Assembly: GCA_963764725.1 (NCBI GenBank)
Contig: CAVXTM010000001.1
Location: 96,001 to 160,000, forward strand
From: an uncultured Gammaproteobacteria bacterium
GTDB taxonomy: Bacteria > Pseudomonadota > Gammaproteobacteria > JACCXJ01
Length of the DNA: 64,000 nt
Direction of reading: 5' to 3'
In this document: positions 1 to 64,000 of the stretch, in pieces
How positions within the stretch are numbered: position 1 is the stretch's first letter
How the letters are laid out: each line of letters starts with the position of its first letter
Notes under the pieces: generated by a model
Told to the model about the DNA's origin: nothing
The model's database searches: none
What the model saw: only the letters and a program-made list of their open reading frames with translations
Program-made: the position numbers and the translations under genes

Positions 1-1237
1 CCGCGGAACGCCCCATGACGCGAGCCCCTCCGAGGGTGGCAGCCGTAAGGATCTCAGCCGGGGCGAGACCGGCCTCGGCCATGAGCTCCAGTTCCCGATG
101 TAAACCCGCACCGTGCAAGGTGCCGATATTGCCCGCATCGCTGCCCGCCGCGATGGGGATCCCGCTTGCATGCAGGCGTTTTAGGTTCCAAAACATGAGC
201 TCCGGACCGGGCCAATGTTTGAGCCACTGCGACCAGCGTTTCCATGGGGGTAGAACTCCCAGATCGTCCAATGTCGCCAGCACTTCGGGATCTCCGACTC
301 GCCGCTCGAATTCGGTAAGTTCGACCTTTTCTTGCAATACTTCTCGATATCCTTCGTTGAGCGCCAGGGTGGTTACGTAAAGCACAGCGCGCTTTTTTAA
401 GAGTTGGATGAAGGGGTCATCGACGCGCCGGTCTCGAACGCTGTGCACCAGAATGTCCGCCCCCGCTTCGACCGCCGCGCGCGCCACTTCAAGCTCTGTG
501 GCATGTACCGCGACCCGCAGGCCTTGGGCGTGGCTTTCTTCGATGGCTGCCGCGACCCAGTCGATCTGCATGGAGAGCGGTAAGCCCCAAGCGGGGATAA
601 ACCATATCTTAATAAGATCGGGCCGCCGATGGATCTGACGCCGTACGGCAGCGCGTGCCTCCTCCGGCGATTTGACCTGGGCGATCGGTGGGTCGCCGGT
701 CTTCAGCGCTGCGGGCAGGGTCGTCGAAATCAGCGGCCCGGCTACCGCGACCCGCGGAGCCTGCAGACGCCGGCGCGCTAGCTCTCGCACCTCAAAGGTC
801 CAATTCGGTCCGCCCATGTCCACTACCGAGGTCACGCCGCTTGCGAGGTAGTGCGCCAAGGTGGCGGGAAGCCGCTCGCGGATCCCAGCGATCTCCTCTT
901 CATACGGCCGGACCGCGCGGAGATCGATCACATCGGGTCGCGTGTAGAGACCTCCCGACTGGAAGAAATGAACATGAGCGTCGATCAATCCGGGCACAAT
1001 CCATTTCCCTCTGACATCGAAGACTCTTGCGTTTTTCGGTATTGCGAGCTCTGACTTGTTCCCGACCGCGCTGATATGTTCGTTTTCGATCAACACTGTG
1101 GCATCGGGGCGAGAACCTCGGCCGGTCCCATCGATGAGGGTCGCTCCTACGAACGCCTGGTAGTGGTGCAGGGAGTCGGCCTGCGCGAGCTCGAGCGACA
1201 CCAAGCACAGCGCCCCGCATAGAAGGATCGTGTTCGT
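1..1237 (-). CDS. Amidohydrolase family protein (secreted), runs off left edge; start codon uncertain
   Basis: Manual translation gives GATLIDGTG...DVRGKWIVPGLIDAHVHF...GVTSVVDMGG...IKIW...VAVHATE...ILVHSV...AAGSDAGN, the metal-dependent amidohydrolase motifs. Absent from the ORF track because it has no stop in the window. Confidence 0.85.
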
Positions 1238-1261
1238 TGTGGCCTTCTCCTTTAGTCCGTC

Positions 1262-1987
1262 CTACGTATCTAGCTCCGGATAGTGCCGAAAGATGTCGTC
1301 TTCGTTGAACGGGATACGCCGGTCGGACGCCAGATAGGCGGTGATGTTCGGGCGCGCCGCAACCTTATCGTGCAGCGCCACCAAGCCGGGATGTTTCGGT
1401 TCCAATCTCTTCATCGTCTTTGGGAAGGCGTAACGTAGGCCGGCGATGAGCTGGAACATTGACAGATCGACGTAGGACAAGTTGCGACCGAGCATATACC
1501 CTCTGCCCTTCGGATTGCCGGCGAGCACCTGCTCGAAATAATGAAGGAACTTGGGAGCGCGTTCCGCCGTGAAATATCCGGCGCGACGCCGCGCCTCGCG
1601 CTTCTGCTGGTGATAATACAGGCAGCCTGCGATAGGATGATGCACGTCATGGATCTCCGCAACAAAGTCGGCGATCGTCAACTGCAGTTGATGCGCCCAC
1701 AGCCGGCCCGCCTCGGCCTTCGGAACCAGACCGAGCCGCGGCCCCAGATACAGCAGGATGTTGGCGGTCTGGGCAATCACCCGATCGCCGGCCTTTAGAA
1801 ACGGTGGCGCGAACGGCAGAGAGCCAGTCTCAATGCCCTCAAGAAAGTGCATCATCGCCGGGAGACCCTTGCCGCGCCCCGCCTGACGCGCTACATCTAC
1901 GTAGTCGGCACCGGCCTCCTCGAGCGCGAGCCGCACGTATTCGCCACGGCCTTGTATGCCGGGCCAGTAGTAGAGCTCATAGCGCAT
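1262..1987 (-). CDS. Glutathione S-transferase
   Basis: YELYYWPGIQGRGEYVRLALE, FAPPFLK, AQTANILLYL, SYVDLS motifs. Confidence 0.92.
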   Translation of the reverse strand: MRYELYYWPGIQGRGEYVRLALEEAGADYVDVARQAGRGKGLPAMMHFLEGIETGSLPFAPPFLKAGDRVIAQTANILLYLGPRLGLVPKAEAGRLWAHQLQLTIADFVAEIHDVHHPIAGCLYYHQQKREARRRAGYFTAERAPKFLHYFEQVLAGNPKGRGYMLGRNLSYVDLSMFQLIAGLRYAFPKTMKRLEPKHPGLVALHDKVAARPNITAYLASDRRIPFNEDDIFRHYPELDT

Positions 1988-2107
1988 ACCAAGGTCCTCC
2001 TGCATCAAGCATTGGTAGCGGTTCCAAGCTCACTATCTCAGCACGGCTGCGGGACTTTCGCTGGGCTGCTTTCCGCGCTCGGGAAAGCCGGCACGCGGCA
2101 CTCACCG

Positions 2108-3775
2108 CTACCCTACCTGGGGTCGCGCGCGCTCGATGATCGCCTCGCAATCGGTCCCTCCCGGTAAAGTTCCAAAGGAGTGCCGATGATCGTCACCGAG
2201 GCGCGTGGTGCAAAAAGCCTCCGCGACCACGGCCGGGGCATGTTGCAGCAGCAACGCGCTCTGTAGCGCGAGTGCGAGTCCCTCCACTATGCGCCGAGCG
2301 CGCGTCTCCGCTTGACTCGTATCACGGATCTCGGTTTCGAGCCGGGTTACAAAACGATCGAATCGATGATGGACTCCCATTGCGGCACGAATTTCCGTGA
2401 AGACTATCGAAACTGAATCCGGATCTTTGTGCATCGCGCGCAGCACATCGAGACACTGAACATTGCCGGCACCTTCCCAGAGCGAGTTCAGCGGCACGTC
2501 GCGATAGAGGCGCGACAACGGGGACTCTTCTACATAGCCGTTGCCGCCGGTACATTCGAGCGACTCGGCGACCGCTACCAGCGCGCGTTTTGTGATCCAG
2601 TATTTGGCCACCGGCGTGGCGATCCGCGTAAACCTCGTCTCCTCTACACTGTTTGCGGATTCATCAAAACCACGCGCCAAACGCAAAACGAGCGCCGTCG
2701 ACGCCTCGGACTCTAAGCAAAGATCCGCGAGCACGTTCCGCATTAAGGGTTGATCGAGTAGGCGCCGCCCGAAAGCGTGACGGTACGCTGCGTGATGGGT
2801 GGCTTCGGCGACGGCGCGCCGCATGGTAGCCGCCGATCCGCAGGCGCAATCGAGACGGGTATGGCGAACCATGTCCATGATGGTCGCAATCCCACGGCCT
2901 TCCTCGCCAAGAAGGCGTGCCCAGGCATGGCGGAGCTCGACTTCCGCCGATGCATTGGAACGATTCCCGAGCTTATCCTTAAGCCGGGTGAGATGGAAAG
3001 AATTTCGGGTACCGTCCGGCTTCCAGCGCGGCAGGAGAAAACAGGAAAGACCGCCTTTCGCCTGCGCTAAGACCAGAAACGCGTCGGACATGGGCGCGGA
3101 GCAAAACCATTTGTGCCCGATAAGTGCGTACTCGCCGCCCGGGCCGGCAGCGCCAAGCGGGTGTGCGCGGGTGGTGTTGGCCCGTAGATCGCTACCGCCT
3201 TGGCGCTCGGTCATCGCCATTCCAAAGAGGGCGCTGCGCTTCTGCGGTGCCGGTATACTGCGCGGGTCATAGTCGGTAGACAAAACCCGAGGCTCCCACT
3301 CCGCCGCCAGCTCAGGCTGTACGCGTAATGCTGGAATCACGGCAAAGGTCATCGTGATCGGGCAGCTCGATCCCTCGTCGATTTGATGGCGAAGCAGGTT
3401 GAGCGCGCTGCGGGCCACGTGCGCACCGGGAGGGGCGCTGGTCCACGCGAGCGAGTGGTTGGCGTGGGCGATGCCGATACGCACCAATTCGTGCCAGGCG
3501 GGATGAAACTCTACTTCGTCGATGCGATGTCCGAATCGGTCATGGGTGCGAAGCAGCGGCGGATAGCGGTTGGCAAGCTCACCGAGCTGGATCGTCTCGG
3601 CTGCACCGAGGAGTGCACCGTATTCATGGGCTTGCGCCTCTATCCATCCGCCGCCTTCCCGATGCAGCGCCTCGCGCAGCGGTAGGTCGTATTCAAAAAG
3701 GTTATAGTTCGCAAGCGCTGGCGGCTGATTGAATACTTCATCGGGTTCGTGAGCCGAATAATCATCAGGATCCAT
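2108..3775 (-). CDS. aidB: AidB-like acyl-CoA dehydrogenase
   Basis: VFNQPPAL, CPITMT, GMAMTERQGGSD, GHKWFCSAP, LKDKLGNRSNAS, GGNGYVEE, SLWEGAGN. Confidence 0.85.
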   Translation of the reverse strand: MDPDDYSAHEPDEVFNQPPALANYNLFEYDLPLREALHREGGGWIEAQAHEYGALLGAAETIQLGELANRYPPLLRTHDRFGHRIDEVEFHPAWHELVRIGIAHANHSLAWTSAPPGAHVARSALNLLRHQIDEGSSCPITMTFAVIPALRVQPELAAEWEPRVLSTDYDPRSIPAPQKRSALFGMAMTERQGGSDLRANTTRAHPLGAAGPGGEYALIGHKWFCSAPMSDAFLVLAQAKGGLSCFLLPRWKPDGTRNSFHLTRLKDKLGNRSNASAEVELRHAWARLLGEEGRGIATIMDMVRHTRLDCACGSAATMRRAVAEATHHAAYRHAFGRRLLDQPLMRNVLADLCLESEASTALVLRLARGFDESANSVEETRFTRIATPVAKYWITKRALVAVAESLECTGGNGYVEESPLSRLYRDVPLNSLWEGAGNVQCLDVLRAMHKDPDSVSIVFTEIRAAMGVHHRFDRFVTRLETEIRDTSQAETRARRIVEGLALALQSALLLQHAPAVVAEAFCTTRLGDDHRHSFGTLPGGTDCEAIIERARPQVG

Positions 3776-3870
3776 AGCAGTATCCCCACTGCAAAGGCAT
3801 TTACCTTAGGTCAGTCACGTAAGGTGAGATCAGGAGTCCTGTCGCGGGGCGTCACAGCGACCTCAGCAAG

Positions 3871-4014
3871 TCACTGGAAATGTTGCCGCCGCTGGAGGTT
3901 TTCGCACTTGAAATAGACGTTCGCCGGCCCGAATTTCGCCGGTAAGAGCGGCGTATGGATCGCCACCGTGTGGATCCGCTCGCGGGCCTGCTGGATGTCG
4001 GCAAGCGTAATCAT
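3871..4014 (-). pseudogene. N-terminal stub of threonine/serine dehydratase
   Basis: MITLADIQQARERI...TPLL...VYFKCENLQR, then a stop before the expected GSFK PLP lysine. Confidence 0.75.
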
Positions 4015-4276
4015 CCTACGATCATAGCGCTCCCAAGCGTTCGGAGCGACGCGGTCGATCGTCTGGCGCGCGCTGGTCACGGGTTGCACGCCCATGCCGC
4101 GGACATAGAAAGGTAAGCGCCTACGACCACCCCGGAACAAAATGACCACTGCAGTTCTCATCTTCGCTCGGCTAGCATCCCACTGGACATCGGCTCCGCA
4201 GAAGTACCATTATAGAGACTAATGAATAGCGATGGATTTTCAGGAGACAGATCGAACACCTGTCCTGTAAGGGCGA

Positions 4277-5044
4277 ATGAGAGCTACCGTCTCACACCCG
4301 ATGCAGCACCGTAGGGGTTCTCAAATCGCTTGGCTCGCCGGAGTTGACGGCTGTCGCGGCGGTTGGTTTGCGGTGCTGCAGGGTAGGGGCCAAGCCTCGC
4401 CCCGTGTCGTTGAGGTGCGCTTCGCCCTGTGCCGGGGCTTTTCGGAGGTGATGAATTTACCGGAAAACCCCGCGCCGATCGCGGTGGATATTCCCATCGG
4501 CTTGCTCGAGCAAGCCGAGCCGGGCGGACGCTCTTGCGATCGCGCAGCGCGCGCCTTGCTGGGCCAGGAGCGCGCGAGCAGCATATTCACCCCGCCCACG
4601 CGGGCGGCGCTTCAAGCCCAGTCCTATCGCGAGGCGATGCGCTTGAATGGCGCGGGAATGAGCAAGCAAACGTTCAACCTCATGGGCAAGATCCGGGAAG
4701 TGGACGCGCTCATCGAGCCAGCATTGCAGCAGCGTATCTTCGAGGCGCACCCGGAGCTTGCTTTCCTCACCCTTGCCGGGCGCCCCCTGCGTCACAACAA
4801 GAAAACCCCGGCCGGGGGGCGGGAACGCGAAGCGCTACTCGGTCCTCGCTTCGGCGCTGCTTTTATCAAACCGAGCGAAGTCCGGGACTGCTTTCCTCGC
4901 TCGCAGGTGGGCGCGGACGATGTGCTCGATGCTTATGCGCTGGCGCTTACCGCTCGCCGCATTCATGCGGGCAGCGCAGTGAGGCTCCCGGAACCGGAGC
5001 CCGAGCGCGACTTCAGGGGATTGCGCATGGAAATCTGGTACTGA
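4277..5044 (+). CDS. DUF429 family protein (RNase H-like fold)
   Basis: GVDGCRGGW, AVDIPIGL, CDRAAR, FEAHPELAF, DDVLDA, GLRMEIWY. Confidence 0.85.
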   Translation: MRATVSHPMQHRRGSQIAWLAGVDGCRGGWFAVLQGRGQASPRVVEVRFALCRGFSEVMNLPENPAPIAVDIPIGLLEQAEPGGRSCDRAARALLGQERASSIFTPPTRAALQAQSYREAMRLNGAGMSKQTFNLMGKIREVDALIEPALQQRIFEAHPELAFLTLAGRPLRHNKKTPAGGREREALLGPRFGAAFIKPSEVRDCFPRSQVGADDVLDAYALALTARRIHAGSAVRLPEPEPERDFRGLRMEIWY

Positions 5045-5240
5045 AATTGATGGAGGGAGAGAGGATCAGCGTCGCCTGCCGCGGGTTTGCAGGTTTCGGT
5101 CGCAATGGACACAAGCGCCCTGTAGCGCCCATCGAGGCAACCAGACGGATGGCTCACTCTGAAGTCTGCTTCTTGATCCACCCGCTATTTTAGCGCTCCA
5201 TGTTGCTGTAGGGAGGGACGCTGGCAGTACCGAGTCCGGC

Positions 5241-5702
5241 CTAGAGCATATGCGGCTGAAGCATATTGGTTATGACCCAAACACCGGCATCCTCTCGCTC
5301 CAGTACGACCACTGTGCCGGGGACAAAGACCACAAGCGCCGGCTCGTCGTTTCCTGTGACTAAATAAGAGACCAGTTTAGCGAGGAACGGCAGGTGCCCG
5401 ACAATGGCTAAGTCCTCGGATCGGCTTTTGAGTCGGGTCGAAAAATCCGAAGGCGAATCGAGCGGGTCAAGCCCCGCTGCCTGCTCGATCTTTCGTTCCC
5501 GTGCTATGGTCTGCGCTAGGATCTCGGCCGTCTCCCGGGCGCGGGCCTTACCGCTATGAATGATGCGAGACACGCTTACCCTGTGGCGCGACAGAAAACT
5601 CGCAAGCCGCTCTATGCTCTGGCGCCCTGCGGCGGTGAGAGGCCGATCCGGGTCGATGTCCTTGGACACCGCCTCCCCGTGTTGAACTAAATACAATCGC
5701 AT
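5241..5702 (-). CDS. sixA: Phosphohistidine phosphatase SixA
   Basis: LYLVQHGEA...DRPLT...HSGKARARETA...VGHLP. Confidence 0.88.
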   Translation of the reverse strand: MRLYLVQHGEAVSKDIDPDRPLTAAGRQSIERLASFLSRHRVSVSRIIHSGKARARETAEILAQTIARERKIEQAAGLDPLDSPSDFSTRLKSRSEDLAIVGHLPFLAKLVSYLVTGNDEPALVVFVPGTVVVLEREDAGVWVITNMLQPHML

Positions 5703-6211
5703 TACGCCCATTCCCGATCCTCGGCTGCGCACCAGCGCTTTGCACAAGCTAAGCCCTCACGATGAACAAAGTGTAGCTATTGGAACGCCTGCCTTACAAA
5801 TGTCATTTCAACGTCGAGCAGTCAGAATGCGAGATAAGCTCCTACTGAGGGGTGTCATGATGTCCTGCCGCCGGATTATAGGGTCGTGGGGGCTTCTGCT
5901 GCCAGAGCTTCTCGGTCGCTCATGTAAGCATGCGAAGTTCGATTGGTTTAAAATCTAGCCTCGGTTCCGACGCCGCGAAACGACTATCATCGGCGAAGGC
6001 TCCGCCCCGGCAATGCCAGGCAACAGGCGGCACCTTCGATCCGGCCTATTAAACTACACCCTGGGCAATGACTCCGTTCTTTCGGATCTGCGGCGATTTG
6101 GCGGTCGGTTCTGGTTGAAGGTGACGTTCAGATCGGGCAGGCGTGCTAAAGTGTAATGTCCATCCGCTGGTTGGATTTGCGCTCGTCTTACTGTACCTCG
6201 CGGGCAACCCA

Positions 6212-7162
6212 ATGAGCGATCCTCGCTTCCGCGCGCCGGACGTCATCCAGGCAACGGAATTGGCGGCGCTTGCCGAGCGATTAGAGGCCCACGTGCGCAG
6301 GCTGGCAGGGGAGATCGGGGAGCGCAATGTGTTCCGCTCGCAGGCGCTCCGGGCCGCGGCGGATTATCTCCGCGCGCAATGGGCGTCGCTCGGCTATCAG
6401 GTCGCGTCCCAGAGCTACGAAGCCCACGGTGTGCGCAGCGAGAACCTCGAAGTTACACTACCCGGCGTGCACAAGCCGAGCGAGATCATTCTCATCGGGG
6501 CACACTACGATTCGGTGAAAGGTAGCCCCGGAGCCAACGACAATGCCAGCGGCGTGGCAGCCCTATTGGAGCTCAGCGGCGCACTGGCTCAAGCAAAGCC
6601 GGCGCGAACGCTGCGCTTCGTCGCCTTCGTCAATGAGGAACCGCCGTTCTTCTACTGGGGCGAGATGGGCAGCAAGGTATACGCCGAGGGGGCTCGCGCC
6701 CGAGGCGACGACATACGGCTGATGATCTCCCTCGAGATGCTGGGTTACTACAGCGACGAGCAGGGCAGTCAGCGCTACCCGCCGTTGTTTGGATTCTTTT
6801 ACCCAGACCGAGCGAACTTCGTCGGCTTTGTGTCGAACTTCGACTCGCGCAGCCAACTGAAAGAGCTGGTGGCCGCCTTCCGTGCCTGCTCTGATTTTCC
6901 GGCGGAGTCGCTCGCCACCTTCGAGTTCGTGCCGGGCGTCGGCTGGAGCGACCATCGCTCCTTCTGGCGTGAAGGCTATCCGGCGGTGATGGTCACCGAT
7001 ACCGCTTTCTATCGCTATTCCCACTACCACAGTCCAACGGATACGCCCGAGAAGCTCAACTACCCCGCCATGGCACAGGTGGTGGCGGGGCTGCAGGCAG
7101 CGCTTGGCGTCTTAGCGCGGCAGTTAACAGGCGCAGGACGCGCCGGGTGCCCCACGAGGTGA
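6212..7162 (+). CDS. M28 family peptidase
   Basis: IGAHYDS, GANDNASG, FVNEEPP, SDHRSF, HYHSPTD. Confidence 0.9.
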   Translation: MSDPRFRAPDVIQATELAALAERLEAHVRRLAGEIGERNVFRSQALRAAADYLRAQWASLGYQVASQSYEAHGVRSENLEVTLPGVHKPSEIILIGAHYDSVKGSPGANDNASGVAALLELSGALAQAKPARTLRFVAFVNEEPPFFYWGEMGSKVYAEGARARGDDIRLMISLEMLGYYSDEQGSQRYPPLFGFFYPDRANFVGFVSNFDSRSQLKELVAAFRACSDFPAESLATFEFVPGVGWSDHRSFWREGYPAVMVTDTAFYRYSHYHSPTDTPEKLNYPAMAQVVAGLQAALGVLARQLTGAGRAGCPTR

Positions 7163-7482
7163 GAGAACGACAACGCTGCCCCGTTCCCGCGTTGCCTTTT
7201 TGCCATATTGAACTGAAGGCACAAAACAAGATCTTACGATCCTCTTACCCTCGGCGAGTTGACCCTGGCTCACTGTCTATGGGAGCGGGCGGGCGACAGC
7301 CGAGGAAGGAATACCGCGAAATCATTGCGAGGTTTCTTGGGATTCCTTGATGACGCGTCGCGGCAACCCGCCTCTAATTTCGGCTGGAAACAACCGCCAG
7401 CGCGAATGTCCGTCAACCCAGATAATAAGAGCCCGGCACAAGGCCCGGGCTCTTGGAACCATAAATGAGCAATCTTAACGAA

Positions 7483-7737
7483 TCACGAAACTTCTTCAGT
7501 TGCTCTCTTTGATTCTAACGGAATTGCGCCACCTTCGGTGCCGGCGGTAGACTCAATTTCAGTGGCCTCATCGGCCGTAGCCGCAGCCTCATCTCCGGCA
7601 ACAACACCGCCCTGATCGGCCCGAAGGTATTGAGCGCCCCCTTCGGGCTTAACATCGTCTTCTTTTCTCGCCCAGTGAAGCGCGTAAAGACCGATGCACG
7701 CTACTAGTACCGGAATAAGCATACCAAGCTCGTCCAT
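7483..7737 (-). CDS. Small hypothetical protein with N-terminal TM helix and acidic tail
   Basis: 84-aa ORF preceded by strong RBS AGGAGG; one hydrophobic segment. Confidence 0.6.
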   Translation of the reverse strand: MDELGMLIPVLVACIGLYALHWARKEDDVKPEGGAQYLRADQGGVVAGDEAAATADEATEIESTAGTEGGAIPLESKRATEEVS

Positions 7738-8092
7738 AAATTCCTCCTGTATTCCCTTCTATTATTCGTCACATGCGACCCTGCTTCCCATAGCTCTCAT
7801 CACCAAAAGGAGCAAAATTATTATAGCGTAGCGCGTGTCCCTGATCTATTGCCAAAAGCGCAGGCAATGCGGCAGAAATCCCTGACGAGCGGAAGGCCCT
7901 GACAGGATTGATTGAGGTTTGCCAACCCCAATATTCCGGCAAGTGAGGAAGCCGCTCGTGGGGTCGCGTGGTCCCCGGGCGCGAAGAAAATGCGTTGCAC
8001 CATGGATGAATCGCGGGTGTAGGTTTCTCCGTTCAGCCCCCGTTGAGAAAGAGGGGTATAATCGTGATGAAGTGTCTTTGAGGGATACCGCC

Positions 8093-8815
8093 ATGAGTGG
8101 GCTATTGGACGGGAAAATCGCTCTCGTGACCGGCGTTAGCAACGACGGGCAGATCGGACAGAGTGTCGCACGGGTCTTCGCTCACAACGGTGCTGGCTTA
8201 GGGATCGCTGCACGGTCACAGCAAAACGTTGAAGCGCGTGCAAAAGAGCTTGAATCAGAAGGCGCTAGGGTGCTCGCACTTCGGGTCGATCTCACCGATG
8301 AAACCCAAGTCGGCCAGGCTGTAGAGCGCATGATCGCTCACTATGGCCGGATTCACATATTGGTCAACCTCGCGGGCGGTTTGACCCGGTACAAGTCTAC
8401 GATCGACCACACCCTCGATGACTGGAACGCTGAAATCAAAAACAATCTTCTCACCGCATTTCTTTGCTCTCGCGCGGTGTTTCCCCACATGCGGGAAAGT
8501 GGCGGCGGGTGCATCGTTAACTTCTCGCGTGCGGGGCGTCCCCAAGCCAACATGGTCGCCTACAATTGTGCGAAGGCCGCGATCGAAGCGCTCACGCAGA
8601 CGCTGGCTCTGGAAGGACGGGATGCGAAGATTCGGGTGAACGCCGTCGCACCGGGCTTAGTGGATACCGCCTCCAACCTTGCAGCCATGAAGCCAAAAGA
8701 CCTTACCAAGTGGGCCAAGCGGGATGATATCGCGCAGGCGGTGCTCTTCTTGGCCTCCGATGCTGCGAACGGTGTCACAGGACATACGCTTACGGTGGCC
8801 GGCTGGGGAATTTAG
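8093..8815 (+). CDS. SDR family oxidoreductase
   Basis: GKIALVTG...GQIG, LVNLAGG, YNCAK (YxxxK), VNAVAPG. Confidence 0.9.
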   Translation: MSGLLDGKIALVTGVSNDGQIGQSVARVFAHNGAGLGIAARSQQNVEARAKELESEGARVLALRVDLTDETQVGQAVERMIAHYGRIHILVNLAGGLTRYKSTIDHTLDDWNAEIKNNLLTAFLCSRAVFPHMRESGGGCIVNFSRAGRPQANMVAYNCAKAAIEALTQTLALEGRDAKIRVNAVAPGLVDTASNLAAMKPKDLTKWAKRDDIAQAVLFLASDAANGVTGHTLTVAGWGI

Positions 8816-8947
8816 GTGTTCGGAGGCGAGGAAAGGGTACTGAATCCTACGACACGTACTCACATACGTGTAAGCTCGCAAAACCGTTTAAGCGACGCTG
8901 GTCTGTGGCGGCGGCGCGCGAGCAACGGATTTATTGCAACTCCTCCG

Positions 8948-9142
8948 TTAGGCGTTGAAATTGCCCCGCTTACCTGCATGCTTGCGCGTCTTGTTCATCA
9001 GGTACCCGAAACGTAAAACGACCACCAAGCTTAACGCTAGCCAACCGTATGGATAGGAGGTTACTCCGGCGAAGAAGAGCGCCACGGTGGTTGCGAGCAA
9101 CGCTCCGCTAACTAAGAATATGGGGTCGCCACGAAATTCCAT
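8948..9142 (-). CDS. Small membrane protein
   Basis: 64-aa ORF with two hydrophobic segments and a basic tail. Confidence 0.45.
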   Translation of the reverse strand: MEFRGDPIFLVSGALLATTVALFFAGVTSYPYGWLALSLVVVLRFGYLMNKTRKHAGKRGNFNA

Positions 9143-9325
9143 CTAAGCGCGTACCTGGCTAGTAAGTCGATATCAATTTGATTGGCCGCTAAGCACGCGG
9201 TCGATTTTAGCATACCTCGTGAGCAGTATCGGCAGTTCGCCTGATCGGGATTCGTCACTGATGCTAGACTATGGTCTTCATTCTCCCATCCTGAACAGTG
9301 GCCGCGCCTAGTTCAGGCTCATCTT

Positions 9326-9646
9326 GTGTGGGTGCCGCAGCGTAACCAAATCGAGCTGCACCCAGTAGATCTCGATGCCACCCTCGCGCCGGAGTATCCG
9401 GCGCGCGCGGTGTGGGCGTTTGTCGAGAGCTTGGATCTCTCGGCGCTCGACCGCGATATCAGCTCGGTGGAAGGCCGTGCGGGTCGCGCCGCGATCGACC
9501 CGCGCATACTGATCGCGCTGTGGTTGTTTGCAACGGTCGAGGGGGTGGGTAGCGCGCGGGAAATTGAGCGACTGACCGACAGCCACGACGCGTATCGGTG
9601 GATCTGCGGCGGGGTGAACGTGAACCATCACTACGGACTTCCTTAA
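9326..9646 (+). mobile_element. IS1182-family transposase N-terminal fragment (DUF772-like)
   Basis: DLDATL...ARAVWAFVESLDL...GRAAIDPRILIALWLFATVEGVGSAREIERL...AYRWICGGVNVNHH, truncated at both ends. Confidence 0.85.
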
Positions 9647-10305
9647 GGAACCAGTTTTCTGCTCCCCTTTTAATTCCGATCGCTTTTCAATCGCGGCAGC
9701 GGCACAGAGGTCGCTTTCTTGGTATGCCTCGCGAGTCCGCTGAATCTCGCGCTTGTTTAGCTCGTCTAGGCCTTCGTAGAAATCCAGATTTTCTAGGTGT
9801 ACGAGGAAATGCCAAAGCGAGATCCACGAAATCAAGCCATTCTTAAACTTTAAGAGAATGGTTGCTGCTACGCTGCGGTTCATGACTGCCCCATGTCGTG
9901 GTCGTCTCGTTTTCTGGCTAGCGCGAAGTGAACCAGTTACCCAACTACCATTGAGGTGAAAACTTACTCGCGACGAGTGCTCGTCTTTGTCGATCGACAA
10001 GTTAATGAGCGACGGTGTTCGGGAACTGAGTGTTTTCATAGTTTTCTCTTTATCGGAGCGAGTGAGAGTTTCATTTCCAGGAGTTCGAAATGATGTAACG
10101 TTTCGAATTGAATTGCGGTGAAATATTTACATTTCGTTCACATCTTATTTTTCGCCATTTCTATGGCGATGTTGAATTCGGGTCCCCCAGTCTTTTGTTT
10201 CCGGTAGCGAGTGGAAACCCAGGCGCAGATTGTTGCCCCCGCCGCTTTAAAAGCGCCTGTCGGAGGAGCACACTTGCGGCAAGCATCGAGATGGTGGGCA
10301 GATCA

Positions 10306-10709
10306 ATGAACGCCATTCCTAAAGCAGTCGAAGAGAAAGAACCTGTCGGCATCTGGATTAAATTTAGACGCAGTAGGAAGATCGCAGAGGTAGACCCCCA
10401 CGCTTAAAGGTTAAAATATTGGGTTGGTCGAGAAGAGCTTTAGCGATATGGCGAGAATTGCTTGAACTCTCGGACATTTTCCGTGAGTATGGAGCCGACG
10501 TCATATCGCTCCAAGAAGCCATAGATACGACTTCCCCAGCTGGCCGCCTCTTCTACACCGTGATCGCTGCCATGGCACAGTGGGAGAGGGAGGAGATAGC
10601 AGAGCGGGTTGCCGCCTCCGTCTCCATACACGCCAAGCTGGGGAAACCCCTCGGCGGGGCCGCGCCCTTCGGGTACCAGTGGAGGGATAAGAAGCTTTTG
10701 CCCACGTGA
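10306..10709 (+). pseudogene. Large serine recombinase remnant
   Basis: VGIWI start motif, then [36 protein letters not shown]...LGGAAPFGY; internal deletion/frameshift and early stop. Confidence 0.8.
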
Positions 10710-10803
10710 TCAGTCATCGGAGCGCAGCGACGGTGTTGGTTTTTTTTCGACGCTCGATATAAATCGCGATTTCAGCCGACACTTTTTCCCTACCAGGGTT
10801 AAA

Positions 10804-11595
10804 TCATATCGAATCTGACCCCATAGGCCCCTCGTCATCAGTCTTAGCCGACCTTTCCATCCACGGTTTGATGAGGTCGATGGGCAAAGGGAAGGCGATG
10901 ATGGAACCCCGCTCGCCTGCGATCTCGGTCAAGGTCTGGAGGTAGCGGAGCTGCATGGATTGGGGATTTTTGGCGAGCGTCTGGGCGGCCTGGAGCAGCT
11001 TCTCCGAGGCCTGCAATTCCCCTTCGGCATGAATGACCTTGGCGCGCCGCTCCCGTTCCGCCTCGGCCTGCTTTGCGATCGCCCGAATCATGCTCTCATT
11101 CAGGTCGATGCGCTTGATCTCCACATTGCTGACCTTGATCCCCCAGGCCACGGTCTGTTCGTCCAAGATCCTTTGCACGTGCGCGTTGAGTCGGTCGCGT
11201 TCGACGAGCATCTCGTCGAGCTCGTGCTGACCCAACACCGAGCGCAGGGTCGTCTGAGCGAGGAGGCTGGTGGCCGCATGGAAGTCCTCGACTTGAATGA
11301 TGGCCTTTTCGGGGTCTAGCACCCGGAAGTAGATAACCGCATCCACCTTCACCGAGACGTTGTCGCGGGAGATGATGTCTTGGGTGGGCACCTCCAGGAC
11401 CACCGTCCGCAGATCGACGCGTACCATCTGCTGAATCCCGGGAACGATGATGATGAGCCCAGGACCCTTCACTGTCTGAAAGCGTCCCAGGAAAAACACC
11501 ACGCCCCGCTGGTATTCAAGCAGAACGTTGAGAACGACCCAGAGGGTCAGGAAGGCGGCAATCAAAATGGTCAACGCTACAGTCAGGCTAGTCAT
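10804..11595 (-). CDS. SPFH/stomatin-like (slipin) protein
   Basis: [47 protein letters not shown]. Confidence 0.93.
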
Positions 11596-11596
11596 G

Positions 11597-12970
11597 TCAA
11601 TGGTCCTCCAGTAGCGGTTCCACGATTAGAGTCAAACCTTCGATTCGGGTGACACGCACCTTTTGGCCGCGTTTTAGTGCGGCGATCGAGAATGCGTGCC
11701 AAGCCTCTCCGTGGGCCCGGACCCAGCCGGAACCGGCAAAATCCTCCACAGCTTGCCCGATGCTGCCGACCATCTCTTCGGCCCCACTCACCACGGGTCG
11801 CCGTCGTACTTTCAAGGCTTTCGCTAAGACCCCCATAAAAAACCCCGCACTAAGCAGTGCGACCCCTACGATCAAAGGGAGCGAAGGGGTATAGCCGCTG
11901 ATGTCCGGATCAAACAAGATCACGGAACCGATCACAAAGGCGATGACCCCGCCGATCCCCAGAGCGCCATAGCCGGAAGCGAATAGCTCGGCTACCATGA
12001 ACCCAATGCCGACCGCGATAAGCGCTAGCCCCGCGTAGTTGACCGGCAGGAGCTGAAACGCATACAGGGCGAGCAGCAGGCAGATGGCACCGATAACACC
12101 GGGCAGCACGTAGCCGGGATTCATGAGTTCGAAGAAGAGACCGTATGCTCCAAGCAACAGCAAGATATAGGCGATGGTGGGGTTAGTGATCACCCCGAGG
12201 AGTCGGCTGCGCCAATCCGCCTCGATAAACTCGACGCTCGCGTTGGCGGTGGTTAGCTTGCGGGTAAGCCCCTGCACCTTTACCTCGCGACCGTTTAACG
12301 CCTGCAGCAATTGGTTTAAATCCATCGCGATCAAATCAATTACCCCCTTCCGCAAGGCCTCTTCGGCCGAGAGACTCGCCCCCTCCCGCACCGCCTTTTC
12401 GGCCCATGCGGCGTTGCGTCCCCGTAGCTCGGCCAAACTTCGGATGTAGGCGACGGCATCGTTGACCAATTTCCTGGTCATGGCATCAGGCGGCGGCGCG
12501 CCCTCTTCGCCCTTGTCCTTCTCCCGCTTTTTGGTGTTCTTATCGCGCCCTTCGTCGAAGGGTTCGAAATCCGGAGCGGTGCCGATCTGCACGGGCGTCG
12601 CCGCGCCCAAGTTGGTCGCCGGTGCCATCGCCGCGACATGGGCCGCGTAAAGTATGTAGGTCCCCGCGCTGGCCGCCCTGGCGCCCGGAGGGGTTACATA
12701 GACGGCCACCGGCATCGGGGAGGCAATGATCGCCCGGATAATGTCGCGCATCGCGAGATCCAAACCGCCCGGGGTATTTAGTTGAATAACTACCAGATGG
12801 GCATTCCTCTCAGCGGCTTGGATCAATCCGCGTTGCAGATAGTCGCTGGTAGCGGGGGTGATAGCATCGTCCACCGTCAGAACAGTCACCCCATTCACGC
12901 CCTGCTTCCCTGCCACCAGCGGAACCATTGCCAGTAAGGATAAAAGCAATGCCCGTTTAATGCCGCTCAT
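11597..12970 (-). CDS. nfeD: NfeD family membrane-bound serine protease
   Basis: [23 protein letters not shown] block and C-terminal OB fold; canonical pairing with stomatin gene. Confidence 0.92.
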
Positions 12971-13094
12971 TTGAGTACTTACACCCGCTTTAACATGCGG
13001 TCTCTGCTTTTAAGCATAGTCCAAAATGGTACCTTCAGCTGTCGCCATCGGACGCTCAAACAGCCCGTGCCGGGTGCGGGTAGAAACGGATCTC

Positions 13095-13496
13095 TCAGTC
13101 CTCGCGTGCCAGCCGGGCTTCGGCAAGATCGATTTCGCGCTCGAGGCGGATCAGCACGTCGTCGCCGATCTTGTCCTCTCGCCACAGCTTGATGAGTGCA
13201 TCGCGCTGCGCGGCGGCGGCGGCGAGCCATAGTCGCGTCTCGCTGTCGAGCGAAGTCGATCCACCCGAGCGATGCAGTGAAGGACTGTTGAAGAAGCGCT
13301 TCACGGCTACGGCCTCAGGCAGCACGATCGCGAGCATCAGGTGCGGCTCGAGCTGCAAACCCGGCCAGTCCCAGTCGTGCACGAATCCGAGTCCGATTCC
13401 TGCCAGGACCAGCACGACGGGGTAGGGGACGTAAATGCGGTTTGCCAGCCAGCCGGCTGCGATCGCGCACACCATCACCAGGATGAGTGAAATCAT
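13095..13496 (-). pseudogene. CPA1 Na+/H+ antiporter with large in-frame internal deletion
   Basis: N-terminus VPYPVVLVLAG...LEPHLMLAIVLP joined directly to the typical C-terminus QRDALIKLWREDKIGDDVLIRLEREIDLAEARL. Confidence 0.75.
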
Positions 13497-13513
13497 CAGG
13501 TCCTTTCCATTGC

Positions 13514-13576
13514 CTCTCGCGCTTGCGGGAGAGCAATTTTCCTCAGACTCTCTCCCGCGGGACGCGGGGGTGAGGG
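13514..13576. repeat. Two degenerate CTCTCCCGC..GCGGGAGAG REP-like palindromes
   Basis: ctctcgcgcttgcgggagag and ctctctcccgcgggacgcgggggtgaggg. Confidence 0.4.
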
Positions 13577-14049
13577 CATGTGCTACCGCGTCCTAGAGGA
13601 GTCAAGGTAAGGGCAACTCAATCGGGACGCTCACAGGATCCGCGGGACCGTAGCGGAACACCAATGCTAGCCCTTCGGCACCTCCGCGAGCAGGACTCGA
13701 ACTTTGCATCGCGGCTCGCGCTGGCGGCGAGCAATCGTGGGTCCACAATCACGGGGCCAGTCGTCTATTATTTTCCAAACGAACTGCAACCAATTGGCGT
13801 AGCCCTTTCCGTCATTAGGCCTGTCACGGATCCCCGCTACGGTCGGAGGCTTTCCTCAACAAAATCAAGAGGTAAGGAGATCGTCCCATGCATTCAATCA
13901 GAGTCGCCGCGGCGATTTCCGCGAGCTGCAGCAGCTTGTTCCCGCCCAATCCGACGCCGCACCGCCCGTAGGAAGTTGAGCCTACCCGTATAATCCCGTT
14001 ATATTCGGGCCATAGAGGTCCCTATGAAGCGGGGAAAAGGCCTATTTTA

Positions 14050-14736
14050 ATGCGAAACGACAGCGCCGACTCAAAGGCATATAACCTTTTTCTGGAAGGA
14101 GACCTGGAAAAATGGGGAGAAAATCTTCCCGCCCTTGTAGAAATCAATGTGCCCGACAAAGGACTGATTTATCGCGAGGGCGATCGGTCTTCCAAGGTCT
14201 TTTGTATTATCAGTGGGGTCGTTAAGCTCTCTGTGATGACAGCACAGGGGAACGAATTGACTACGGCCCTTCTTCGGCGCGGCGAAATTTTTGGGTCTTT
14301 GCAGCCCGAGTCATTACAAGAAACAAAGGAAACAGCACAAGCGGTGGGAGAAGTAAGAGCCTATCAGATCAACCGTGACGAATTTAAGGCACTGTTATCC
14401 CAACAGCCCCGACTATCGTGGTGGTTCATCGAAGCCTTATGCACCCAGCGGCAGCGGACCGAACGCAAACTTCAAAACATCCTAACGCAGACAGTAGAGA
14501 TGCGCGTGCTCGGAACATTAAAAGAGTTGTCTGAGGTGTTCGGTGTGCGATGTCTGCACGGATATGCTTTGGAGATCCGTTTGACCCAGCAGGATCTCGC
14601 AGACTTAGTGGGTGCCAGCCGTTCGGTCGTGAGCACTGTTATGAATGAGCTCAGACGGCGCGGTATGCTCGATTACACGCGAGATCTGATTTGTATTAAT
14701 GATCCTGCGTTATCGGATCTTCGCACAGCGAGATAA
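14050..14736 (+). CDS. Crp/Fnr family transcriptional regulator
   Basis: IYREGD...SGVVKLS...GEIFG cNMP-binding fold; HTH LTQQDLADLVGASRSVVSTVM. Confidence 0.92.
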   Translation: MRNDSADSKAYNLFLEGDLEKWGENLPALVEINVPDKGLIYREGDRSSKVFCIISGVVKLSVMTAQGNELTTALLRRGEIFGSLQPESLQETKETAQAVGEVRAYQINRDEFKALLSQQPRLSWWFIEALCTQRQRTERKLQNILTQTVEMRVLGTLKELSEVFGVRCLHGYALEIRLTQQDLADLVGASRSVVSTVMNELRRRGMLDYTRDLICINDPALSDLRTAR

Positions 14737-14762
14737 AACTCTTATTGTCTCCGCTGTCTTCG

Positions 14763-14778
14763 TGTTATCCAGATAACA
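14763..14778. promoter_or_regulatory. Palindromic TGT-N10-ACA candidate Crp-family operator
   Basis: TGTTATC-CA-GATAACA perfect 7-bp arms, ~65 bp upstream of the next gene. Confidence 0.55.
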
Positions 14779-14841
14779 GACATCGTTGTTTGCCGCGCAT
14801 TAAACTGTCGCGGTGATAATCATCTAAAAGAGGAGAGTGCC

Positions 14842-15201
14842 GTGAAAATTCTCAACCCACGTACACATGGCTATCTTGATTATGTAACTGTGATTCTATT
14901 TTTAGTCGCCCCAACGATTCTCGGGTTGACCGGAATACCCGCGATGCTTGCCTACGCCTTGGCTATCATTCATCTGGTAATGACTCTTGTCACGGATTTT
15001 CCTTTGGGGGTTGTCCCGTTCATCCCCTTCACGATCCATGGTTGGGTAGAGCGTGTGGTAGGACCGTTGCTTATTATCGTGCCCTTTGTGCTCGGCTTTT
15101 CGACTGATTTGGCGGCACGAAATTTTTATGTGGCGATCGGCGTTGTCATCGTCCTAGTCGGATTGGTCACCGATTATAAGGGGACAGAAACACAAACTTG
15201 A
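14842..15201 (+). CDS. SPW-repeat-like four-TM membrane protein
   Basis: THGYLDY...LVTDFPLG...IHGWVE...LVTDY internal repeat; RBS GAGGAG. Confidence 0.75.
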   Translation: MKILNPRTHGYLDYVTVILFLVAPTILGLTGIPAMLAYALAIIHLVMTLVTDFPLGVVPFIPFTIHGWVERVVGPLLIIVPFVLGFSTDLAARNFYVAIGVVIVLVGLVTDYKGTETQT

Positions 15202-15364
15202 ACGGGGCCAGTAGGCCTGGCGCCTCTAATCCCGATGTTGGGGACAACCTCATGGTTCAAACTCGCTCTGCGGCCCGGACGACGAATGATGCAGAAGTGC
15301 CTCCGAAGCTCGGATGATTTGGCACCGACACCGTTATCGTTGTGCTCGATAATTTCTTCTGCAT

Positions 15365-15395
15365 GGCGGGACCGTGAGGTCTCTCCTATCCTGAT
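15365..15395 (+). mobile_element. Possible group IIC intron 3' end (domain VI stub)
   Basis: GGGACC-GTGA-GGTCTC GNRA hairpin followed by TCCTATCCTGAT. Confidence 0.4.
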
Positions 15396-15447
15396 TTAGG
15401 TGTGTTGCACAAGGCTGTGGCAGGGCGAAATAAGAGAAGATGACAGC

Positions 15448-15687
15448 ATGAACTCACAAATTACCGGATTGCGAGTTGCTAGTGTTGCGTTCGGTCTGAT
15501 GGCCATCGCGCAATTGGTGCGGCTAGCGATACGCCCAGAGGTACTGGTGGCCGGTCATCCGATGCCGTTGTGGCCAAGTGTGCTGGCCTTCATCATTTTG
15601 GGCGGTCTGAGTCTTTGGATGTGGAAACTCGCTCGCACGCCGAGCAAATTGAACGAATCTGGAGGGCCCGTGCGGCGTAACCCATAA
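15448..15687 (+). CDS. Small two-TM membrane protein
   Basis: GLRVASVAFGLMAIAQLVRL...GHPMPLWPSVLAFIILGGLSLWMWKL. Confidence 0.7.
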   Translation: MNSQITGLRVASVAFGLMAIAQLVRLAIRPEVLVAGHPMPLWPSVLAFIILGGLSLWMWKLARTPSKLNESGGPVRRNP

Positions 15688-15732
15688 GGATTAAGACGAC
15701 CCGAAGTTGTCGTTTCAATCCTTAATGGGTTA
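15678..15732. repeat. 55-bp near-perfect inverted repeat between convergent genes
   Basis: TAACCCATAAGGATTAAGACGAC-ccgaagtt-GTCGTTTCAATCCTTAATGGGTTA. Confidence 0.8.
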
Positions 15733-15765
15733 AACGGCAGCCGTGTCAGATGGAGGCACCCATGC

Positions 15766-16197
15766 CTACTCAGCGAGGTAGTGGAGCGCTGCGCGAGCCG
15801 CAATGAACCAAACAGCCAGAGTGGAGAACAAGTAAAGATAGAACCGCAGTATCACGATATTGACCGTGCAATGGACTGCGCTGTGAAGCGCGCGAAAGAC
15901 AACGAAGACCCACGCGGCACTCACGTACGTGGCATCGACCTGGCTCGTGACGAAGAGATACAGCGCGAGCGCATAGAAGATCACCGGGATCTCGAAGAGG
16001 TTCTTCAGGTTGTCCGATGGATTGGACACGGCTGGTGGGGAAAGCTGAGCGAGCGCACCGGGCACGACCAGATCCTTCTGTCTCAGCTTGTTGCCCCTGA
16101 TGAAGCTGATGCGCCGGATGTACATATAAACCCATACGAGCAGCGTAAGGAGCACCGTCGCGAACACCGGACCAAAGATCGCTGTCTGCGGCACCAT
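15766..16197 (-). CDS. MAPEG family membrane protein (gene-cassette-like)
   Basis: MYIRRI, SDNLKNLFEIPVIFY, AWVFVVFRALHSAVH, LRFYLY. Confidence 0.88.
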   Translation of the reverse strand: MVPQTAIFGPVFATVLLTLLVWVYMYIRRISFIRGNKLRQKDLVVPGALAQLSPPAVSNPSDNLKNLFEIPVIFYALALYLFVTSQVDATYVSAAWVFVVFRALHSAVHCTVNIVILRFYLYLFSTLAVWFIAARAALHYLAE

Positions 16198-16236
16198 GTT
16201 TTCCGCCTCGGAAGTCGCGCCTCAGTGGTTGGGGCC

Positions 16237-16317
16237 GTCTAACGCGCCACATGACCCGCCGGCGAACCGCGGGCGTGAGCCCGCTCGTAGACGATCCGAT
16301 CGATGTGGAGGTTGAGC
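16237..16317 (-). mobile_element. Integron attC-like recombination site
   Basis: Minus strand: GCTCAAC (RYYYAAC) ... CACAT[C]GAT / GTCATGTG with an extrahelical C, central GCGGGC-TCAC-GCCCGC hairpin ... GTTAGAC (GTTRRRY). Confidence 0.72.
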
Positions 16318-16375
16318 GGTAGTGGGTAGGGTCATCTTCCTTTGCGCTTGATACGCAACGTTACGAATGCGCCGC

Positions 16376-16760
16376 TCAATAACCGAGTGCGATGCTGAAC
16401 AATGCGGCTGCGGCAAGCGACGCTGCCGTCCGAACGTGGTTCCAGGCCGTCCAGCTAGCGACGTAGCCGGCCCACAGGCTCGTGCCGTCGGGATCGGCCG
16501 GAACAACTGATGCTAGCGCCTCGTTCTTGGGCACGTTGCAGACGATCGTCACCAACACTGTGCCGACCAGATAGAACGCGCTGGCAATGAGTAAGTAGAC
16601 AGCTTCCGGTTTGTACCATCGCAACATTGAGGCGACCAACGCAAGCAGGCACGCCGCAGCTGTGCCAAAGAACGCGCCCAGGAACCATGGATTCAGGACG
16701 GTAATGTTGATCGATTGCATGGCGGCGATACCCTCGCTGGGAGAAAGGCCAGCGCCATCG
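16376..16760 (-). pseudogene. DUF1772/anthrone oxygenase family membrane protein, 5'-truncated
   Basis: EGIAAMQSIN...NVPKNEALA...WTAWNHVRT; the first TM helix and a valid start are missing. Confidence 0.75.
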
Positions 16761-16970
16761 AAAAGATGTTGAGCAGCGGCGACCACGAGCTCGGAGCGCG
16801 CACAACGACATGGGCGCTTACTCAATATCCGTCCAACAAGAAATTGCAAGAGCTTAAGGAGCTTGCTTTCTTGAAACTAAAAGAGAAATACCAGGAGTTC
16901 AATCCCTTCAAGTTCATTATCTACTCACAGTCTATCCATCATGAAACGCCCCAGTTGCAGCAATTCCTGC
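16757..16970 (+). pseudogene. C-terminal fragment of an unidentified protein (recalled as resembling an MBL-fold hydrolase tail)
   Basis: Lower-GC, protein-like stretch LAFLKLKEKYQEFNPFKFIIYSQSIHHETPQL with no credible start. Confidence 0.4.
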
Positions 16971-16994
16971 CTAACAAAGGCATTGAGGCGACGC

Positions 16995-17152
16995 TGAACC
17001 TCCCCCGAAAAAGTAGACACCTTGATCTAACCAAAGAGGAGGTGTCGGATGCCGAGAGCAGGGCTGAGAAAGATTATTCGCTACAGTGGTGAATTCAAGG
17101 TCACGGCGGTAAAACTGACCCTTGCCAGGGGTGCTGATTCAAGATATTGCAC
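16995..17152 (+). mobile_element. IS3-family left end with OrfA stub
   Basis: IRL-like TGAACCTCCCCCGAAAAAGTAGACACC, RBS GAGGAGG, MPRAGLRKIIRYSGEFKVTAVKL(frameshift)LPGVLIQDIA. Confidence 0.75.
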
Positions 17153-17344
17153 GCTGGGCAGGCAGAGTTGTCATTGTGAAAACATCCGAGCTTGTCCCCT
17201 TTAGCTTTATGCGGTGATCTAGTCGCTCATGCGGGTCTCCGTTTGTCTGGAAAGGCGCTAAGTCTATCCCCGGCGCCCTAGCCCATTCAGCCCCGGTTAA
17301 TCGACCCCCTCGATAATTCGGCACAGCCGGATGAGGAATGAGCC

Positions 17345-18808
17345 ATGAATACACTCATGAAACTGATCTGGATCCTGGTCCTGTGGGTCCCGTTATCCTT
17401 GCCAGCCGCCGCGACGCTGGTCTTTGAGGATGACAAAGCGCATTTCAGCCGTGCCGAGCTGGACCAGATGCTGGCGCCGATTGCGCTCTATCCGGACACG
17501 ATGCTCTCCCACGTCCTAATTGCTTCGACGTATCCACTCGAAGTGGTCGAGGCGGCGCGGTGGTCGCACCGGCACCCGGATCTACAGGGCGAAGAGGCGG
17601 TGGAGGCGATCGAGGACATGGACTGGGACCCCAGCGTCAAGGCCCTCGTGGCATTCCCGGAAATCCTCGCCCGCATGGACGAGGACCTGGAGTGGATCCA
17701 GCGCCTCGGCGAAGCGTTCCTGGCGCAGGAAGCGCAGGTGATGGACAGCGTGCAGGGCCTGCGCGAGCGGGCGTATGCGGTCGGCAGCCTGAATTCGCTG
17801 GAACACGTGCGCGTGATTCGCGAGCGGGAAGCGATCGTCATCGAGCCAGCCTTCAGCCACATCGTCTACTTGCCGTACTACGACCCCTGGTCCATCTACG
17901 GCACATGGTGGTGGCCGGCGAACCGCCCGTACTGCTGGAGAAATTGGCTCGGTCACCCGGTTGCTTACTACGGGCCTGGGTTCCACTGGGGCGTCGGCTT
18001 CGGGGTTTCACCGGTCTCTCATTTCAGTTCTTTCAACTGGCATCGGCGCCAGGTCGTGGTGGTGCATCACCATCACCCATGGCCGATCCGCTCCGGTTTG
18101 GAAGTTGCGCGGCACGGGGATGCCCGCCACTGGCGGCACGACCGCACCCACCGGCGGGGCGTGGCCCACCACAACAAGCGGCTGAACCATGACTATGGCC
18201 ACAACCGCCGCAACGCCGTGGACCGGGAACAGAGCCTGGCGCGCCGCGAATCCCCCGTGGGACGAAGCGGCAACGAGCGCCACAAAGACAACGCAGACCG
18301 CGATGAGCGCGAGCGGGTTCGAACCCAGTTGCACGAACGCCGGCGTGACGAAAACCGCGATGCGTATCGCTCACGGAACCGCGGCGATTCGCGTTTCGAG
18401 ACACGTTCAAGCCGGCATTCCGACGATCCGAGACCTAAGTTTCGTGGCCACGACGACGGATCTGTGGGCGGTGATGGCAATCGGCCGCGCGCACCTGAAT
18501 CGCGCGCTCGCCCGGAACGTCCGGCCCGGCAACCACACTATGCCGATCGCGCTGCCGCCCGCGCGGAGGAAAGGCGTCCGAAAGATCCACGCGACACTCG
18601 CCGCGAACAATTTGAAAGGCGCGAGACACGCCGAGGGCCAGATGCGAACGCTTCCGACCGTGAGGTGGCGAGCGGCCGTCATCCATCACGGGAGGCACGT
18701 GAACCGCGACGTTCCAGCCATGGCCCTGACAATCCCGAGCAAGCAGTCCGCGGACGACCCGAACGTCACGACGGCCGCGGGCGAGGGAAGCGCGACCGCG
18801 ACGCCTAG
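17345..18808 (+). CDS. DUF3300 domain protein with long Arg/Asp/His-rich tail
   Basis: Signal peptide; ELDQMLAPIALYPD, ASTYPLEVVEAARW, WDPSVKALVAFP, VYLPYYDP. Confidence 0.9.
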   Translation: MNTLMKLIWILVLWVPLSLPAAATLVFEDDKAHFSRAELDQMLAPIALYPDTMLSHVLIASTYPLEVVEAARWSHRHPDLQGEEAVEAIEDMDWDPSVKALVAFPEILARMDEDLEWIQRLGEAFLAQEAQVMDSVQGLRERAYAVGSLNSLEHVRVIREREAIVIEPAFSHIVYLPYYDPWSIYGTWWWPANRPYCWRNWLGHPVAYYGPGFHWGVGFGVSPVSHFSSFNWHRRQVVVVHHHHPWPIRSGLEVARHGDARHWRHDRTHRRGVAHHNKRLNHDYGHNRRNAVDREQSLARRESPVGRSGNERHKDNADRDERERVRTQLHERRRDENRDAYRSRNRGDSRFETRSSRHSDDPRPKFRGHDDGSVGGDGNRPRAPESRARPERPARQPHYADRAAARAEERRPKDPRDTRREQFERRETRRGPDANASDREVASGRHPSREAREPRRSSHGPDNPEQAVRGRPERHDGRGRGKRDRDA

Positions 18809-18870
18809 CATAAAAAACCAGCGTGACCTGACCCCTTCCACTGCCCTTCCATAAGGTATGTAACAAACGC

Positions 18871-19091
18871 AGTCCCTCGGACGGCTTTTCGCTCAAGCCC
18901 TACTTTCGGATCCCGCCCTGGGTCAGTTGCGCGGGATCTAATAAGCGAGGTCCTCTTCAGAGAGGTCGGTCAGTTCGCGCGCCACCTCGCGCACTGAGCG
19001 GCCTTCCTTGTACGCCCGGCTGGCGATTCTGCGCGCCTTTTTTCGTAGCCGATAAGCGCGTTCAAGGCCGTGACCAAGATCGGGTTGCGTT
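18871..19091 (-). pseudogene. Degenerate duplicate of fumC 3' end plus downstream bases
   Basis: ~220-bp direct repeat of 20788-21011 with indels (RNPILVTALNALIGYEK...). Confidence 0.92.
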
Positions 19092-19169
19092 TCACGGGGG
19101 GATCCGGCCATGGACGAGAAGGCTCGAACGGTGGTCTAGTTCCGATTGCCGGAAGCTTGATTGATCTCC

Positions 19170-19186
19170 GTATAGTTCCGCTATAC
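19170..19186. promoter_or_regulatory. Candidate HigA operator
   Basis: GTATAG-ttccg-CTATAC palindrome just upstream of higB. Confidence 0.6.
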
Positions 19187-19196
19187 ATTGAGGGCG

Positions 19197-19475
19197 GTGA
19201 TCAAGAGTTTTCAGCACAAGGGGATCGAGTCTTTCTTCAAAACAGGGAGCAAGGCAGGAATTCAACCTCGGCACGAACACCGGCTGCGCCTTCAATTGGG
19301 CGCTTTGGACGCCGCCGTCGGGCCGGATGGGATGAACTTCCCGGGCTGGAAACTGCATCCACTCAAAGGCGAGCTTGCTCGTCATTGGGCGGTCAGGATC
19401 GACAAAAGCTGGCGTTTGACCTTTGCCTTTGAAGGGCAAGACGCGGTATTGGTGAACTATCAGAATTATCATTAA
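19197..19475 (+). CDS. higB: HigB-like (RelE/ParE family) toxin
   Basis: IKSFQHKG...LHPLKG...[13 protein letters not shown]...YQNYH; toxin-first gene order. Confidence 0.92.
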
Positions 19476-19488
19476 TCGGAACAAAACG

Positions 19489-19779
19489 ATGACGCGCATG
19501 TTTAATCCACCCCATCCAGGCGAAGTGCTGAAAGATGGGGTGTTTTCGGATACGGGTATTACCGTCACCGAGGCGGCCAAGGCATTGGGTATAACCCGTG
19601 CGGCTTTATCCCGGATAGTCAATGGCAAAGCCGGGATCAGCGCGGAGATGGCGTTGCGCCTTGGGCAGTGGCTCGGCAGTGGACCCGAGGTCTGGCTCAA
19701 TATGCAGTCCGCCTATGACCTTTGGCAGGCGGAGCAGAGGCCACGCCCCAGAATCGAGCGGCTTGCGGTGAGAAGTTAG
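19489..19779 (+). CDS. higA: HigA family antitoxin
   Basis: [11 protein letters not shown]...[30 protein letters not shown]...[10 protein letters not shown]. Confidence 0.93.
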
Positions 19780-19874
19780 TCAGTCGGCTCGATGAGTATG
19801 CGGCGCGGCCCCAGATGTCTCGCCCGGATGGGCAAGGTCAATTCAATAGCGTTAAGAACCGAGTCCAAGCTCGC

Positions 19875-19959
19875 GTATAGGGCGCAATAGGCGATACCCG
19901 TATTTGCGCCGCATGGGTGTGTCGTTTGGCGCAATATGAAGCTGCTATTGCGCCCGTAC
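19875..19959. repeat. GTAG-type REP doublet (inverted pair)
   Basis: gtatagggcgcaata...tatttgcgcc and ggcgcaata...ctattgcgcccgtac. Confidence 0.6.
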
Positions 19960-20006
19960 TACGGGCTGATGAATTGTTATACTAGTGATGAAGCACATTT
20001 CTGGGA

Positions 20007-20711
20007 TCAGCCGACAAGTAATGTCTTGATCTGAGCACAACCATCTGGTTGAGGGAACTTGAAGGATATCAGCGTCCCCCTTGGCCGCCCGCTCAGCCAT
20101 TCCTCTGGAGGTTGATCTGTCCGCCACCAGACCATTCCTTGCAAGCCCCCAGACATCAACACGGCTGGCACCACTGTGGGACCGGACCCCCAAGCATGGA
20201 GCCGCAAATTAACGTATGTGAGGAGCGGGTACCGTGCTCCGGAGAATGCACCCTCTGCACTCAACACGTGGTTCTCAGGGATTCCGATCGAAACATGGGG
20301 CTTGTTCGGCTTAGTCGTAGTGTCGGCATAGTATCGAGCCGCGTCGCTGAACAGTATAAAGCGAAGAAACGTCGGAGTATCGGGGGTAAGCGGGACCTCG
20401 CTAGACACACGATGGACGTAGCGCTCTGCCGCCTTCACAGTCTTGAGATGAAACCCATCCGAATGGTAGCTGATGTGATCCAAGGGTAGATCGACGGGAT
20501 TGGCTTCGTGCCAGTGGTAGTCGAGGGCCGCTAAGTCCACTTCCCGGAGAGAGCGTTCGGGCCATTCGAGTCGCAAGAAGGGCAGCCCCTTTGCCAGTCC
20601 AGAGACGCCGAGCATCATCTCGTCCTGGTTTATGTGGTGCGCCCAAAGCAGGCGGCGAAATGTGTTAGGGCTTGTCCTGAGGTAAAGCCTCACTGGTCTG
20701 GATCTGGCCAT
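20007..20711 (-). CDS. Hypothetical protein (islet cargo)
   Basis: 234-aa ATG-started ORF with globular composition and His cluster DHISYHSDGFH; no family recognised. Confidence 0.7.
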   Translation of the reverse strand: MARSRPVRLYLRTSPNTFRRLLWAHHINQDEMMLGVSGLAKGLPFLRLEWPERSLREVDLAALDYHWHEANPVDLPLDHISYHSDGFHLKTVKAAERYVHRVSSEVPLTPDTPTFLRFILFSDAARYYADTTTKPNKPHVSIGIPENHVLSAEGAFSGARYPLLTYVNLRLHAWGSGPTVVPAVLMSGGLQGMVWWRTDQPPEEWLSGRPRGTLISFKFPQPDGCAQIKTLLVG

Positions 20712-20817
20712 AGAGTTTTTTCAAGGTCTTGCAGACGCCTGCCCCCGCTTCCTGCAACAACAGAGGTATCCGTCGGTGACCAATCTTAGTCCCCCGGGAC
20801 GGCTTTTCGCTCAAGCC

Positions 20818-22200
20818 CTACTTTCGGATCCCGCCCTGGGTCAGTTGCGCGGGATCTAATAAACGAGCGAGGTCCTCTTCAGAGAGGTCCGTCAGCTCGC
20901 GTGCCACCTCGCGCACTGCGCGGCCTTCCTTGTACGCCCGTTTGGCAATCTGAGCACCCTTTTCGTAGCCGATAACCGCGTTCAAGGCCGTGACCAAGAT
21001 CGGGTTGCGTTCGAGCGCCTGGTTCAACCGGCCGTGGTTGACCGAGAAACCCCGAATCGCCTTATCCGCGAGGAGGCGCGCGCTCGCCGCCAGCAACTCG
21101 ATGCTTTGGCAAAGGTTATAAGCGATGACCGGCAGCATGACGTTGAGTTGAAAATTACCGGACTGGCCCGCGACCGTGATGGTGACGTCATTGCCAATCA
21201 CTTGGGCGCACACCATGCACATCGCCTCGGGGATCACGGGATTGACCTTGCCTGGCATGATGCTGCTGCCCGGTTGCAGATCGGGCAGGGCGATCTCCGC
21301 CAAACCGGCGAGCGGCCCGCTGTTCATCCAGCGCAGATCGTTGGCGATTTTCATGAGGCTCACGGCGACAGTCTTCAACTGTCCGCTCATCTCGACCGCG
21401 GCATCCTGCGAGCTCAAGCCTTCGAAGAAATTGTCCTTGCTGACGAACGGCACGCCCGTTTGCGCCGCCAGGATCGCCGCGACGCGCGCGCCGAATTCCG
21501 GGTGGGCGTTAATGCCCGTGCCGACCGCCGAGCCCCCGAGCGGCAAGGCCCGCAAGCGCGTGAGCGCGGCGCCGAGCCTGTCTCTACCCAAACGAATTTG
21601 CGCCGCCCAGCCGCCCAGCTCCTGAGTGAGCGTCACTGGCATCGCATCCATGAGATGGGTGCGGCCGGTCTTGACGACGCTTTGCAACTCCTCGGCGCGC
21701 CGGGTAATCGCGGCTTCGAGATGCGCCAGGGCCGGCAGCAATCCCTCGGTGACTAGCAAGCTGCCCGCAACATGGATCGCAGTCGGGATCACGTCGTTAC
21801 TGCTCTGGCCCATGTTTACGTGATCGTTGGCATGCACGGGCGCGCCGAGCCGGCTGCCGGTCAAGCGGGCGATGACCTCGTTGGCATTCATGTTGGAGCT
21901 GGTGCCGGAGCCGGTTTGGAAAATATCGACGGGAAACTGCGCATCGTGCTCCCCGTCAGCCACTTCCAGCGCAGCGTTGCGAATGGCTTCCGCCATGCTC
22001 CCGTCCAGTAATCCGAGCGCGAGATTCGCTTGGGCCGAGGCCGCTTTGATGAGTCCGAGCGCCCGGATGATCGCACGCGGCATGGTCAAACCGCTGATCG
22101 GGAAGTTGTCCACCGCCCGCTGCGTCTGTGCCCCATAGAGGGCCGAGGTCGGAACGCGGACCTCGCCCATGCTGTCTTTTTCGATGCGATAATCGCTCAT
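20818..22200 (-). CDS. fumC: Class II fumarate hydratase
   Basis: RIEKDSMG, QTGSGTSSNMN, GRTHLMDA, GSSIMPGKVNP. Confidence 0.97.
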   Translation of the reverse strand: MSDYRIEKDSMGEVRVPTSALYGAQTQRAVDNFPISGLTMPRAIIRALGLIKAASAQANLALGLLDGSMAEAIRNAALEVADGEHDAQFPVDIFQTGSGTSSNMNANEVIARLTGSRLGAPVHANDHVNMGQSSNDVIPTAIHVAGSLLVTEGLLPALAHLEAAITRRAEELQSVVKTGRTHLMDAMPVTLTQELGGWAAQIRLGRDRLGAALTRLRALPLGGSAVGTGINAHPEFGARVAAILAAQTGVPFVSKDNFFEGLSSQDAAVEMSGQLKTVAVSLMKIANDLRWMNSGPLAGLAEIALPDLQPGSSIMPGKVNPVIPEAMCMVCAQVIGNDVTITVAGQSGNFQLNVMLPVIAYNLCQSIELLAASARLLADKAIRGFSVNHGRLNQALERNPILVTALNAVIGYEKGAQIAKRAYKEGRAVREVARELTDLSEEDLARLLDPAQLTQGGIRK

Positions 22201-22245
22201 GGCTTTCACGATCGTCACACGCTCGTCATAAAAGTACGCGTAAGA

Positions 22246-22662
22246 TTAGCTTTGCTCCCAAGGTAAGCCCCGTTGCCGCCAACCATTGATCCTGCCCCGG
22301 TGCTTGTGCGCATCGAGATCGCCCTCGAATCCCTCCGCAACATTGTAGAGCCGCTTAAACCCGTGCTCCGCCAGCGCCTCGGCGGCGGCTCGCGAGCGCT
22401 TGCCGCTGCGGCAAATCGTCATCACCGTAACATCTTCCACCGGCGCGCGGTGTCGTAACGCCTGGCGAATGCGCTCGGCGAAGTCCGGCAATACGCGCCA
22501 CTCGGGTGCCTCCATCCAAGGCACGTGGAGCGCGCCCGCGGGATGGCCGACGTACTGATATTCCATGGTCGTTCGGACATCGACGATGACCGCGTTGGGA
22601 TCCTCGCGCTGTAGCTCGAAGGCCTCATCGGGGCGAATGTCTTTAATCTCGATCTCTGGCAT
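22246..22662 (-). CDS. Rhodanese-like domain protein
   Basis: IVDVRT..EY..VGHP, ICRSGKRS, NVAEGFEG, GWRQRGLPWEQS. Confidence 0.9.
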   Translation of the reverse strand: MPEIEIKDIRPDEAFELQREDPNAVIVDVRTTMEYQYVGHPAGALHVPWMEAPEWRVLPDFAERIRQALRHRAPVEDVTVMTICRSGKRSRAAAEALAEHGFKRLYNVAEGFEGDLDAHKHRGRINGWRQRGLPWEQS

Positions 22663-22934
22663 GATGCGGGCCTCAAGTGGAATACAGCATCTATCGCGCG
22701 CGGCGCTGGTAAAGCCGCCGCGCCCGTGCAGTATATCGCGAAGCCAGGGCGGGGACATCACGGCGGGGTTATCAGAGTCGAGATATTTCGCCCGCGGGGC
22801 AAGTGCCCTGCAAGCGATCAGAGGGGAGCGTTGCACGCCTCCCCTTTGGAAACCCCATGGCTAGAGTGCCGGCCGCACGCGCGGCGTTAGTGAATTACGA
22901 TTTCTCGGGAGGCATCGATCGTGGGGAGAAGAAC

Positions 22935-24428
22935 ATGCCGTTAGCCGCGGGTCCGGTGGCGGCGGTGGACCTCGGTTCCAATAGCTTTCACATGCTGGTG
23001 GCCCAGGTCTCCAGCGGGCGCTTGCAGGTCGTCGATCGCATCAAGGAAATGGTGCGTCTCGCGGCCGGGCTTGACGATCGCAACTTTCTCGATGAGGCGG
23101 CCATGACGCGCGCCCTCGAGACCCTCAAGCGTTTCGGACAGCGCCTGCGCGACGTCCCCAAGGGCAATGTGCGCGCCGTCGGGACCAACACGCTGCGCAA
23201 GGCCCGCAATCGAAAAGAGTTCTTGGCGCGCGCGCGGCAGGCGCTCGGCCACCCGATCGATATCATCGGCGGCCGTGAGGAGGCGCGTTTGATCTACCTC
23301 GGCGTATCGCACAGCCTCGAGGACAGCGCCGAGCGGCGCTTGGTCGTCGATATCGGGGGCGGTAGCACCGAGCTCATCCTCGGCCAGCAGTTTAGACCCG
23401 ATCACATGGAGAGCCTGTACATGGGATGCGTGGAGGTGAGCCGGCGATTTTTTAAAGAGGGGTTAATTGACGACGCCAGCATGGAGAAGGCCGAGCTATT
23501 CGCGTTGCAGGAGCTCGAGCCGATCTCCTCCCCGTTTCGGCACGTCGGCTGGGAGTCCGCCATCGGGGCGTCGGGAACCGTGCTCGCGGCGCAGGAAATC
23601 ATGCGCCATCAGGGATGGACTCAAAATGGCATCACTTCGGGCGCTTTGCGTAAACTGCGCAAGGCGGTGATTGCGGCGGGCCGCATCGATAAGCTAGCGT
23701 TCGACGGGCTGCAAAGCGACCGCGCCCCGGTATTCGCGGGCGGTGTGGCGATCCTCGTCGCGATTTTCCAATCCCTGGGTGTCGAGCGCATGCAGGCGTC
23801 GAGCGGCGCCTTACGCGAAGGCCTGTTATACGAGCTTTTAGGCCGCATCGAGCAGGAGGATGTGCGCGCGGCCACCGTCGCCGAGCTCATGCGCCGCTAT
23901 CAAGTTGACGAGCCGCAAGCGGCGCGCGTGGCGACGACGGCACGGGGCTTACTTGAACAAGCACCCGGCGCTTGGGGGACCGACCGGGAGGAGCACGGTC
24001 AGCTCATAACGTGGGCGGCGCGATTGCATGAAATCGGCCTCGCCATCTCCCACAGTCAATACCACAAGCATGGGGCCTATCTCGTCAGCAACATGGACCT
24101 GCCCGGTTTCTTCCAGGGTGAGCAGGAAGTGCTTGCTGTCTTGATCCGCGGACACCGGCGTAAGCTACCGCTCGGCGAGCTTCAGAACCTTGGCGAGACG
24201 GTACGGCAACCGGCCTTATACCTGTGCGTGATATTACGGCTGGCCGTCGCGCTGCACCGGAACCGAACCGATGCGCCGCTCGCGCCGATCACGCTGGAAG
24301 GAGACACCGGAGTCGTGAAGCTCCGTTTTGCACCGGGATGGTTGGAGCTAAATCCCTTGACCCAAGCCGATTTAGCACAGGAGGCGTGGTATTTGAGTGC
24401 CGCGGAGATCAAGCTCAAGTACAAGTGA
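22935..24428 (+). CDS. ppx: Exopolyphosphatase Ppx/GppA
   Basis: AAVDLGSNSFHM, GREEARLIY, DIGGGSTE, ALREG, LHEIG. Confidence 0.93.
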   Translation: MPLAAGPVAAVDLGSNSFHMLVAQVSSGRLQVVDRIKEMVRLAAGLDDRNFLDEAAMTRALETLKRFGQRLRDVPKGNVRAVGTNTLRKARNRKEFLARARQALGHPIDIIGGREEARLIYLGVSHSLEDSAERRLVVDIGGGSTELILGQQFRPDHMESLYMGCVEVSRRFFKEGLIDDASMEKAELFALQELEPISSPFRHVGWESAIGASGTVLAAQEIMRHQGWTQNGITSGALRKLRKAVIAAGRIDKLAFDGLQSDRAPVFAGGVAILVAIFQSLGVERMQASSGALREGLLYELLGRIEQEDVRAATVAELMRRYQVDEPQAARVATTARGLLEQAPGAWGTDREEHGQLITWAARLHEIGLAISHSQYHKHGAYLVSNMDLPGFFQGEQEVLAVLIRGHRRKLPLGELQNLGETVRQPALYLCVILRLAVALHRNRTDAPLAPITLEGDTGVVKLRFAPGWLELNPLTQADLAQEAWYLSAAEIKLKYK

Positions 24429-24519
24429 ACCACAATTCAGGCTATGCGCGGATCGCGGGTCCGTAGCCGTTTAGCGGGGACAATCCTATACTTAACCAGA
24501 TTACGCATGGAGGGGCGCT

Positions 24520-25386
24520 ATGGATACGCTGCAGCGGGAAATCAACGGCACGGGCATCGGCGTTTACCCGATCGGGCTTGGGGCCATGCCCTTGTCGATT
24601 GCCGGCCGGCCCGAGGAGGCTCAAGCCTTCCAGGTGATCAAGGCTTTTGTCGAGGCGGGCGGTGACTTTATCGATACCGCAAATGTCTATTGCCTCGATG
24701 ATGCCGATATCGGTCACAACGAGCAGTTAATCGCGAAGGCATTGGAGCGCCTCGGCAAGCGAGGCGGCGTCACCGTCGCCACCAAGGGCGGCCTGCGCCG
24801 CCCCAAAGGCGAGTGGACCACCGACGGCCATCCCGTATCGCTGCGAGCCTCGTGCGAAAAGAGTCTGCGGGATCTTAACGCCGGCGCCATCACGCTTTAT
24901 CAACTCCATGCGATCGATCCCGCGGTCGATCTCGCGGAATCGCTCGCGGAGCTCATGCGACTCAAGGAAGAGGGGAAGATCCTGCATATCGGGTTGTCCA
25001 ACATTAACCCGCGCCAGTTGGAACAGGCCTTGACGATGACGCCGATCGCCTCGGTACAAAACCGCTGCAACGTTCTCGAACAGACGGATTTTAAGAACGG
25101 CATGGTGGCGCTTTGCCAAGCGAAGAGTGTCGCCTATATTCCTCATAGCCCGGTGGGAGGCCACCATCGACATGTGCGGTTACGCGATGAACCGATGCTG
25201 ACGAGGCTTGGGGAAAAATACAGCGTCTCGCCATATCAAATCGCCCTCGCTTGGTTGCTGCATAAGGGCGAGAATATTCTACCGATCCCGGGCGCCAGCA
25301 AGCCGAAGAGTATTCTCGATAGCTTGAAATCCGTGGAGGTTCGCCTGGCTACAGAGGAAATCGCCGCGTTGGATCGGCTGGATTAA
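24520..25386 (+). CDS. Aldo/keto reductase
   Basis: IGLGAM, IDTANVY, VATKGG, LYQLH, HIGLSN, PIPGAS. Confidence 0.93.
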   Translation: MDTLQREINGTGIGVYPIGLGAMPLSIAGRPEEAQAFQVIKAFVEAGGDFIDTANVYCLDDADIGHNEQLIAKALERLGKRGGVTVATKGGLRRPKGEWTTDGHPVSLRASCEKSLRDLNAGAITLYQLHAIDPAVDLAESLAELMRLKEEGKILHIGLSNINPRQLEQALTMTPIASVQNRCNVLEQTDFKNGMVALCQAKSVAYIPHSPVGGHHRHVRLRDEPMLTRLGEKYSVSPYQIALAWLLHKGENILPIPGASKPKSILDSLKSVEVRLATEEIAALDRLD

Positions 25387-25513
25387 GCGGGCAAAACGTG
25401 CGTTGAGAGTTCACCGCCTTTTCACAGAGAGCCTGAAAGGTCATTGCGACAAAGAGCCCCCGAGGAAGTGCTGCCGATAGGCGAATAACCCTTTCAAGGA
25501 CCGACTCAGGCGT

Positions 25514-26389
25514 ATGTGCTACCAAAATTTATATGATGACACGAAGGAACTTAACTCTTGGAAGGGATTAATAGACTTTTATTACGACAACGATAAATTC
25601 AAAACCAAAAGCTGGTGTTTTCGGGGGCAAGAAAACGCGAAATGGGATCTTCGGACAAGTCTGGAATGGGCGGCTCGGCGCTTAGGTAAAGAATGGAATG
25701 AGTTTCCTGTTATTGAGGAAGGACTCCTAAGACATTTCAAGCGGCAGGCCCACCACCACATTACCGATGTACCCGCCGATGACCAGTTCATTGAATGGCT
25801 CTCATTAATGCGACATCATGGAGCGCCTACACGCCTTCTTGACTGGACTTATTCTTTCTTTGTGGCTGTCTACTTTGCCATTGAGACCGTACAGCCAGAA
25901 AAGCCCTGCGCCATATGGGCAATCGATAGCGATTGGTTACGAACGAGGGCAGAAGCGGTTTTGCCGAATGAGGCCAAAGAGGAGCTTGCGCAAGATAAGT
26001 TCGCTAAAAACCCAGGCACAGTTGCGGCAATCATTAGACGACCAGAACCTATCCCTCTCGTTTTTACGTTGAATCCTTTTCGCCTAAATCAGCGGTTGGT
26101 GTTGCAGCAGGGGCGTTTTCTTGTCCCAGGGGATGTCAGGCGATCGTTTATGGAAAACATGCGAGTGATTCTTGAGGGATCGGAGTCCAAAAACCATTTT
26201 ATCAAGCTTAATATTCGCTGTACTCAGAAGTTCCTATGTGAAGCCATCAGAGGATTGCTCAGCATGAACATTAGCCGAGCAACTCTCTTCCCTGACCTGG
26301 ACGGTTTCTCAAAGAACCTTCGAAATCTTATCGCCATCCCGCGGGCAATTGATGTCCCAGGGTCATCAATTTCCAAAGTCCCGCCGTAA
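25514..26389 (+). CDS. FRG domain protein
   Basis: WCFRGQ, MRHHGAPTRLLDWT, RLVLQQGRFL, ISRATLFPDLDG; visibly AT-richer than flanks. Confidence 0.9.
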   Translation: MCYQNLYDDTKELNSWKGLIDFYYDNDKFKTKSWCFRGQENAKWDLRTSLEWAARRLGKEWNEFPVIEEGLLRHFKRQAHHHITDVPADDQFIEWLSLMRHHGAPTRLLDWTYSFFVAVYFAIETVQPEKPCAIWAIDSDWLRTRAEAVLPNEAKEELAQDKFAKNPGTVAAIIRRPEPIPLVFTLNPFRLNQRLVLQQGRFLVPGDVRRSFMENMRVILEGSESKNHFIKLNIRCTQKFLCEAIRGLLSMNISRATLFPDLDGFSKNLRNLIAIPRAIDVPGSSISKVPP

Positions 26390-26392
26390 GAT

Positions 26393-26467
26393 AGCGCAGC
26401 GAAACCCGGGAGAATGCTTCGTTTCCCGGGTTACGCCGCTGCCCGCTGCGCGGCAAACCCAGGCTAC
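26393..26467. repeat. GTAG-type REP doublet remnant
   Basis: agcgcagcgaaacccggg...cccgggttacgccgct...aacccaggctac. Confidence 0.55.
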
Positions 26468-26480
26468 AATTTCTACGATA

Positions 26481-27632
26481 CTAACCTTTCGTATCCGCGA
26501 CCACACCGAAACCCAGCGCGCGCAATAACGCTCGGAGCGCGTTCCGGTCTGAGGGCGCCAACACCTCGACCGCGCTGAACTCGCGGCGCGTGCGGTAATG
26601 CGCGCGCAGCGCGTCGAAATGCTGGCCACGCTCGGTTAGCTGCAGTCCACTAATCTCTGCTAACGCGCGGTGATCATCGCGCGCGTCATAGCAGGCGAAG
26701 ACGGCCCGGCGTAATAGATCTTCGTCTGTCTCCGCCTCATCCAAGCACACGGTACCCGGTGTGTCCGCGGCGGCGGGTGGCTGCCACTCCGTAGGCACGC
26801 CTAAAAATTCGCAGACCGATTGATACAACATCTCCGTTGCGCGGAGCTTCGCATCGTCACTGTAACCGGCGATATGCGGGGTTCCGATCGCCGCGCGTCG
26901 CAGGAGCTCGGCGTCGATGTCCGGCTCATGACACCAGCAGTCGATCACCGCGGCCATGCGGGAGCGTCGCGTCAGCAGGGTTCGCAATGCCGGTTCGTTG
27001 ACGACGCCTCCGCGGGCGGTGTTGATGAGGATCGCATCGTTGCGCATGCGAGTGAGCTCATCTAGGCCGATAAGGTTGACCGTCGGATGGGAGCCGCTCG
27101 CCGTGAGCGGTACGTGCAAGCTGACGACATGCGCGGACAGGGCGTCATCAAGGCTGCCGTACTTCGCTTCTCCCGTCAGTTCCTGAAGCGGCGGATCATT
27201 GATAATGCACTCGACCCCGAGCGCCCCAAGCAAGTCCGTAACCCGCGCGCCGACATGCCCGCAGCCGATGATCCCCGCCGTCATCCCCGTGAGTGAAACG
27301 CCGCGTTCCTGCGTCAGAACCAGGACCGCGCTTAGTACATATTCCGCGACGGCGGTGGCATTGCTTCCGGATGCAGCGGCGAAAGCGATCCCTTTGTGGC
27401 TTAGGTACTCGAGATCGATGTGATCGACGCCGCTCGTCGCCGTGCCGACGAAGCGCACCCGGCTGCCTTCGAGCAAGGCGGCATCGACCCGGGTCACGGA
27501 ACGGACCAAGAGCAGATCGGCGTCGCGCGCGATCTCCGGGGTCCAGTCACGGCCAGGAACCACGCACAAGTCCCCAAGCGCGGCGAACGCCTCGCGCACA
27601 TAGGCGATATTGGGATCGGCGATGATGCGCAT
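26481..27632 (-). CDS. pdxB: Erythronate-4-phosphate dehydrogenase
   Basis: MRIIADPNI, LVRSVTRV, FVGTATSG.DH, TPHIAGYS, FDALRAHY..RREF. Confidence 0.93.
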   Translation of the reverse strand: MRIIADPNIAYVREAFAALGDLCVVPGRDWTPEIARDADLLLVRSVTRVDAALLEGSRVRFVGTATSGVDHIDLEYLSHKGIAFAAASGSNATAVAEYVLSAVLVLTQERGVSLTGMTAGIIGCGHVGARVTDLLGALGVECIINDPPLQELTGEAKYGSLDDALSAHVVSLHVPLTASGSHPTVNLIGLDELTRMRNDAILINTARGGVVNEPALRTLLTRRSRMAAVIDCWCHEPDIDAELLRRAAIGTPHIAGYSDDAKLRATEMLYQSVCEFLGVPTEWQPPAAADTPGTVCLDEAETDEDLLRRAVFACYDARDDHRALAEISGLQLTERGQHFDALRAHYRTRREFSAVEVLAPSDRNALRALLRALGFGVVADTKG

Positions 27633-27672
27633 GCGTGCGCTCCGCCGTCGCGGGACGGGTAGGCCTTAGCGG

Positions 27673-28611
27673 TTAAGGACGCCCACCAAGCTCGGCGCCC
27701 TCCTTCTTCACCGGCAAGAGATCGGCACGGCTGACCCCGAGCACGAGCGCGACGGGGCTGGCAACATAGATCGACGATAAGGTCCCGATGACGACACCCA
27801 GGATCAGCGCCAGTGCGAAATCATCGATCACACCACCGCCCAGAAAATAGAGCGCGATCAATACGACGAGCGTGGTCGGCCCGGTGACCAAGGTCCGCGA
27901 TAAGGTTTCGTTGATCGAGCGATTCATGACCTCGATAGGGCCCTCCTTGCGGAGCTTGCGGAAGTTTTCGCGGATGCGATCGAAGACGACAATGGTATCA
28001 TTAACCGAATAGCCAGCCACCGTGAGGATGGCGGCCAGCATGGTGAGATCGAATTGCAGACCTAAGAGGCTGACAAGCCCCGTGGTGATGATGAGATCGT
28101 GCAAGGTCGCGATGACCGTTGCGACGGCAAGACGGAGCTCGAAACGAAACGCCACGTAGACCAGGATCCCGATGAGCGCGAACACCACCGCAAGCCCGCC
28201 GTCTTCCAGGAGCTCCTCTCCTACTTGAGGTCCGACGAAGTCGACCTGACGTATCTCGACGGATGCTCCGGCGGCGGTCTTCAAGGCCTCGAGGACCTTA
28301 TTGCTGAGATCGGCGGAGTTTAGGCCTGCGCGCGGGGGGATCCGCACCATCACGCCCTTCGAGGTGCCGACGTGCTGTACGACTGCACCCTCGAAACCAC
28401 CGCGCGCAAGCGCGCCGCGCACCTCGGCCAAGTCAACAGCTTTGTTGTATTCGACCTCAATGAGCGTGCCGCCGGTAAAATCGATGCCCAGGTTCAAACC
28501 GCGCACGAAGAAGGCGCCGATCGAGACGGCGAAGATAGCACCCGAAAGAGCAAAGGCGACATAGCGCTTGGACATGAAATCGATCTTTGGGGTCTTTTTA
28601 AAGAGATCCAT
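27673..28611 (-). CDS. secF: Protein translocase subunit SecF
   Basis: LGIDFTGG, VGPQVG, GYSVNDTIVVFDRIRE; synteny. Confidence 0.97.
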   Translation of the reverse strand: MDLFKKTPKIDFMSKRYVAFALSGAIFAVSIGAFFVRGLNLGIDFTGGTLIEVEYNKAVDLAEVRGALARGGFEGAVVQHVGTSKGVMVRIPPRAGLNSADLSNKVLEALKTAAGASVEIRQVDFVGPQVGEELLEDGGLAVVFALIGILVYVAFRFELRLAVATVIATLHDLIITTGLVSLLGLQFDLTMLAAILTVAGYSVNDTIVVFDRIRENFRKLRKEGPIEVMNRSINETLSRTLVTGPTTLVVLIALYFLGGGVIDDFALALILGVVIGTLSSIYVASPVALVLGVSRADLLPVKKEGAELGGRP

Positions 28612-28627
28612 CGCCTAATACCTTTAA

Positions 28628-28769
28628 GGAAGCTCTGCAAAAGTTACTGCGCAGCCCATCTGTTTGTCGCGTGCTCGCTCCTCGCTCGCCTATCTACCTG
28701 ATATGTCTCGCGACTCGCTCCGCGGCTTCGCGCATCTGGGCTTGCTCGCGATACTCTTGCAGAGCTTCC
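28628..28769. mobile_element. MITE copy 1 (inverted relative to copies 2 and 3)
   Basis: TIRs GGAAGCTCTGCAAAAG / CTCTTGCAGAGCTTCC; interior is the reverse complement of 46319-46459. Confidence 0.85.
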
Positions 28770-28777
28770 CGTGACGG

Positions 28778-30634
28778 TTACACCGCGAGGCGGGCGAGCC
28801 GCCGGCCTCCGTACAGAAGATTGATCGCGGCGCGCGTACCGGCGATGGCGGTGAACATCGAGGTCACGATTCCGAGCGACAGGGTCACCGCGAAGCCTTT
28901 CACCGGACCGGTCCCGAACGCAAATAGGACGAGGGCCGCGATGAGGGTGGTGAGGTTGGAATCGGCGATGGTGGCGAAGGCCTTCTCATAGCCAGCGTTG
29001 ATGGCGGCCTGAGGGGTGGTGCCGTTGCGCAGTTCCTCGCGGATGCGCTCGAAGATGAGCACATTGGCGTCGATCGCCATGCCCACCGTCAACACGATGC
29101 CCGCGATGCCAGGCAATGTCAGGGTCGCCTGCAGCAGCGACATCAGCGCGAGCAGCAGCACCAGATTGAGCACCAGCGCGAGATCGGCCACCAAGCCGAA
29201 GACCCCGTAGTACACGGCGGTAAACAACAGCACCAGCGCGAAGCCGACGACGGCCGCGTTGTAGCCCATCGTGATGTTGTCTTGGCCGAGACTCGGTCCC
29301 ACCGTGCGCTCCTCGATGATCGAGATCGGCGCGGCCAGCGCTCCGGCGCGCAGCAGGAGGGCGAGGTTCCGCGCTTCCTCGGTGCTATCGAGCCCCGTGA
29401 TCTGGAAGCGCTTGCTCAGTTGCTCGCGAATGGTGGCGATATTGATGACTTCCTCGACTGTTTTCTTTACCCTGATGGTCTCATTGCCCTTCTTCTGCGT
29501 GTCGATTTTGGTCTCGATGAAAACCACGGCCATGGGCCGCCCGACGTTATCGCGGGTGGCGCGGCTGAAGATGCGCGCGCCTTTGCCATCCAAGGTGATG
29601 AAGACGGCCGGGCGATTGTCGACCGAGTCCAGGCCCGAGCTCGCGTCGATGATGTATTCGCCGGTCAGCATCACCTGGCGTTTCAAGAGGACCGGTTCGC
29701 CCTCGCGCGTCCGATAGAGCTTAACGCCCGGCGGCGTCTTACCTTCGACGGCGTCCTGCGGGTCGTGTTCCTCATCCTGCATGCGGAATTCGAGGGTCGC
29801 GGTCGCGCCGAGGATTTCCTTGGCCCTAGCCGTGTCTTGCACACCCGGCAATTGCACGACGATGCGATCCACGCCCTGCTGTTGGATGATGGGCTCCGCT
29901 ACGCCGAGCTCATTGACGCGGTTGCGCAAGGTGGTGAGGTTCTGTTGCAGGGCAAGCTTGCGCGTCTCGCGGATGTAATCCTCCTTCAAGCTCAGTCGCA
30001 GCGCGCTGCCCTCTGGATCATCCTCGGGCACAAGCTGGAGATCACGAAATTCATCGTCGATCAGCCTTTCGGCCTCGGCTAGACTGGCTGCATCGCGCAA
30101 GGTCACGAGGATCCCGCGGCCGGCCTCGCGCGCGATGGTCTTATAGCGGATCTTTTTCTCGCGCAGCGCCGAACGCAGATCGGAGACAAAGCGTTCTTCG
30201 GCCATGCGCACGACCGCCTCCATATCGACCTCCATCAAGAAATGCACGCCGCCGCGCAGATCCAAGCCGAGGTACATGGGCTTGGCGCCCAGCGCTTGCA
30301 GCCACACGGGGGTCGCGGGCGCTAGATTCAAGGCCACCACATAGTCTGGCCCGAGCGCCGCCGCCACGGCATCATTAGCCTTGAGCTGCGCCTCGGTATC
30401 GGCGAAACGCACCAGCAGGCCGCGCGCATCGCGCTCGAGGGCCAGGGGTTTCAATTTGGCTTCCTTGAGCGCGGCGCGCACCTTAGTTTCCAGAGCCTCA
30501 TCGAGCGGTGCGGACCGCACTGTCGAGATCTGAAGGGCGGGGTGCTCCCCGTAGAGATTCGGCAGCGCATAGAGCACCCCGAGAACGATAATGCCCAAGA
30601 TGAGCAGGTTCTTCCATAAGGGATAGCGATTCAT
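28778..30634 (-). CDS. secD: Protein translocase subunit SecD
   Basis: LGLDLRGG, LRNRVNELGVAEP, LLRAGALAAP, GMAIDANVLIFERIREE. Confidence 0.97.
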   Translation of the reverse strand: MNRYPLWKNLLILGIIVLGVLYALPNLYGEHPALQISTVRSAPLDEALETKVRAALKEAKLKPLALERDARGLLVRFADTEAQLKANDAVAAALGPDYVVALNLAPATPVWLQALGAKPMYLGLDLRGGVHFLMEVDMEAVVRMAEERFVSDLRSALREKKIRYKTIAREAGRGILVTLRDAASLAEAERLIDDEFRDLQLVPEDDPEGSALRLSLKEDYIRETRKLALQQNLTTLRNRVNELGVAEPIIQQQGVDRIVVQLPGVQDTARAKEILGATATLEFRMQDEEHDPQDAVEGKTPPGVKLYRTREGEPVLLKRQVMLTGEYIIDASSGLDSVDNRPAVFITLDGKGARIFSRATRDNVGRPMAVVFIETKIDTQKKGNETIRVKKTVEEVINIATIREQLSKRFQITGLDSTEEARNLALLLRAGALAAPISIIEERTVGPSLGQDNITMGYNAAVVGFALVLLFTAVYYGVFGLVADLALVLNLVLLLALMSLLQATLTLPGIAGIVLTVGMAIDANVLIFERIREELRNGTTPQAAINAGYEKAFATIADSNLTTLIAALVLFAFGTGPVKGFAVTLSLGIVTSMFTAIAGTRAAINLLYGGRRLARLAV

Positions 30635-30656
30635 CGCCTAGGTCTATCGCGCTTGC

Positions 30657-30989
30657 TTAAAGGGTCTTGACGGTGCCTTTCGGGACCGTGTTGGCGACCT
30701 GGGCTTTCTGCACCTTAATCTCGACGGCCTTGCCGACATCGATGAGCACGAAATTCTCCCCGACCTCCAAGACCCGGCCGAGCAAGCCGCCGGTGGTGAC
30801 GATCTCATCGCCCTTGACCAAGGCCTCCATCATCTTCTTATGCTCTTTGTTGCGCTTCGACTGCGGCCGGATCATCACGAAGTAGAACACGACGAACAGA
30901 AAGACGATGGGAAGGATATCGAGGAAAAACTGCGCCGGCGGCCGCGAGGGGGCTGCCTGGGCGAAAGCGTCGGCGATGAGAAATTCCAT
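30657..30989 (-). CDS. yajC: Preprotein translocase subunit YajC
   Basis: FYFVMIRPQ, KGDEIVTTGGL.G, PKGTVK. Confidence 0.96.
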   Translation of the reverse strand: MEFLIADAFAQAAPSRPPAQFFLDILPIVFLFVVFYFVMIRPQSKRNKEHKKMMEALVKGDEIVTTGGLLGRVLEVGENFVLIDVGKAVEIKVQKAQVANTVPKGTVKTL

Positions 30990-31022
30990 TTGTCCTCCTT
31001 ATAGCACCTAAACGGCGCGGTA

Positions 31023-33195
<2,173 letters not shown>

Positions 33196-33320
33196 CCTGC
33201 CTAGGGTAGCGCGTTGCGCGGTAGAATGCCTCGTGGAGCACGTTCGGAGTATTGCCCGAGTTCGCGCCCCATTACTAGGAGCCAAAGCATTCGAACACGC
33301 GGAGGAGGAGCCGCCAGTCT

Positions 33321-33346
33321 TGTAATCCGTAACGCGTTAGGTTACA
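33321..33346. promoter_or_regulatory. Candidate HigA operator
   Basis: TGTAAtccgTAACGCGTTAggTTACA nested palindrome just upstream of higB. Confidence 0.6.
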
Positions 33347-33355
33347 GTCCGGCAG

Positions 33356-33634
33356 GTGATCCGCGGCTTCAAGCACAAAGGTTTGGGCCAGTTCTTTGAG
33401 ACCGGGTCCAGAGGAGGCATCCAGACACAACACGCTGAACGGCTGCGCCTTATTTTGGGCCGTCTGAATGCGGCAACCGCTCCGAAAGATATGGCGCTTC
33501 CCGGGGTGGATCTTCATGCGCTCAAGGGTGACCGGAAGGGTGGTTGGGCGGTGTCGGTAAGCGGGAACTGGCAGGTCACATTTAAGTTCGTTGGGAAGGA
33601 CGCTAATTTCGTCGATTACGAGGATTATCACTGA
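33356..33634 (+). CDS. higB: HigB-like toxin (second copy)
   Basis: IRGFKHKGL...LHALKG...[13 protein letters not shown]...DYEDYH. Confidence 0.92.
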
Positions 33635-33647
33635 AGAGAGCATCGCA

Positions 33648-33935
33648 ATGCGTATGCACAACCCCCCTCATCCGGGCGAGATCATCAAATCCCTTTGCCT
33701 TGAGCCCTTGGGCGTGAGCGTCACGCAGGCCGCGAAGGCCCTTGGCGTTAGCCGCAAGACGCTCTCTGCCATTCTGAACGGCCGGGCCGGTATCAGTCCC
33801 GAGATGGCCGTCCGTCTTTCCATTGCGTTCGCTACGCCCGCTGAAAGCTGGCTCAATCAGCAAACGCAGTATGAACTTTGGCATGCGGAACGGCGTCGCA
33901 AGGAGCTTCGGGTGGCTAGGCTCGCCGCGGCATAA
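33648..33935 (+). CDS. higA: HigA family antitoxin (second copy)
   Basis: [11 protein letters not shown]...[10 protein letters not shown]...[10 protein letters not shown]. Confidence 0.93.
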
Positions 33936-33940
33936 CACGC

Positions 33941-34003
33941 GGGGTCAAGTCTCCCATCGTGCAAGATCACCTCTATTATCTATAAGCTGAGAGACCTGAC
34001 CCC
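33941..34003. repeat. GGGGTCA...TGACCCC inverted repeat element
   Basis: GGGGTCAAGTCTC ... GAGACCTGACCCC (13-bp arms, 1 mismatch); a lone half GACCTGACCCC occurs near 18826. Confidence 0.65.
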
Positions 34004-34854
34004 AACTTGCCGAGGATCTCATACATATAGTTGACAGGCAGTGAGAAGTGACCTTCATTCGGTAGCAAGCGTAGATCAGACCGAGGTAAGGCAGCGGCCA
34101 GGTAGCGGGCGTGCGCCGGCGGCACCACCTGATCGCGGCCACCCTGCCAGAGTGTGACCGGTAGCGCGATGTTTGAGATCTCAAAACCCCAGGGATTCGC
34201 GTAGAGTGCAAACTCATGCATCGCCGCGCGTGCTCCTTGTCGAAACGCTTCTCGCATGGAGGCCACAAGCAGAGGGCGTATCTCGGGGCGCGTTAACGCC
34301 GCGCGGTCGGCATCGTCGGCCAGCGCGGTGAGCAGGGAATAGGCGATCTCCGGATACTTGCCCATAAGCAAGGGTGGGCCGATCCCATAGACAGGCTTTA
34401 ACAACCAGCGAGCCCGTCGGGCTAAAAAAAAGCCGAACCGAGCGTGCCAACGTTGGCCTTGAAGCGCCCACGGCTCGAAGACCGGTCCGAGGCCACCGAC
34501 GAGGGCGGCTGCGGTGAGCCGCTCGGGAATAGCGTGCGCGCACGCGAGCGCATACGGACAGCCGCCGGAAACGCCCAGGATCGCAAAGCGCTCGGTACCC
34601 AAGACCTTGGCCAATTGCGTGAGGTCCCCCGACCACCTAGCCAGCGTGTGATTCTGCGTAAAATCGGACAGACCGTAGCCCGGACGGTCTACCGAAATCA
34701 AGCGCAGCCCGAGCTTGACTGCGGCCGGCTCGAGGACCCGCGCTTCGAGCCGCGAGGCGGGAAAGCCGTGACAGTAAAAGATCGGCTTACCCTCCGGGAT
34801 CCCGTACTCGCTGAAAGCGAGCATGCGCCCATCGTTAAGCTGGATGCGGGTCAC
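33976..34854 (-). CDS. Alpha/beta fold hydrolase
   Basis: HGFPASR, DRPGYG, GVSGG nucleophile elbow, WQGGRD, EGH. Confidence 0.9.
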   Translation of the reverse strand: MTRIQLNDGRMLAFSEYGIPEGKPIFYCHGFPASRLEARVLEPAAVKLGLRLISVDRPGYGLSDFTQNHTLARWSGDLTQLAKVLGTERFAILGVSGGCPYALACAHAIPERLTAAALVGGLGPVFEPWALQGQRWHARFGFFLARRARWLLKPVYGIGPPLLMGKYPEIAYSLLTALADDADRAALTRPEIRPLLVASMREAFRQGARAAMHEFALYANPWGFEISNIALPVTLWQGGRDQVVPPAHARYLAAALPRSDLRLLPNEGHFSLPVNYMYEILGKLGSGLSAYR

Positions 34855-34970
34855 TAAAAGCGGCGCTTTGCTACAATGCCGAACGGTCTTAAGCTTAAGT
34901 CGGTCACGCACAAATCCTGAAGCTTCGAACGTTACGTCCGGACCATGAGCACCAATCGCAGGAAAAAATA

Positions 34971-36179
34971 ATGAAAATCGTTATTGCCCCCGACTCCTTC
35001 AAAGAGAATCTTACCTCCCTAGAGGTTGCGACCGCCATCGAGCGCGGGATCCGCCGGGTCCTGCCCAAGGCGCGATGCGTCAAGATCCCGATGGCCGACG
35101 GTGGCGAGGGCACGGTGCAGTCACTGGTCGATGCCACGGGGGGCAGCCTGCTGCGAAAGCGGGTGCGCGGTCCCCGTGGCGTACTGGTGAGCGCTCGTTA
35201 CGGGATCCTCGGTGACGGCGAGACCGCGGTGATCGAAATGGCCCAGGCGTCCGGGTTGCCGTTAATCCCGAAAGCAGAGCGAAATCCGCTCGAGACGACC
35301 ACCTACGGTACCGGGGAGCTCATTATTGATGCCATCGCAAGGGGGATCAAGTCCATTATCATCGGCATCGGCGGTTCGGCGACGGTCGATGGCGGAACAG
35401 GCATGGCGCAAGCGCTCGGGGTAAAATTCATAGGCGCCAACGGTAAGGAGATCACCGCACTATGCAGCGGCGGAATGCTCGATCAGATCGCCAGGATCGA
35501 TATGAGCGGTCTCGATCCGAGGGTGAGAAAAACCCGAATCGTTATCGCCAGCGACGTGGATAATCCCTTGTATGGCCGGCGCGGCGCGGCCTATGTCTTC
35601 GCTCCGCAAAAAGGCGCGACCCCGGAGATGGTGAAGCTGCTCGATAGCAATCTCCGGCGCGCGGCGGCGGTGATTAAGCGAGATTGCGGCATCGACGTCG
35701 GAAAGCTCAAGGGCAGCGGCGCCGCCGGAGGATTAGGGGCGGGGCTGGTTGCCTTTGCCCGGGCGCGGATTAAAGGCGGCGCGGATCTGGTGATCGAAGC
35801 AACGCAACTAAAGCGCTACTTGAAAGATGCGGATCTGGTCATTACCGGCGAGGGGCGGGTCGATTTTCAGACCGCGTTCGGCAAGACGCCGGCAGGTGTC
35901 GCGAAGGCGGCCAAGCAATTCCGGGTGCCCGTGGTGGCCATCGGCGGGGGGCTTGCGGACGATGCTCGGGGGGTCTATTTCCACGGCATCGATGCCCTCG
36001 AAGCCGGGGCCGCGCGCGACATGGATCTCGCGGAGGCCTTGCGTCTTTCGAGGCAACACTTGGAGAACGCGGGTGAGCGCGTGATGCGCCTGATCTTAAT
36101 CGGAAAACGCTTAGGTCAACGCCGGGCCACGGGCGCCCTGCGGCCGGGCAAGCGAACGTTTCGCGCGAGTCAACAGTGA
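34971..36179 (+). CDS. Glycerate kinase (GlxK/GarK family)
   Basis: MKIVIAPDSFK, PMADGGEGT, GIGGSAT.DGG, GAAGG, TGEG. Confidence 0.95.
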   Translation: MKIVIAPDSFKENLTSLEVATAIERGIRRVLPKARCVKIPMADGGEGTVQSLVDATGGSLLRKRVRGPRGVLVSARYGILGDGETAVIEMAQASGLPLIPKAERNPLETTTYGTGELIIDAIARGIKSIIIGIGGSATVDGGTGMAQALGVKFIGANGKEITALCSGGMLDQIARIDMSGLDPRVRKTRIVIASDVDNPLYGRRGAAYVFAPQKGATPEMVKLLDSNLRRAAAVIKRDCGIDVGKLKGSGAAGGLGAGLVAFARARIKGGADLVIEATQLKRYLKDADLVITGEGRVDFQTAFGKTPAGVAKAAKQFRVPVVAIGGGLADDARGVYFHGIDALEAGAARDMDLAEALRLSRQHLENAGERVMRLILIGKRLGQRRATGALRPGKRTFRASQQ

Positions 36180-36853
36180 GTCGCGGATGCGTCGCTTTCG
36201 AGCTCAGAGAAGCGCACCGGCAGCGTTTCCTTGGTGGACAACCTGCCCGCGGGATCTTTTACCACGACGATGAGTTTTTGCGCATCGGCGAGCCCGGCGG
36301 GGATCACCATCCTACCACCGCGCTTGAGCTGGTGTAGTAGGGGTGGGGGGATCAGATCGGGCGCCGCGGTGACGATGATTTTGTCGAACGGCGCAATCTC
36401 GGGCCAACCGAAATAGCCATCACTGATGCGTGTTTCGATGTTGCGGTAGCCCAACTTTCCGAATCGGCGCTGAGCTTGCTGCGATAACTCTTCGATAATG
36501 TCCACGGTGTAGACCTTGGCTGAAAGCTTCGCGAGGACGGCCGCCTGGTAACCTAGGCCGGTTCCGATCTCGAGCACCGTGTCGGTAGCGTTCAGGGCCA
36601 GGAGATCGGTCATCAACGCAACGATAAACGGCTGGGAAATGGTTTTGTTATAACCGATGGGCAAGGGCGTGTCGGCGTAGGCGTAGCCCTGGAATTCCAC
36701 CGGCACAAATTCATGCCGCGGGATCTCGGCCATGACCTGCATCACGCGCGGGTCCAGCGTGGATTTTCCGATGAAATCGACGCACATGCCGGTGTGCGCC
36801 TCAATGTCGGAGATCATGTGCTGCTGCATTGAAGCGAAGAGCGGTTCATTCAT
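36170..36853 (-). CDS. pcm: Protein-L-isoaspartate O-methyltransferase
   Basis: TISQP, VLEIGTGLGYQAA, APFDKIIVTAA, GGRMVIP. Confidence 0.93.
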   Translation of the reverse strand: MNEPLFASMQQHMISDIEAHTGMCVDFIGKSTLDPRVMQVMAEIPRHEFVPVEFQGYAYADTPLPIGYNKTISQPFIVALMTDLLALNATDTVLEIGTGLGYQAAVLAKLSAKVYTVDIIEELSQQAQRRFGKLGYRNIETRISDGYFGWPEIAPFDKIIVTAAPDLIPPPLLHQLKRGGRMVIPAGLADAQKLIVVVKDPAGRLSTKETLPVRFSELESDASATHC

Positions 36854-36949
36854 CTGGGATCACACACGCATGGCCGACATCCCTATCGCGGTCAAAGCGG
36901 CTTCTGCCATGGGCCATCGGGGAACAAGGTGAAGAATAGCCTGCAGTTC

Positions 36950-37549
36950 CTAGCGCTTTCCGTACTGCAGAGGCGTGCCCGTGCGCTGGGCATAGATATA
37001 GGTCTCCAGCGCCCGCATCTCAGGGGAATCCGGAGCAAGCTTTTTGCCCCGTACCGGATTTTCGATGCACCAGTTGATCGCGTCTCGCAACAGTGCGACC
37101 CGCCCGAGCTGGGCCTGAAATTTCGGGTAAGTCTCGGGGTGGGTATTCGATCCATCCGGATGGCACATATCGCAGGAGACGGCGATAGTGCTCTTTAGCC
37201 GATCGCCGCTGTGAAAGATGCGCGAGCCTTCGACGGCCAATTTGTACGTCTCTTGCTGCCAGACATTTACATCCTCGGGGGTAACGCTACCGTAAGTCGA
37301 TCCCTGGCCCTTACCGATGAGACCCTTGTTGTCGGCCGGAACCACCACCTTGTGCTTGGCCAACTCTTCGGCCATCCAGTCGCGTGCTTCGCCTCTGCGT
37401 TTCCATTGCGCCATGGTCGCGTCATCGGTGCCCGGGTCTTGTTTGATGGCGGCCGGGTAGTCGCCGCCCAGCTCCGCCGCCCGCCCCTGGGAGGACATCA
37501 GCGACACGAGCGTGAAGATGGCGCCTACGAGAAGTTTGAACGTGCGCAT
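36950..37549 (-). CDS. Exported monoheme cytochrome c, SoxA/TsdA-like domain
   Basis: Sec signal; CDMCH; downstream YPKF...LRDAINWCIENP. Confidence 0.85.
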   Translation of the reverse strand: MRTFKLLVGAIFTLVSLMSSQGRAAELGGDYPAAIKQDPGTDDATMAQWKRRGEARDWMAEELAKHKVVVPADNKGLIGKGQGSTYGSVTPEDVNVWQQETYKLAVEGSRIFHSGDRLKSTIAVSCDMCHPDGSNTHPETYPKFQAQLGRVALLRDAINWCIENPVRGKKLAPDSPEMRALETYIYAQRTGTPLQYGKR

Positions 37550-37582
37550 TTTCTTATCCTCCTGAAACGATGAGGTGACTCC

Positions 37583-38716
37583 TCAATAACTTTGAAGATT
37601 AGGCGTCAGCGGCACGGCGCTTTTTCCCTCGCTCGTCAGATAAGCGCTCGCGACCTGAATTGGGTTGCGGTTCCAAAGATTGTAAAGTTTATCGACGAGG
37701 CCACCCGCTTTGACGCCGACCGATCCATCCCCGAGCGCGTCGTTGGGATTGAAGGGATCGGCACGGTTCATCTGCACCGTGAGGGCCGGCAACCCCTCGG
37801 GCGCATAAGGCCACGGCCAAGCGGTGGACAGCATTCCGTGGAAATGGATGTTGCCGATCCGATGGGTAAGGATCTGGTGGGTATGCCCGTGCACGACCAC
37901 CACTTGCTTGAAACGCTGCAATAAGGCCTGTACCTCCTCGGCGTCCTCAGTCCAGAAGTTCCACGGACGATAGTACTTGTATAGCGGGGAGTGCGAAAAC
38001 ACGATGAGCGGCGTGGCATCGGAATAGGCAGCGAGGTCGTTTTTGAGCCAAGCCTGCTGCTCCGTCCCGACCTTGAAGCGGCTCTGGATGCCGTTGTCGA
38101 GCCCTGCCACCGTCTGCATCCGCTCCATCCCCGTCATGCCACGCTCGCTCCAGAAGTCATCCTCCAGCACACTGTGGAGAACGACAAAGTGAACGCCCTT
38201 GTGATCAAACGAATAGGTGGGTTGACCAAACAGCGTGCGCCATTTCTCGCCCATATCCAGAAACCAGTCGTGCTCGCCGACCATCATCTTGACCGGCGCC
38301 TTGAGGCTCTTCAGGATCTGCGCGCCGAGCTCGAGCTCCAGGGGTTGTCCCAGTTGCGCGAGGTCACCTCCATAGAGCACGAAATCCGGCTGCGGCGCCA
38401 TGTGGTTGATGTCGTTGACGGCGCGCAGCAACTGCCGAACGAAGCGGTCATTGAGCTCGCGTTTATAAAGGTGTGAGTCGGAGATATAGGCGAAGGTGAA
38501 TGCCACCGGACCCGCCTCTCCGGTCGCGGCGTGGGCCACCTGCACCGGCTGGAAGCTGTGGAAGTTGAATTCCACACCGCGCGCGAGCGCGGCTGCAGCG
38601 GCGACGGCGGAGAGCTTGAGAAAGCTCCGGCGGTCGAGGTTTTTCAAGCCACGGAACAATGCCTCGCGTTCTTCGTAGTATTTCGTCTCGACGCTCTTAA
38701 CGATTGTTCGTTTCAT
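37583..38716 (-). CDS. Tat-exported calcineurin-like metallophosphoesterase
   Basis: DRRSFLK twin-arginine motif; DSH, GGDL, GEHD, SHSP, GHTH. Confidence 0.9.
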   Translation of the reverse strand: MKRTIVKSVETKYYEEREALFRGLKNLDRRSFLKLSAVAAAAALARGVEFNFHSFQPVQVAHAATGEAGPVAFTFAYISDSHLYKRELNDRFVRQLLRAVNDINHMAPQPDFVLYGGDLAQLGQPLELELGAQILKSLKAPVKMMVGEHDWFLDMGEKWRTLFGQPTYSFDHKGVHFVVLHSVLEDDFWSERGMTGMERMQTVAGLDNGIQSRFKVGTEQQAWLKNDLAAYSDATPLIVFSHSPLYKYYRPWNFWTEDAEEVQALLQRFKQVVVVHGHTHQILTHRIGNIHFHGMLSTAWPWPYAPEGLPALTVQMNRADPFNPNDALGDGSVGVKAGGLVDKLYNLWNRNPIQVASAYLTSEGKSAVPLTPNLQSY

Positions 38717-38732
38717 CTTTGTGCCTCCAAAC

Positions 38733-40064
38733 TTACCTGGTCCCGCCCATGACCCGCTCTTCAAACGGCAATACGCGACGCTCGGCCATCGCCGTGTCGC
38801 GGAAGGGGCGCTTCGCCGCGGCCAGCCTGCGCTGTTCTGTAAAGGCGCGCTGATTTTGCTCCGTAAAGCGCGCGTCGCTAAGCGTAAACATGAACTCCAC
38901 GACCGCATCGATTTCCTCTTCGCTCAGGGCCAGCGGTTCGATGCCGCCGTCTAGAAACGGATTGGGCTCGCCGCCTTTGTTATAGTGATCCATCACGTCC
39001 CACAGCGTCTCCATAGACCCATCATGCATGTAGGGGCCCGTCAGTGCGATATTGCGCAATTGCATGGTCTTGAACGCCCCAATGTCGGCACGATCCTTCG
39101 TGACCATGAACCGGCCAAGCTCCGATAGATCGGTCTCGATCGCCAGGCGATCGACCGCTTTCATACCTCCTTCTTGCGCCAGGGCATCGAGAGCCCGGCG
39201 CGCTAGCTCTTCGAAATTTTGCTTGCGCGCCGCCACCCCGATATTGTGAAATCGATTGTCGCTGCCGATGGGAATGGAAGGGTTCATCTGGTGACAGCTC
39301 ATGCAGCGCCCCTTACCATTGAATAGGTTCCAGCCGCGCTTGGCCTCCTCCGAGATGGCCTCCGGGCTGCCCGCTAGGTAGCGATCGAAGGGGGCATCGA
39401 GAAACACGAAGGTACGCTCAAAGGCGGCGATGGCCCGCCCCAGATCGTCGTAGTTCGGAGCCCGCCCATAGGCGAAGGAGAACATGCGCTTGTATTCGGG
39501 ATCATCGGCGATCGCTGCCAGCGCCGCCCCCTCGTTGGCGTGGCCCATCTCGATCGGGTTGACGATGGGCAGTTTCGCCTGTTCCTCGAGGCTCGGGGCG
39601 CGGCCGTCAAGAAACATGGTTTGCAGCAAAAAGGCATTCATGGTGGTGGGGGCATTGCGCTTGCCCAGGGCGCCGTTTATTCCCTCCGAGACCGCCCGCT
39701 GGTCGGTAAAGCCTCGGCTGACGTCATGACAGGTAGCGCAAGCCACAGTGCCGTCCTTGGACAGCCGGGTTTCGAAGTAAAGCTTCTTCCCAAGCGCCAC
39801 CCGTTCGGGCGTCATTTTGTTGTCTTCGGGGATCACAAGTCGTTGCCAGATCCCCGGATCCACACCAGGCGGGGACTGGGTTACGTCGCGCTCCGGAAGT
39901 AAGCTCTCGAGGAGGGTTTCTTGCTGACCCATGTCGAGGGCGCCGTGGGGTCCACGCGGCCCTGCGGCATTCTCTTGCAACTGCGTATTGCAAGCCCCTA
40001 ACCACGGAAGCACCATCGTAATTAGTAGAAAAGCCGTGCGATTTCTAATTTTTTGGTACTGCAT
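38733..40064 (-). CDS. Diheme bCcP/MauG superfamily protein
   Basis: LGKKLYFE.RLS, CATCH, RNAPT, DGRA.SLEEQA, CMSCH, AFKT..LRN, PYMHDG; lipobox-like LGAC. Confidence 0.93.
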   Translation of the reverse strand: MQYQKIRNRTAFLLITMVLPWLGACNTQLQENAAGPRGPHGALDMGQQETLLESLLPERDVTQSPPGVDPGIWQRLVIPEDNKMTPERVALGKKLYFETRLSKDGTVACATCHDVSRGFTDQRAVSEGINGALGKRNAPTTMNAFLLQTMFLDGRAPSLEEQAKLPIVNPIEMGHANEGAALAAIADDPEYKRMFSFAYGRAPNYDDLGRAIAAFERTFVFLDAPFDRYLAGSPEAISEEAKRGWNLFNGKGRCMSCHQMNPSIPIGSDNRFHNIGVAARKQNFEELARRALDALAQEGGMKAVDRLAIETDLSELGRFMVTKDRADIGAFKTMQLRNIALTGPYMHDGSMETLWDVMDHYNKGGEPNPFLDGGIEPLALSEEEIDAVVEFMFTLSDARFTEQNQRAFTEQRRLAAAKRPFRDTAMAERRVLPFEERVMGGTR

Positions 40065-40761
40065 TGGTGATCCTCTCACGGTTCTCTTGTCCACGCCGTC
40101 GGGTAAACCCATTCTCCTGGCGACACCCAGCGGTCGCCTTCACGACAAAATTATAACGCGCGCTGACTATTTTTGGATTTTCGTCCGTTGCGGAAGGCAC
40201 ATGCCAAAGCGACCGCACGTTAGAGCGGCTCTCGTGCAGCACGATCGTGATGGCGATTTGCTCGATCGCCGCGAGCACACAAATCAGCGTGGCCAGCCGA
40301 AACGGCCAGGTCGGACCGCCGGCGAACATGAGGAAGGCGGTGCTAGCAGCCACCGCAGCCGCCAACTTAACGCCCCAGGTGTGATAGGTGGGAAAGACCC
40401 TGAATTTCAACATACCGATGACGGCAGATAGGGCGGAGCCCGCGATCACCGCCATGATGAAGGGCGCTTCTTGGCGCATGATGTCAGGCCATAACCACCA
40501 CGCCGTGACCGGGATCGTGACATACATCACCACGTCGCCGGCGGTGTCCAATAGGGCCCCGAGTGCGGATTCCTGCTTCAATACCCGCGCGATGAAACCG
40601 TCGAGCGCATCGCTCAGGAACGCTAGTACGAGGACCGCCAAATAGGCCTTCGGCATCCCATGCCAAGCGAGCAGGCCGAGCACGGGCGCCGCGATGAACC
40701 GAAAGCAGCTCAGCAAGTTCGGCCAAGTGAGCACGCCGTTGATATTCTCCTGAAGTGCCAT
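40045..40761 (-). CDS. CDP-alcohol phosphatidyltransferase family protein
   Basis: PNLLS..R, SDALDGFIAR...S.LGALLD..GD. Confidence 0.9.
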   Translation of the reverse strand: MALQENINGVLTWPNLLSCFRFIAAPVLGLLAWHGMPKAYLAVLVLAFLSDALDGFIARVLKQESALGALLDTAGDVVMYVTIPVTAWWLWPDIMRQEAPFIMAVIAGSALSAVIGMLKFRVFPTYHTWGVKLAAAVAASTAFLMFAGGPTWPFRLATLICVLAAIEQIAITIVLHESRSNVRSLWHVPSATDENPKIVSARYNFVVKATAGCRQENGFTRRRGQENRERITNAVPKN

Positions 40762-40838
40762 TTCGGTAGCCCCAAAAGATTTCGCAAAACATCACCCTCG
40801 CGACAGCGTAATGTCAATATGCACCGCAGCGTGTCGAT

Positions 40839-41033
40839 TTACTCCTCTTTCCCTCGCGCGCGCAACCACCAACGGGTCCAGCTGTATTCGATAACAAGGA
40901 GCGCGATTCCGGCAGGGATGACGATGAATGCCGGACCCGGTAGCACGATGATCGCGACTACCGCGATGAGTGTCGTGGCGCCGAGCATCACGCCCACGAG
41001 CCCCCGGGCTAGTGCATCACCGCGAGATTTCAT
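40839..41033 (-). CDS. PGPGW-like small transmembrane protein
   Basis: IIVLPGPAFIVIPAGIALLVIEYSW. Confidence 0.65.
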   Translation of the reverse strand: MKSRGDALARGLVGVMLGATTLIAVVAIIVLPGPAFIVIPAGIALLVIEYSWTRWWLRARGKEE

Positions 41034-41947
41034 AGGACGTCCCTCGATCCTGCCGGCGTTAGCGGTTGCTCGATGCGGCGATCCATGCCCGCCGGTTCCA
41101 GCGCCAGGGAAAACGCCGCGTACAGGGCCGCGTGGTCGGACAGGCGCCGCCAGGGCATGTCCTTCAAGCAGCGGCAAGTGATCGGGGTCGCGCCGCGATA
41201 AAAGATGCGGTCCACGGTCAATACCGGATACCAGACAGGAAAGGTTTTCGCCGGCCGGTCGTTAAGAGTCACGAATACATCCATGAGCCCAAGATGAGTC
41301 CGCATTTGGTATTCTGCATGCCGGCCCCAATCATTGAAGTCTCCGGCGATAATCAACGGCGCATGATGAGGGACGTGGGACCGGATGCGTCTCGTGAGCA
41401 CCGAAAGCTGGTGCCGGCGTTCCGCGGCGCTGAGCCCGAAATGTATGCAGATCACGTGAAGCGGCTGACCGACTTGGGGCAGCGCGATCTCGGCATGCAG
41501 CACACTGCGGCTCGCGATGGGACTTCCCGATACGTTGATGTTTTCCCAGAACCGGATGGGATACTTGCTGAGGATGGCGTTTCCGTGATGCCCGGCATCA
41601 TAGATCGCGTTTTTCCCGTAGGCGCGGTGCGGCCATCTCCGGTCGGCCAAGAAGTCCGATTGCGGCGCGTTCGGCCAACCGTCGATCAACCATTGCCGGT
41701 ACGCGTGGGCCCCTTGGATCTCTTGCAAAAAGATCAAGTCGACATCGGTTCGTTCCAATGCGTCGCGCATCTGATGCAGGACGAAACGCGCGTTGCCGGT
41801 GCTAAACCCTTTGTGAATATTGTAGGTCATCACCTGCAAGGTGAACGCCGGGGCCGCCCCGGCATCGCGGGGCAACGCCGGCTCGGGACCGGAAGTGAGA
41901 CCCGGGCTCGGTTCCCTCCGGAATTCTTTCGCCACCAGATTCATCAA
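41030..41947 (-). CDS. EEP (endonuclease/exonuclease/phosphatase) family protein, YbhP-like
   Basis: TYNIHKG, LQE, HGNAILS, AGDFND, DRIFYRG, SDH. Confidence 0.92.
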   Translation of the reverse strand: MMNLVAKEFRREPSPGLTSGPEPALPRDAGAAPAFTLQVMTYNIHKGFSTGNARFVLHQMRDALERTDVDLIFLQEIQGAHAYRQWLIDGWPNAPQSDFLADRRWPHRAYGKNAIYDAGHHGNAILSKYPIRFWENINVSGSPIASRSVLHAEIALPQVGQPLHVICIHFGLSAAERRHQLSVLTRRIRSHVPHHAPLIIAGDFNDWGRHAEYQMRTHLGLMDVFVTLNDRPAKTFPVWYPVLTVDRIFYRGATPITCRCLKDMPWRRLSDHAALYAAFSLALEPAGMDRRIEQPLTPAGSRDVL

Positions 41948-42122
41948 CGGCCGCCCTGTTTCGAAACGAGTTAGATGTTCACAGTGTCGCTAGCTGATGC
42001 TGCGCTGAATCTCGGGGATCCAAGCGTTCAAAAGCAGTATGCGTAACAACAGATCCAAGCGCAAGATCGTGCGCTAACGGTGACGCCGACCAGCTTACGC
42101 AACTGCGTAGACACGGTTTGCC

Positions 42123-43169
42123 TTAGGCTGTGTGATTGGGCAGCACCTCAATCTGGCGTATGACGGCGCGCGTAAACTCGCCGCTTGAGGCCTGTCCGCC
42201 CAGATCGCGGGTCCTGATGCCCTCCGTCTGGAGCACGGCATGGATGGCCTGTCGTAAGCGGCTAGCGGGAGCCATTAGGTCCAGGTGATCCAACATCATC
42301 GCCGCGGCCAGCATGATCGCCGTCGGGTTGGCGATCCCGCGGCCCGCGATGTCCGGGGCTGAACCGTGCACCGCTTCAAAGACGGCAGTATCGGCACCGA
42401 TATTGGCCCCGGGTGCGACGCCCAAACCGCCGACGAGTCCCGCGATCTCATCGGATAATATGTCGCCAAACATATTGGTCGTAAGTAACATGTCAAACTG
42501 GTTCGGATTGATCACGAGCTGCATGGCGGTGTTATCGACGATGCGTTCGTCGATTCGCAATTTGCCTTCGTATTGACGTCCGATGTCGAGCGCCGTCTCG
42601 AGGAACAGCCCGGTCAGCGCCTTCAATATGTTGGCCTTATGCACGATGGTGATCCTTTTCCGCCCGTGGCGCAGCGCGTATTCGAACGCGAAATGAGCGA
42701 TCCGCCGGCACCCCGAACGCGTGATGATCCCCGAGGCCTCGGCGACCGCCTTCGGATCGTCATCGATGGGGATAAAATGCTCAACGCCGACGTAGAGGCC
42801 TTCGGTGTTTTCGCGGATGAGAATCAGGTCTACATCCTCGAATCTTCCACCGCGAAATAAAGAGCGGGCCGGCCGCACGTTCGCAAAAAGCTTAAATTGG
42901 TTGCGCAGGCTGACGTTTACCGACCGGTAACCGCCGCCTACGGGTGTCGTCAGCGGCCCCTTGAGCGCCAATTTCGTGCGCCGGATGCTATCGATCGTCG
43001 CGGCCGGCAAGGGATCGTCGCCCTCCCTCATGGCCTCCATGCCGGCTTGTTGCACGTCCCAATCAAAAGCGACGCCCAGTGCGTCCAAGACCGTGAGCGT
43101 GCAATCGATGATCTCGGGCCCGATTCCATCGCCGCGGATCAGCGTGACTGCAATGTTCTCAGTCGTCAT
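42123..43169 (-). CDS. Isocitrate/isopropylmalate dehydrogenase family (probable NAD-IDH)
   Basis: GDGIGPEI, LKGPLTTP, S.NV.LR, RENTEGLY, HKANILK, NMFGDILSD, FEAVHGSAPDIAG. Confidence 0.92.
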   Translation of the reverse strand: MTTENIAVTLIRGDGIGPEIIDCTLTVLDALGVAFDWDVQQAGMEAMREGDDPLPAATIDSIRRTKLALKGPLTTPVGGGYRSVNVSLRNQFKLFANVRPARSLFRGGRFEDVDLILIRENTEGLYVGVEHFIPIDDDPKAVAEASGIITRSGCRRIAHFAFEYALRHGRKRITIVHKANILKALTGLFLETALDIGRQYEGKLRIDERIVDNTAMQLVINPNQFDMLLTTNMFGDILSDEIAGLVGGLGVAPGANIGADTAVFEAVHGSAPDIAGRGIANPTAIMLAAAMMLDHLDLMAPASRLRQAIHAVLQTEGIRTRDLGGQASSGEFTRAVIRQIEVLPNHTA

Positions 43170-43351
43170 AGCCCCCCCTTTGTTTCCAGTTATCTTACGC
43201 TAATCCGCCGTTATAAGCGCCGGTTACAGCGATCCGCGCTAGCTTCCATCCACGCGGCTCGTGGTGAAAACGCCAAGATTTTGACATTCGCGAACAGCAG
43301 TGGTTTACTAAAATCTGCTCGCCCGGCCGCTTAAGCGATGAATAACGCATC

Positions 43352-44773
43352 ATGAACAGCAGCGTTCTAATTATTGAGGATGATCCCGGCCTGCGGCTAA
43401 AGCTCGCAACCGTGATGGAATTCCTGGAGTATCGGCAAATTATCGCCTGCGGCCACGGCGAGTGGGAGCCCCGGCTTCGGGAGGCGGAAACCGTTGAGCT
43501 CGTTTTGTTAGGGAGTTGTGGCTCGGCGCGAACGTTGATCGATGTGTTCCGTGCGCTTAAGACCTGCGATCCTTATCGCCCGGTCTTACTCGTCGCGGAA
43601 GCGGGCGGATTGCCGAAAAACAACCAGGAGATCGAGGCCGGGATCCTCGGCGAGATAGAATTGCCGGTCCGTTATAAGCAATTCACGGGCGTCTTGCAGA
43701 GGGTCGATCTTTATCGACAAAACCGGCATGAGGACGGCACGCCCAGGCCCTTGGAGCTTTTTCGTAGCCTGGTCGGCACCAGTACCGGTATCAAGCGCAT
43801 ACGCAAAATGATCGGGATGGTGGCCGCCACCGATGCGAATGTGTTGATCACCGGCGAATCGGGCACGGGAAAGGAAGTCGTGGCAAGACACCTTCACTAC
43901 AATTCAAAACGGCGGAGTAAGCCGTTCGTGCCGGTAAATTGCGGCGCCATTCCCGCCGATCTCTTGGAGAGCGAGTTGTTCGGGCACGAAAAGGGAGCGT
44001 TTACTGGAGCGATCACCTCGCGGCAAGGCCGCTTCGAGATGGCCGAAGGCGGAACGCTGTTTTTGGATGAGATCGGCGACATGAGCTTGGCGATGCAAGT
44101 GAAACTGTTGCGCGTGCTACAGGACCGCACCTTCGAGCGCGTCGGCAGTAACAAAAGCATCACCGCGGACGTACGAATCGTCGCCGCGACCCATGTCAAT
44201 TTGGAAGAGGCCATCGCCAAGGGCACGTTCCGAGAGGATCTCTTTTACCGCTTGAATGTTTTCCCGATTGAGATGCCGCCGCTGCGGGAACGTATCGAGG
44301 ATATGCCATTGCTCGTGAACGACCTCGTCGCTCGCCTGGAGCACGAAGGCCGGGGCAGATTACGATTAACCGACCTGTGCCTCGAATCACTGACCGCCTA
44401 TCACTGGGCCGGCAACATCAGGGAGCTAGCGAACCTGATGGAACGGCTGGCGATCCTCTACCCCGACGGGGTAGTGGACTTACATGATCTCCCGGAGAAA
44501 TATCAGGCGGTGGAGTTAGCGGAGCGAGCGCCGATTCTCGTGGGCGAGCCGCACGCCGAATCGGTTTCGTCCTTGCCGCGGTTGCCGCGCGGGGGGATCG
44601 ATCTCAAGGAACATTTGAATAATCTCGAGTGCACGATGATCAAACAAGCCCTCGACGAGGCCCACTGGGTGGTTGCGCACGCGGCTAAGCGATTGAAAAT
44701 GGGGCGTACGACCTTGGTGGAGAAGATGAAAAAATTTGGGATGCACCGCGCCGAGGAAACGGTGAACGGCTAG
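43352..44773 (+). CDS. fleQ: Sigma-54 enhancer-binding protein FleQ-like
   Basis: Degenerate REC-like N-terminus, ELFRSLVG, GESGTGKE, GAFTGA, GIDLKE..., TTLVEKMKK. Confidence 0.82.
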   Translation: MNSSVLIIEDDPGLRLKLATVMEFLEYRQIIACGHGEWEPRLREAETVELVLLGSCGSARTLIDVFRALKTCDPYRPVLLVAEAGGLPKNNQEIEAGILGEIELPVRYKQFTGVLQRVDLYRQNRHEDGTPRPLELFRSLVGTSTGIKRIRKMIGMVAATDANVLITGESGTGKEVVARHLHYNSKRRSKPFVPVNCGAIPADLLESELFGHEKGAFTGAITSRQGRFEMAEGGTLFLDEIGDMSLAMQVKLLRVLQDRTFERVGSNKSITADVRIVAATHVNLEEAIAKGTFREDLFYRLNVFPIEMPPLRERIEDMPLLVNDLVARLEHEGRGRLRLTDLCLESLTAYHWAGNIRELANLMERLAILYPDGVVDLHDLPEKYQAVELAERAPILVGEPHAESVSSLPRLPRGGIDLKEHLNNLECTMIKQALDEAHWVVAHAAKRLKMGRTTLVEKMKKFGMHRAEETVNG

Positions 44774-44834
44774 TATGCCTGGGCGGGCGACCGCATACTC
44801 TTCCAAACCCGCGCAAGTCAAAGCCGATGGGGTG

Positions 44835-45539
44835 ATGAAACCGGTACTGATCTTTCGGCATGTAAACTGCGAAGGGCCTGGTTATTTGGCGGAGTTCTTG
44901 GCCTTGCGCGGTATCTCGTTCGATCTCATACGGATTGATGAAGGCGAGGAACCGGCGCGTGATATCGACAGGTGTTCGGCGCTCGTGTTTATGGGCGGTC
45001 CGATGTCCGTCAATGATCCCTTACCGTGGCTGGAACAAGAGCTGGCGCTGATTCGGGCGGCCCACACTCGCGGTTTGCCGATATTAGGCCATTGCCTCGG
45101 TGGCCAGTTGATCAGCAAGGCATTGGGTGGCGCGATCACTCCCAGTCGCATTCCGGAAATCGGCTGGCGCCCGGTCGAGCGCGCGGGTGGCAAGGAAGCG
45201 GAGGGATGGCTTGATGGTTTGCCACCTCGGTTCGAGGTCTTACATTGGCACACCGAGACCTTCAGTATTCCCCCCGGCGCCGCTCGGCTGCTTATGAGCG
45301 ATCTTTGCGAGAATCAGGCGTTTGCGATCGGCAATACGCTCGGCATGCAATGTCATATTGAAGTCACGGCGAAGATGGTGACCCAGTGGGTGAATGTGTA
45401 CCAGGAGCAGCTGGCTGCGCTCTCTACGAGCGTGCAGGCCCCCGATGAGATCACCCGTCGGCTTTCCCAACGCGTGAAGGCGCTGCGGCGCATCGCCGAG
45501 CGGTTTTATTGCCGATGGCTGGAAGGATTCAGCGATTAA
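44835..45539 (+). CDS. Type 1 glutamine amidotransferase
   Basis: MGGPMSVND, GHCLGGQL, QCHIE. Confidence 0.92.
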   Translation: MKPVLIFRHVNCEGPGYLAEFLALRGISFDLIRIDEGEEPARDIDRCSALVFMGGPMSVNDPLPWLEQELALIRAAHTRGLPILGHCLGGQLISKALGGAITPSRIPEIGWRPVERAGGKEAEGWLDGLPPRFEVLHWHTETFSIPPGAARLLMSDLCENQAFAIGNTLGMQCHIEVTAKMVTQWVNVYQEQLAALSTSVQAPDEITRRLSQRVKALRRIAERFYCRWLEGFSD

Positions 45540-45630
45540 TCGCGCCGGCGTCGAGAAGTACGCCGCGCGCTGTTCAAGCGGGATGAGATAGAAAGGCGCA
45601 GCACCGCCCGAGCTGCTTCTAACGCGCTAA

Positions 45631-45757
45631 GGAAGCTCTGCACAAGTGTCGCGAGCAAGCCCAGATGCGCAAAGCCGCGGAGCGAGTCGCCAGACATATC
45701 AGGTAGAAAGGCGAGCGACGCGCGAGCGCGACAAAGCGGATGGGCTGCACAGTAATC
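45631..45757. mobile_element. MITE copy 2 (right TIR mostly deleted)
   Basis: CTAA-GGAAGCTCTGCACAAG...; interior matches copy 3; ends at the CTAA overlapping the dksA stop. Confidence 0.85.
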
Positions 45758-46237
45758 CTAAATAACCTGCTTTTCTCTGATCTCGTCCAAGGTCTTGCAG
45801 TCAATACAAAGTGTCGCCGTGGGCCGGGCCTCGAGGCGCCGGATCCCGATCTCAACTCCGCAGTATTCACAGTATCCGTAGTCGCCCGTGTCGAGACTCG
45901 CGAGCGATTCTCCGATCTTCTTAATTAATTTGCGCTCCCGATCGCGGGTGCGCAACTCCAGTGCAAATTCCTCTTCTTGGGTTGCTCGATCATTCGGATC
46001 CGCGAAACTCCCGGCGTCGTCCTGTAAGTGCTGAACCGTGCGATCGATCTCCTCGATCAGATCGCGGCGCCAGCCGAGGAGGATCTTCCGGTAATGCTCG
46101 ATCTGCGCCGGATTCATGTATTCCTCGCCCCGCTTCTCCTTGTACGGAACGAAACCGTCGTACCACGACGCGGTCGCGGCCCCGACACGCGCCACTTTCG
46201 CCTTGCTAGCTTTCGCGACCTTCTTCTTGGCGGGCAC
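45758..46237 (-). CDS. dksA: RNA polymerase-binding transcription factor DksA
   Basis: DPNDRATQEEE, RDRERKLIKKI, YGYCEYCG.EIGIRRLEARPTATLCIDCK. Confidence 0.97.
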   Translation of the reverse strand: MPAKKKVAKASKAKVARVGAATASWYDGFVPYKEKRGEEYMNPAQIEHYRKILLGWRRDLIEEIDRTVQHLQDDAGSFADPNDRATQEEEFALELRTRDRERKLIKKIGESLASLDTGDYGYCEYCGVEIGIRRLEARPTATLCIDCKTLDEIREKQVI

Positions 46238-46318
46238 TGCCCTTACCTCATGTTTAGAAAAAATTAGCGCGCAGTTGTACCAAAAACCCGGGAGGGACGC
46301 AACGCTTTTAATCACTAA

Positions 46319-46459
46319 GGAAGCTCTGCAAAAGTGTCGCGAGCAAGCCCAGATGCGCAAAGCCGCAGAGCGCGTCGCGAGACATATCAGGTAGATAGGA
46401 GCGACGCGCGAGCACGCGACAAAGCAGATGGGCTGCGTAGTAACTTTTGCAGAGCTTCC
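46319..46459. mobile_element. MITE copy 3, complete, with CTAA target duplication
   Basis: Perfect 16-bp TIRs GGAAGCTCTGCAAAAG / CTTTTGCAGAGCTTCC flanked by CTAA on both sides. Confidence 0.9.
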
Positions 46460-46858
46460 CTAAATGGCTCGCGTCAAACCGAGTTGCTCGGCGGACTTCC
46501 AGCCGGGCGCCTGATAATGCGCGATGACGCTCGTGTATAAGCCCCCACGCACATTGAAGCGTGACGTCAGTCTCGCAAATCGCGGCTGGCACGCTGACAC
46601 GATCTCATTCAAGATCATGTTCGTGACGTCCTCGTGAAAAGCGCCTTGATCGCGGAACGACCAGATGTAGAGCTTGAGCGACTTCAGTTCGACGCACTCT
46701 CGATCGGGGACATAGAGCAGCTCTAAGGTGGCGAAATCGGGCTGCCCGGTCTTGGGACATAGACAGGTGAATTCAGGAATTTCTATCCTGATCACGTAGT
46801 CGCGGGTAGGGCTCGGGTTCGGAAAGATTTCCAGAGATGCCCTCGGTTTCGTTGGCAT
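46460..46858 (-). CDS. queF: 7-cyano-7-deazaguanine reductase (short type)
   Basis: [33 protein letters not shown]. Confidence 0.96.
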
Positions 46859-47020
46859 GGCGGCGGTCCGTCAAGATTGTTTGAAAGCGCGACGATACTT
46901 GACTTGTTCATACTTGTTCATGGCCGCATAGCGCGGATTAGTTCGCAAGTATATACCTATCCGATCTTCCTGGGGCCGACGCCTTTACCTTCATGCGAGT
47001 TCCTGCTACAAACTGAGGCG

Positions 47021-48028
47021 GTGTTTCTTGAACAACGGATGCAAAACGCCTGGTACGGACAGGAGCGCTGGTGCGCCTTGTTGTTGCCGTTGAGCTGGGC
47101 CTATCGCGGCGCGGCCTCGGCGAGACGGTTGTTTTATTCGATTCCACTGGTGCATCCGTACACCTGTGCGGCGCCTGTCATTATCGTCGGGAACATCACG
47201 GTCGGCGGCACGGGCAAAACGCCGCTCGTTATCTGGCTTGCGCACTGTCTCAGGCGCCAGGGCTACCGCCCCGGTATCGTGACCCGCGGGTACGGGGGAC
47301 AGTCGACAAGTTGGCCGCGGCGGGTAGCACCCGATAGCGATCCACACAAGGTCGGCGATGAATCAGTGCTCGTCGCAAGGCGTTGCAACGGCCCCGTGGT
47401 GGCCGCCGGCCGCTGGCGCGCACAAGCCGTTGAACAGTTGGTAAACGACGATAAATGTGATGTGATCGTGTGTGACGATGGGTTACAGGATTATGCGCTC
47501 GCAAGGGACGTTGAAATCGCGGTCGTTGACGGGGTTCGCCGTTTCGGCAATGGCCTCCTGTTACCCGCCGGACCTTTGCGCGAGCCGATCGATCGATTAA
47601 TGCGCGTCGACCTGATTGTCACCCGTGGTGAAGCCCTCGATAACGAATATGCGATGAGCTACCGAGCCTCGGTAGCCAACACCGTGGCTGACGATACGGC
47701 GGTGCGCACCTTGGATGAATTGCGCGGGCGGCGCGTCCATGCCGTTGCGGGGATCGGACACCCGGCGTGTTTCTTTTCGCTATTGAGAGGCTTCGGTATC
47801 GAGACGATCGAGCACCCGTTTCCGGATCATTACGGCTTTTCTCGCCGCGATCTCTCATTCACCGATGGGCTTCCTGTCATCATGACCGAGAAAGATGCGG
47901 TAAAATGCCGGCACTTCGCACCAGCCGATGTTTGGTATATTCCCATACAAGCCGAGCTGCCATCGGCCTTCGAAAAAAAATTTATTACACTATTGACAAG
48001 TAAGATCAATGGACAAGCGTCTTCTTGA
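47021..48028 (+). CDS. lpxK: Tetraacyldisaccharide 4'-kinase
   Basis: [39 protein letters not shown]. Confidence 0.96.
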
Positions 48029-48188
48029 TATTTTGGTGTGTCCTTCATGCAAAGGCCCGCTGCTGTACAAGCGAGCAGAAGCCGAGCTTATCTGCCGCGC
48101 CTGCCGTTTAGCTTATCCGATTCAAGATGATATTCCGGTGATGCTGGAGGACGAGGCACGCTGTATGCCACCGGACGAGAAACTCTAG
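48009..48188 (+). CDS. ycaR: Trm112-like protein YcaR
   Basis: Manual translation [18 protein letters not shown]...[18 protein letters not shown]; lies between lpxK and kdsB. Confidence 0.93.
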
Positions 48189-48962
48189 TTGGATTTTCGC
48201 GTCTACATTCCTGCGCGCTACCAGTCTACTCGCCTGCCGGGCAAACCTCTGGCGGACATCGCAGGCAAGCCCCTCATCCAGCACGTTCATGAGCGCGCGC
48301 TACAAAGCGGCGCCTCGGCGGTGATCATTGCCACCGACGATGAACGCATTCGTGCGTGCGCGCTCGGTTTCGGTGCAACGGTTTGCATGACCTCTGTGCA
48401 TCATCGTTCCGGGACGGAACGGCTGGCGGAAGCGGCGGTGGCTTTGAACGAAGACGAAGATGCCATTATCGTTAATTTACAGGGTGACGAACCGCGCGTA
48501 GCGCCCGCGTTGCTGGCCCAGGTCGCGGGCCTCCTCGATGACCGGCCATGCGCTGAATTGGCGACCCTATGCGCGCCTCTCGGCAGCGCGATTGCGTTGC
48601 GTGATCCTAATATCGTCAAAGCCGTGGTGGACCACGAAGGCTACGCGCTATATTTTAGCCGCGCGCCGATCCCTTGGGATCGCGAGCAGTTCGGCGCCGA
48701 ATCGGCGGCGAGTAAGATGTCCTTGGCGGATCGCGCTTATTTGCGGCACCTGGGGTTGTACGCCTATCGCGTTAAAACCCTTAAGCGCTTAGCGCGGCTA
48801 GAACCCTGCGTTTTAGAACACCTCGAAGCACTTGAGCAGTTGCGCGCCTTATACTATGGCTATCGCGTCGCCGTAGCCGTCGTGCAGCGCGAGATAGAAC
48901 GTGGCGTCGACACTCCTTCGGACCTGGAATACATACGGCGGGTATTCGAACGGGATCACTAA
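48189..48962 (+). CDS. kdsB: CMP-Kdo synthetase
   Basis: IPARYQSTRLPGKPL, SGTERL, VNLQGDEP, LYFSRAPIP, LEQLRAL. Confidence 0.96.
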   Translation: MDFRVYIPARYQSTRLPGKPLADIAGKPLIQHVHERALQSGASAVIIATDDERIRACALGFGATVCMTSVHHRSGTERLAEAAVALNEDEDAIIVNLQGDEPRVAPALLAQVAGLLDDRPCAELATLCAPLGSAIALRDPNIVKAVVDHEGYALYFSRAPIPWDREQFGAESAASKMSLADRAYLRHLGLYAYRVKTLKRLARLEPCVLEHLEALEQLRALYYGYRVAVAVVQREIERGVDTPSDLEYIRRVFERDH

Positions 48963-49077
48963 GCTCGCGGTGCGGTGTGACGCTCTGAGTGTTTGCAGTT
49001 GAGCGTATATGTTGTAAGCTTTTCAGCGAGGCGCACCGAAGCGACGGCGGGCGCGCTTCTAAGGGTGTTAGGTGTGT

Positions 49078-49163
49078 TTAACGAACCGATTTCGTTAAGC
49101 CGTGGATAGGCTCACCGATTCCAGGTGCCAACGGGATCTTAACCGTTCGTTAAGGTTTTTTTT
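49078..49163 (+). promoter_or_regulatory. Structured csp 5' leader with terminator-like hairpin
   Basis: TTAACGAA-ccgat-TTCGTTAA hairpin; CTTAAC-cgttc-GTTAAG hairpin followed by G and T8. Confidence 0.5.
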
Positions 49164-49184
49164 GATGTGTGAGGTTGATTGAGT

Positions 49185-49397
49185 ATGTCCGATCGTGAAC
49201 ACGGTACGGTTAAGTGGTTTAATAACTCTAAGGGTTACGGTTTTATACAGCGCGATAAGGGGGACGACGTCTTCGTGCATTTTCGTGCGATCCGGGGAGA
49301 CGGCTATCGCTCTTTACAGGATGGCCAACGTGTGGAGTTTTCCGTCAAGGAAGGTCAAAAGGGTCTGCACGCGGAAGATGTCGCCGTGATGGCCTGA
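49185..49397 (+). CDS. Cold-shock domain protein
   Basis: GTVKWFN..KGYGFI, DVFVHF, GQKG. Confidence 0.96.
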
Positions 49398-49453
49398 GAG
49401 GTTGAGCGCTGAGCGGACAGGTGCGTCGATCCGCAGCCCCGTTTGGCCTCCAG

Positions 49454-49672
49454 TTATCGGGCGCGATAAATAATGCGCCCTTTGGATAAGTCGTAGGGTG
49501 TCAGTTCGACGGTCACGGTGTCGCCGGTGAGGATACGAATGTAATTTTTTCGCATCTTGCCGGATATGTGAGCGGTCACGACATGCCCGTTGGCGAGTTG
49601 CACGCGAAATATGGTATTGGGTAGGGTTTCAACGACCTTGCCTTCCATTTCAATGTGTTCTTCTTTTGCCAT
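49454..49672 (-). CDS. infA: Translation initiation factor IF-1
   Basis: [11 protein letters not shown]...[18 protein letters not shown]...[12 protein letters not shown]. Confidence 0.98.
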
Positions 49673-49750
49673 GATCTCCGGTTGTAAGTCCGCGCGGTGA
49701 GAAAACGGCGCATTGTGACGCAATTGGGGGCATAGCGCAAAACGCCGAGC

Positions 49751-50491
49751 TTAAGGATAGCGCTTTGCTCTGGCGCTGGGAGACCAGCTTCCGTCGCAAT
49801 AGTACTCTAGGGGTTGAAACTCTGCCTTATAGCGCATTTTTCCGCAGGCATCGATCCAATATCCGAGGTAAAGCCAGCGTAAGCCCTCCTCCTTGGCCTG
49901 CGCGATCTCATAAAGTACGGCGTAACGTCCGAGGCTCGATCGTTCCTTATCGGGGTCGAAAAAGGTGTAGACGGCGGATAACGCATCATCGATACGATCC
50001 ACGGCCGCCATCGCAACTAGGTCGATACCGCGCCGAAATTCGTAAAATACCGTGTTCGCCCACGGTGCGGCCAGAAAGTTGATGAACTGCTCGGGCGTGA
50101 GGTCTTCCATGGCGCCGCCGGGATGCCGCGCAGATACATAGCGGCGGTAGAGAAAATAATGGTCCATTGTAAAGGCGGGTGCGACCGGACGGACTTCCAA
50201 ATATTGGTTATGCAACCAGGTCCGCCTTTGGTTACGGTTTGGGCGGAATGAGTCGATCGCTACCCGTACCGGAACACAAGCGCGGCAAGCCGGGCATTGC
50301 GGCCGATACAGATACTCTCCGCTGCGCCGGAATCCATTGGCAAGCAAGGCCGAATAGAGGCCATTGTTCATGGGGACAACCGGATCGGCAAACAGCGTGA
50401 CCGCCCGTTGCTCCGGCAAATAGCTGCACGGATGCGGCGGCGTTATATAGAACGTCGTACGGGAGGCCGGTCTTGCGGATTGCTCTGCCAT
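49751..50491 (-). CDS. bpt: Aspartate/glutamate leucyltransferase (ATE-like)
   Basis: CSYLP, GFRRSG, YRPQC..C.AC, SAVYTFFDP, YLGYWI..C.KM.YK. Confidence 0.9.
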   Translation of the reverse strand: MAEQSARPASRTTFYITPPHPCSYLPEQRAVTLFADPVVPMNNGLYSALLANGFRRSGEYLYRPQCPACRACVPVRVAIDSFRPNRNQRRTWLHNQYLEVRPVAPAFTMDHYFLYRRYVSARHPGGAMEDLTPEQFINFLAAPWANTVFYEFRRGIDLVAMAAVDRIDDALSAVYTFFDPDKERSSLGRYAVLYEIAQAKEEGLRWLYLGYWIDACGKMRYKAEFQPLEYYCDGSWSPSARAKRYP

Positions 50492-51177
50492 GCTTTTTCG
50501 CTTATCAATGTCGGGCACCAACGATCGAGCATTGCGATGAATCGGCTACGGGGGATCCGAAGAGCCCCCAAACGCTCGATATGTTGGGAATGCACCTGAC
50601 AGTCAATTAGTTTGAAATCCCATGTGAGTAAATGCTGCGCGAGCCGCACCAAACAGATCTTAGACGCATCGGGCCTGCGGCTGAACATCGATTCAGCAAA
50701 AAAAACGCGGCCAATGCATATGCCGTAGAGCCCGCCGACCAGTCGATCATCATTCCACGCCTCGATGGAATGTGCATGACCCTCTCGGTGCAAGGCAGTA
50801 TACGCGTCGATCATCGCGGGCGTTAACCAAGTCCCTTGGCCATCCTTGCGGGGCTCCGCGCAGGCCTCGATGACCTGTGGAAAACTCCGGTCGATGGTAA
50901 TTTCGTACGCGCATCGCTTGAGGCTGCGCCGCAGGCTGCGCGAAATCACCAAACCCTCCGGGAATAATACGCTGCGCGGGTTCGGCGACCACCACAGGAT
51001 CGGCTGGGTGCTCTCGTACCAGGGAAAGATCCCATGGCGATAGGCTTCGAGCAAGCGGCGGGTGCCGAGGTCGCCGCCGATGGCGAGGAGGCCGTCGGGC
51101 GCTTCCAGAGCCTGTTCCGCAGCCGGAAACCCGCAAGTCATCCGTTGCTCGGCGATCCAATAAAGAAGCGTTTCCAC
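50443..51177 (-). CDS. aat: Leucyl/phenylalanyl-tRNA--protein transferase
   Basis: GLLAIGGDL, AY..GIFPW, WWSPNPR, LVGGLYG, ESMFS, DASK, IDCQ. Confidence 0.95.
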   Translation of the reverse strand: METLLYWIAEQRMTCGFPAAEQALEAPDGLLAIGGDLGTRRLLEAYRHGIFPWYESTQPILWWSPNPRSVLFPEGLVISRSLRRSLKRCAYEITIDRSFPQVIEACAEPRKDGQGTWLTPAMIDAYTALHREGHAHSIEAWNDDRLVGGLYGICIGRVFFAESMFSRRPDASKICLVRLAQHLLTWDFKLIDCQVHSQHIERLGALRIPRSRFIAMLDRWCPTLISEKAWQSNPQDRPPVRRSI

Positions 51178-51258
51178 GGAAGAGTTGGTGCGGCAGTGAG
51201 CGAAATTAAATTCGGGAAACGCCCGGCTTTGCCGCGCTGAGGTTGCTTTGGTGGTGGA

Positions 51259-52239
51259 TTAAGGCAGTTTTATCCGCATAGCCTGGCGGTCCAGATAATC
51301 TTCATACGCCTTACCGATCCCCTTTCCCAATCCAATACTGGCCTTCCAGCCAAGTCGGTGTAAGCGTGTAACATCAAGGAGTTTGCGCGGAGTGCCATCC
51401 GGCTTGCTTGAATCCCACTCGATATCTCCCTCGAATCCAATTGTCTTGCGCACTAACGCCGCCAGCTCTCGGATCGTTAGGTCCTCGCCACAACCGATGT
51501 TGATGAGCGGTGGCGCCGCCGCGGATACACACAGCGGCGAAAACTCGTTGTCCGGAAGGTTCATTAGGTATACCGCGGCATCTGCGAGGTCATCCGAATA
51601 CAGAAACTCCCGCTTCGGTTGGCCAGTGCCCCACAGTGTAACCCTACTCGCCCCATGAATTTTCGCCTCATGCATTCTCCGTATTAACGCCGGCAGAACG
51701 TGGGACGTCTCAAAATCATAATCATCCCCTGGTCCGTAAAGGTTGGTTGGCATCGCCGCGAGATACTGTGTACCGTATTCGCGATTGTATGCCCAGCACA
51801 TTTCGATGCCGGCAATCTTGGCGACTGCGTAAGGGCGATTCGTAAGCTCCAAGTGCCCACTCAGCAGATACTCTTCCCTCATCGGCTGCGCACAATCGCG
51901 CGGATAAATGCAGGAGGACCCAAAAAAAAGCAGCCTCTTCACGCCGCTTTTCTTCGCCTCATGAATAACGTTCGTCTGTATCGCTAGATTCTGGTAGATA
52001 AACTGCGCCGGAAACTTCCAGTTGGCCCAAATACCACCCACTTTCGCCGCGCACAAGAACACGAATTCCGGCCGTTCAGTCCGAAAGAAGGTCTGAACCG
52101 CCCCTTGGGCTGTCAGATCCAGCTCAGCATGGTTACGGGCCAGCGTGTTGCGATACCCATCGGCCTTCAGCTTGCGGCAGACGGCAGAGCCGACCAGACC
52201 CGCATGGCCAGCTACATAAATCTTCGCGGTTTGATCCAT
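51259..52239 (-). CDS. fcl: GDP-L-fucose synthase
   Basis: AGHAGLVGSA, AAKVGGI, GSSCIYP, YAVAK, PTNLYGP, SKPDGTPRK. Confidence 0.96.
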   Translation of the reverse strand: MDQTAKIYVAGHAGLVGSAVCRKLKADGYRNTLARNHAELDLTAQGAVQTFFRTERPEFVFLCAAKVGGIWANWKFPAQFIYQNLAIQTNVIHEAKKSGVKRLLFFGSSCIYPRDCAQPMREEYLLSGHLELTNRPYAVAKIAGIEMCWAYNREYGTQYLAAMPTNLYGPGDDYDFETSHVLPALIRRMHEAKIHGASRVTLWGTGQPKREFLYSDDLADAAVYLMNLPDNEFSPLCVSAAAPPLINIGCGEDLTIRELAALVRKTIGFEGDIEWDSSKPDGTPRKLLDVTRLHRLGWKASIGLGKGIGKAYEDYLDRQAMRIKLP

Positions 52240-52242
52240 CCT

Positions 52243-53349
52243 CTATTCACTGTAATTATACACTTTATAGCCTTCGCGGCGGCAAAGCTCGTCGCGCTCC
52301 GCTTGCTTTAGGTCTTCGCGCACCATCTCCGCGACAAGTTCTGTGAACGTGGTCCGTGGGCGCCAGCCAAGCTTCTCGCCTGCCTTGGATGGATCTCCAA
52401 GCAGCGTCTTGACCTCGCTCGGCCGGAAGTAATGGGGGTCCACGGCAACCACCGCGCCGCCGTCACGGGTTCCATGTCCCGAAACGGCAATGCCAACCTC
52501 TTCGACACCCTGCCCCCGCCATTCGATCTCCATCCCGACCTCGCGAAAAGCCAGCTCCGTGAACTCTCGCACGGAATGCTGTTCGCCGGTGGCTATGACG
52601 AAATCCTCGGGCTGTGCCTGCTGAAGAATGAGCCACTGCGCTTCGACATAATCACGGGCGTGGCCCCAATCGCGTTTCGCATCAAGGTTTCCCAAATAGA
52701 ACCGCTCCTGCAGCCCAAGCTTGATGCGCGCGGCGGCGCGTGTGATCTTGCGGCTGACAAAAGTCTCGCCGCGGATGGGGGATTCGTGGTTGAAAAGAAT
52801 GCCATTGCAAGCATATATGCCGTACGCTTCGCGGTAGTTAACGGTAATCCAATAGGCATACAGCTTCGCCGCGCCATAAGGGGAGCGGGGATAGAATGGA
52901 GTGGTTTCCCTTTGAGGCACCTCGCGGACGAGGCCGTAGAGCTCCGAGGTCGAGGCCTGATAGAAGCGTGTATGCTTTTCAAATCCCAGGATGCGGATCG
53001 CTTCCAGTAATCTTAGTGTTCCGAGCGCATCGGAGTTCGCCGTATATTCGGGCTCCTCAAAGGACACCGCGACATGGCTTTGTGCTCCGAGATTATAGAT
53101 CTCATCGGGTCGCACCTTTTGCACGGCGAATATAAGACTGCTCGAGTCGGTCAGATCGCCGTAGTGGAGAATGAATCTTCTATTTTCCTCATGCGGGTCC
53201 TGATACAAATGGTCGATTCGATCTGTATTTAACAACGAGGTCCGGCGCTTGATGCCGTGCACCTCATAGCCTTTCTTTAACAAGAACTCGGCCAGATAAG
53301 CGCCGTCCTGCCCGGTGATACCCGTGATCAAAGCAACTTTTTTTCTCAT
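52243..53349 (-). CDS. gmd: GDP-mannose 4,6-dehydratase
   Basis: [34 protein letters not shown]. Confidence 0.97.
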
Positions 53350-53393
53350 GTTTGTAAAACGCCCATCGCCGTCACTCCACTTACCCCGCTCAG

Positions 53394-54242
53394 TCACCTA
53401 GGCTCGGACGATCCGGCCGGACGCTCCAAGAACTCAAAGAGCTTGCGCGGGTACTTTAGCAGTATTTTGAAAAGATTAGTTTCCACGCCGTTTTCACGGC
53501 ACGCCCGAACGATTTCCTGGTTGGTGATCCATTTGTTCTCGATCCCACGGTTACTGACCCCCCCTCGGCGCATCTTTACAATCACGCGATCGAGGTAGCT
53601 GTAAGGGAGGTTCTTCCGCGCGAGAAATCTCACCAGCAGCTCGTAATCCGCCGCCATACGGTAGTCGGTCTTGTACAACCCGTACCTTTCGTAGCAGGTC
53701 TTCCGGGTAAAGAAAGTCGGGTGCGCCGGCATCCACCCGTAGGCGAACCGCCCTGGTTGAAAAGAAGCGGATCGATAGTACCGGATCGTCCGGTCCGTGT
53801 TCTCTCGGTCGACGATCACAAGGTCGGCAAAAAGGGCATCGATATCCTTGTCAACAAATTCCTTGACGACGGTGGCGATGACGTCCGGCCCCGCATAGAC
53901 ATCGTCCGCATTCAAGATCCCGATGATCGATCCCGACGCCAAACGTATCCCTTTGTTCATGGCGTCGTACATACCGCCGTCGGGTTCCGAGACCAGCACG
54001 GCGATTCTTTCTCGAAACGGCGACAGTACCTCCAGCGTGCCGTCGGTTGAACCCCCGTCGATGATGATATGCTCTATGGACGGATAACCCTGACCGCTAA
54101 CCGACCGCACCGTGTCCACTATCGTACTGGCACTGTTAAGACACACACTCACGATCGATACCTGAGGCCGCGCCTCGGCGAAATCCTTCGACTTCTCCGC
54201 ATCGGTTACCACGATTCTAACCGATGCAGATTGTCCTGCCAT
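53394..54242 (-). CDS. GT2 glycosyltransferase (WcaE-like)
   Basis: [30 protein letters not shown]. Confidence 0.92.
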
Positions 54243-54261
54243 GCTATGAGAGCGGGTTGCC

Positions 54262-55137
54262 TTACCACTCCGTACTCGATTCGTATCCGAGTTGGAGCAA
54301 CAGATGGCCCGCGGATTCTCTAAAGAGCATCCTGAGCAAAGGCGTGAATTCTTTTTCCCACTGTTTCGGCGCACCACTGCGCACATGGCTCTTCTCGCGT
54401 TTCCGGCGGTGCTTGATACTCTTCCTTTCAGCCAACGCAACGCCCCGTGCAACCACCGACGGTGGGAATCCATAGTGCTCGAGCAGCCTGCGGAAGATAT
54501 CGGCCTCGTTCCCGATCACGTCTTCGTAACGCACTTCCATGATCCGCGGGTTCGAAAAGTCCCAGCGGCGCATCTGCTCGAAATGAGGGGATCGCCAAAT
54601 CAATTCCAGGATCATGCCCCGCTCCGGGTCCAGCGTGTTGATATACTCCTGATACGACAATCCGCGGGGAAACCTCTCGGGCACATGCTCAACGTAGCGT
54701 CCGAAATACGGGTGGGCGGTAAGAGATCGCCACGCGAATCCCGGATCATGGCACCATGCTTCGCGAGTCCAGCGATGATAATGATAACCGGAAACGACGA
54801 GATCACGCGGATCCCGAACGAAATGACTGCCCCGGTACTCCGGCAATCGATCCCAGGCGATATCACTACGGTTATTGACACTGAGAACTCGCTGACGCGA
54901 GTCATGCAGCGCCGCATGTTCAAAACGCGCATAGTCGGAAGTGAAATGCCCATAGTAGAAGCCAAACTCTGCGCTGAGCGCTCGCATGATCGACAGGTAG
55001 TAAGACGTAAGGCATTTGTGGTAGGAGAAGTGAACGACGAGATCGCACCCAAGCGCCTTTCGCGTTCCCAAACGGACCAGGGCAAAATGAAAGCGGCGCA
55101 CCCGATCGGCGAGATCACGCAGATGCGAAACATACAT
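54262..55137 (-). CDS. Sulfotransferase-domain protein
   Basis: YHKCLTSY (5'-PSB-like), VRDPRDLVVSGY (3'-PB), VRYED, HVRSG...W. Confidence 0.8.
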   Translation of the reverse strand: MYVSHLRDLADRVRRFHFALVRLGTRKALGCDLVVHFSYHKCLTSYYLSIMRALSAEFGFYYGHFTSDYARFEHAALHDSRQRVLSVNNRSDIAWDRLPEYRGSHFVRDPRDLVVSGYHYHRWTREAWCHDPGFAWRSLTAHPYFGRYVEHVPERFPRGLSYQEYINTLDPERGMILELIWRSPHFEQMRRWDFSNPRIMEVRYEDVIGNEADIFRRLLEHYGFPPSVVARGVALAERKSIKHRRKREKSHVRSGAPKQWEKEFTPLLRMLFRESAGHLLLQLGYESSTEW

Positions 55138-55159
55138 TACGCAACCCCTAGCAAGAACA

Positions 55160-56038
55160 TCATCGCGCTCCGGAGGCGTCTTGACTTACCGGCATTGTCA
55201 CGGCACCCCGGCCGCCGGCCCCGCGAACCCGCCAGCGCGCCCCGAAGCCCTCCAACTGTTGCGCCGAGTAGAAGTGCCGGGCGTACCGCGATCCGTAGAT
55301 CTCGTCCAAGAACTCAGTGTCGAACGCGATGCCCGCGCGAAACCGCATATACGCCTTCGCATATCGCTTCTGGCTGCCCACGTTCGTTGCTTCCAGGCGC
55401 AGATTGGGTGCATCGAGGAAATCGCGCAGCACGGCCTCCTTCCGCTCGTCCGGCAGCTCCACTTGCAACACCAGCACCGACGAGGCCCCGATCGAATAGG
55501 TTGCGTGGCCTACCTGCGGGTCAAACGCCGCAGCCAGCAAGTCCAACCCCAGCACATCCCGGATCTCAGCGTCGAACCAACGCGCTGGCTGGCTGTGCGG
55601 GTACTTGCGCATGAACGTCGCCACCATGTCGTTGACCGGATCACCAGGACGGGTTATACCCAGGCGCCGGAGGAACGCCGACACGCGGGGGTAGCGGCTT
55701 AGGAGCCCTGCCACGAACACCTCCCTCTTACCGAATCCGTACGAATCCAGATTCTGAAAGAACGCCGACACATTCCGCGCCAGCGGATCGCGCGTAGCCG
55801 TGATCAACTTGAACGGCCGGTCTGTTTCGAGCACCTCGCGGCGCACGCGCAGAGCATTTAGCATGTGTAGTTTGGGCCCGCCGTGATCCCGGTTCCATTT
55901 CTCTACGATCTCTACGATTCTCGGACTCAAGCAGTGTGTGTGCGCGGTGTCATACGAATCCAGCCGCTTGCAGGCCTGCTCGATTGTCTTCGAACCGACC
56001 TTCCCCATGGTGTGGATGAGCAGGGGTATGCGTGCCAT
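55160..56038 (-). CDS. Putative capsular polysaccharide synthesis protein (NKWYS-like, sulfotransferase fold)
   Basis: MGKVGS, RDPLARNVSAFFQN, WFDAEI, NVGSQKRYAKAY, S.YARHFY. Confidence 0.8.
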   Translation of the reverse strand: MARIPLLIHTMGKVGSKTIEQACKRLDSYDTAHTHCLSPRIVEIVEKWNRDHGGPKLHMLNALRVRREVLETDRPFKLITATRDPLARNVSAFFQNLDSYGFGKREVFVAGLLSRYPRVSAFLRRLGITRPGDPVNDMVATFMRKYPHSQPARWFDAEIRDVLGLDLLAAAFDPQVGHATYSIGASSVLVLQVELPDERKEAVLRDFLDAPNLRLEATNVGSQKRYAKAYMRFRAGIAFDTEFLDEIYGSRYARHFYSAQQLEGFGARWRVRGAGGRGAVTMPVSQDASGAR

Positions 56039-56050
56039 ATTATGCTTGTC

Positions 56051-58002
56051 CTAAACATGCCCCGCGGGCCGGGAATGCAACGCCTTCCAGATACTTGTCG
56101 CAAGGCTTGCGGCATCGAGACCATGCGCTCGGAGCACCTCGTCGTTCGTCCCACAGGCCTGAAGTCCCCGAATCCCGAACCTCGTGAAACGCGCTCCGTT
56201 CAGGGCACCCGCTTCCGCTAGCGCCGCGCCGATCATCTCGCCCTGGCCCCGGTGATATAGTGATTGTCGAGCGTGAAGATATCCGGGCAACCTGAAACGC
56301 TATCCCTGAGCCAAGTCTGATCGATCCGATTGAGCCACGGCAGCTCCACCACCTTCAACCAGACGCCCCTCTGCTCGGCGAGAATCTCGGCGGCCCGCCA
56401 AGCCTGTGACAGCATAACTGGACCGTACGCGAAGATCACGGCATCGCGCCCTTCCCGGAGCGTAACCCCCCGTCCTTCTTCAAAGCGGTAGCCGCCGGGC
56501 AACTCGAATGGGATCTCCCAGGGGACCGACACCAGGCGAATGTAACTGCTCTCCGATATCCTTCGCGCACAGTAGTCAACGGCCAGCTCGACCGCGTGCT
56601 CCGTGGCCGGCTCGATCATCACGAGCCCGGGTACCGCCGCCAGTGCCGCGATGTCGCGTACCGCCTGGTGAGAATGCCCGGGGCCTCCAGGTACGATCCC
56701 CGCCAGCGAGCCGACATAGATGATCTTAGTCCGTTCGGTTGCGTTGTTGTAGATCTGCTCATTTGGCCGCGCCGACAGAAAGCACGCAAAGGAATGCACT
56801 ACCGGCAGAAGTCCGCGCAGCGCCATGCCGCCTGCCTGCGACACCATATCCTGCTCCGCAATTCCACATTCGAAGAACCGGTCGGGAAACGCCTGCCGGA
56901 ACGGGATAAGGCCCGTATCCAACATCAGATCCGCATCCAGAGCCACGATCCGCGGATTTCGGCACGCCTGGTCGATCAGCGCTCTCGAATATGCGTCTAC
57001 GAGCCTCTGCGGTCTTGCGCTTGCGGGCCGATCCTGCGCCACCGCGGCTTCCAGCGACAATGGCGCCGCGTTGACCGCCTGGAGCTGCCGGTCAATCGCC
57101 GCGACGATCTCTTCCACCGCTCTCGCGTACGAATCGGCATCGGGCGCGCCGCTGTGGAAGCGGTAACGCTCTTCGTAGGGAGCCATGGCCGTGTGCTCCA
57201 TGAAAGAGACCCCACGGCCCTTGATGGTATCTGCGATTATCACCTGCGGCTTGTCTCTTACCTTTGTAACCCTCGCTATCACCGGAGCAACGGCATCGAG
57301 ATCATGGCCGTCGCAGCGCTCGACGTGCCACCCGAAGCTAACGAGCTTGCTTTCCAGATCACCGAGATCGCTGACTTTCGATACAAAAGTATCCGATTGC
57401 AGCTTGTTGTGGTCGACGATGACGGTAAGCTCGTGCATCCCGAAGTTTGCTGCGGAGGCCAGGGATTCCCAGATCTGTCCTTCCTGCAACTCGCCGTCTC
57501 CGGTAAGCACGAAGATCCTTTGGTCGATACCTCGCATGCGGTTGGCGATTACCATGCCTTTGGCCTTTGATATGCCCATGCCCAACGATCCAGTATTCGT
57601 GGCGACGCCGCGTGTCGACGTGTCGGGATGCCCGGGCAAGCCATCCACACGACGGAGTCGATGGATCAGATCGAGATCGAGTTTGCCCAACCCGGTCAGC
57701 GCCGCGTAGAGACCGGGGACGTCGTGACCTTTCGAGGAAAAATAAAGGTTTGGCGGACGTCCGCGCGAGCCGTTCAGCTCATTCAGATGGATCCAAGACA
57801 CGATATCCAGGCTCGAGAAACTCGAGCCGATGTGGCCCGAGCCTGCCCGCGCGATCATGTAGAGTGCGTTGAGCCGGCAGAGATCGGCAAAGATCCTGGT
57901 TTTCTTTACCGGCCCGATCGGGAGCTTGAGCACCCGTTCAAACTCCGCTTTCGGGACGTAGTGCAGTGTCCCCCGCACCGATTCGCCTAGCTGATCCCCC
58001 AC
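56051..58002 (-). pseudogene. Fused transketolase-like ThDP enzyme, frameshifted near 56250
   Basis: SGHIGSS, SKGH, TGSLGMG, GDGELQEG...N, GIAEQDMVS; C-terminus GQGEM...HGLDAASL continues in another frame. Confidence 0.85.
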
Positions 58003-58025
58003 GGTGTTTGTCCCCTTGAATCAGA

Positions 58026-58791
58026 TCAAGCGTTGTATGGAAAGGGAGGCCGATCCACGGGTGGCAGGGTCGCCATCCCGGACTCGATCAGGTGTTCCGC
58101 GTACCACCAGTCGCGAAGGGTGTTCACATCGAGTCCCTCATCGTCCGAGGTGAAAAACGGCATGCTCACTTCACCGGAGATGGTGCGTCCCTCGAATACG
58201 ATCCTCGTCCAGGCGATCTCGAGACTGGCGTTCTGGACGAAAACGGGTGGCAACGATTGGTATTGCCGGCTGTGCCACGGCGTCGCACCGTCGTTCACCG
58301 GTAGCACCGGTACCATTCTCCTTCCTCGGATCACCCACATCTTGGCTGGATGCTGGGCACACCGTTCCACAGCACGCAGAGAATCGACCCCTTGTTCGGT
58401 TAGAAACTCTTGCCATGCGCGGCGGATCGTTTCCGGCTTGCGGAAAGGGCTCGTGGGTCGCAGAATGCTGAAGCAGTCATACACGCGCCCCTCTTGCTTG
58501 AGCCGCATAAGGGTGTATTCGACAAAATCGATGTCCGGTGAGGTGTCGCCAGCAAGCTCCCCGGGACGCAGGAAGGGCACTTCTGCGCCGTAGTGACGGC
58601 CAATCTCCGCATACTCCCCGGAATCCGTCGAACAGAACAACGGCGTCGAAGATCCCGCTGTCGAGTGCTGCCCTGACCGTGTAGGCCAGCACGGGATGCC
58701 CGTGCAAGGCGCGCACGTTCTTACCGTCAATCCGCTTGGAACCCGAGCGGGCGGGAATCAGTGCAACGATGCTCAAAGGTTTTTGCTGCAC
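58026..58791 (-). pseudogene. Acylneuraminate cytidylyltransferase (NeuA-like), frameshifted near 58637
   Basis: IPARSGSKRI..KN in one frame; STDS...GAEVPFLRP...LRPTSPFR...DVNT..DW in another. Confidence 0.88.
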
Positions 58792-58805
58792 AATGATAAG
58801 CTGTG

Positions 58806-60287
58806 CTAAATGCGCCTCGGGTCAACGTTGAGGCAGACGTTCTTAAGATTTGAATAAATATCCAGGGCTTCTGTTCCCGGCTCCCGGCTGCTGTTGCCCG
58901 ACTGTTTGAGTCCTCCGAAAGGTATATGCGGCTCGCTGCCATGGGTGCCCGCATTGACCACGGCCACGCCCGACTGGACCTCATAGCAGAACTGCAGGGC
59001 GCGGTCGAGACTGCGCGTGTGGATGCAGGCGGTGAGGCCGTAGGGCGAGTTGTTAGCGAGCAGCAAGGCCTCGTTAAAATCCCGCGCACGGTAAAGACAG
59101 GTTATTGGCCCGAACAGCTCGCGCATCGAGATCTCATCGTCAGGCGCGACATTGTCGATCAGCGTCGGCGCCATATAAAAGCCCCCTGCGTGGGATGGGT
59201 CGGTCAAACGGCGACCGCCGATCAGGACACGTGCTCCGGCACCTTCCGCCTGTGCTATAGCGGTAAGCATTCCGTTGAGTTGCCGTTCGTTGATGACGGG
59301 CCCAAGGTGGTCGCCGTCTTCCGGCCCGAGTTTGAGCGCCCTCGTCGCCTCCACTAGCATGTTCCGAAAACGATCATAGATCGTATCGAAGACGATGATG
59401 CGGCTGCCCGCCGCGCAGCGTTGGCCTGCGTTGGAGAAGGCCGAGAGGCACACCCACCGCACGACGTATTCGAGATCCGCGTCGTCGCACACCACGAGAG
59501 GATTCTTGCCGCCAAGCTCTAGCGAGATCTTGGCAAGCCGCCGCGCGGCGATCTCGGCTAGCAACTTTCCGACGGCCGTCGATCCTGTAAAGCTCACCAC
59601 CGCAACGTCCTCGTGCTCGACGAGCGGTTGACCGGCCTCGGGCCCAAAGCCCTGCACTACGTCCAGCACCCCCCTCGGCAACCCAGCCTCCTGCGCGATG
59701 GCAGCCACAATCCAGGCGGTGGCGGGCGTGTCTTCGGCCGCCTTCAGCACCACGCTGTTCCCGCAGATCATGGCGGGAAAGATTTTCCAAGCTACATTAG
59801 CGATGGGTGTATTAGCGGGAACGATGAGCCCTGCGACACCGCACGGCTGGCGTATTGTAAAGTTGTACTTGCCCGGTGCGGCGCTTGGTATGGTGCGCCC
59901 GAACAGCCGCTGCCCTTCGCCCGCGAAGAAGCGCCCGCAGGCGATCGCCCCCTCTGTCTCGCCGAGTGCATCCTTGAACGACTTTCCGGTCTCCAGCCTG
60001 ACGATACGCGCGATCTCTTCGCGTCGCGCCTCCATCGCGTTGCAGATAGTGTGCAGGATGTTGCCCCGCTGTACGGGAGGTAAAGCGGCCCACCTCGGCC
60101 ATGCCGCTTTCGCCGCTTGCACGGCTTCAGCGATATCCTCGCGGCCCGAGCGCGCGACTTGGCAAAGCTTCTGTCCGTCGTGGGGATTGAGCTTGTCGAA
60201 AAGTTTGCCGCCCTGAGCCGGCCGCTGTGCGCCGGCAATCCAGTTCGGGATTTCCGGCGGCACAATCGCAGTCTGCCCGATCGTCAC
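58806..60287 (-). CDS. Aldehyde dehydrogenase
   Basis: FTGST, LELGGKNP, NAGQRC, ELFGP, PFGGLKQSG. Confidence 0.95.
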   Translation of the reverse strand: MTIGQTAIVPPEIPNWIAGAQRPAQGGKLFDKLNPHDGQKLCQVARSGREDIAEAVQAAKAAWPRWAALPPVQRGNILHTICNAMEARREEIARIVRLETGKSFKDALGETEGAIACGRFFAGEGQRLFGRTIPSAAPGKYNFTIRQPCGVAGLIVPANTPIANVAWKIFPAMICGNSVVLKAAEDTPATAWIVAAIAQEAGLPRGVLDVVQGFGPEAGQPLVEHEDVAVVSFTGSTAVGKLLAEIAARRLAKISLELGGKNPLVVCDDADLEYVVRWVCLSAFSNAGQRCAAGSRIIVFDTIYDRFRNMLVEATRALKLGPEDGDHLGPVINERQLNGMLTAIAQAEGAGARVLIGGRRLTDPSHAGGFYMAPTLIDNVAPDDEISMRELFGPITCLYRARDFNEALLLANNSPYGLTACIHTRSLDRALQFCYEVQSGVAVVNAGTHGSEPHIPFGGLKQSGNSSREPGTEALDIYSNLKNVCLNVDPRRI

Positions 60288-60294
60288 GTTTTGA

Positions 60295-61122
60295 CTACCA
60301 AGCCGTCCAGCCGCCGTCGATCACGAGGTTAGCGCCGGTCATGTACGACGAAGCCTCCGAGAGAAGAAAAAGCAGCGCGCCGTTATACTCGTCGGCCCGC
60401 GCCATTCGTCCGAGCGGAACGCGGGCGCTGTAGTGCCTGACAAACTCGTCGTCTTGATGATTATAAACACCACCAAAGGTCAGGCTGTTGACGCGAACGT
60501 TGCGTTCTCCCCAGTACGTCGCGAGATAACGCGTTAGATTCAACAGCGCCGATTTGGATACGGAATAGGATACCGGTTTGAAAAAATCGTGACCTTGTTT
60601 GCGACGATACTCGTAAACGCGTTGGTCCGGCGAGACCAGTCCGTAGATCGAATTTATGTTCACAATCGAGCCCCGGCCCAGCTTCGCCATGTTGGCACCG
60701 AACACCTGTGAGGCCAAGAAGACTCCCTTGACATTGACTTCCATGACTTTGTCCCAGGACGACTCCGGATAACTTTCGAACGGACCGTTCTCCGCCACCG
60801 GCGCGTTCGGAGGCGCATCGAGCGCGGCGTTGTTGATCAAGCCATCCGGCACGCCCCAACGCGCGGTGATTTCCTGCAATGCTTGCTCGACCGACGCACG
60901 GCTGGTCACGTCGCACGACAGGAACATCGCATTTTCGTTATCCGCCAGTTCGCCAAGGCAGTTCCTTACTGCGTCCGGATCGGCCTCAACGTCCAACACG
61001 ACCACCTTCGCCCCCGCCTGCGCCAGGGTGCGAGAAAACTCGCGTCCCAGTAGTCCCAGGCCGCCGGTCACCACGATCACCTCGTCGGTTACAGTGAACA
61101 GGTCCCCCAGCTTAGTCTCCAC
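60295..61122 (-). CDS. SDR oxidoreductase (type found in nonulosonate clusters)
   Basis: TGGLGLLG, INNAA, SIYG.VSPD..VY, YSVSK, GG.TAW. Confidence 0.93.
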   Translation of the reverse strand: METKLGDLFTVTDEVIVVTGGLGLLGREFSRTLAQAGAKVVVLDVEADPDAVRNCLGELADNENAMFLSCDVTSRASVEQALQEITARWGVPDGLINNAALDAPPNAPVAENGPFESYPESSWDKVMEVNVKGVFLASQVFGANMAKLGRGSIVNINSIYGLVSPDQRVYEYRRKQGHDFFKPVSYSVSKSALLNLTRYLATYWGERNVRVNSLTFGGVYNHQDDEFVRHYSARVPLGRMARADEYNGALLFLLSEASSYMTGANLVIDGGWTAW

Positions 61123-61318
61123 GCCGTCACGTACTCAAAACACAAATGTTATCAGAACGGACTGTCGTGCGGGTGCACGGATGATCGCATCGTCTTGCAC
61201 GGTCAAAATGGGTTTCACTAGGTCGACGAGCGAACCAGGATTCAAATCTCTTACAGCTGACAGCATGAACGAAGGTGGTGAGCCGTTCAATCGCCGCTCA
61301 TCATGGACGACAGATTCG

Positions 61319-62410
61319 TCAGACATTAGATAGGGAATCCTCAAGTTCGGAAACCGTCCAATTGAGACCTAAGAGCGCCTGCTCGAATGCGTGATTCTCA
61401 AGGGGGCACAGCAAGGGCGCTAGGTTTCTGCGTTCGCCGTCGCCGGGGAAAAGCGGAAACCAAGTTGAAGTGGGGAGAGAATAGTAAACGGTCAACACGT
61501 AGCGTGACCGTGCTTGAATACGGCCACCGTAATGGAAACAGCGGTTAGTATCGCAAAAAATAGCTGTACCCTGAGGCCCAGTACAGACTTTCTCTCGACC
61601 TTGACCAACGATTCGATACACCTCTTCGTCCTCCAAGCGACCGGTGCGGTAGTTCAACTGCCGGGCCACTGTATGCGATAGTTCCGCCGGAAGGGCAGTA
61701 AAGGGTCCGGTCTCTGCATCCACGTCGGTAAGGTAGATGAGCACCTTGATCTGCATGATATCTTCAGGATCGCGGTGATACAGGTGCGATGACCACTTCA
61801 GAATTTCTCTGCAGCTCGCCCGGTTGATATCAAAGCCAAACAGAACCGGGAGACACCCAAAATAGCGGATAATAGGGACGATGAGATTAGGGTCTAGAGC
61901 GAGTTGCGCAATTGCTGACCCGGAATCGAAGTCCTTTTGGGAACTTGCAATATAATCAAGGCTTCCCTTCGACGGCAGTTCGTCGGCTTCCCGTTGTACA
62001 ATCTTCTTCCTAGCCTCCGCCTGGGCTATATCAAATGGACGATACCCCTTTAAGCGTACGATGCCGATGCTCTGGCCAGGTTCGATCCTAAAGTCAGGAT
62101 AGATGAGCTTCTCTTGGAAGCTAGCAATATAATCAGCACCTAGCTTTCTTCTGACCTCAAAAATCTCATGCTTCAGTGCCTTTGCTATTTGATGATAAAA
62201 CAGTCGCTCAGCTACCGTCCCTCGGGTGCGAATATAGTCGCGATCGAGCAAATGAACTAATTTTTCGAGCTTTGCTTGACGGTGATCGTCTTGTGAAGGC
62301 TGGCGAGTCGGTATTTTCAACTTCTGCGAGAGCGCCGTCCGCGTGAGACGGGCGCGTTTGCGTAACTTCCGCAAGGTTCCCGTAAGGTGAGTAAGGAACG
62401 ATTGCCCCAT
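61319..62410 (-). CDS. Putative Fe(II)/2OG dioxygenase (PhyH-like)
   Basis: YHRD...KVLIYLTDV...GPF...GTAIFCDT..CFHYG.....R. Confidence 0.7.
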   Translation of the reverse strand: MGQSFLTHLTGTLRKLRKRARLTRTALSQKLKIPTRQPSQDDHRQAKLEKLVHLLDRDYIRTRGTVAERLFYHQIAKALKHEIFEVRRKLGADYIASFQEKLIYPDFRIEPGQSIGIVRLKGYRPFDIAQAEARKKIVQREADELPSKGSLDYIASSQKDFDSGSAIAQLALDPNLIVPIIRYFGCLPVLFGFDINRASCREILKWSSHLYHRDPEDIMQIKVLIYLTDVDAETGPFTALPAELSHTVARQLNYRTGRLEDEEVYRIVGQGREKVCTGPQGTAIFCDTNRCFHYGGRIQARSRYVLTVYYSLPTSTWFPLFPGDGERRNLAPLLCPLENHAFEQALLGLNWTVSELEDSLSNV

Positions 62411-62479
62411 ATCCTTCTTCAGTTTTTCGCCGGGATTCGATGGCAGGTGGCCATCAACAGACCTTAAAGATGATGTCCT

Positions 62480-63370
62480 CTACCACTTGCGGATCGCGAA
62501 CGCCACTCCATATCCGACTTCATCAAAGGCCCAGGACGAAAACCGTGGATCGTCGGCGACGATACGGCACCACACTTCCCGCAGTTCCGGGGTCGTCGGG
62601 TGACCAATGTCGTCGAAGACGATCGCCCCTCCGACGGCAAGATAAGGTAGCACATCGCAGAGATCCTGCGCGGCGCCGAGACTCGAATGGTCTCCGTCGA
62701 CCGTTATTAGATCGAATACGGCATCGGAGTGATCCGCAAAGTACCGAGGCAGGGTATCATGTGAATTTCCGTCGATAAACTCACAGTTTCCCCTGTGTCC
62801 GACCTTGGCCAGCTCGTGCCGCACAAGCTCCGGCCCGGGATTGTCCATTCCCGCGTAGTTGCCTATCCACATATCGAACAGAGCCAACTCGCAGGACGGC
62901 GCCAGGCTCGCCACGGCGCAGACGCTACGGCCACGCCTGACACCGACTTCCAGGTAACGTTGAGGCCCTAGATGCTCGGTAAGGGCCAAGAGCACCGTAA
63001 TAATATCCGCGTAACGCCAGTCCTCGCGGTAACGCTTTAGTCCCTCCCCATAGAAACCCAACAGGTATTCAGCATAGTCGTCGCGCGTAAGCTGCTTGAG
63101 AAGATCGCAGGCTTTCTCGACGTACGACGCCGTCGATCCGAGAACCTGTTGGCCCAGAGCTTGGGCACCCACCATAGGAGGCGGATACCACGCTGTTTTC
63201 CCCGCCGGTATCTGGTAGCTGACTGCATCTACACAGGTACACTGGTCCTTGTACTTCGGCGACGGTAGGTCGGTGCGCGCATCGATTAAGCCCTTCGATG
63301 AGATCGCTACCTTGGATCTGATTAAAGTCAACACAGACTTTCGAATACTTCCCATGTCGGACGGCCTCAT
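62480..63370 (-). CDS. Class I SAM-dependent methyltransferase (Methyltransf_24-like)
   Basis: YLEVGVRRGRS, GNSH, DLITVDGDHS, GGAIVFDD. Confidence 0.9.
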   Translation of the reverse strand: MRPSDMGSIRKSVLTLIRSKVAISSKGLIDARTDLPSPKYKDQCTCVDAVSYQIPAGKTAWYPPPMVGAQALGQQVLGSTASYVEKACDLLKQLTRDDYAEYLLGFYGEGLKRYREDWRYADIITVLLALTEHLGPQRYLEVGVRRGRSVCAVASLAPSCELALFDMWIGNYAGMDNPGPELVRHELAKVGHRGNCEFIDGNSHDTLPRYFADHSDAVFDLITVDGDHSSLGAAQDLCDVLPYLAVGGAIVFDDIGHPTTPELREVWCRIVADDPRFSSWAFDEVGYGVAFAIRKW

Positions 63371-63948
63371 ATACGTTTGATCGGCACCGCGGGATTTCCC
63401 GCCGCGACAACAGCGCCGGGGAGATCGTTGGTCACCACACTGCCGGCAGCGACGATGGTGTTTTCGCCGATGCTGACTCCTTTCATTATTAGACTATTCA
63501 TCCCGATCCAGCAGCGCCGCCCAATTCGGACAGGTGCCGCGGCGATCGAAAGTGTCCGGTTATTCGGACGACCGAGCATGCTCCTGAAGTGTAATTCTCT
63601 TTCGAAGGGGTCCAGAGGATGAGTATCATTGTCGAAAATCTGCACTCCGTGGGCAACAAGTGTCGAATCGCCGATGACAATGCGCTCAGCAGCGCTGATT
63701 AATACGTCGTCCCCAATATAGCAGCAGCTCCCTATCGCTATGGAGCCATTGGCTTCGTTTCGTATGATTCCCCGAATGACCGCCTCGGGTTTTATTACCA
63801 CGGTTTCGGCGGAATTGAGGTTGATCAATCGGGCTGTGACCGATAGCCTCACCATCTCGCCTATAACCGACTGCGCTGCGAAGCGGCGCCAGACCGACCG
63901 TAACTGTAGTCCTCCCGAAAAACTAGCGACCTCGCGGACGGCATCCAA
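63367..63948 (-). CDS. Hexapeptide-repeat acyltransferase (frame stays open to right edge)
   Basis: IG..CYIG, DNDTH, IGRRCWIG, GVSIG.NTIVAAGSVV, AGNPA. Confidence 0.9.
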   Translation of the reverse strand: MDAVREVASFSGGLQLRSVWRRFAAQSVIGEMVRLSVTARLINLNSAETVVIKPEAVIRGIIRNEANGSIAIGSCCYIGDDVLISAAERIVIGDSTLVAHGVQIFDNDTHPLDPFERELHFRSMLGRPNNRTLSIAAAPVRIGRRCWIGMNSLIMKGVSIGENTIVAAGSVVTNDLPGAVVAAGNPAVPIKRI

Positions 63949-64000
63949 TAGATTGCGTGGCCGGAGGTGTGCCTGACCGTTGGCGAACGCGTGGTCATCC

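Follow-up and report, generated by a model that had tools for sequence, protein, structure and literature searches.

Three co-oriented ORFs on the minus strand of a 64,000-nt stretch of DNA (the window) encode, in order, a dihaem protein of the CcP/MauG family, a metallophosphoesterase-fold protein (MPE) and a SoxA/TsdA-type monohaem cytochrome c. This triad may well specify a single periplasmic, peroxide-linked complex with the order haem-dimetal site-haem, a reading given a probability of around one half. The genes are separated by exactly 16 and 33 bases, and the ORF coordinates therefore bear out the tight, co-oriented trio described in the original prediction; the motifs PYMHDG and VMDHYNKGG that it had picked out are both present in the translated dihaem protein. 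The dihaem gene starts at an ATG at position 40064, with GAGAGGA 7-13 nt upstream, while GGAGG and AGGAGG precede the starts of the MPE and cytochrome genes respectively. The neighbours of the triad in the window are unrelated genes.

Relatives of the MPE gene were found in 498 species genomes, and all counts of synteny refer to the best 80 of these 498 loci. Of the 80, 78 carry the dihaem gene, 75 the cytochrome gene and 73 the complete triad, always in an identical order and on the same strand, and the loci with the triad span at least seven groups at phylum level. Contig ends truncate six of the seven incomplete loci: in the five lacking a cytochrome match just 194-544 bases remain past the MPE match, and in L056, where only 160 bases precede the MPE, the 34 C-terminal residues encoded by the dihaem gene are still visible. 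L019 is the only one of the best 80 loci truly without a dihaem gene. In 76 of 78 loci an estimated -16 to +74 nt separate the dihaem stop from the MPE start. The linkage of the three genes is far beyond chance, and the neighbourhood survey, a check put forward in the original prediction, supports conserved synteny, although it may loosen among the remoter loci because the 80 studied are the closest of the 498. All-against-all ORF clustering across the best 80 loci found no fourth conserved gene; mau genes are absent from these loci, so the triad is not located in a mau cluster as MauG is, and no Sox genes recur in them. Two proteins, P0124 (744 aa) and P0125 (745 aa), which share 78% identity, are clean in-frame dihaem-MPE fusions that retain both CxxCH sites, HYNNGG, GEHD and WPWPY.

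The dihaem protein (P0001, 443 aa; 38733..40064, with this and all features below on the minus strand) belongs to the CCP_MauG superfamily, having two CxxCH sites and a match to PF03150 of 181 bits in Pfam against a cut-off of 25.6. Its LGAC sequence is a possible lipoprotein signal. The CxxCH of the peroxide-binding haem 1 (residues 109-113; 39726..39740) and that of haem 2 (residues 254-258; 39291..39305) are invariant in 68/68 orthologues (C109/C112/H113 and C254/C257/H258), as are the distal residues Q162, P166 and E172 of the peroxide pocket. Tyr361, in the motif DHYNKGG (codon at 38982..38984), is the candidate axial ligand of haem 2. Through an ungapped extension of the alignment with 1eb7, it falls at the position of Met275 of Pseudomonas CcP, the ligand of the electron-transfer haem in that enzyme; since this residue is Tyr in 68/68 orthologues and Met in none, a canonical bacterial CcP with a His/Met haem was rejected. 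Tyr361 also aligns with the Tyr of MbnH and, residue for residue, with Tyr294 of MauG (3l4m), which is the ligand of the six-coordinate haem according to the accessible text of PMC6405878; the proposal of a Tyr at the haem-2 axial position is upheld by these alignments and by its invariance.

Among NCBIfam models the best match of this protein, over the full profile, is to TIGR04039 (MbnH), but at 219.3 bits against a cut-off of 362.85 and without an MbnP-like conserved neighbour; the MauG equivalog TIGR03791 was likewise rejected (211.6 bits against 443.85). The C-terminal domain is nearer to MbnH (6e1c, 47.5 bits) and MauG (37 bits) than to canonical CcPs (at most 30 bits), whereas the N-terminal domain matches canonical CcPs best, with 167 bits to the Shewanella enzyme. 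The bridging Trp of MauG (FWDGR) is Leu152 in the window protein, this position being Leu in 38/68 orthologues and Trp in 30/68. Model contacts and conservation together suggest that the C-terminal tail (residues 429-439; 38748..38780) is a docking peptide, F434 and E435 each being kept in 48 of the 49 alignment rows that reach it.

The second protein (P0002, 377 aa; 37583..38716) matches PF00149 (Metallophos) with 64 bits in Pfam, and in a fold comparison its AF2 model comes nearest to GpdQ, Rv0805 and purple acid phosphatases. It is predicted to be Tat-exported, in line with the original prediction, from the twin-arginine motif DRRSFLK (residues 28-34; 38615..38635), in which R29, R30 and F32 are invariant (74/74), and from scores above the cut-offs for PF10518 (24.1 against 22.7) and TIGR01409 (20.2 against 16.7). 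The MPE keeps the superfamily motifs DxH, GD, H and GHxH, and the metal-ligand positions D80, H82, D118, H149, D150, H242, H278 and H280 are unchanged in 74/74 sequences. The sole change is in motif III, which reads GEHD in place of GNHD/E (residues 147-150; 38267..38278), with Glu148, aligned with Asn80 of GpdQ, also invariant in 74/74. This complete and conserved hydrolase site suggests genuine ester hydrolysis, which the reading as a peroxide-linked complex leaves unexplained. The database names 'CpdA' and 'Icc' lack support, as the CpdA/Icc model NF008359 scores 34.9 against a cut-off of 225; an identity as SoxB was rejected, there being no match to a SoxB family in NCBIfam (E-values up to 0.01) and the nearest folds being GpdQ, Rv0805 and purple acid phosphatases. 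Of the three proteins the MPE shows the strongest conservation, with a mean column identity of 72% against 57% and 48% for the others, and 64-98% identity across 73 orthologues. Nine Trp residues are invariant in the orthologue alignment; Trp252 (codon at 37961..37963) and W300, W302 and Y304 of the WPWPY motif (residues 300-304; 37805..37819) are each unchanged in 74/74 sequences.

The third protein (P0003, 199 aa; 36950..37549) carries a Sec signal and, judged by sequence and fold matches, is a SoxA/TsdA-type cytochrome: it matches the domain PF21342 with 43.3 bits against a cut-off of 27, and a putative ligand Cys occupies the distal position. Its haem-binding CDMCH (residues 126-130; 37160..37174) has C126, C129 and H130 invariant in 67/67 sequences, as is Cys161, the putative distal haem ligand, in the motif INWCIENP (codon at 37067..37069). 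Cys161 is aligned both with the two ligand cysteines of SoxA (1h31) and with the Cys in the RIGDC motif of TsdA, and these alignments support the His/Cys cytochrome that had been proposed. Three arginines surround this residue: R155, which does not vary, and R150 and R167, each kept as Arg in 61/67. TsdA and SoxA head the fold search, with weak E-values of 0.03-0.09, and the sequence match to TsdA is weak (E = 0.023). Assignment as SoxA (TIGR04484) or as a TsdA enzyme was rejected on account of a score of 33.6 bits against a cut-off of 110, a single haem site and the lack of a SoxX-like neighbour.

Modelling of the three chains together supports a ternary complex with the MPE predicted to lie between both haem proteins. 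Three runs gave ipSAE values of 0.83, 0.82 and 0.43 (median 0.82), compared with 0.07 for the best control; the ipSAE mark was reached by 116/157 solved complexes and 2/215 mismatched pairs in the calibration, from which this job differs in having three chains, custom alignments and haems included, and the value is the model's own confidence. The runs share at least 55% of contacts, with a partner pLDDT of at least 87. We know of no solved complex of the dihaem-MPE-cytochrome kind, so a high score from a memorised structure is unlikely. The side of the dihaem protein predicted to touch the MPE comprises residues 253 and 256 beside the haem-2 CxxCH, the loop 367-377 and the tail 429-439. The pairs of lowest error place residue 369 and tail residues 432-438 against MPE residues 93-101, the helix contacted by the tail, and 137, and residues 372-374 against MPE 323-325. 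On the opposite partner, the haem-motif region of the cytochrome (residues 124 and 128-131) is predicted to touch Trp252, through residue 131, and MPE residues 300-303 of the WPWPY motif; cytochrome residues 160-161 and 164-167 also fall in the modelled interface, but its lowest-error contacts are at the haem-attachment motif and not at Cys161. From this model we infer that the cytochrome would sit over the rim of the MPE active site, and likewise the haem-to-metal distances.

The genes found beside the triad point to a context of peroxide defence. A PerR-, OxyR- or RsrA-like regulator is nearby in 26 of the best 80 loci (Fur/PerR-like in 11, an ECF sigma factor with an RsrA-like anti-sigma factor in nine and an OxyR-like LysR protein in six), these names being best matches below the curated cut-offs (PerR 82/200, OxyR 264/329, RsrA 31/62.5) in an NCBIfam scan of five representative loci; no such regulator is near the triad in 54/80 loci, the window included. 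The triad is followed directly by katG in L047 and L049, a second, canonical CcP lies upstream in L008-L010 and a rubrerythrin-VIT1 gene upstream in L022, and in P0130 the cytochrome gene reads on into a Bcp-type peroxiredoxin. Such neighbours, and the resemblance of the dihaem N-terminal domain to canonical CcPs, would suit a plain periplasmic peroxidase that detoxifies peroxide with its own donor cytochrome, the MPE being a separate co-regulated hydrolase or a scaffold, as would the peroxidase activity that a Tyr-to-His mutant of BthA retains, according to the accessible text of PMC6405878. This is nevertheless highly improbable, given that the MPE is conserved more strongly than either haem protein, that its gene is flanked by the other two and joined to the dihaem gene in P0124 and P0125, and that canonical Met ligation is lacking. 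Furthermore, donor proteins bind canonical CcPs at the haem-2 face, which is where the MPE is predicted to lie, and His/Cys haems have a very low potential and are unusual as respiratory-chain donors.

In the favoured reading as one peroxide-linked complex, the dihaem subunit would resemble MauG and MbnH in having one haem that is open to bind peroxide and a second, six-coordinate haem with His/Tyr ligands, and would react with H2O2. Its Tyr-haem edge and conserved C-terminal tail would clamp the Tat-exported, GpdQ-like dimetal subunit, and the His/Cys cytochrome would dock on the Trp-rich MPE loops (W252, W300-P-W302-P-Y304). Oxidising equivalents from H2O2 could then pass from the Tyr-haem to the MPE subunit, by Trp/Tyr hopping or to the metal pair, to be balanced by electrons entering via the His/Cys haem, such that the net reaction would be H2O2 reduction coupled to the oxidation of some periplasmic substrate. 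The formation of this complex in cells, the use of H2O2 as oxidant, the direction in which electrons would travel and a role for the MPE metal pair are all inferred. The view that the three proteins form a single redox system centred on the phosphoesterase-fold protein is supported by the synteny and by the ternary model.

The original prediction went further in regarding the dihaem protein as a maturation enzyme rather than a detoxifying peroxidase. In that case a MauG/MbnH-type maturase would install a Trp- or Tyr-derived cofactor in the MPE, which would act as a dehydrogenase with the His/Cys cytochrome as its dedicated acceptor, H2O2 being needed for biogenesis only. Both MauG and MbnH modify Trp of a partner protein (PMC11951088, PMC6405878, each as far as the accessible text goes), and the invariant Tyr361 aligned with Tyr294 of MauG, the C-terminal domain closer to MbnH and MauG than to canonical CcPs and the nine invariant Trp of the MPE are consistent with such a role. 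So is the model, in which the Tyr-haem side is turned towards the MPE and W252, W300 and W302 are predicted to contact the haem motif of the cytochrome, a place at which a quinone-type cofactor would pass on electrons. However, a maturase role does not follow from the Tyr alone, because the BthA Tyr-to-His mutant still reduces H2O2, and while the Leu in place of the bridging Trp in 38/68 orthologues weighs against it, BthA forms bis-Fe(IV) without that Trp (both in the accessible text of PMC6405878). An intact dimetal hydrolase site would also be needless for a quinone enzyme. The covalent 1:1 fusions, the conserved docking tail and the recurrence of peroxide-defence genes are easier to reconcile with a lasting, peroxide-linked subunit than with a maturase that acts a single time. 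The maturase reading is considered unlikely, though still a live rival.

The likeness of the cytochrome to SoxA raises a further alternative, as SoxB, too, is exported by Tat and belongs to the phosphoesterase superfamily. Here the His/Cys haem would work in the way of SoxA or TsdA: an S-adduct of the Cys161 thiolate with sulfite or thiosulfate would release two electrons, the MPE would hydrolyse the adduct to sulfate in the manner of SoxB and the dihaem subunit would deliver the electrons to H2O2. The PF21342 match, the alignment of Cys161 with cysteines that are catalytic or haem ligands in SoxA and TsdA, the surrounding arginines (R150, R155 and R167), the placing of residues 160-161 and 164-167 in the predicted MPE interface and the complete catalytic site of the MPE are all compatible with this scheme, and the RsrA-like, thiol-stress-type regulators and P0130 point to thiol or peroxide chemistry. 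It is decidedly improbable even so: the SoxB and SoxYZ models of NCBIfam are unmatched, Sox genes are not recurrent in the 80 loci, the SoxA equivalog and TsdA matches are poor, the carriers are, by their record titles, mostly not known sulfur oxidisers, the modelled contacts of lowest error avoid Cys161, and the parallel with SoxB is an analogy. A bolder reading, tentative and unlikely, is a previously unrecognised haem-dimetal-haem enzyme class in which the power of a peroxide-derived high-valent haem would reach the metal site of the MPE, or a Trp/Tyr-derived cofactor formed there, via an invariant Trp/Tyr lid, the His/Cys haem completing a composite active site. One concrete possibility under this reading would be a molybdenum-independent, H2O2-linked periplasmic oxidation of sulfite, thiosulfate or another oxyanion; if true, it would take place in many soil and sediment bacteria, atmospheric-methane oxidisers among them.

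No description of the triad was found in the literature searched. MauG-type dihaem enzymes are known from few partner systems, namely MADH, MbnP and the orphan BthA, to which the triad contributes one that is widespread and in which a partner of unexpected fold is joined by a His/Cys cytochrome. Should the complex prove real, a calcineurin-like phosphoesterase fold would be seen wired between haems for the first time; the complex would also offer a new handle on periplasmic peroxide biology and would correct the common mis-annotation of the MPE as a 'CpdA/Icc cAMP phosphodiesterase'. As cultured carriers exist, such as Cystobacter fuscus, Archangium minus, Methylocapsa aurea and Nitrosococcus halophilus, the triad is a clean, testable three-protein target.

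The triad is a variant of the MauG/MbnH-plus-partner theme. With MauG and pre-methylamine dehydrogenase (TTQ biogenesis) it shares the CCP_MauG dihaem fold, the Tyr at the position of Tyr294, the Gln, Pro and Glu on the distal side of the peroxide haem, an adjacent partner gene and, in the model, the orientation of the Tyr-haem side to the partner. It differs in its score (212 bits against the cut-off of 444), the absence of mau genes from the 80 loci, the Leu at the bridging-Trp position of the window protein, a partner with a phosphoesterase fold rather than a dehydrogenase small subunit, and fusions and a docking tail that suggest a standing complex. The MbnH-MbnP pair (kynurenine formation, copper binding) provides the best C-terminal match (6e1c), an aligned Tyr and the same two-gene logic of enzyme and partner; by contrast, the triad protein is below the cut-off of 363, an MbnP-like partner is absent, a third gene encodes the His/Cys cytochrome, and the neighbours are peroxide-stress rather than copper-uptake genes. 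BthA, the Burkholderia dihaem enzyme with a stable bis-Fe(IV) state, also has the His/Tyr six-coordinate haem that is putative here, is similarly an orphan as to physiological substrate and, like the window protein, has no inter-haem Trp, with Ser257 in BthA; it is longer (477 aa), shares just 60 bits with the window protein, and the accessible text of PMC6405878 mentions neither a phosphoesterase nor a cytochrome as its partner. The SoxAX-SoxB and TsdA systems share the haem domain with its aligned ligand Cys and, for SoxA-SoxB, the apparent pairing of a haem protein with a dimetal protein that bears a Tat signal and belongs to the phosphoesterase superfamily. Unlike SoxAX and TsdA, the triad cytochrome has one haem domain (and 33.6 bits against 110 for the SoxA model); unlike SoxB, the MPE is GpdQ-like and not of the SoxB or 5'-nucleotidase type, and the SoxYZ carrier is absent. 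Finally, the class III phosphodiesterases of the GpdQ, Rv0805 and Icc type have the nearest folds (E-values from 2e-12 to 1e-9) and the same DxH, GD, H and GHxH motifs, but at 12-19% identity, and the MPE is set apart from them by the invariant Glu replacing the Asn of motif III, a Tat signal, a C-terminal extension of about 90 residues with WPWPY, and haem-protein partners.

The dihaem gene of the CcP/MauG family (P0001, 443 aa, 38733-40064), the metallophosphoesterase (MPE) gene (P0002, 377 aa, 37583-38716) and the SoxA/TsdA-type cytochrome gene (P0003, 199 aa, 36950-37549) are open reading frames on the minus strand of the window, each preceded by a purine-rich ribosome-binding sequence. 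The separations of 16 and 33 bp between the co-oriented genes that were originally claimed are exact in these coordinates, and both of the quoted motifs, PYMHDG and VMDHYNKGG, are found in the translated dihaem protein. All three products exceed the Pfam cut-offs for their respective domains: PF03150 (CCP_MauG), PF00149 accompanied by a Tat signal, and PF21342 (SoxA/TsdA cytochrome c domain). A scan for promoters and terminators returned sites no more numerous than in shuffled sequence.

A survey of gene neighbourhoods, covering one genome per species, identified 498 loci with relatives of the MPE, and bears out the expected conservation of synteny: of the best 80, which were analysed, 78 have the dihaem gene, 75 the cytochrome gene and 73 all three, always on a single strand in the order dihaem, MPE, cytochrome. 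In the five loci without a cytochrome match the sequence stops 194-544 bases past the MPE, and one locus lacking a dihaem match (L056) begins 160 bases before the MPE, with the C-terminus of the dihaem protein still visible. The only true absence of the dihaem gene among these 80 is at L019, where an F420 ligase gene is found in its place. By record title, the carriers among these best 80 loci span Gamma- and Alphaproteobacteria, Myxococcota, Binatia, Thermodesulfobacteriota, Planctomycetota, Acidobacteriota and Spirochaetes, and two genomes, those of Vitiosangium sp. GDMCC 1.1324 (L036 and L041) and one Polyangiaceae bin (L046 and L072), have two triads each. All-against-all clustering of the 3802 ORFs in the 80 loci detected no fourth conserved gene. 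As these counts cover the best 80 of 498 loci, gene order could be kept less strictly among remoter relatives.

The window's own triad neighbours (CDP-alcohol phosphatidyltransferase, PCMT, glycerate kinase and an EEP-family protein) are unrelated to it, and contigs of USC-gamma uncultured Gammaproteobacteria, such as MUGK01000042 (MPE 96% identical), are nearly identical to the window. The CDP-alcohol phosphatidyltransferase ORF (40045-40761, minus strand) overlaps the start of the dihaem gene by 20 nt; its homologues in four close relatives (L001, L002, L004 and L006) stop 86-100 nt short of that gene, hence the longer tail of the window copy is probably not conserved. A protein-L-isoaspartate O-methyltransferase gene (36170-36853, minus strand), separated by 96 bp from the upstream cytochrome gene, keeps this position in seven loci, including L001-L003 and L005-L007, and is therefore probably not a member of the system. 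Pfam also identifies, about 3 kb away, a toxin-antitoxin pair of type II (33356-33935, plus strand), in which the ORF of a HigB-like RelE-family toxin (92 aa) overlaps that of a downstream HTH antitoxin (114 aa). A sigma-54 activator whose N-terminal domain is of FleQ type is encoded at 43352-44773 (plus strand); eight loci (cluster 13), comprising L004, L005, L007 and a few distant ones, have homologues close to their triads, and the recurrence in close relatives probably reflects shared ancestry.

Of the three proteins the MPE is conserved best, its mean column identity being 72% while that of the dihaem protein is 57% and that of the cytochrome 48%, and its orthologues are 64-98% identical to the window protein across phyla. 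Its AF2 monomer model is of moderate quality (pLDDT 73), with GpdQ, Rv0805 and purple acid phosphatases as the closest folds. Across 74 sequences the metal-ligand positions, the catalytic His, the twin-arginine motif and nine Trp, among them W252 and those of the W300-P-W302-P-Y304 segment, are invariant; the one systematic change is in motif III, where the Asn aligned with GpdQ Asn80 is replaced by Glu148 (giving GEHD). The names 'CpdA' and 'Icc' found in the source annotation are not supported, the model score being 34.9 against a cut-off of 225, and assignment to the purple acid phosphatases was rejected, because motif II reads GDLAQ and has no Tyr at the GDxxY position. A protein atlas search returned nothing more specific than 'metallophosphoesterase'. 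In a representative library clustered at 50% identity this tight family is reduced to essentially one full-length member, alongside sister Tat-signal phosphoesterases of 35-48% identity (P0149-P0254), most of which keep the Tat signal, GEHD, PWNFW and WPWPY-like motifs.

No curated equivalog model claims the dihaem protein, judging by NCBIfam-type profile scores: it reaches 219 bits with the MbnH-family model (cut-off 363) and 212 with that for MauG (cut-off 444). When compared with solved structures, its two domains point in different directions. The top scores of the N-terminal (peroxide) domain are to canonical peroxidases (3o5c, 167 bits), whereas the C-terminal domain scores 47.5 bits with MbnH, about 36 with MauG and at most 30 with canonical enzymes. 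In the C-terminal alignment the direct counterparts of Y361 are Tyr294 in MauG and the motif Tyr in MbnH, and Y361 falls at Met275 by ungapped extension of the 1eb7 alignment. It is invariant in 68 of 68 orthologues, as are both CxxCH sites and the distal Gln162, Pro166 and Glu172. By contrast, where MauG and canonical enzymes have an inter-haem Trp (FWDGR), the window protein has Leu; of the 68 orthologues, 38 have Leu and 30 Trp. The same lack of a Trp between the haems is described for BthA, which nevertheless forms bis-Fe(IV), and whose Tyr-to-His mutant retains H2O2 reduction, according to the report on BthA (PMC6405878). The original prediction took Tyr as a haem-2 ligand to indicate a maturation enzyme and not a peroxidase; the placement of the Tyr is supported, but the exclusion of a peroxidase does not follow, because the behaviour of the BthA mutant means that this residue alone cannot decide between the two.

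The cytochrome consists of a single SoxA/TsdA-type domain. TsdA and SoxA also head the fold search, but the E-values (0.03-0.09) are weak and the AF2 model behind them is moderate (pLDDT 67). C126, C129, H130, W160 and C161 are invariant across 67 sequences, in which no invariant Met was found. In alignments, C161 coincides with the cysteine in the RIGDC motif of TsdA and with each of the two ligand cysteines in Rhodovulum SoxA. A Sox-like oxidase of sulfur oxyanions is suggested by the presence of a SoxA-type haem alongside a hydrolase of the phosphoesterase superfamily, but seems improbable given that no other Sox components accompany the triad in the best 80 loci.

Physical coupling of the dihaem protein and the MPE is supported by two clean in-frame fusions of the two, P0124 (744 aa) and P0125 (745 aa), recovered by a search for longer proteins; the pair share 78% identity over 703 residues and retain all key motifs; their dihaem domains are 43% identical to P0001 and their MPE domains 53% identical to P0002. 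Another dihaem-MPE candidate, P0126, was set aside as a likely frameshift or read-through artefact, as were the putative MPE-cytochrome fusions P0129, P0138, P0140 and P0142, on account of their Arg-rich, out-of-frame-looking stretches. In the metagenome protein P0130 a triad-type cytochrome continues into a peroxiredoxin domain of the Bcp/AhpC-TSA type, whether by genuine fusion or through loss of the stop codon separating two neighbouring genes; it is counted for adjacency alone.

Structure prediction for the three chains with three haems, the MPE being the scored partner, gave ipSAE values of 0.83, 0.82 and 0.43 (median 0.82), compared with 0.07 for the best control. In the calibration, 116 of 157 solved complexes attain that mark, as do two of 215 mismatched pairs, counts that are rough here since no calibration job had this shape. 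Contact agreement between runs was at least 55% and partner pLDDT at least 87. On the dihaem side the predicted interface has three parts: residues 253 and 256 next to the CxxCH of haem 2, the loop shortly after Tyr361 (367-377) and the C-terminal tail (429-439). The pairs with the lowest predicted error link dihaem 369 and tail residues 432-438 to MPE 93-101 and 137, dihaem 372-374 to MPE 323-325, and the haem-motif region of the cytochrome (124, 128-131) to MPE W252 and 300-303; cytochrome residues 160-161 and 164-167 are also in the interface. Judging by the positions of the loops after motifs IV and V in this fold, the cytochrome would sit over the rim of the MPE active site. As MPE residues 300-330 are modelled with low confidence in the monomer (blocks at 51-61) and the whole chain reaches at least 87 in the complex, the predictions fit a segment that would become ordered only upon partner binding. 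The conservation and position of the MPE, its fusion to the dihaem protein and the predicted interface all argue against a plain detoxifying peroxidase with the MPE as a bystander hydrolase, a reading held to be improbable.

Stress regulators and peroxide enzymes recur near the triad in the best 80 of 498 loci. Fur/PerR-like genes are found at 11 of the 80 (ten by clustering and L035 by Pfam), ECF sigma factors with zf-HC2, RsrA-like anti-sigma factors at nine and OxyR-like LysR genes at six; these sets do not overlap, amounting to 26 loci, where the regulator names are best matches below curated cut-offs and the NCBIfam scan covered five representative loci. At two loci (L047 8070-10301 and L049 6130-8319) the triad is followed immediately, on its own strand, by a katG-type catalase-peroxidase gene (PF00141), and a Fur/PerR-like gene precedes it, an arrangement that looks like a compact peroxide-stress operon. 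A second dihaem peroxidase of canonical type, 39-40% identical to P0001, is encoded divergently upstream of the triad in L008 (3177-4238, minus strand) and likewise in L009 and L010, and a rubrerythrin-VIT1 gene is found upstream in L022. Two myxobacterial loci have genes for large proteins with hemocyanin/tyrosinase (type-3 copper) domains a short distance upstream of the triad (L041 2280-4520 and L043 2300-4510).

The reading preferred here, to which a probability of roughly one half is given, is that the triad forms a standing, peroxide-linked complex of three subunits, in which the MPE links a MauG-type Tyr-haem to a His/Cys haem. That the dihaem protein instead matures the MPE, as originally proposed, accords with the Tyr, with the invariant Trp residues of the MPE and with the predicted geometry, yet appears considerably less likely, fitting the fusions and the peroxide neighbours less well. 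No description of the triad was found in the literature searched, which is weak evidence of novelty, subscription journals and supplements being outside its coverage. There is a real chance that the triad constitutes a new enzyme class; relative to known systems, it is classed as extending the theme of MauG or MbnH plus a partner protein with a new combination.
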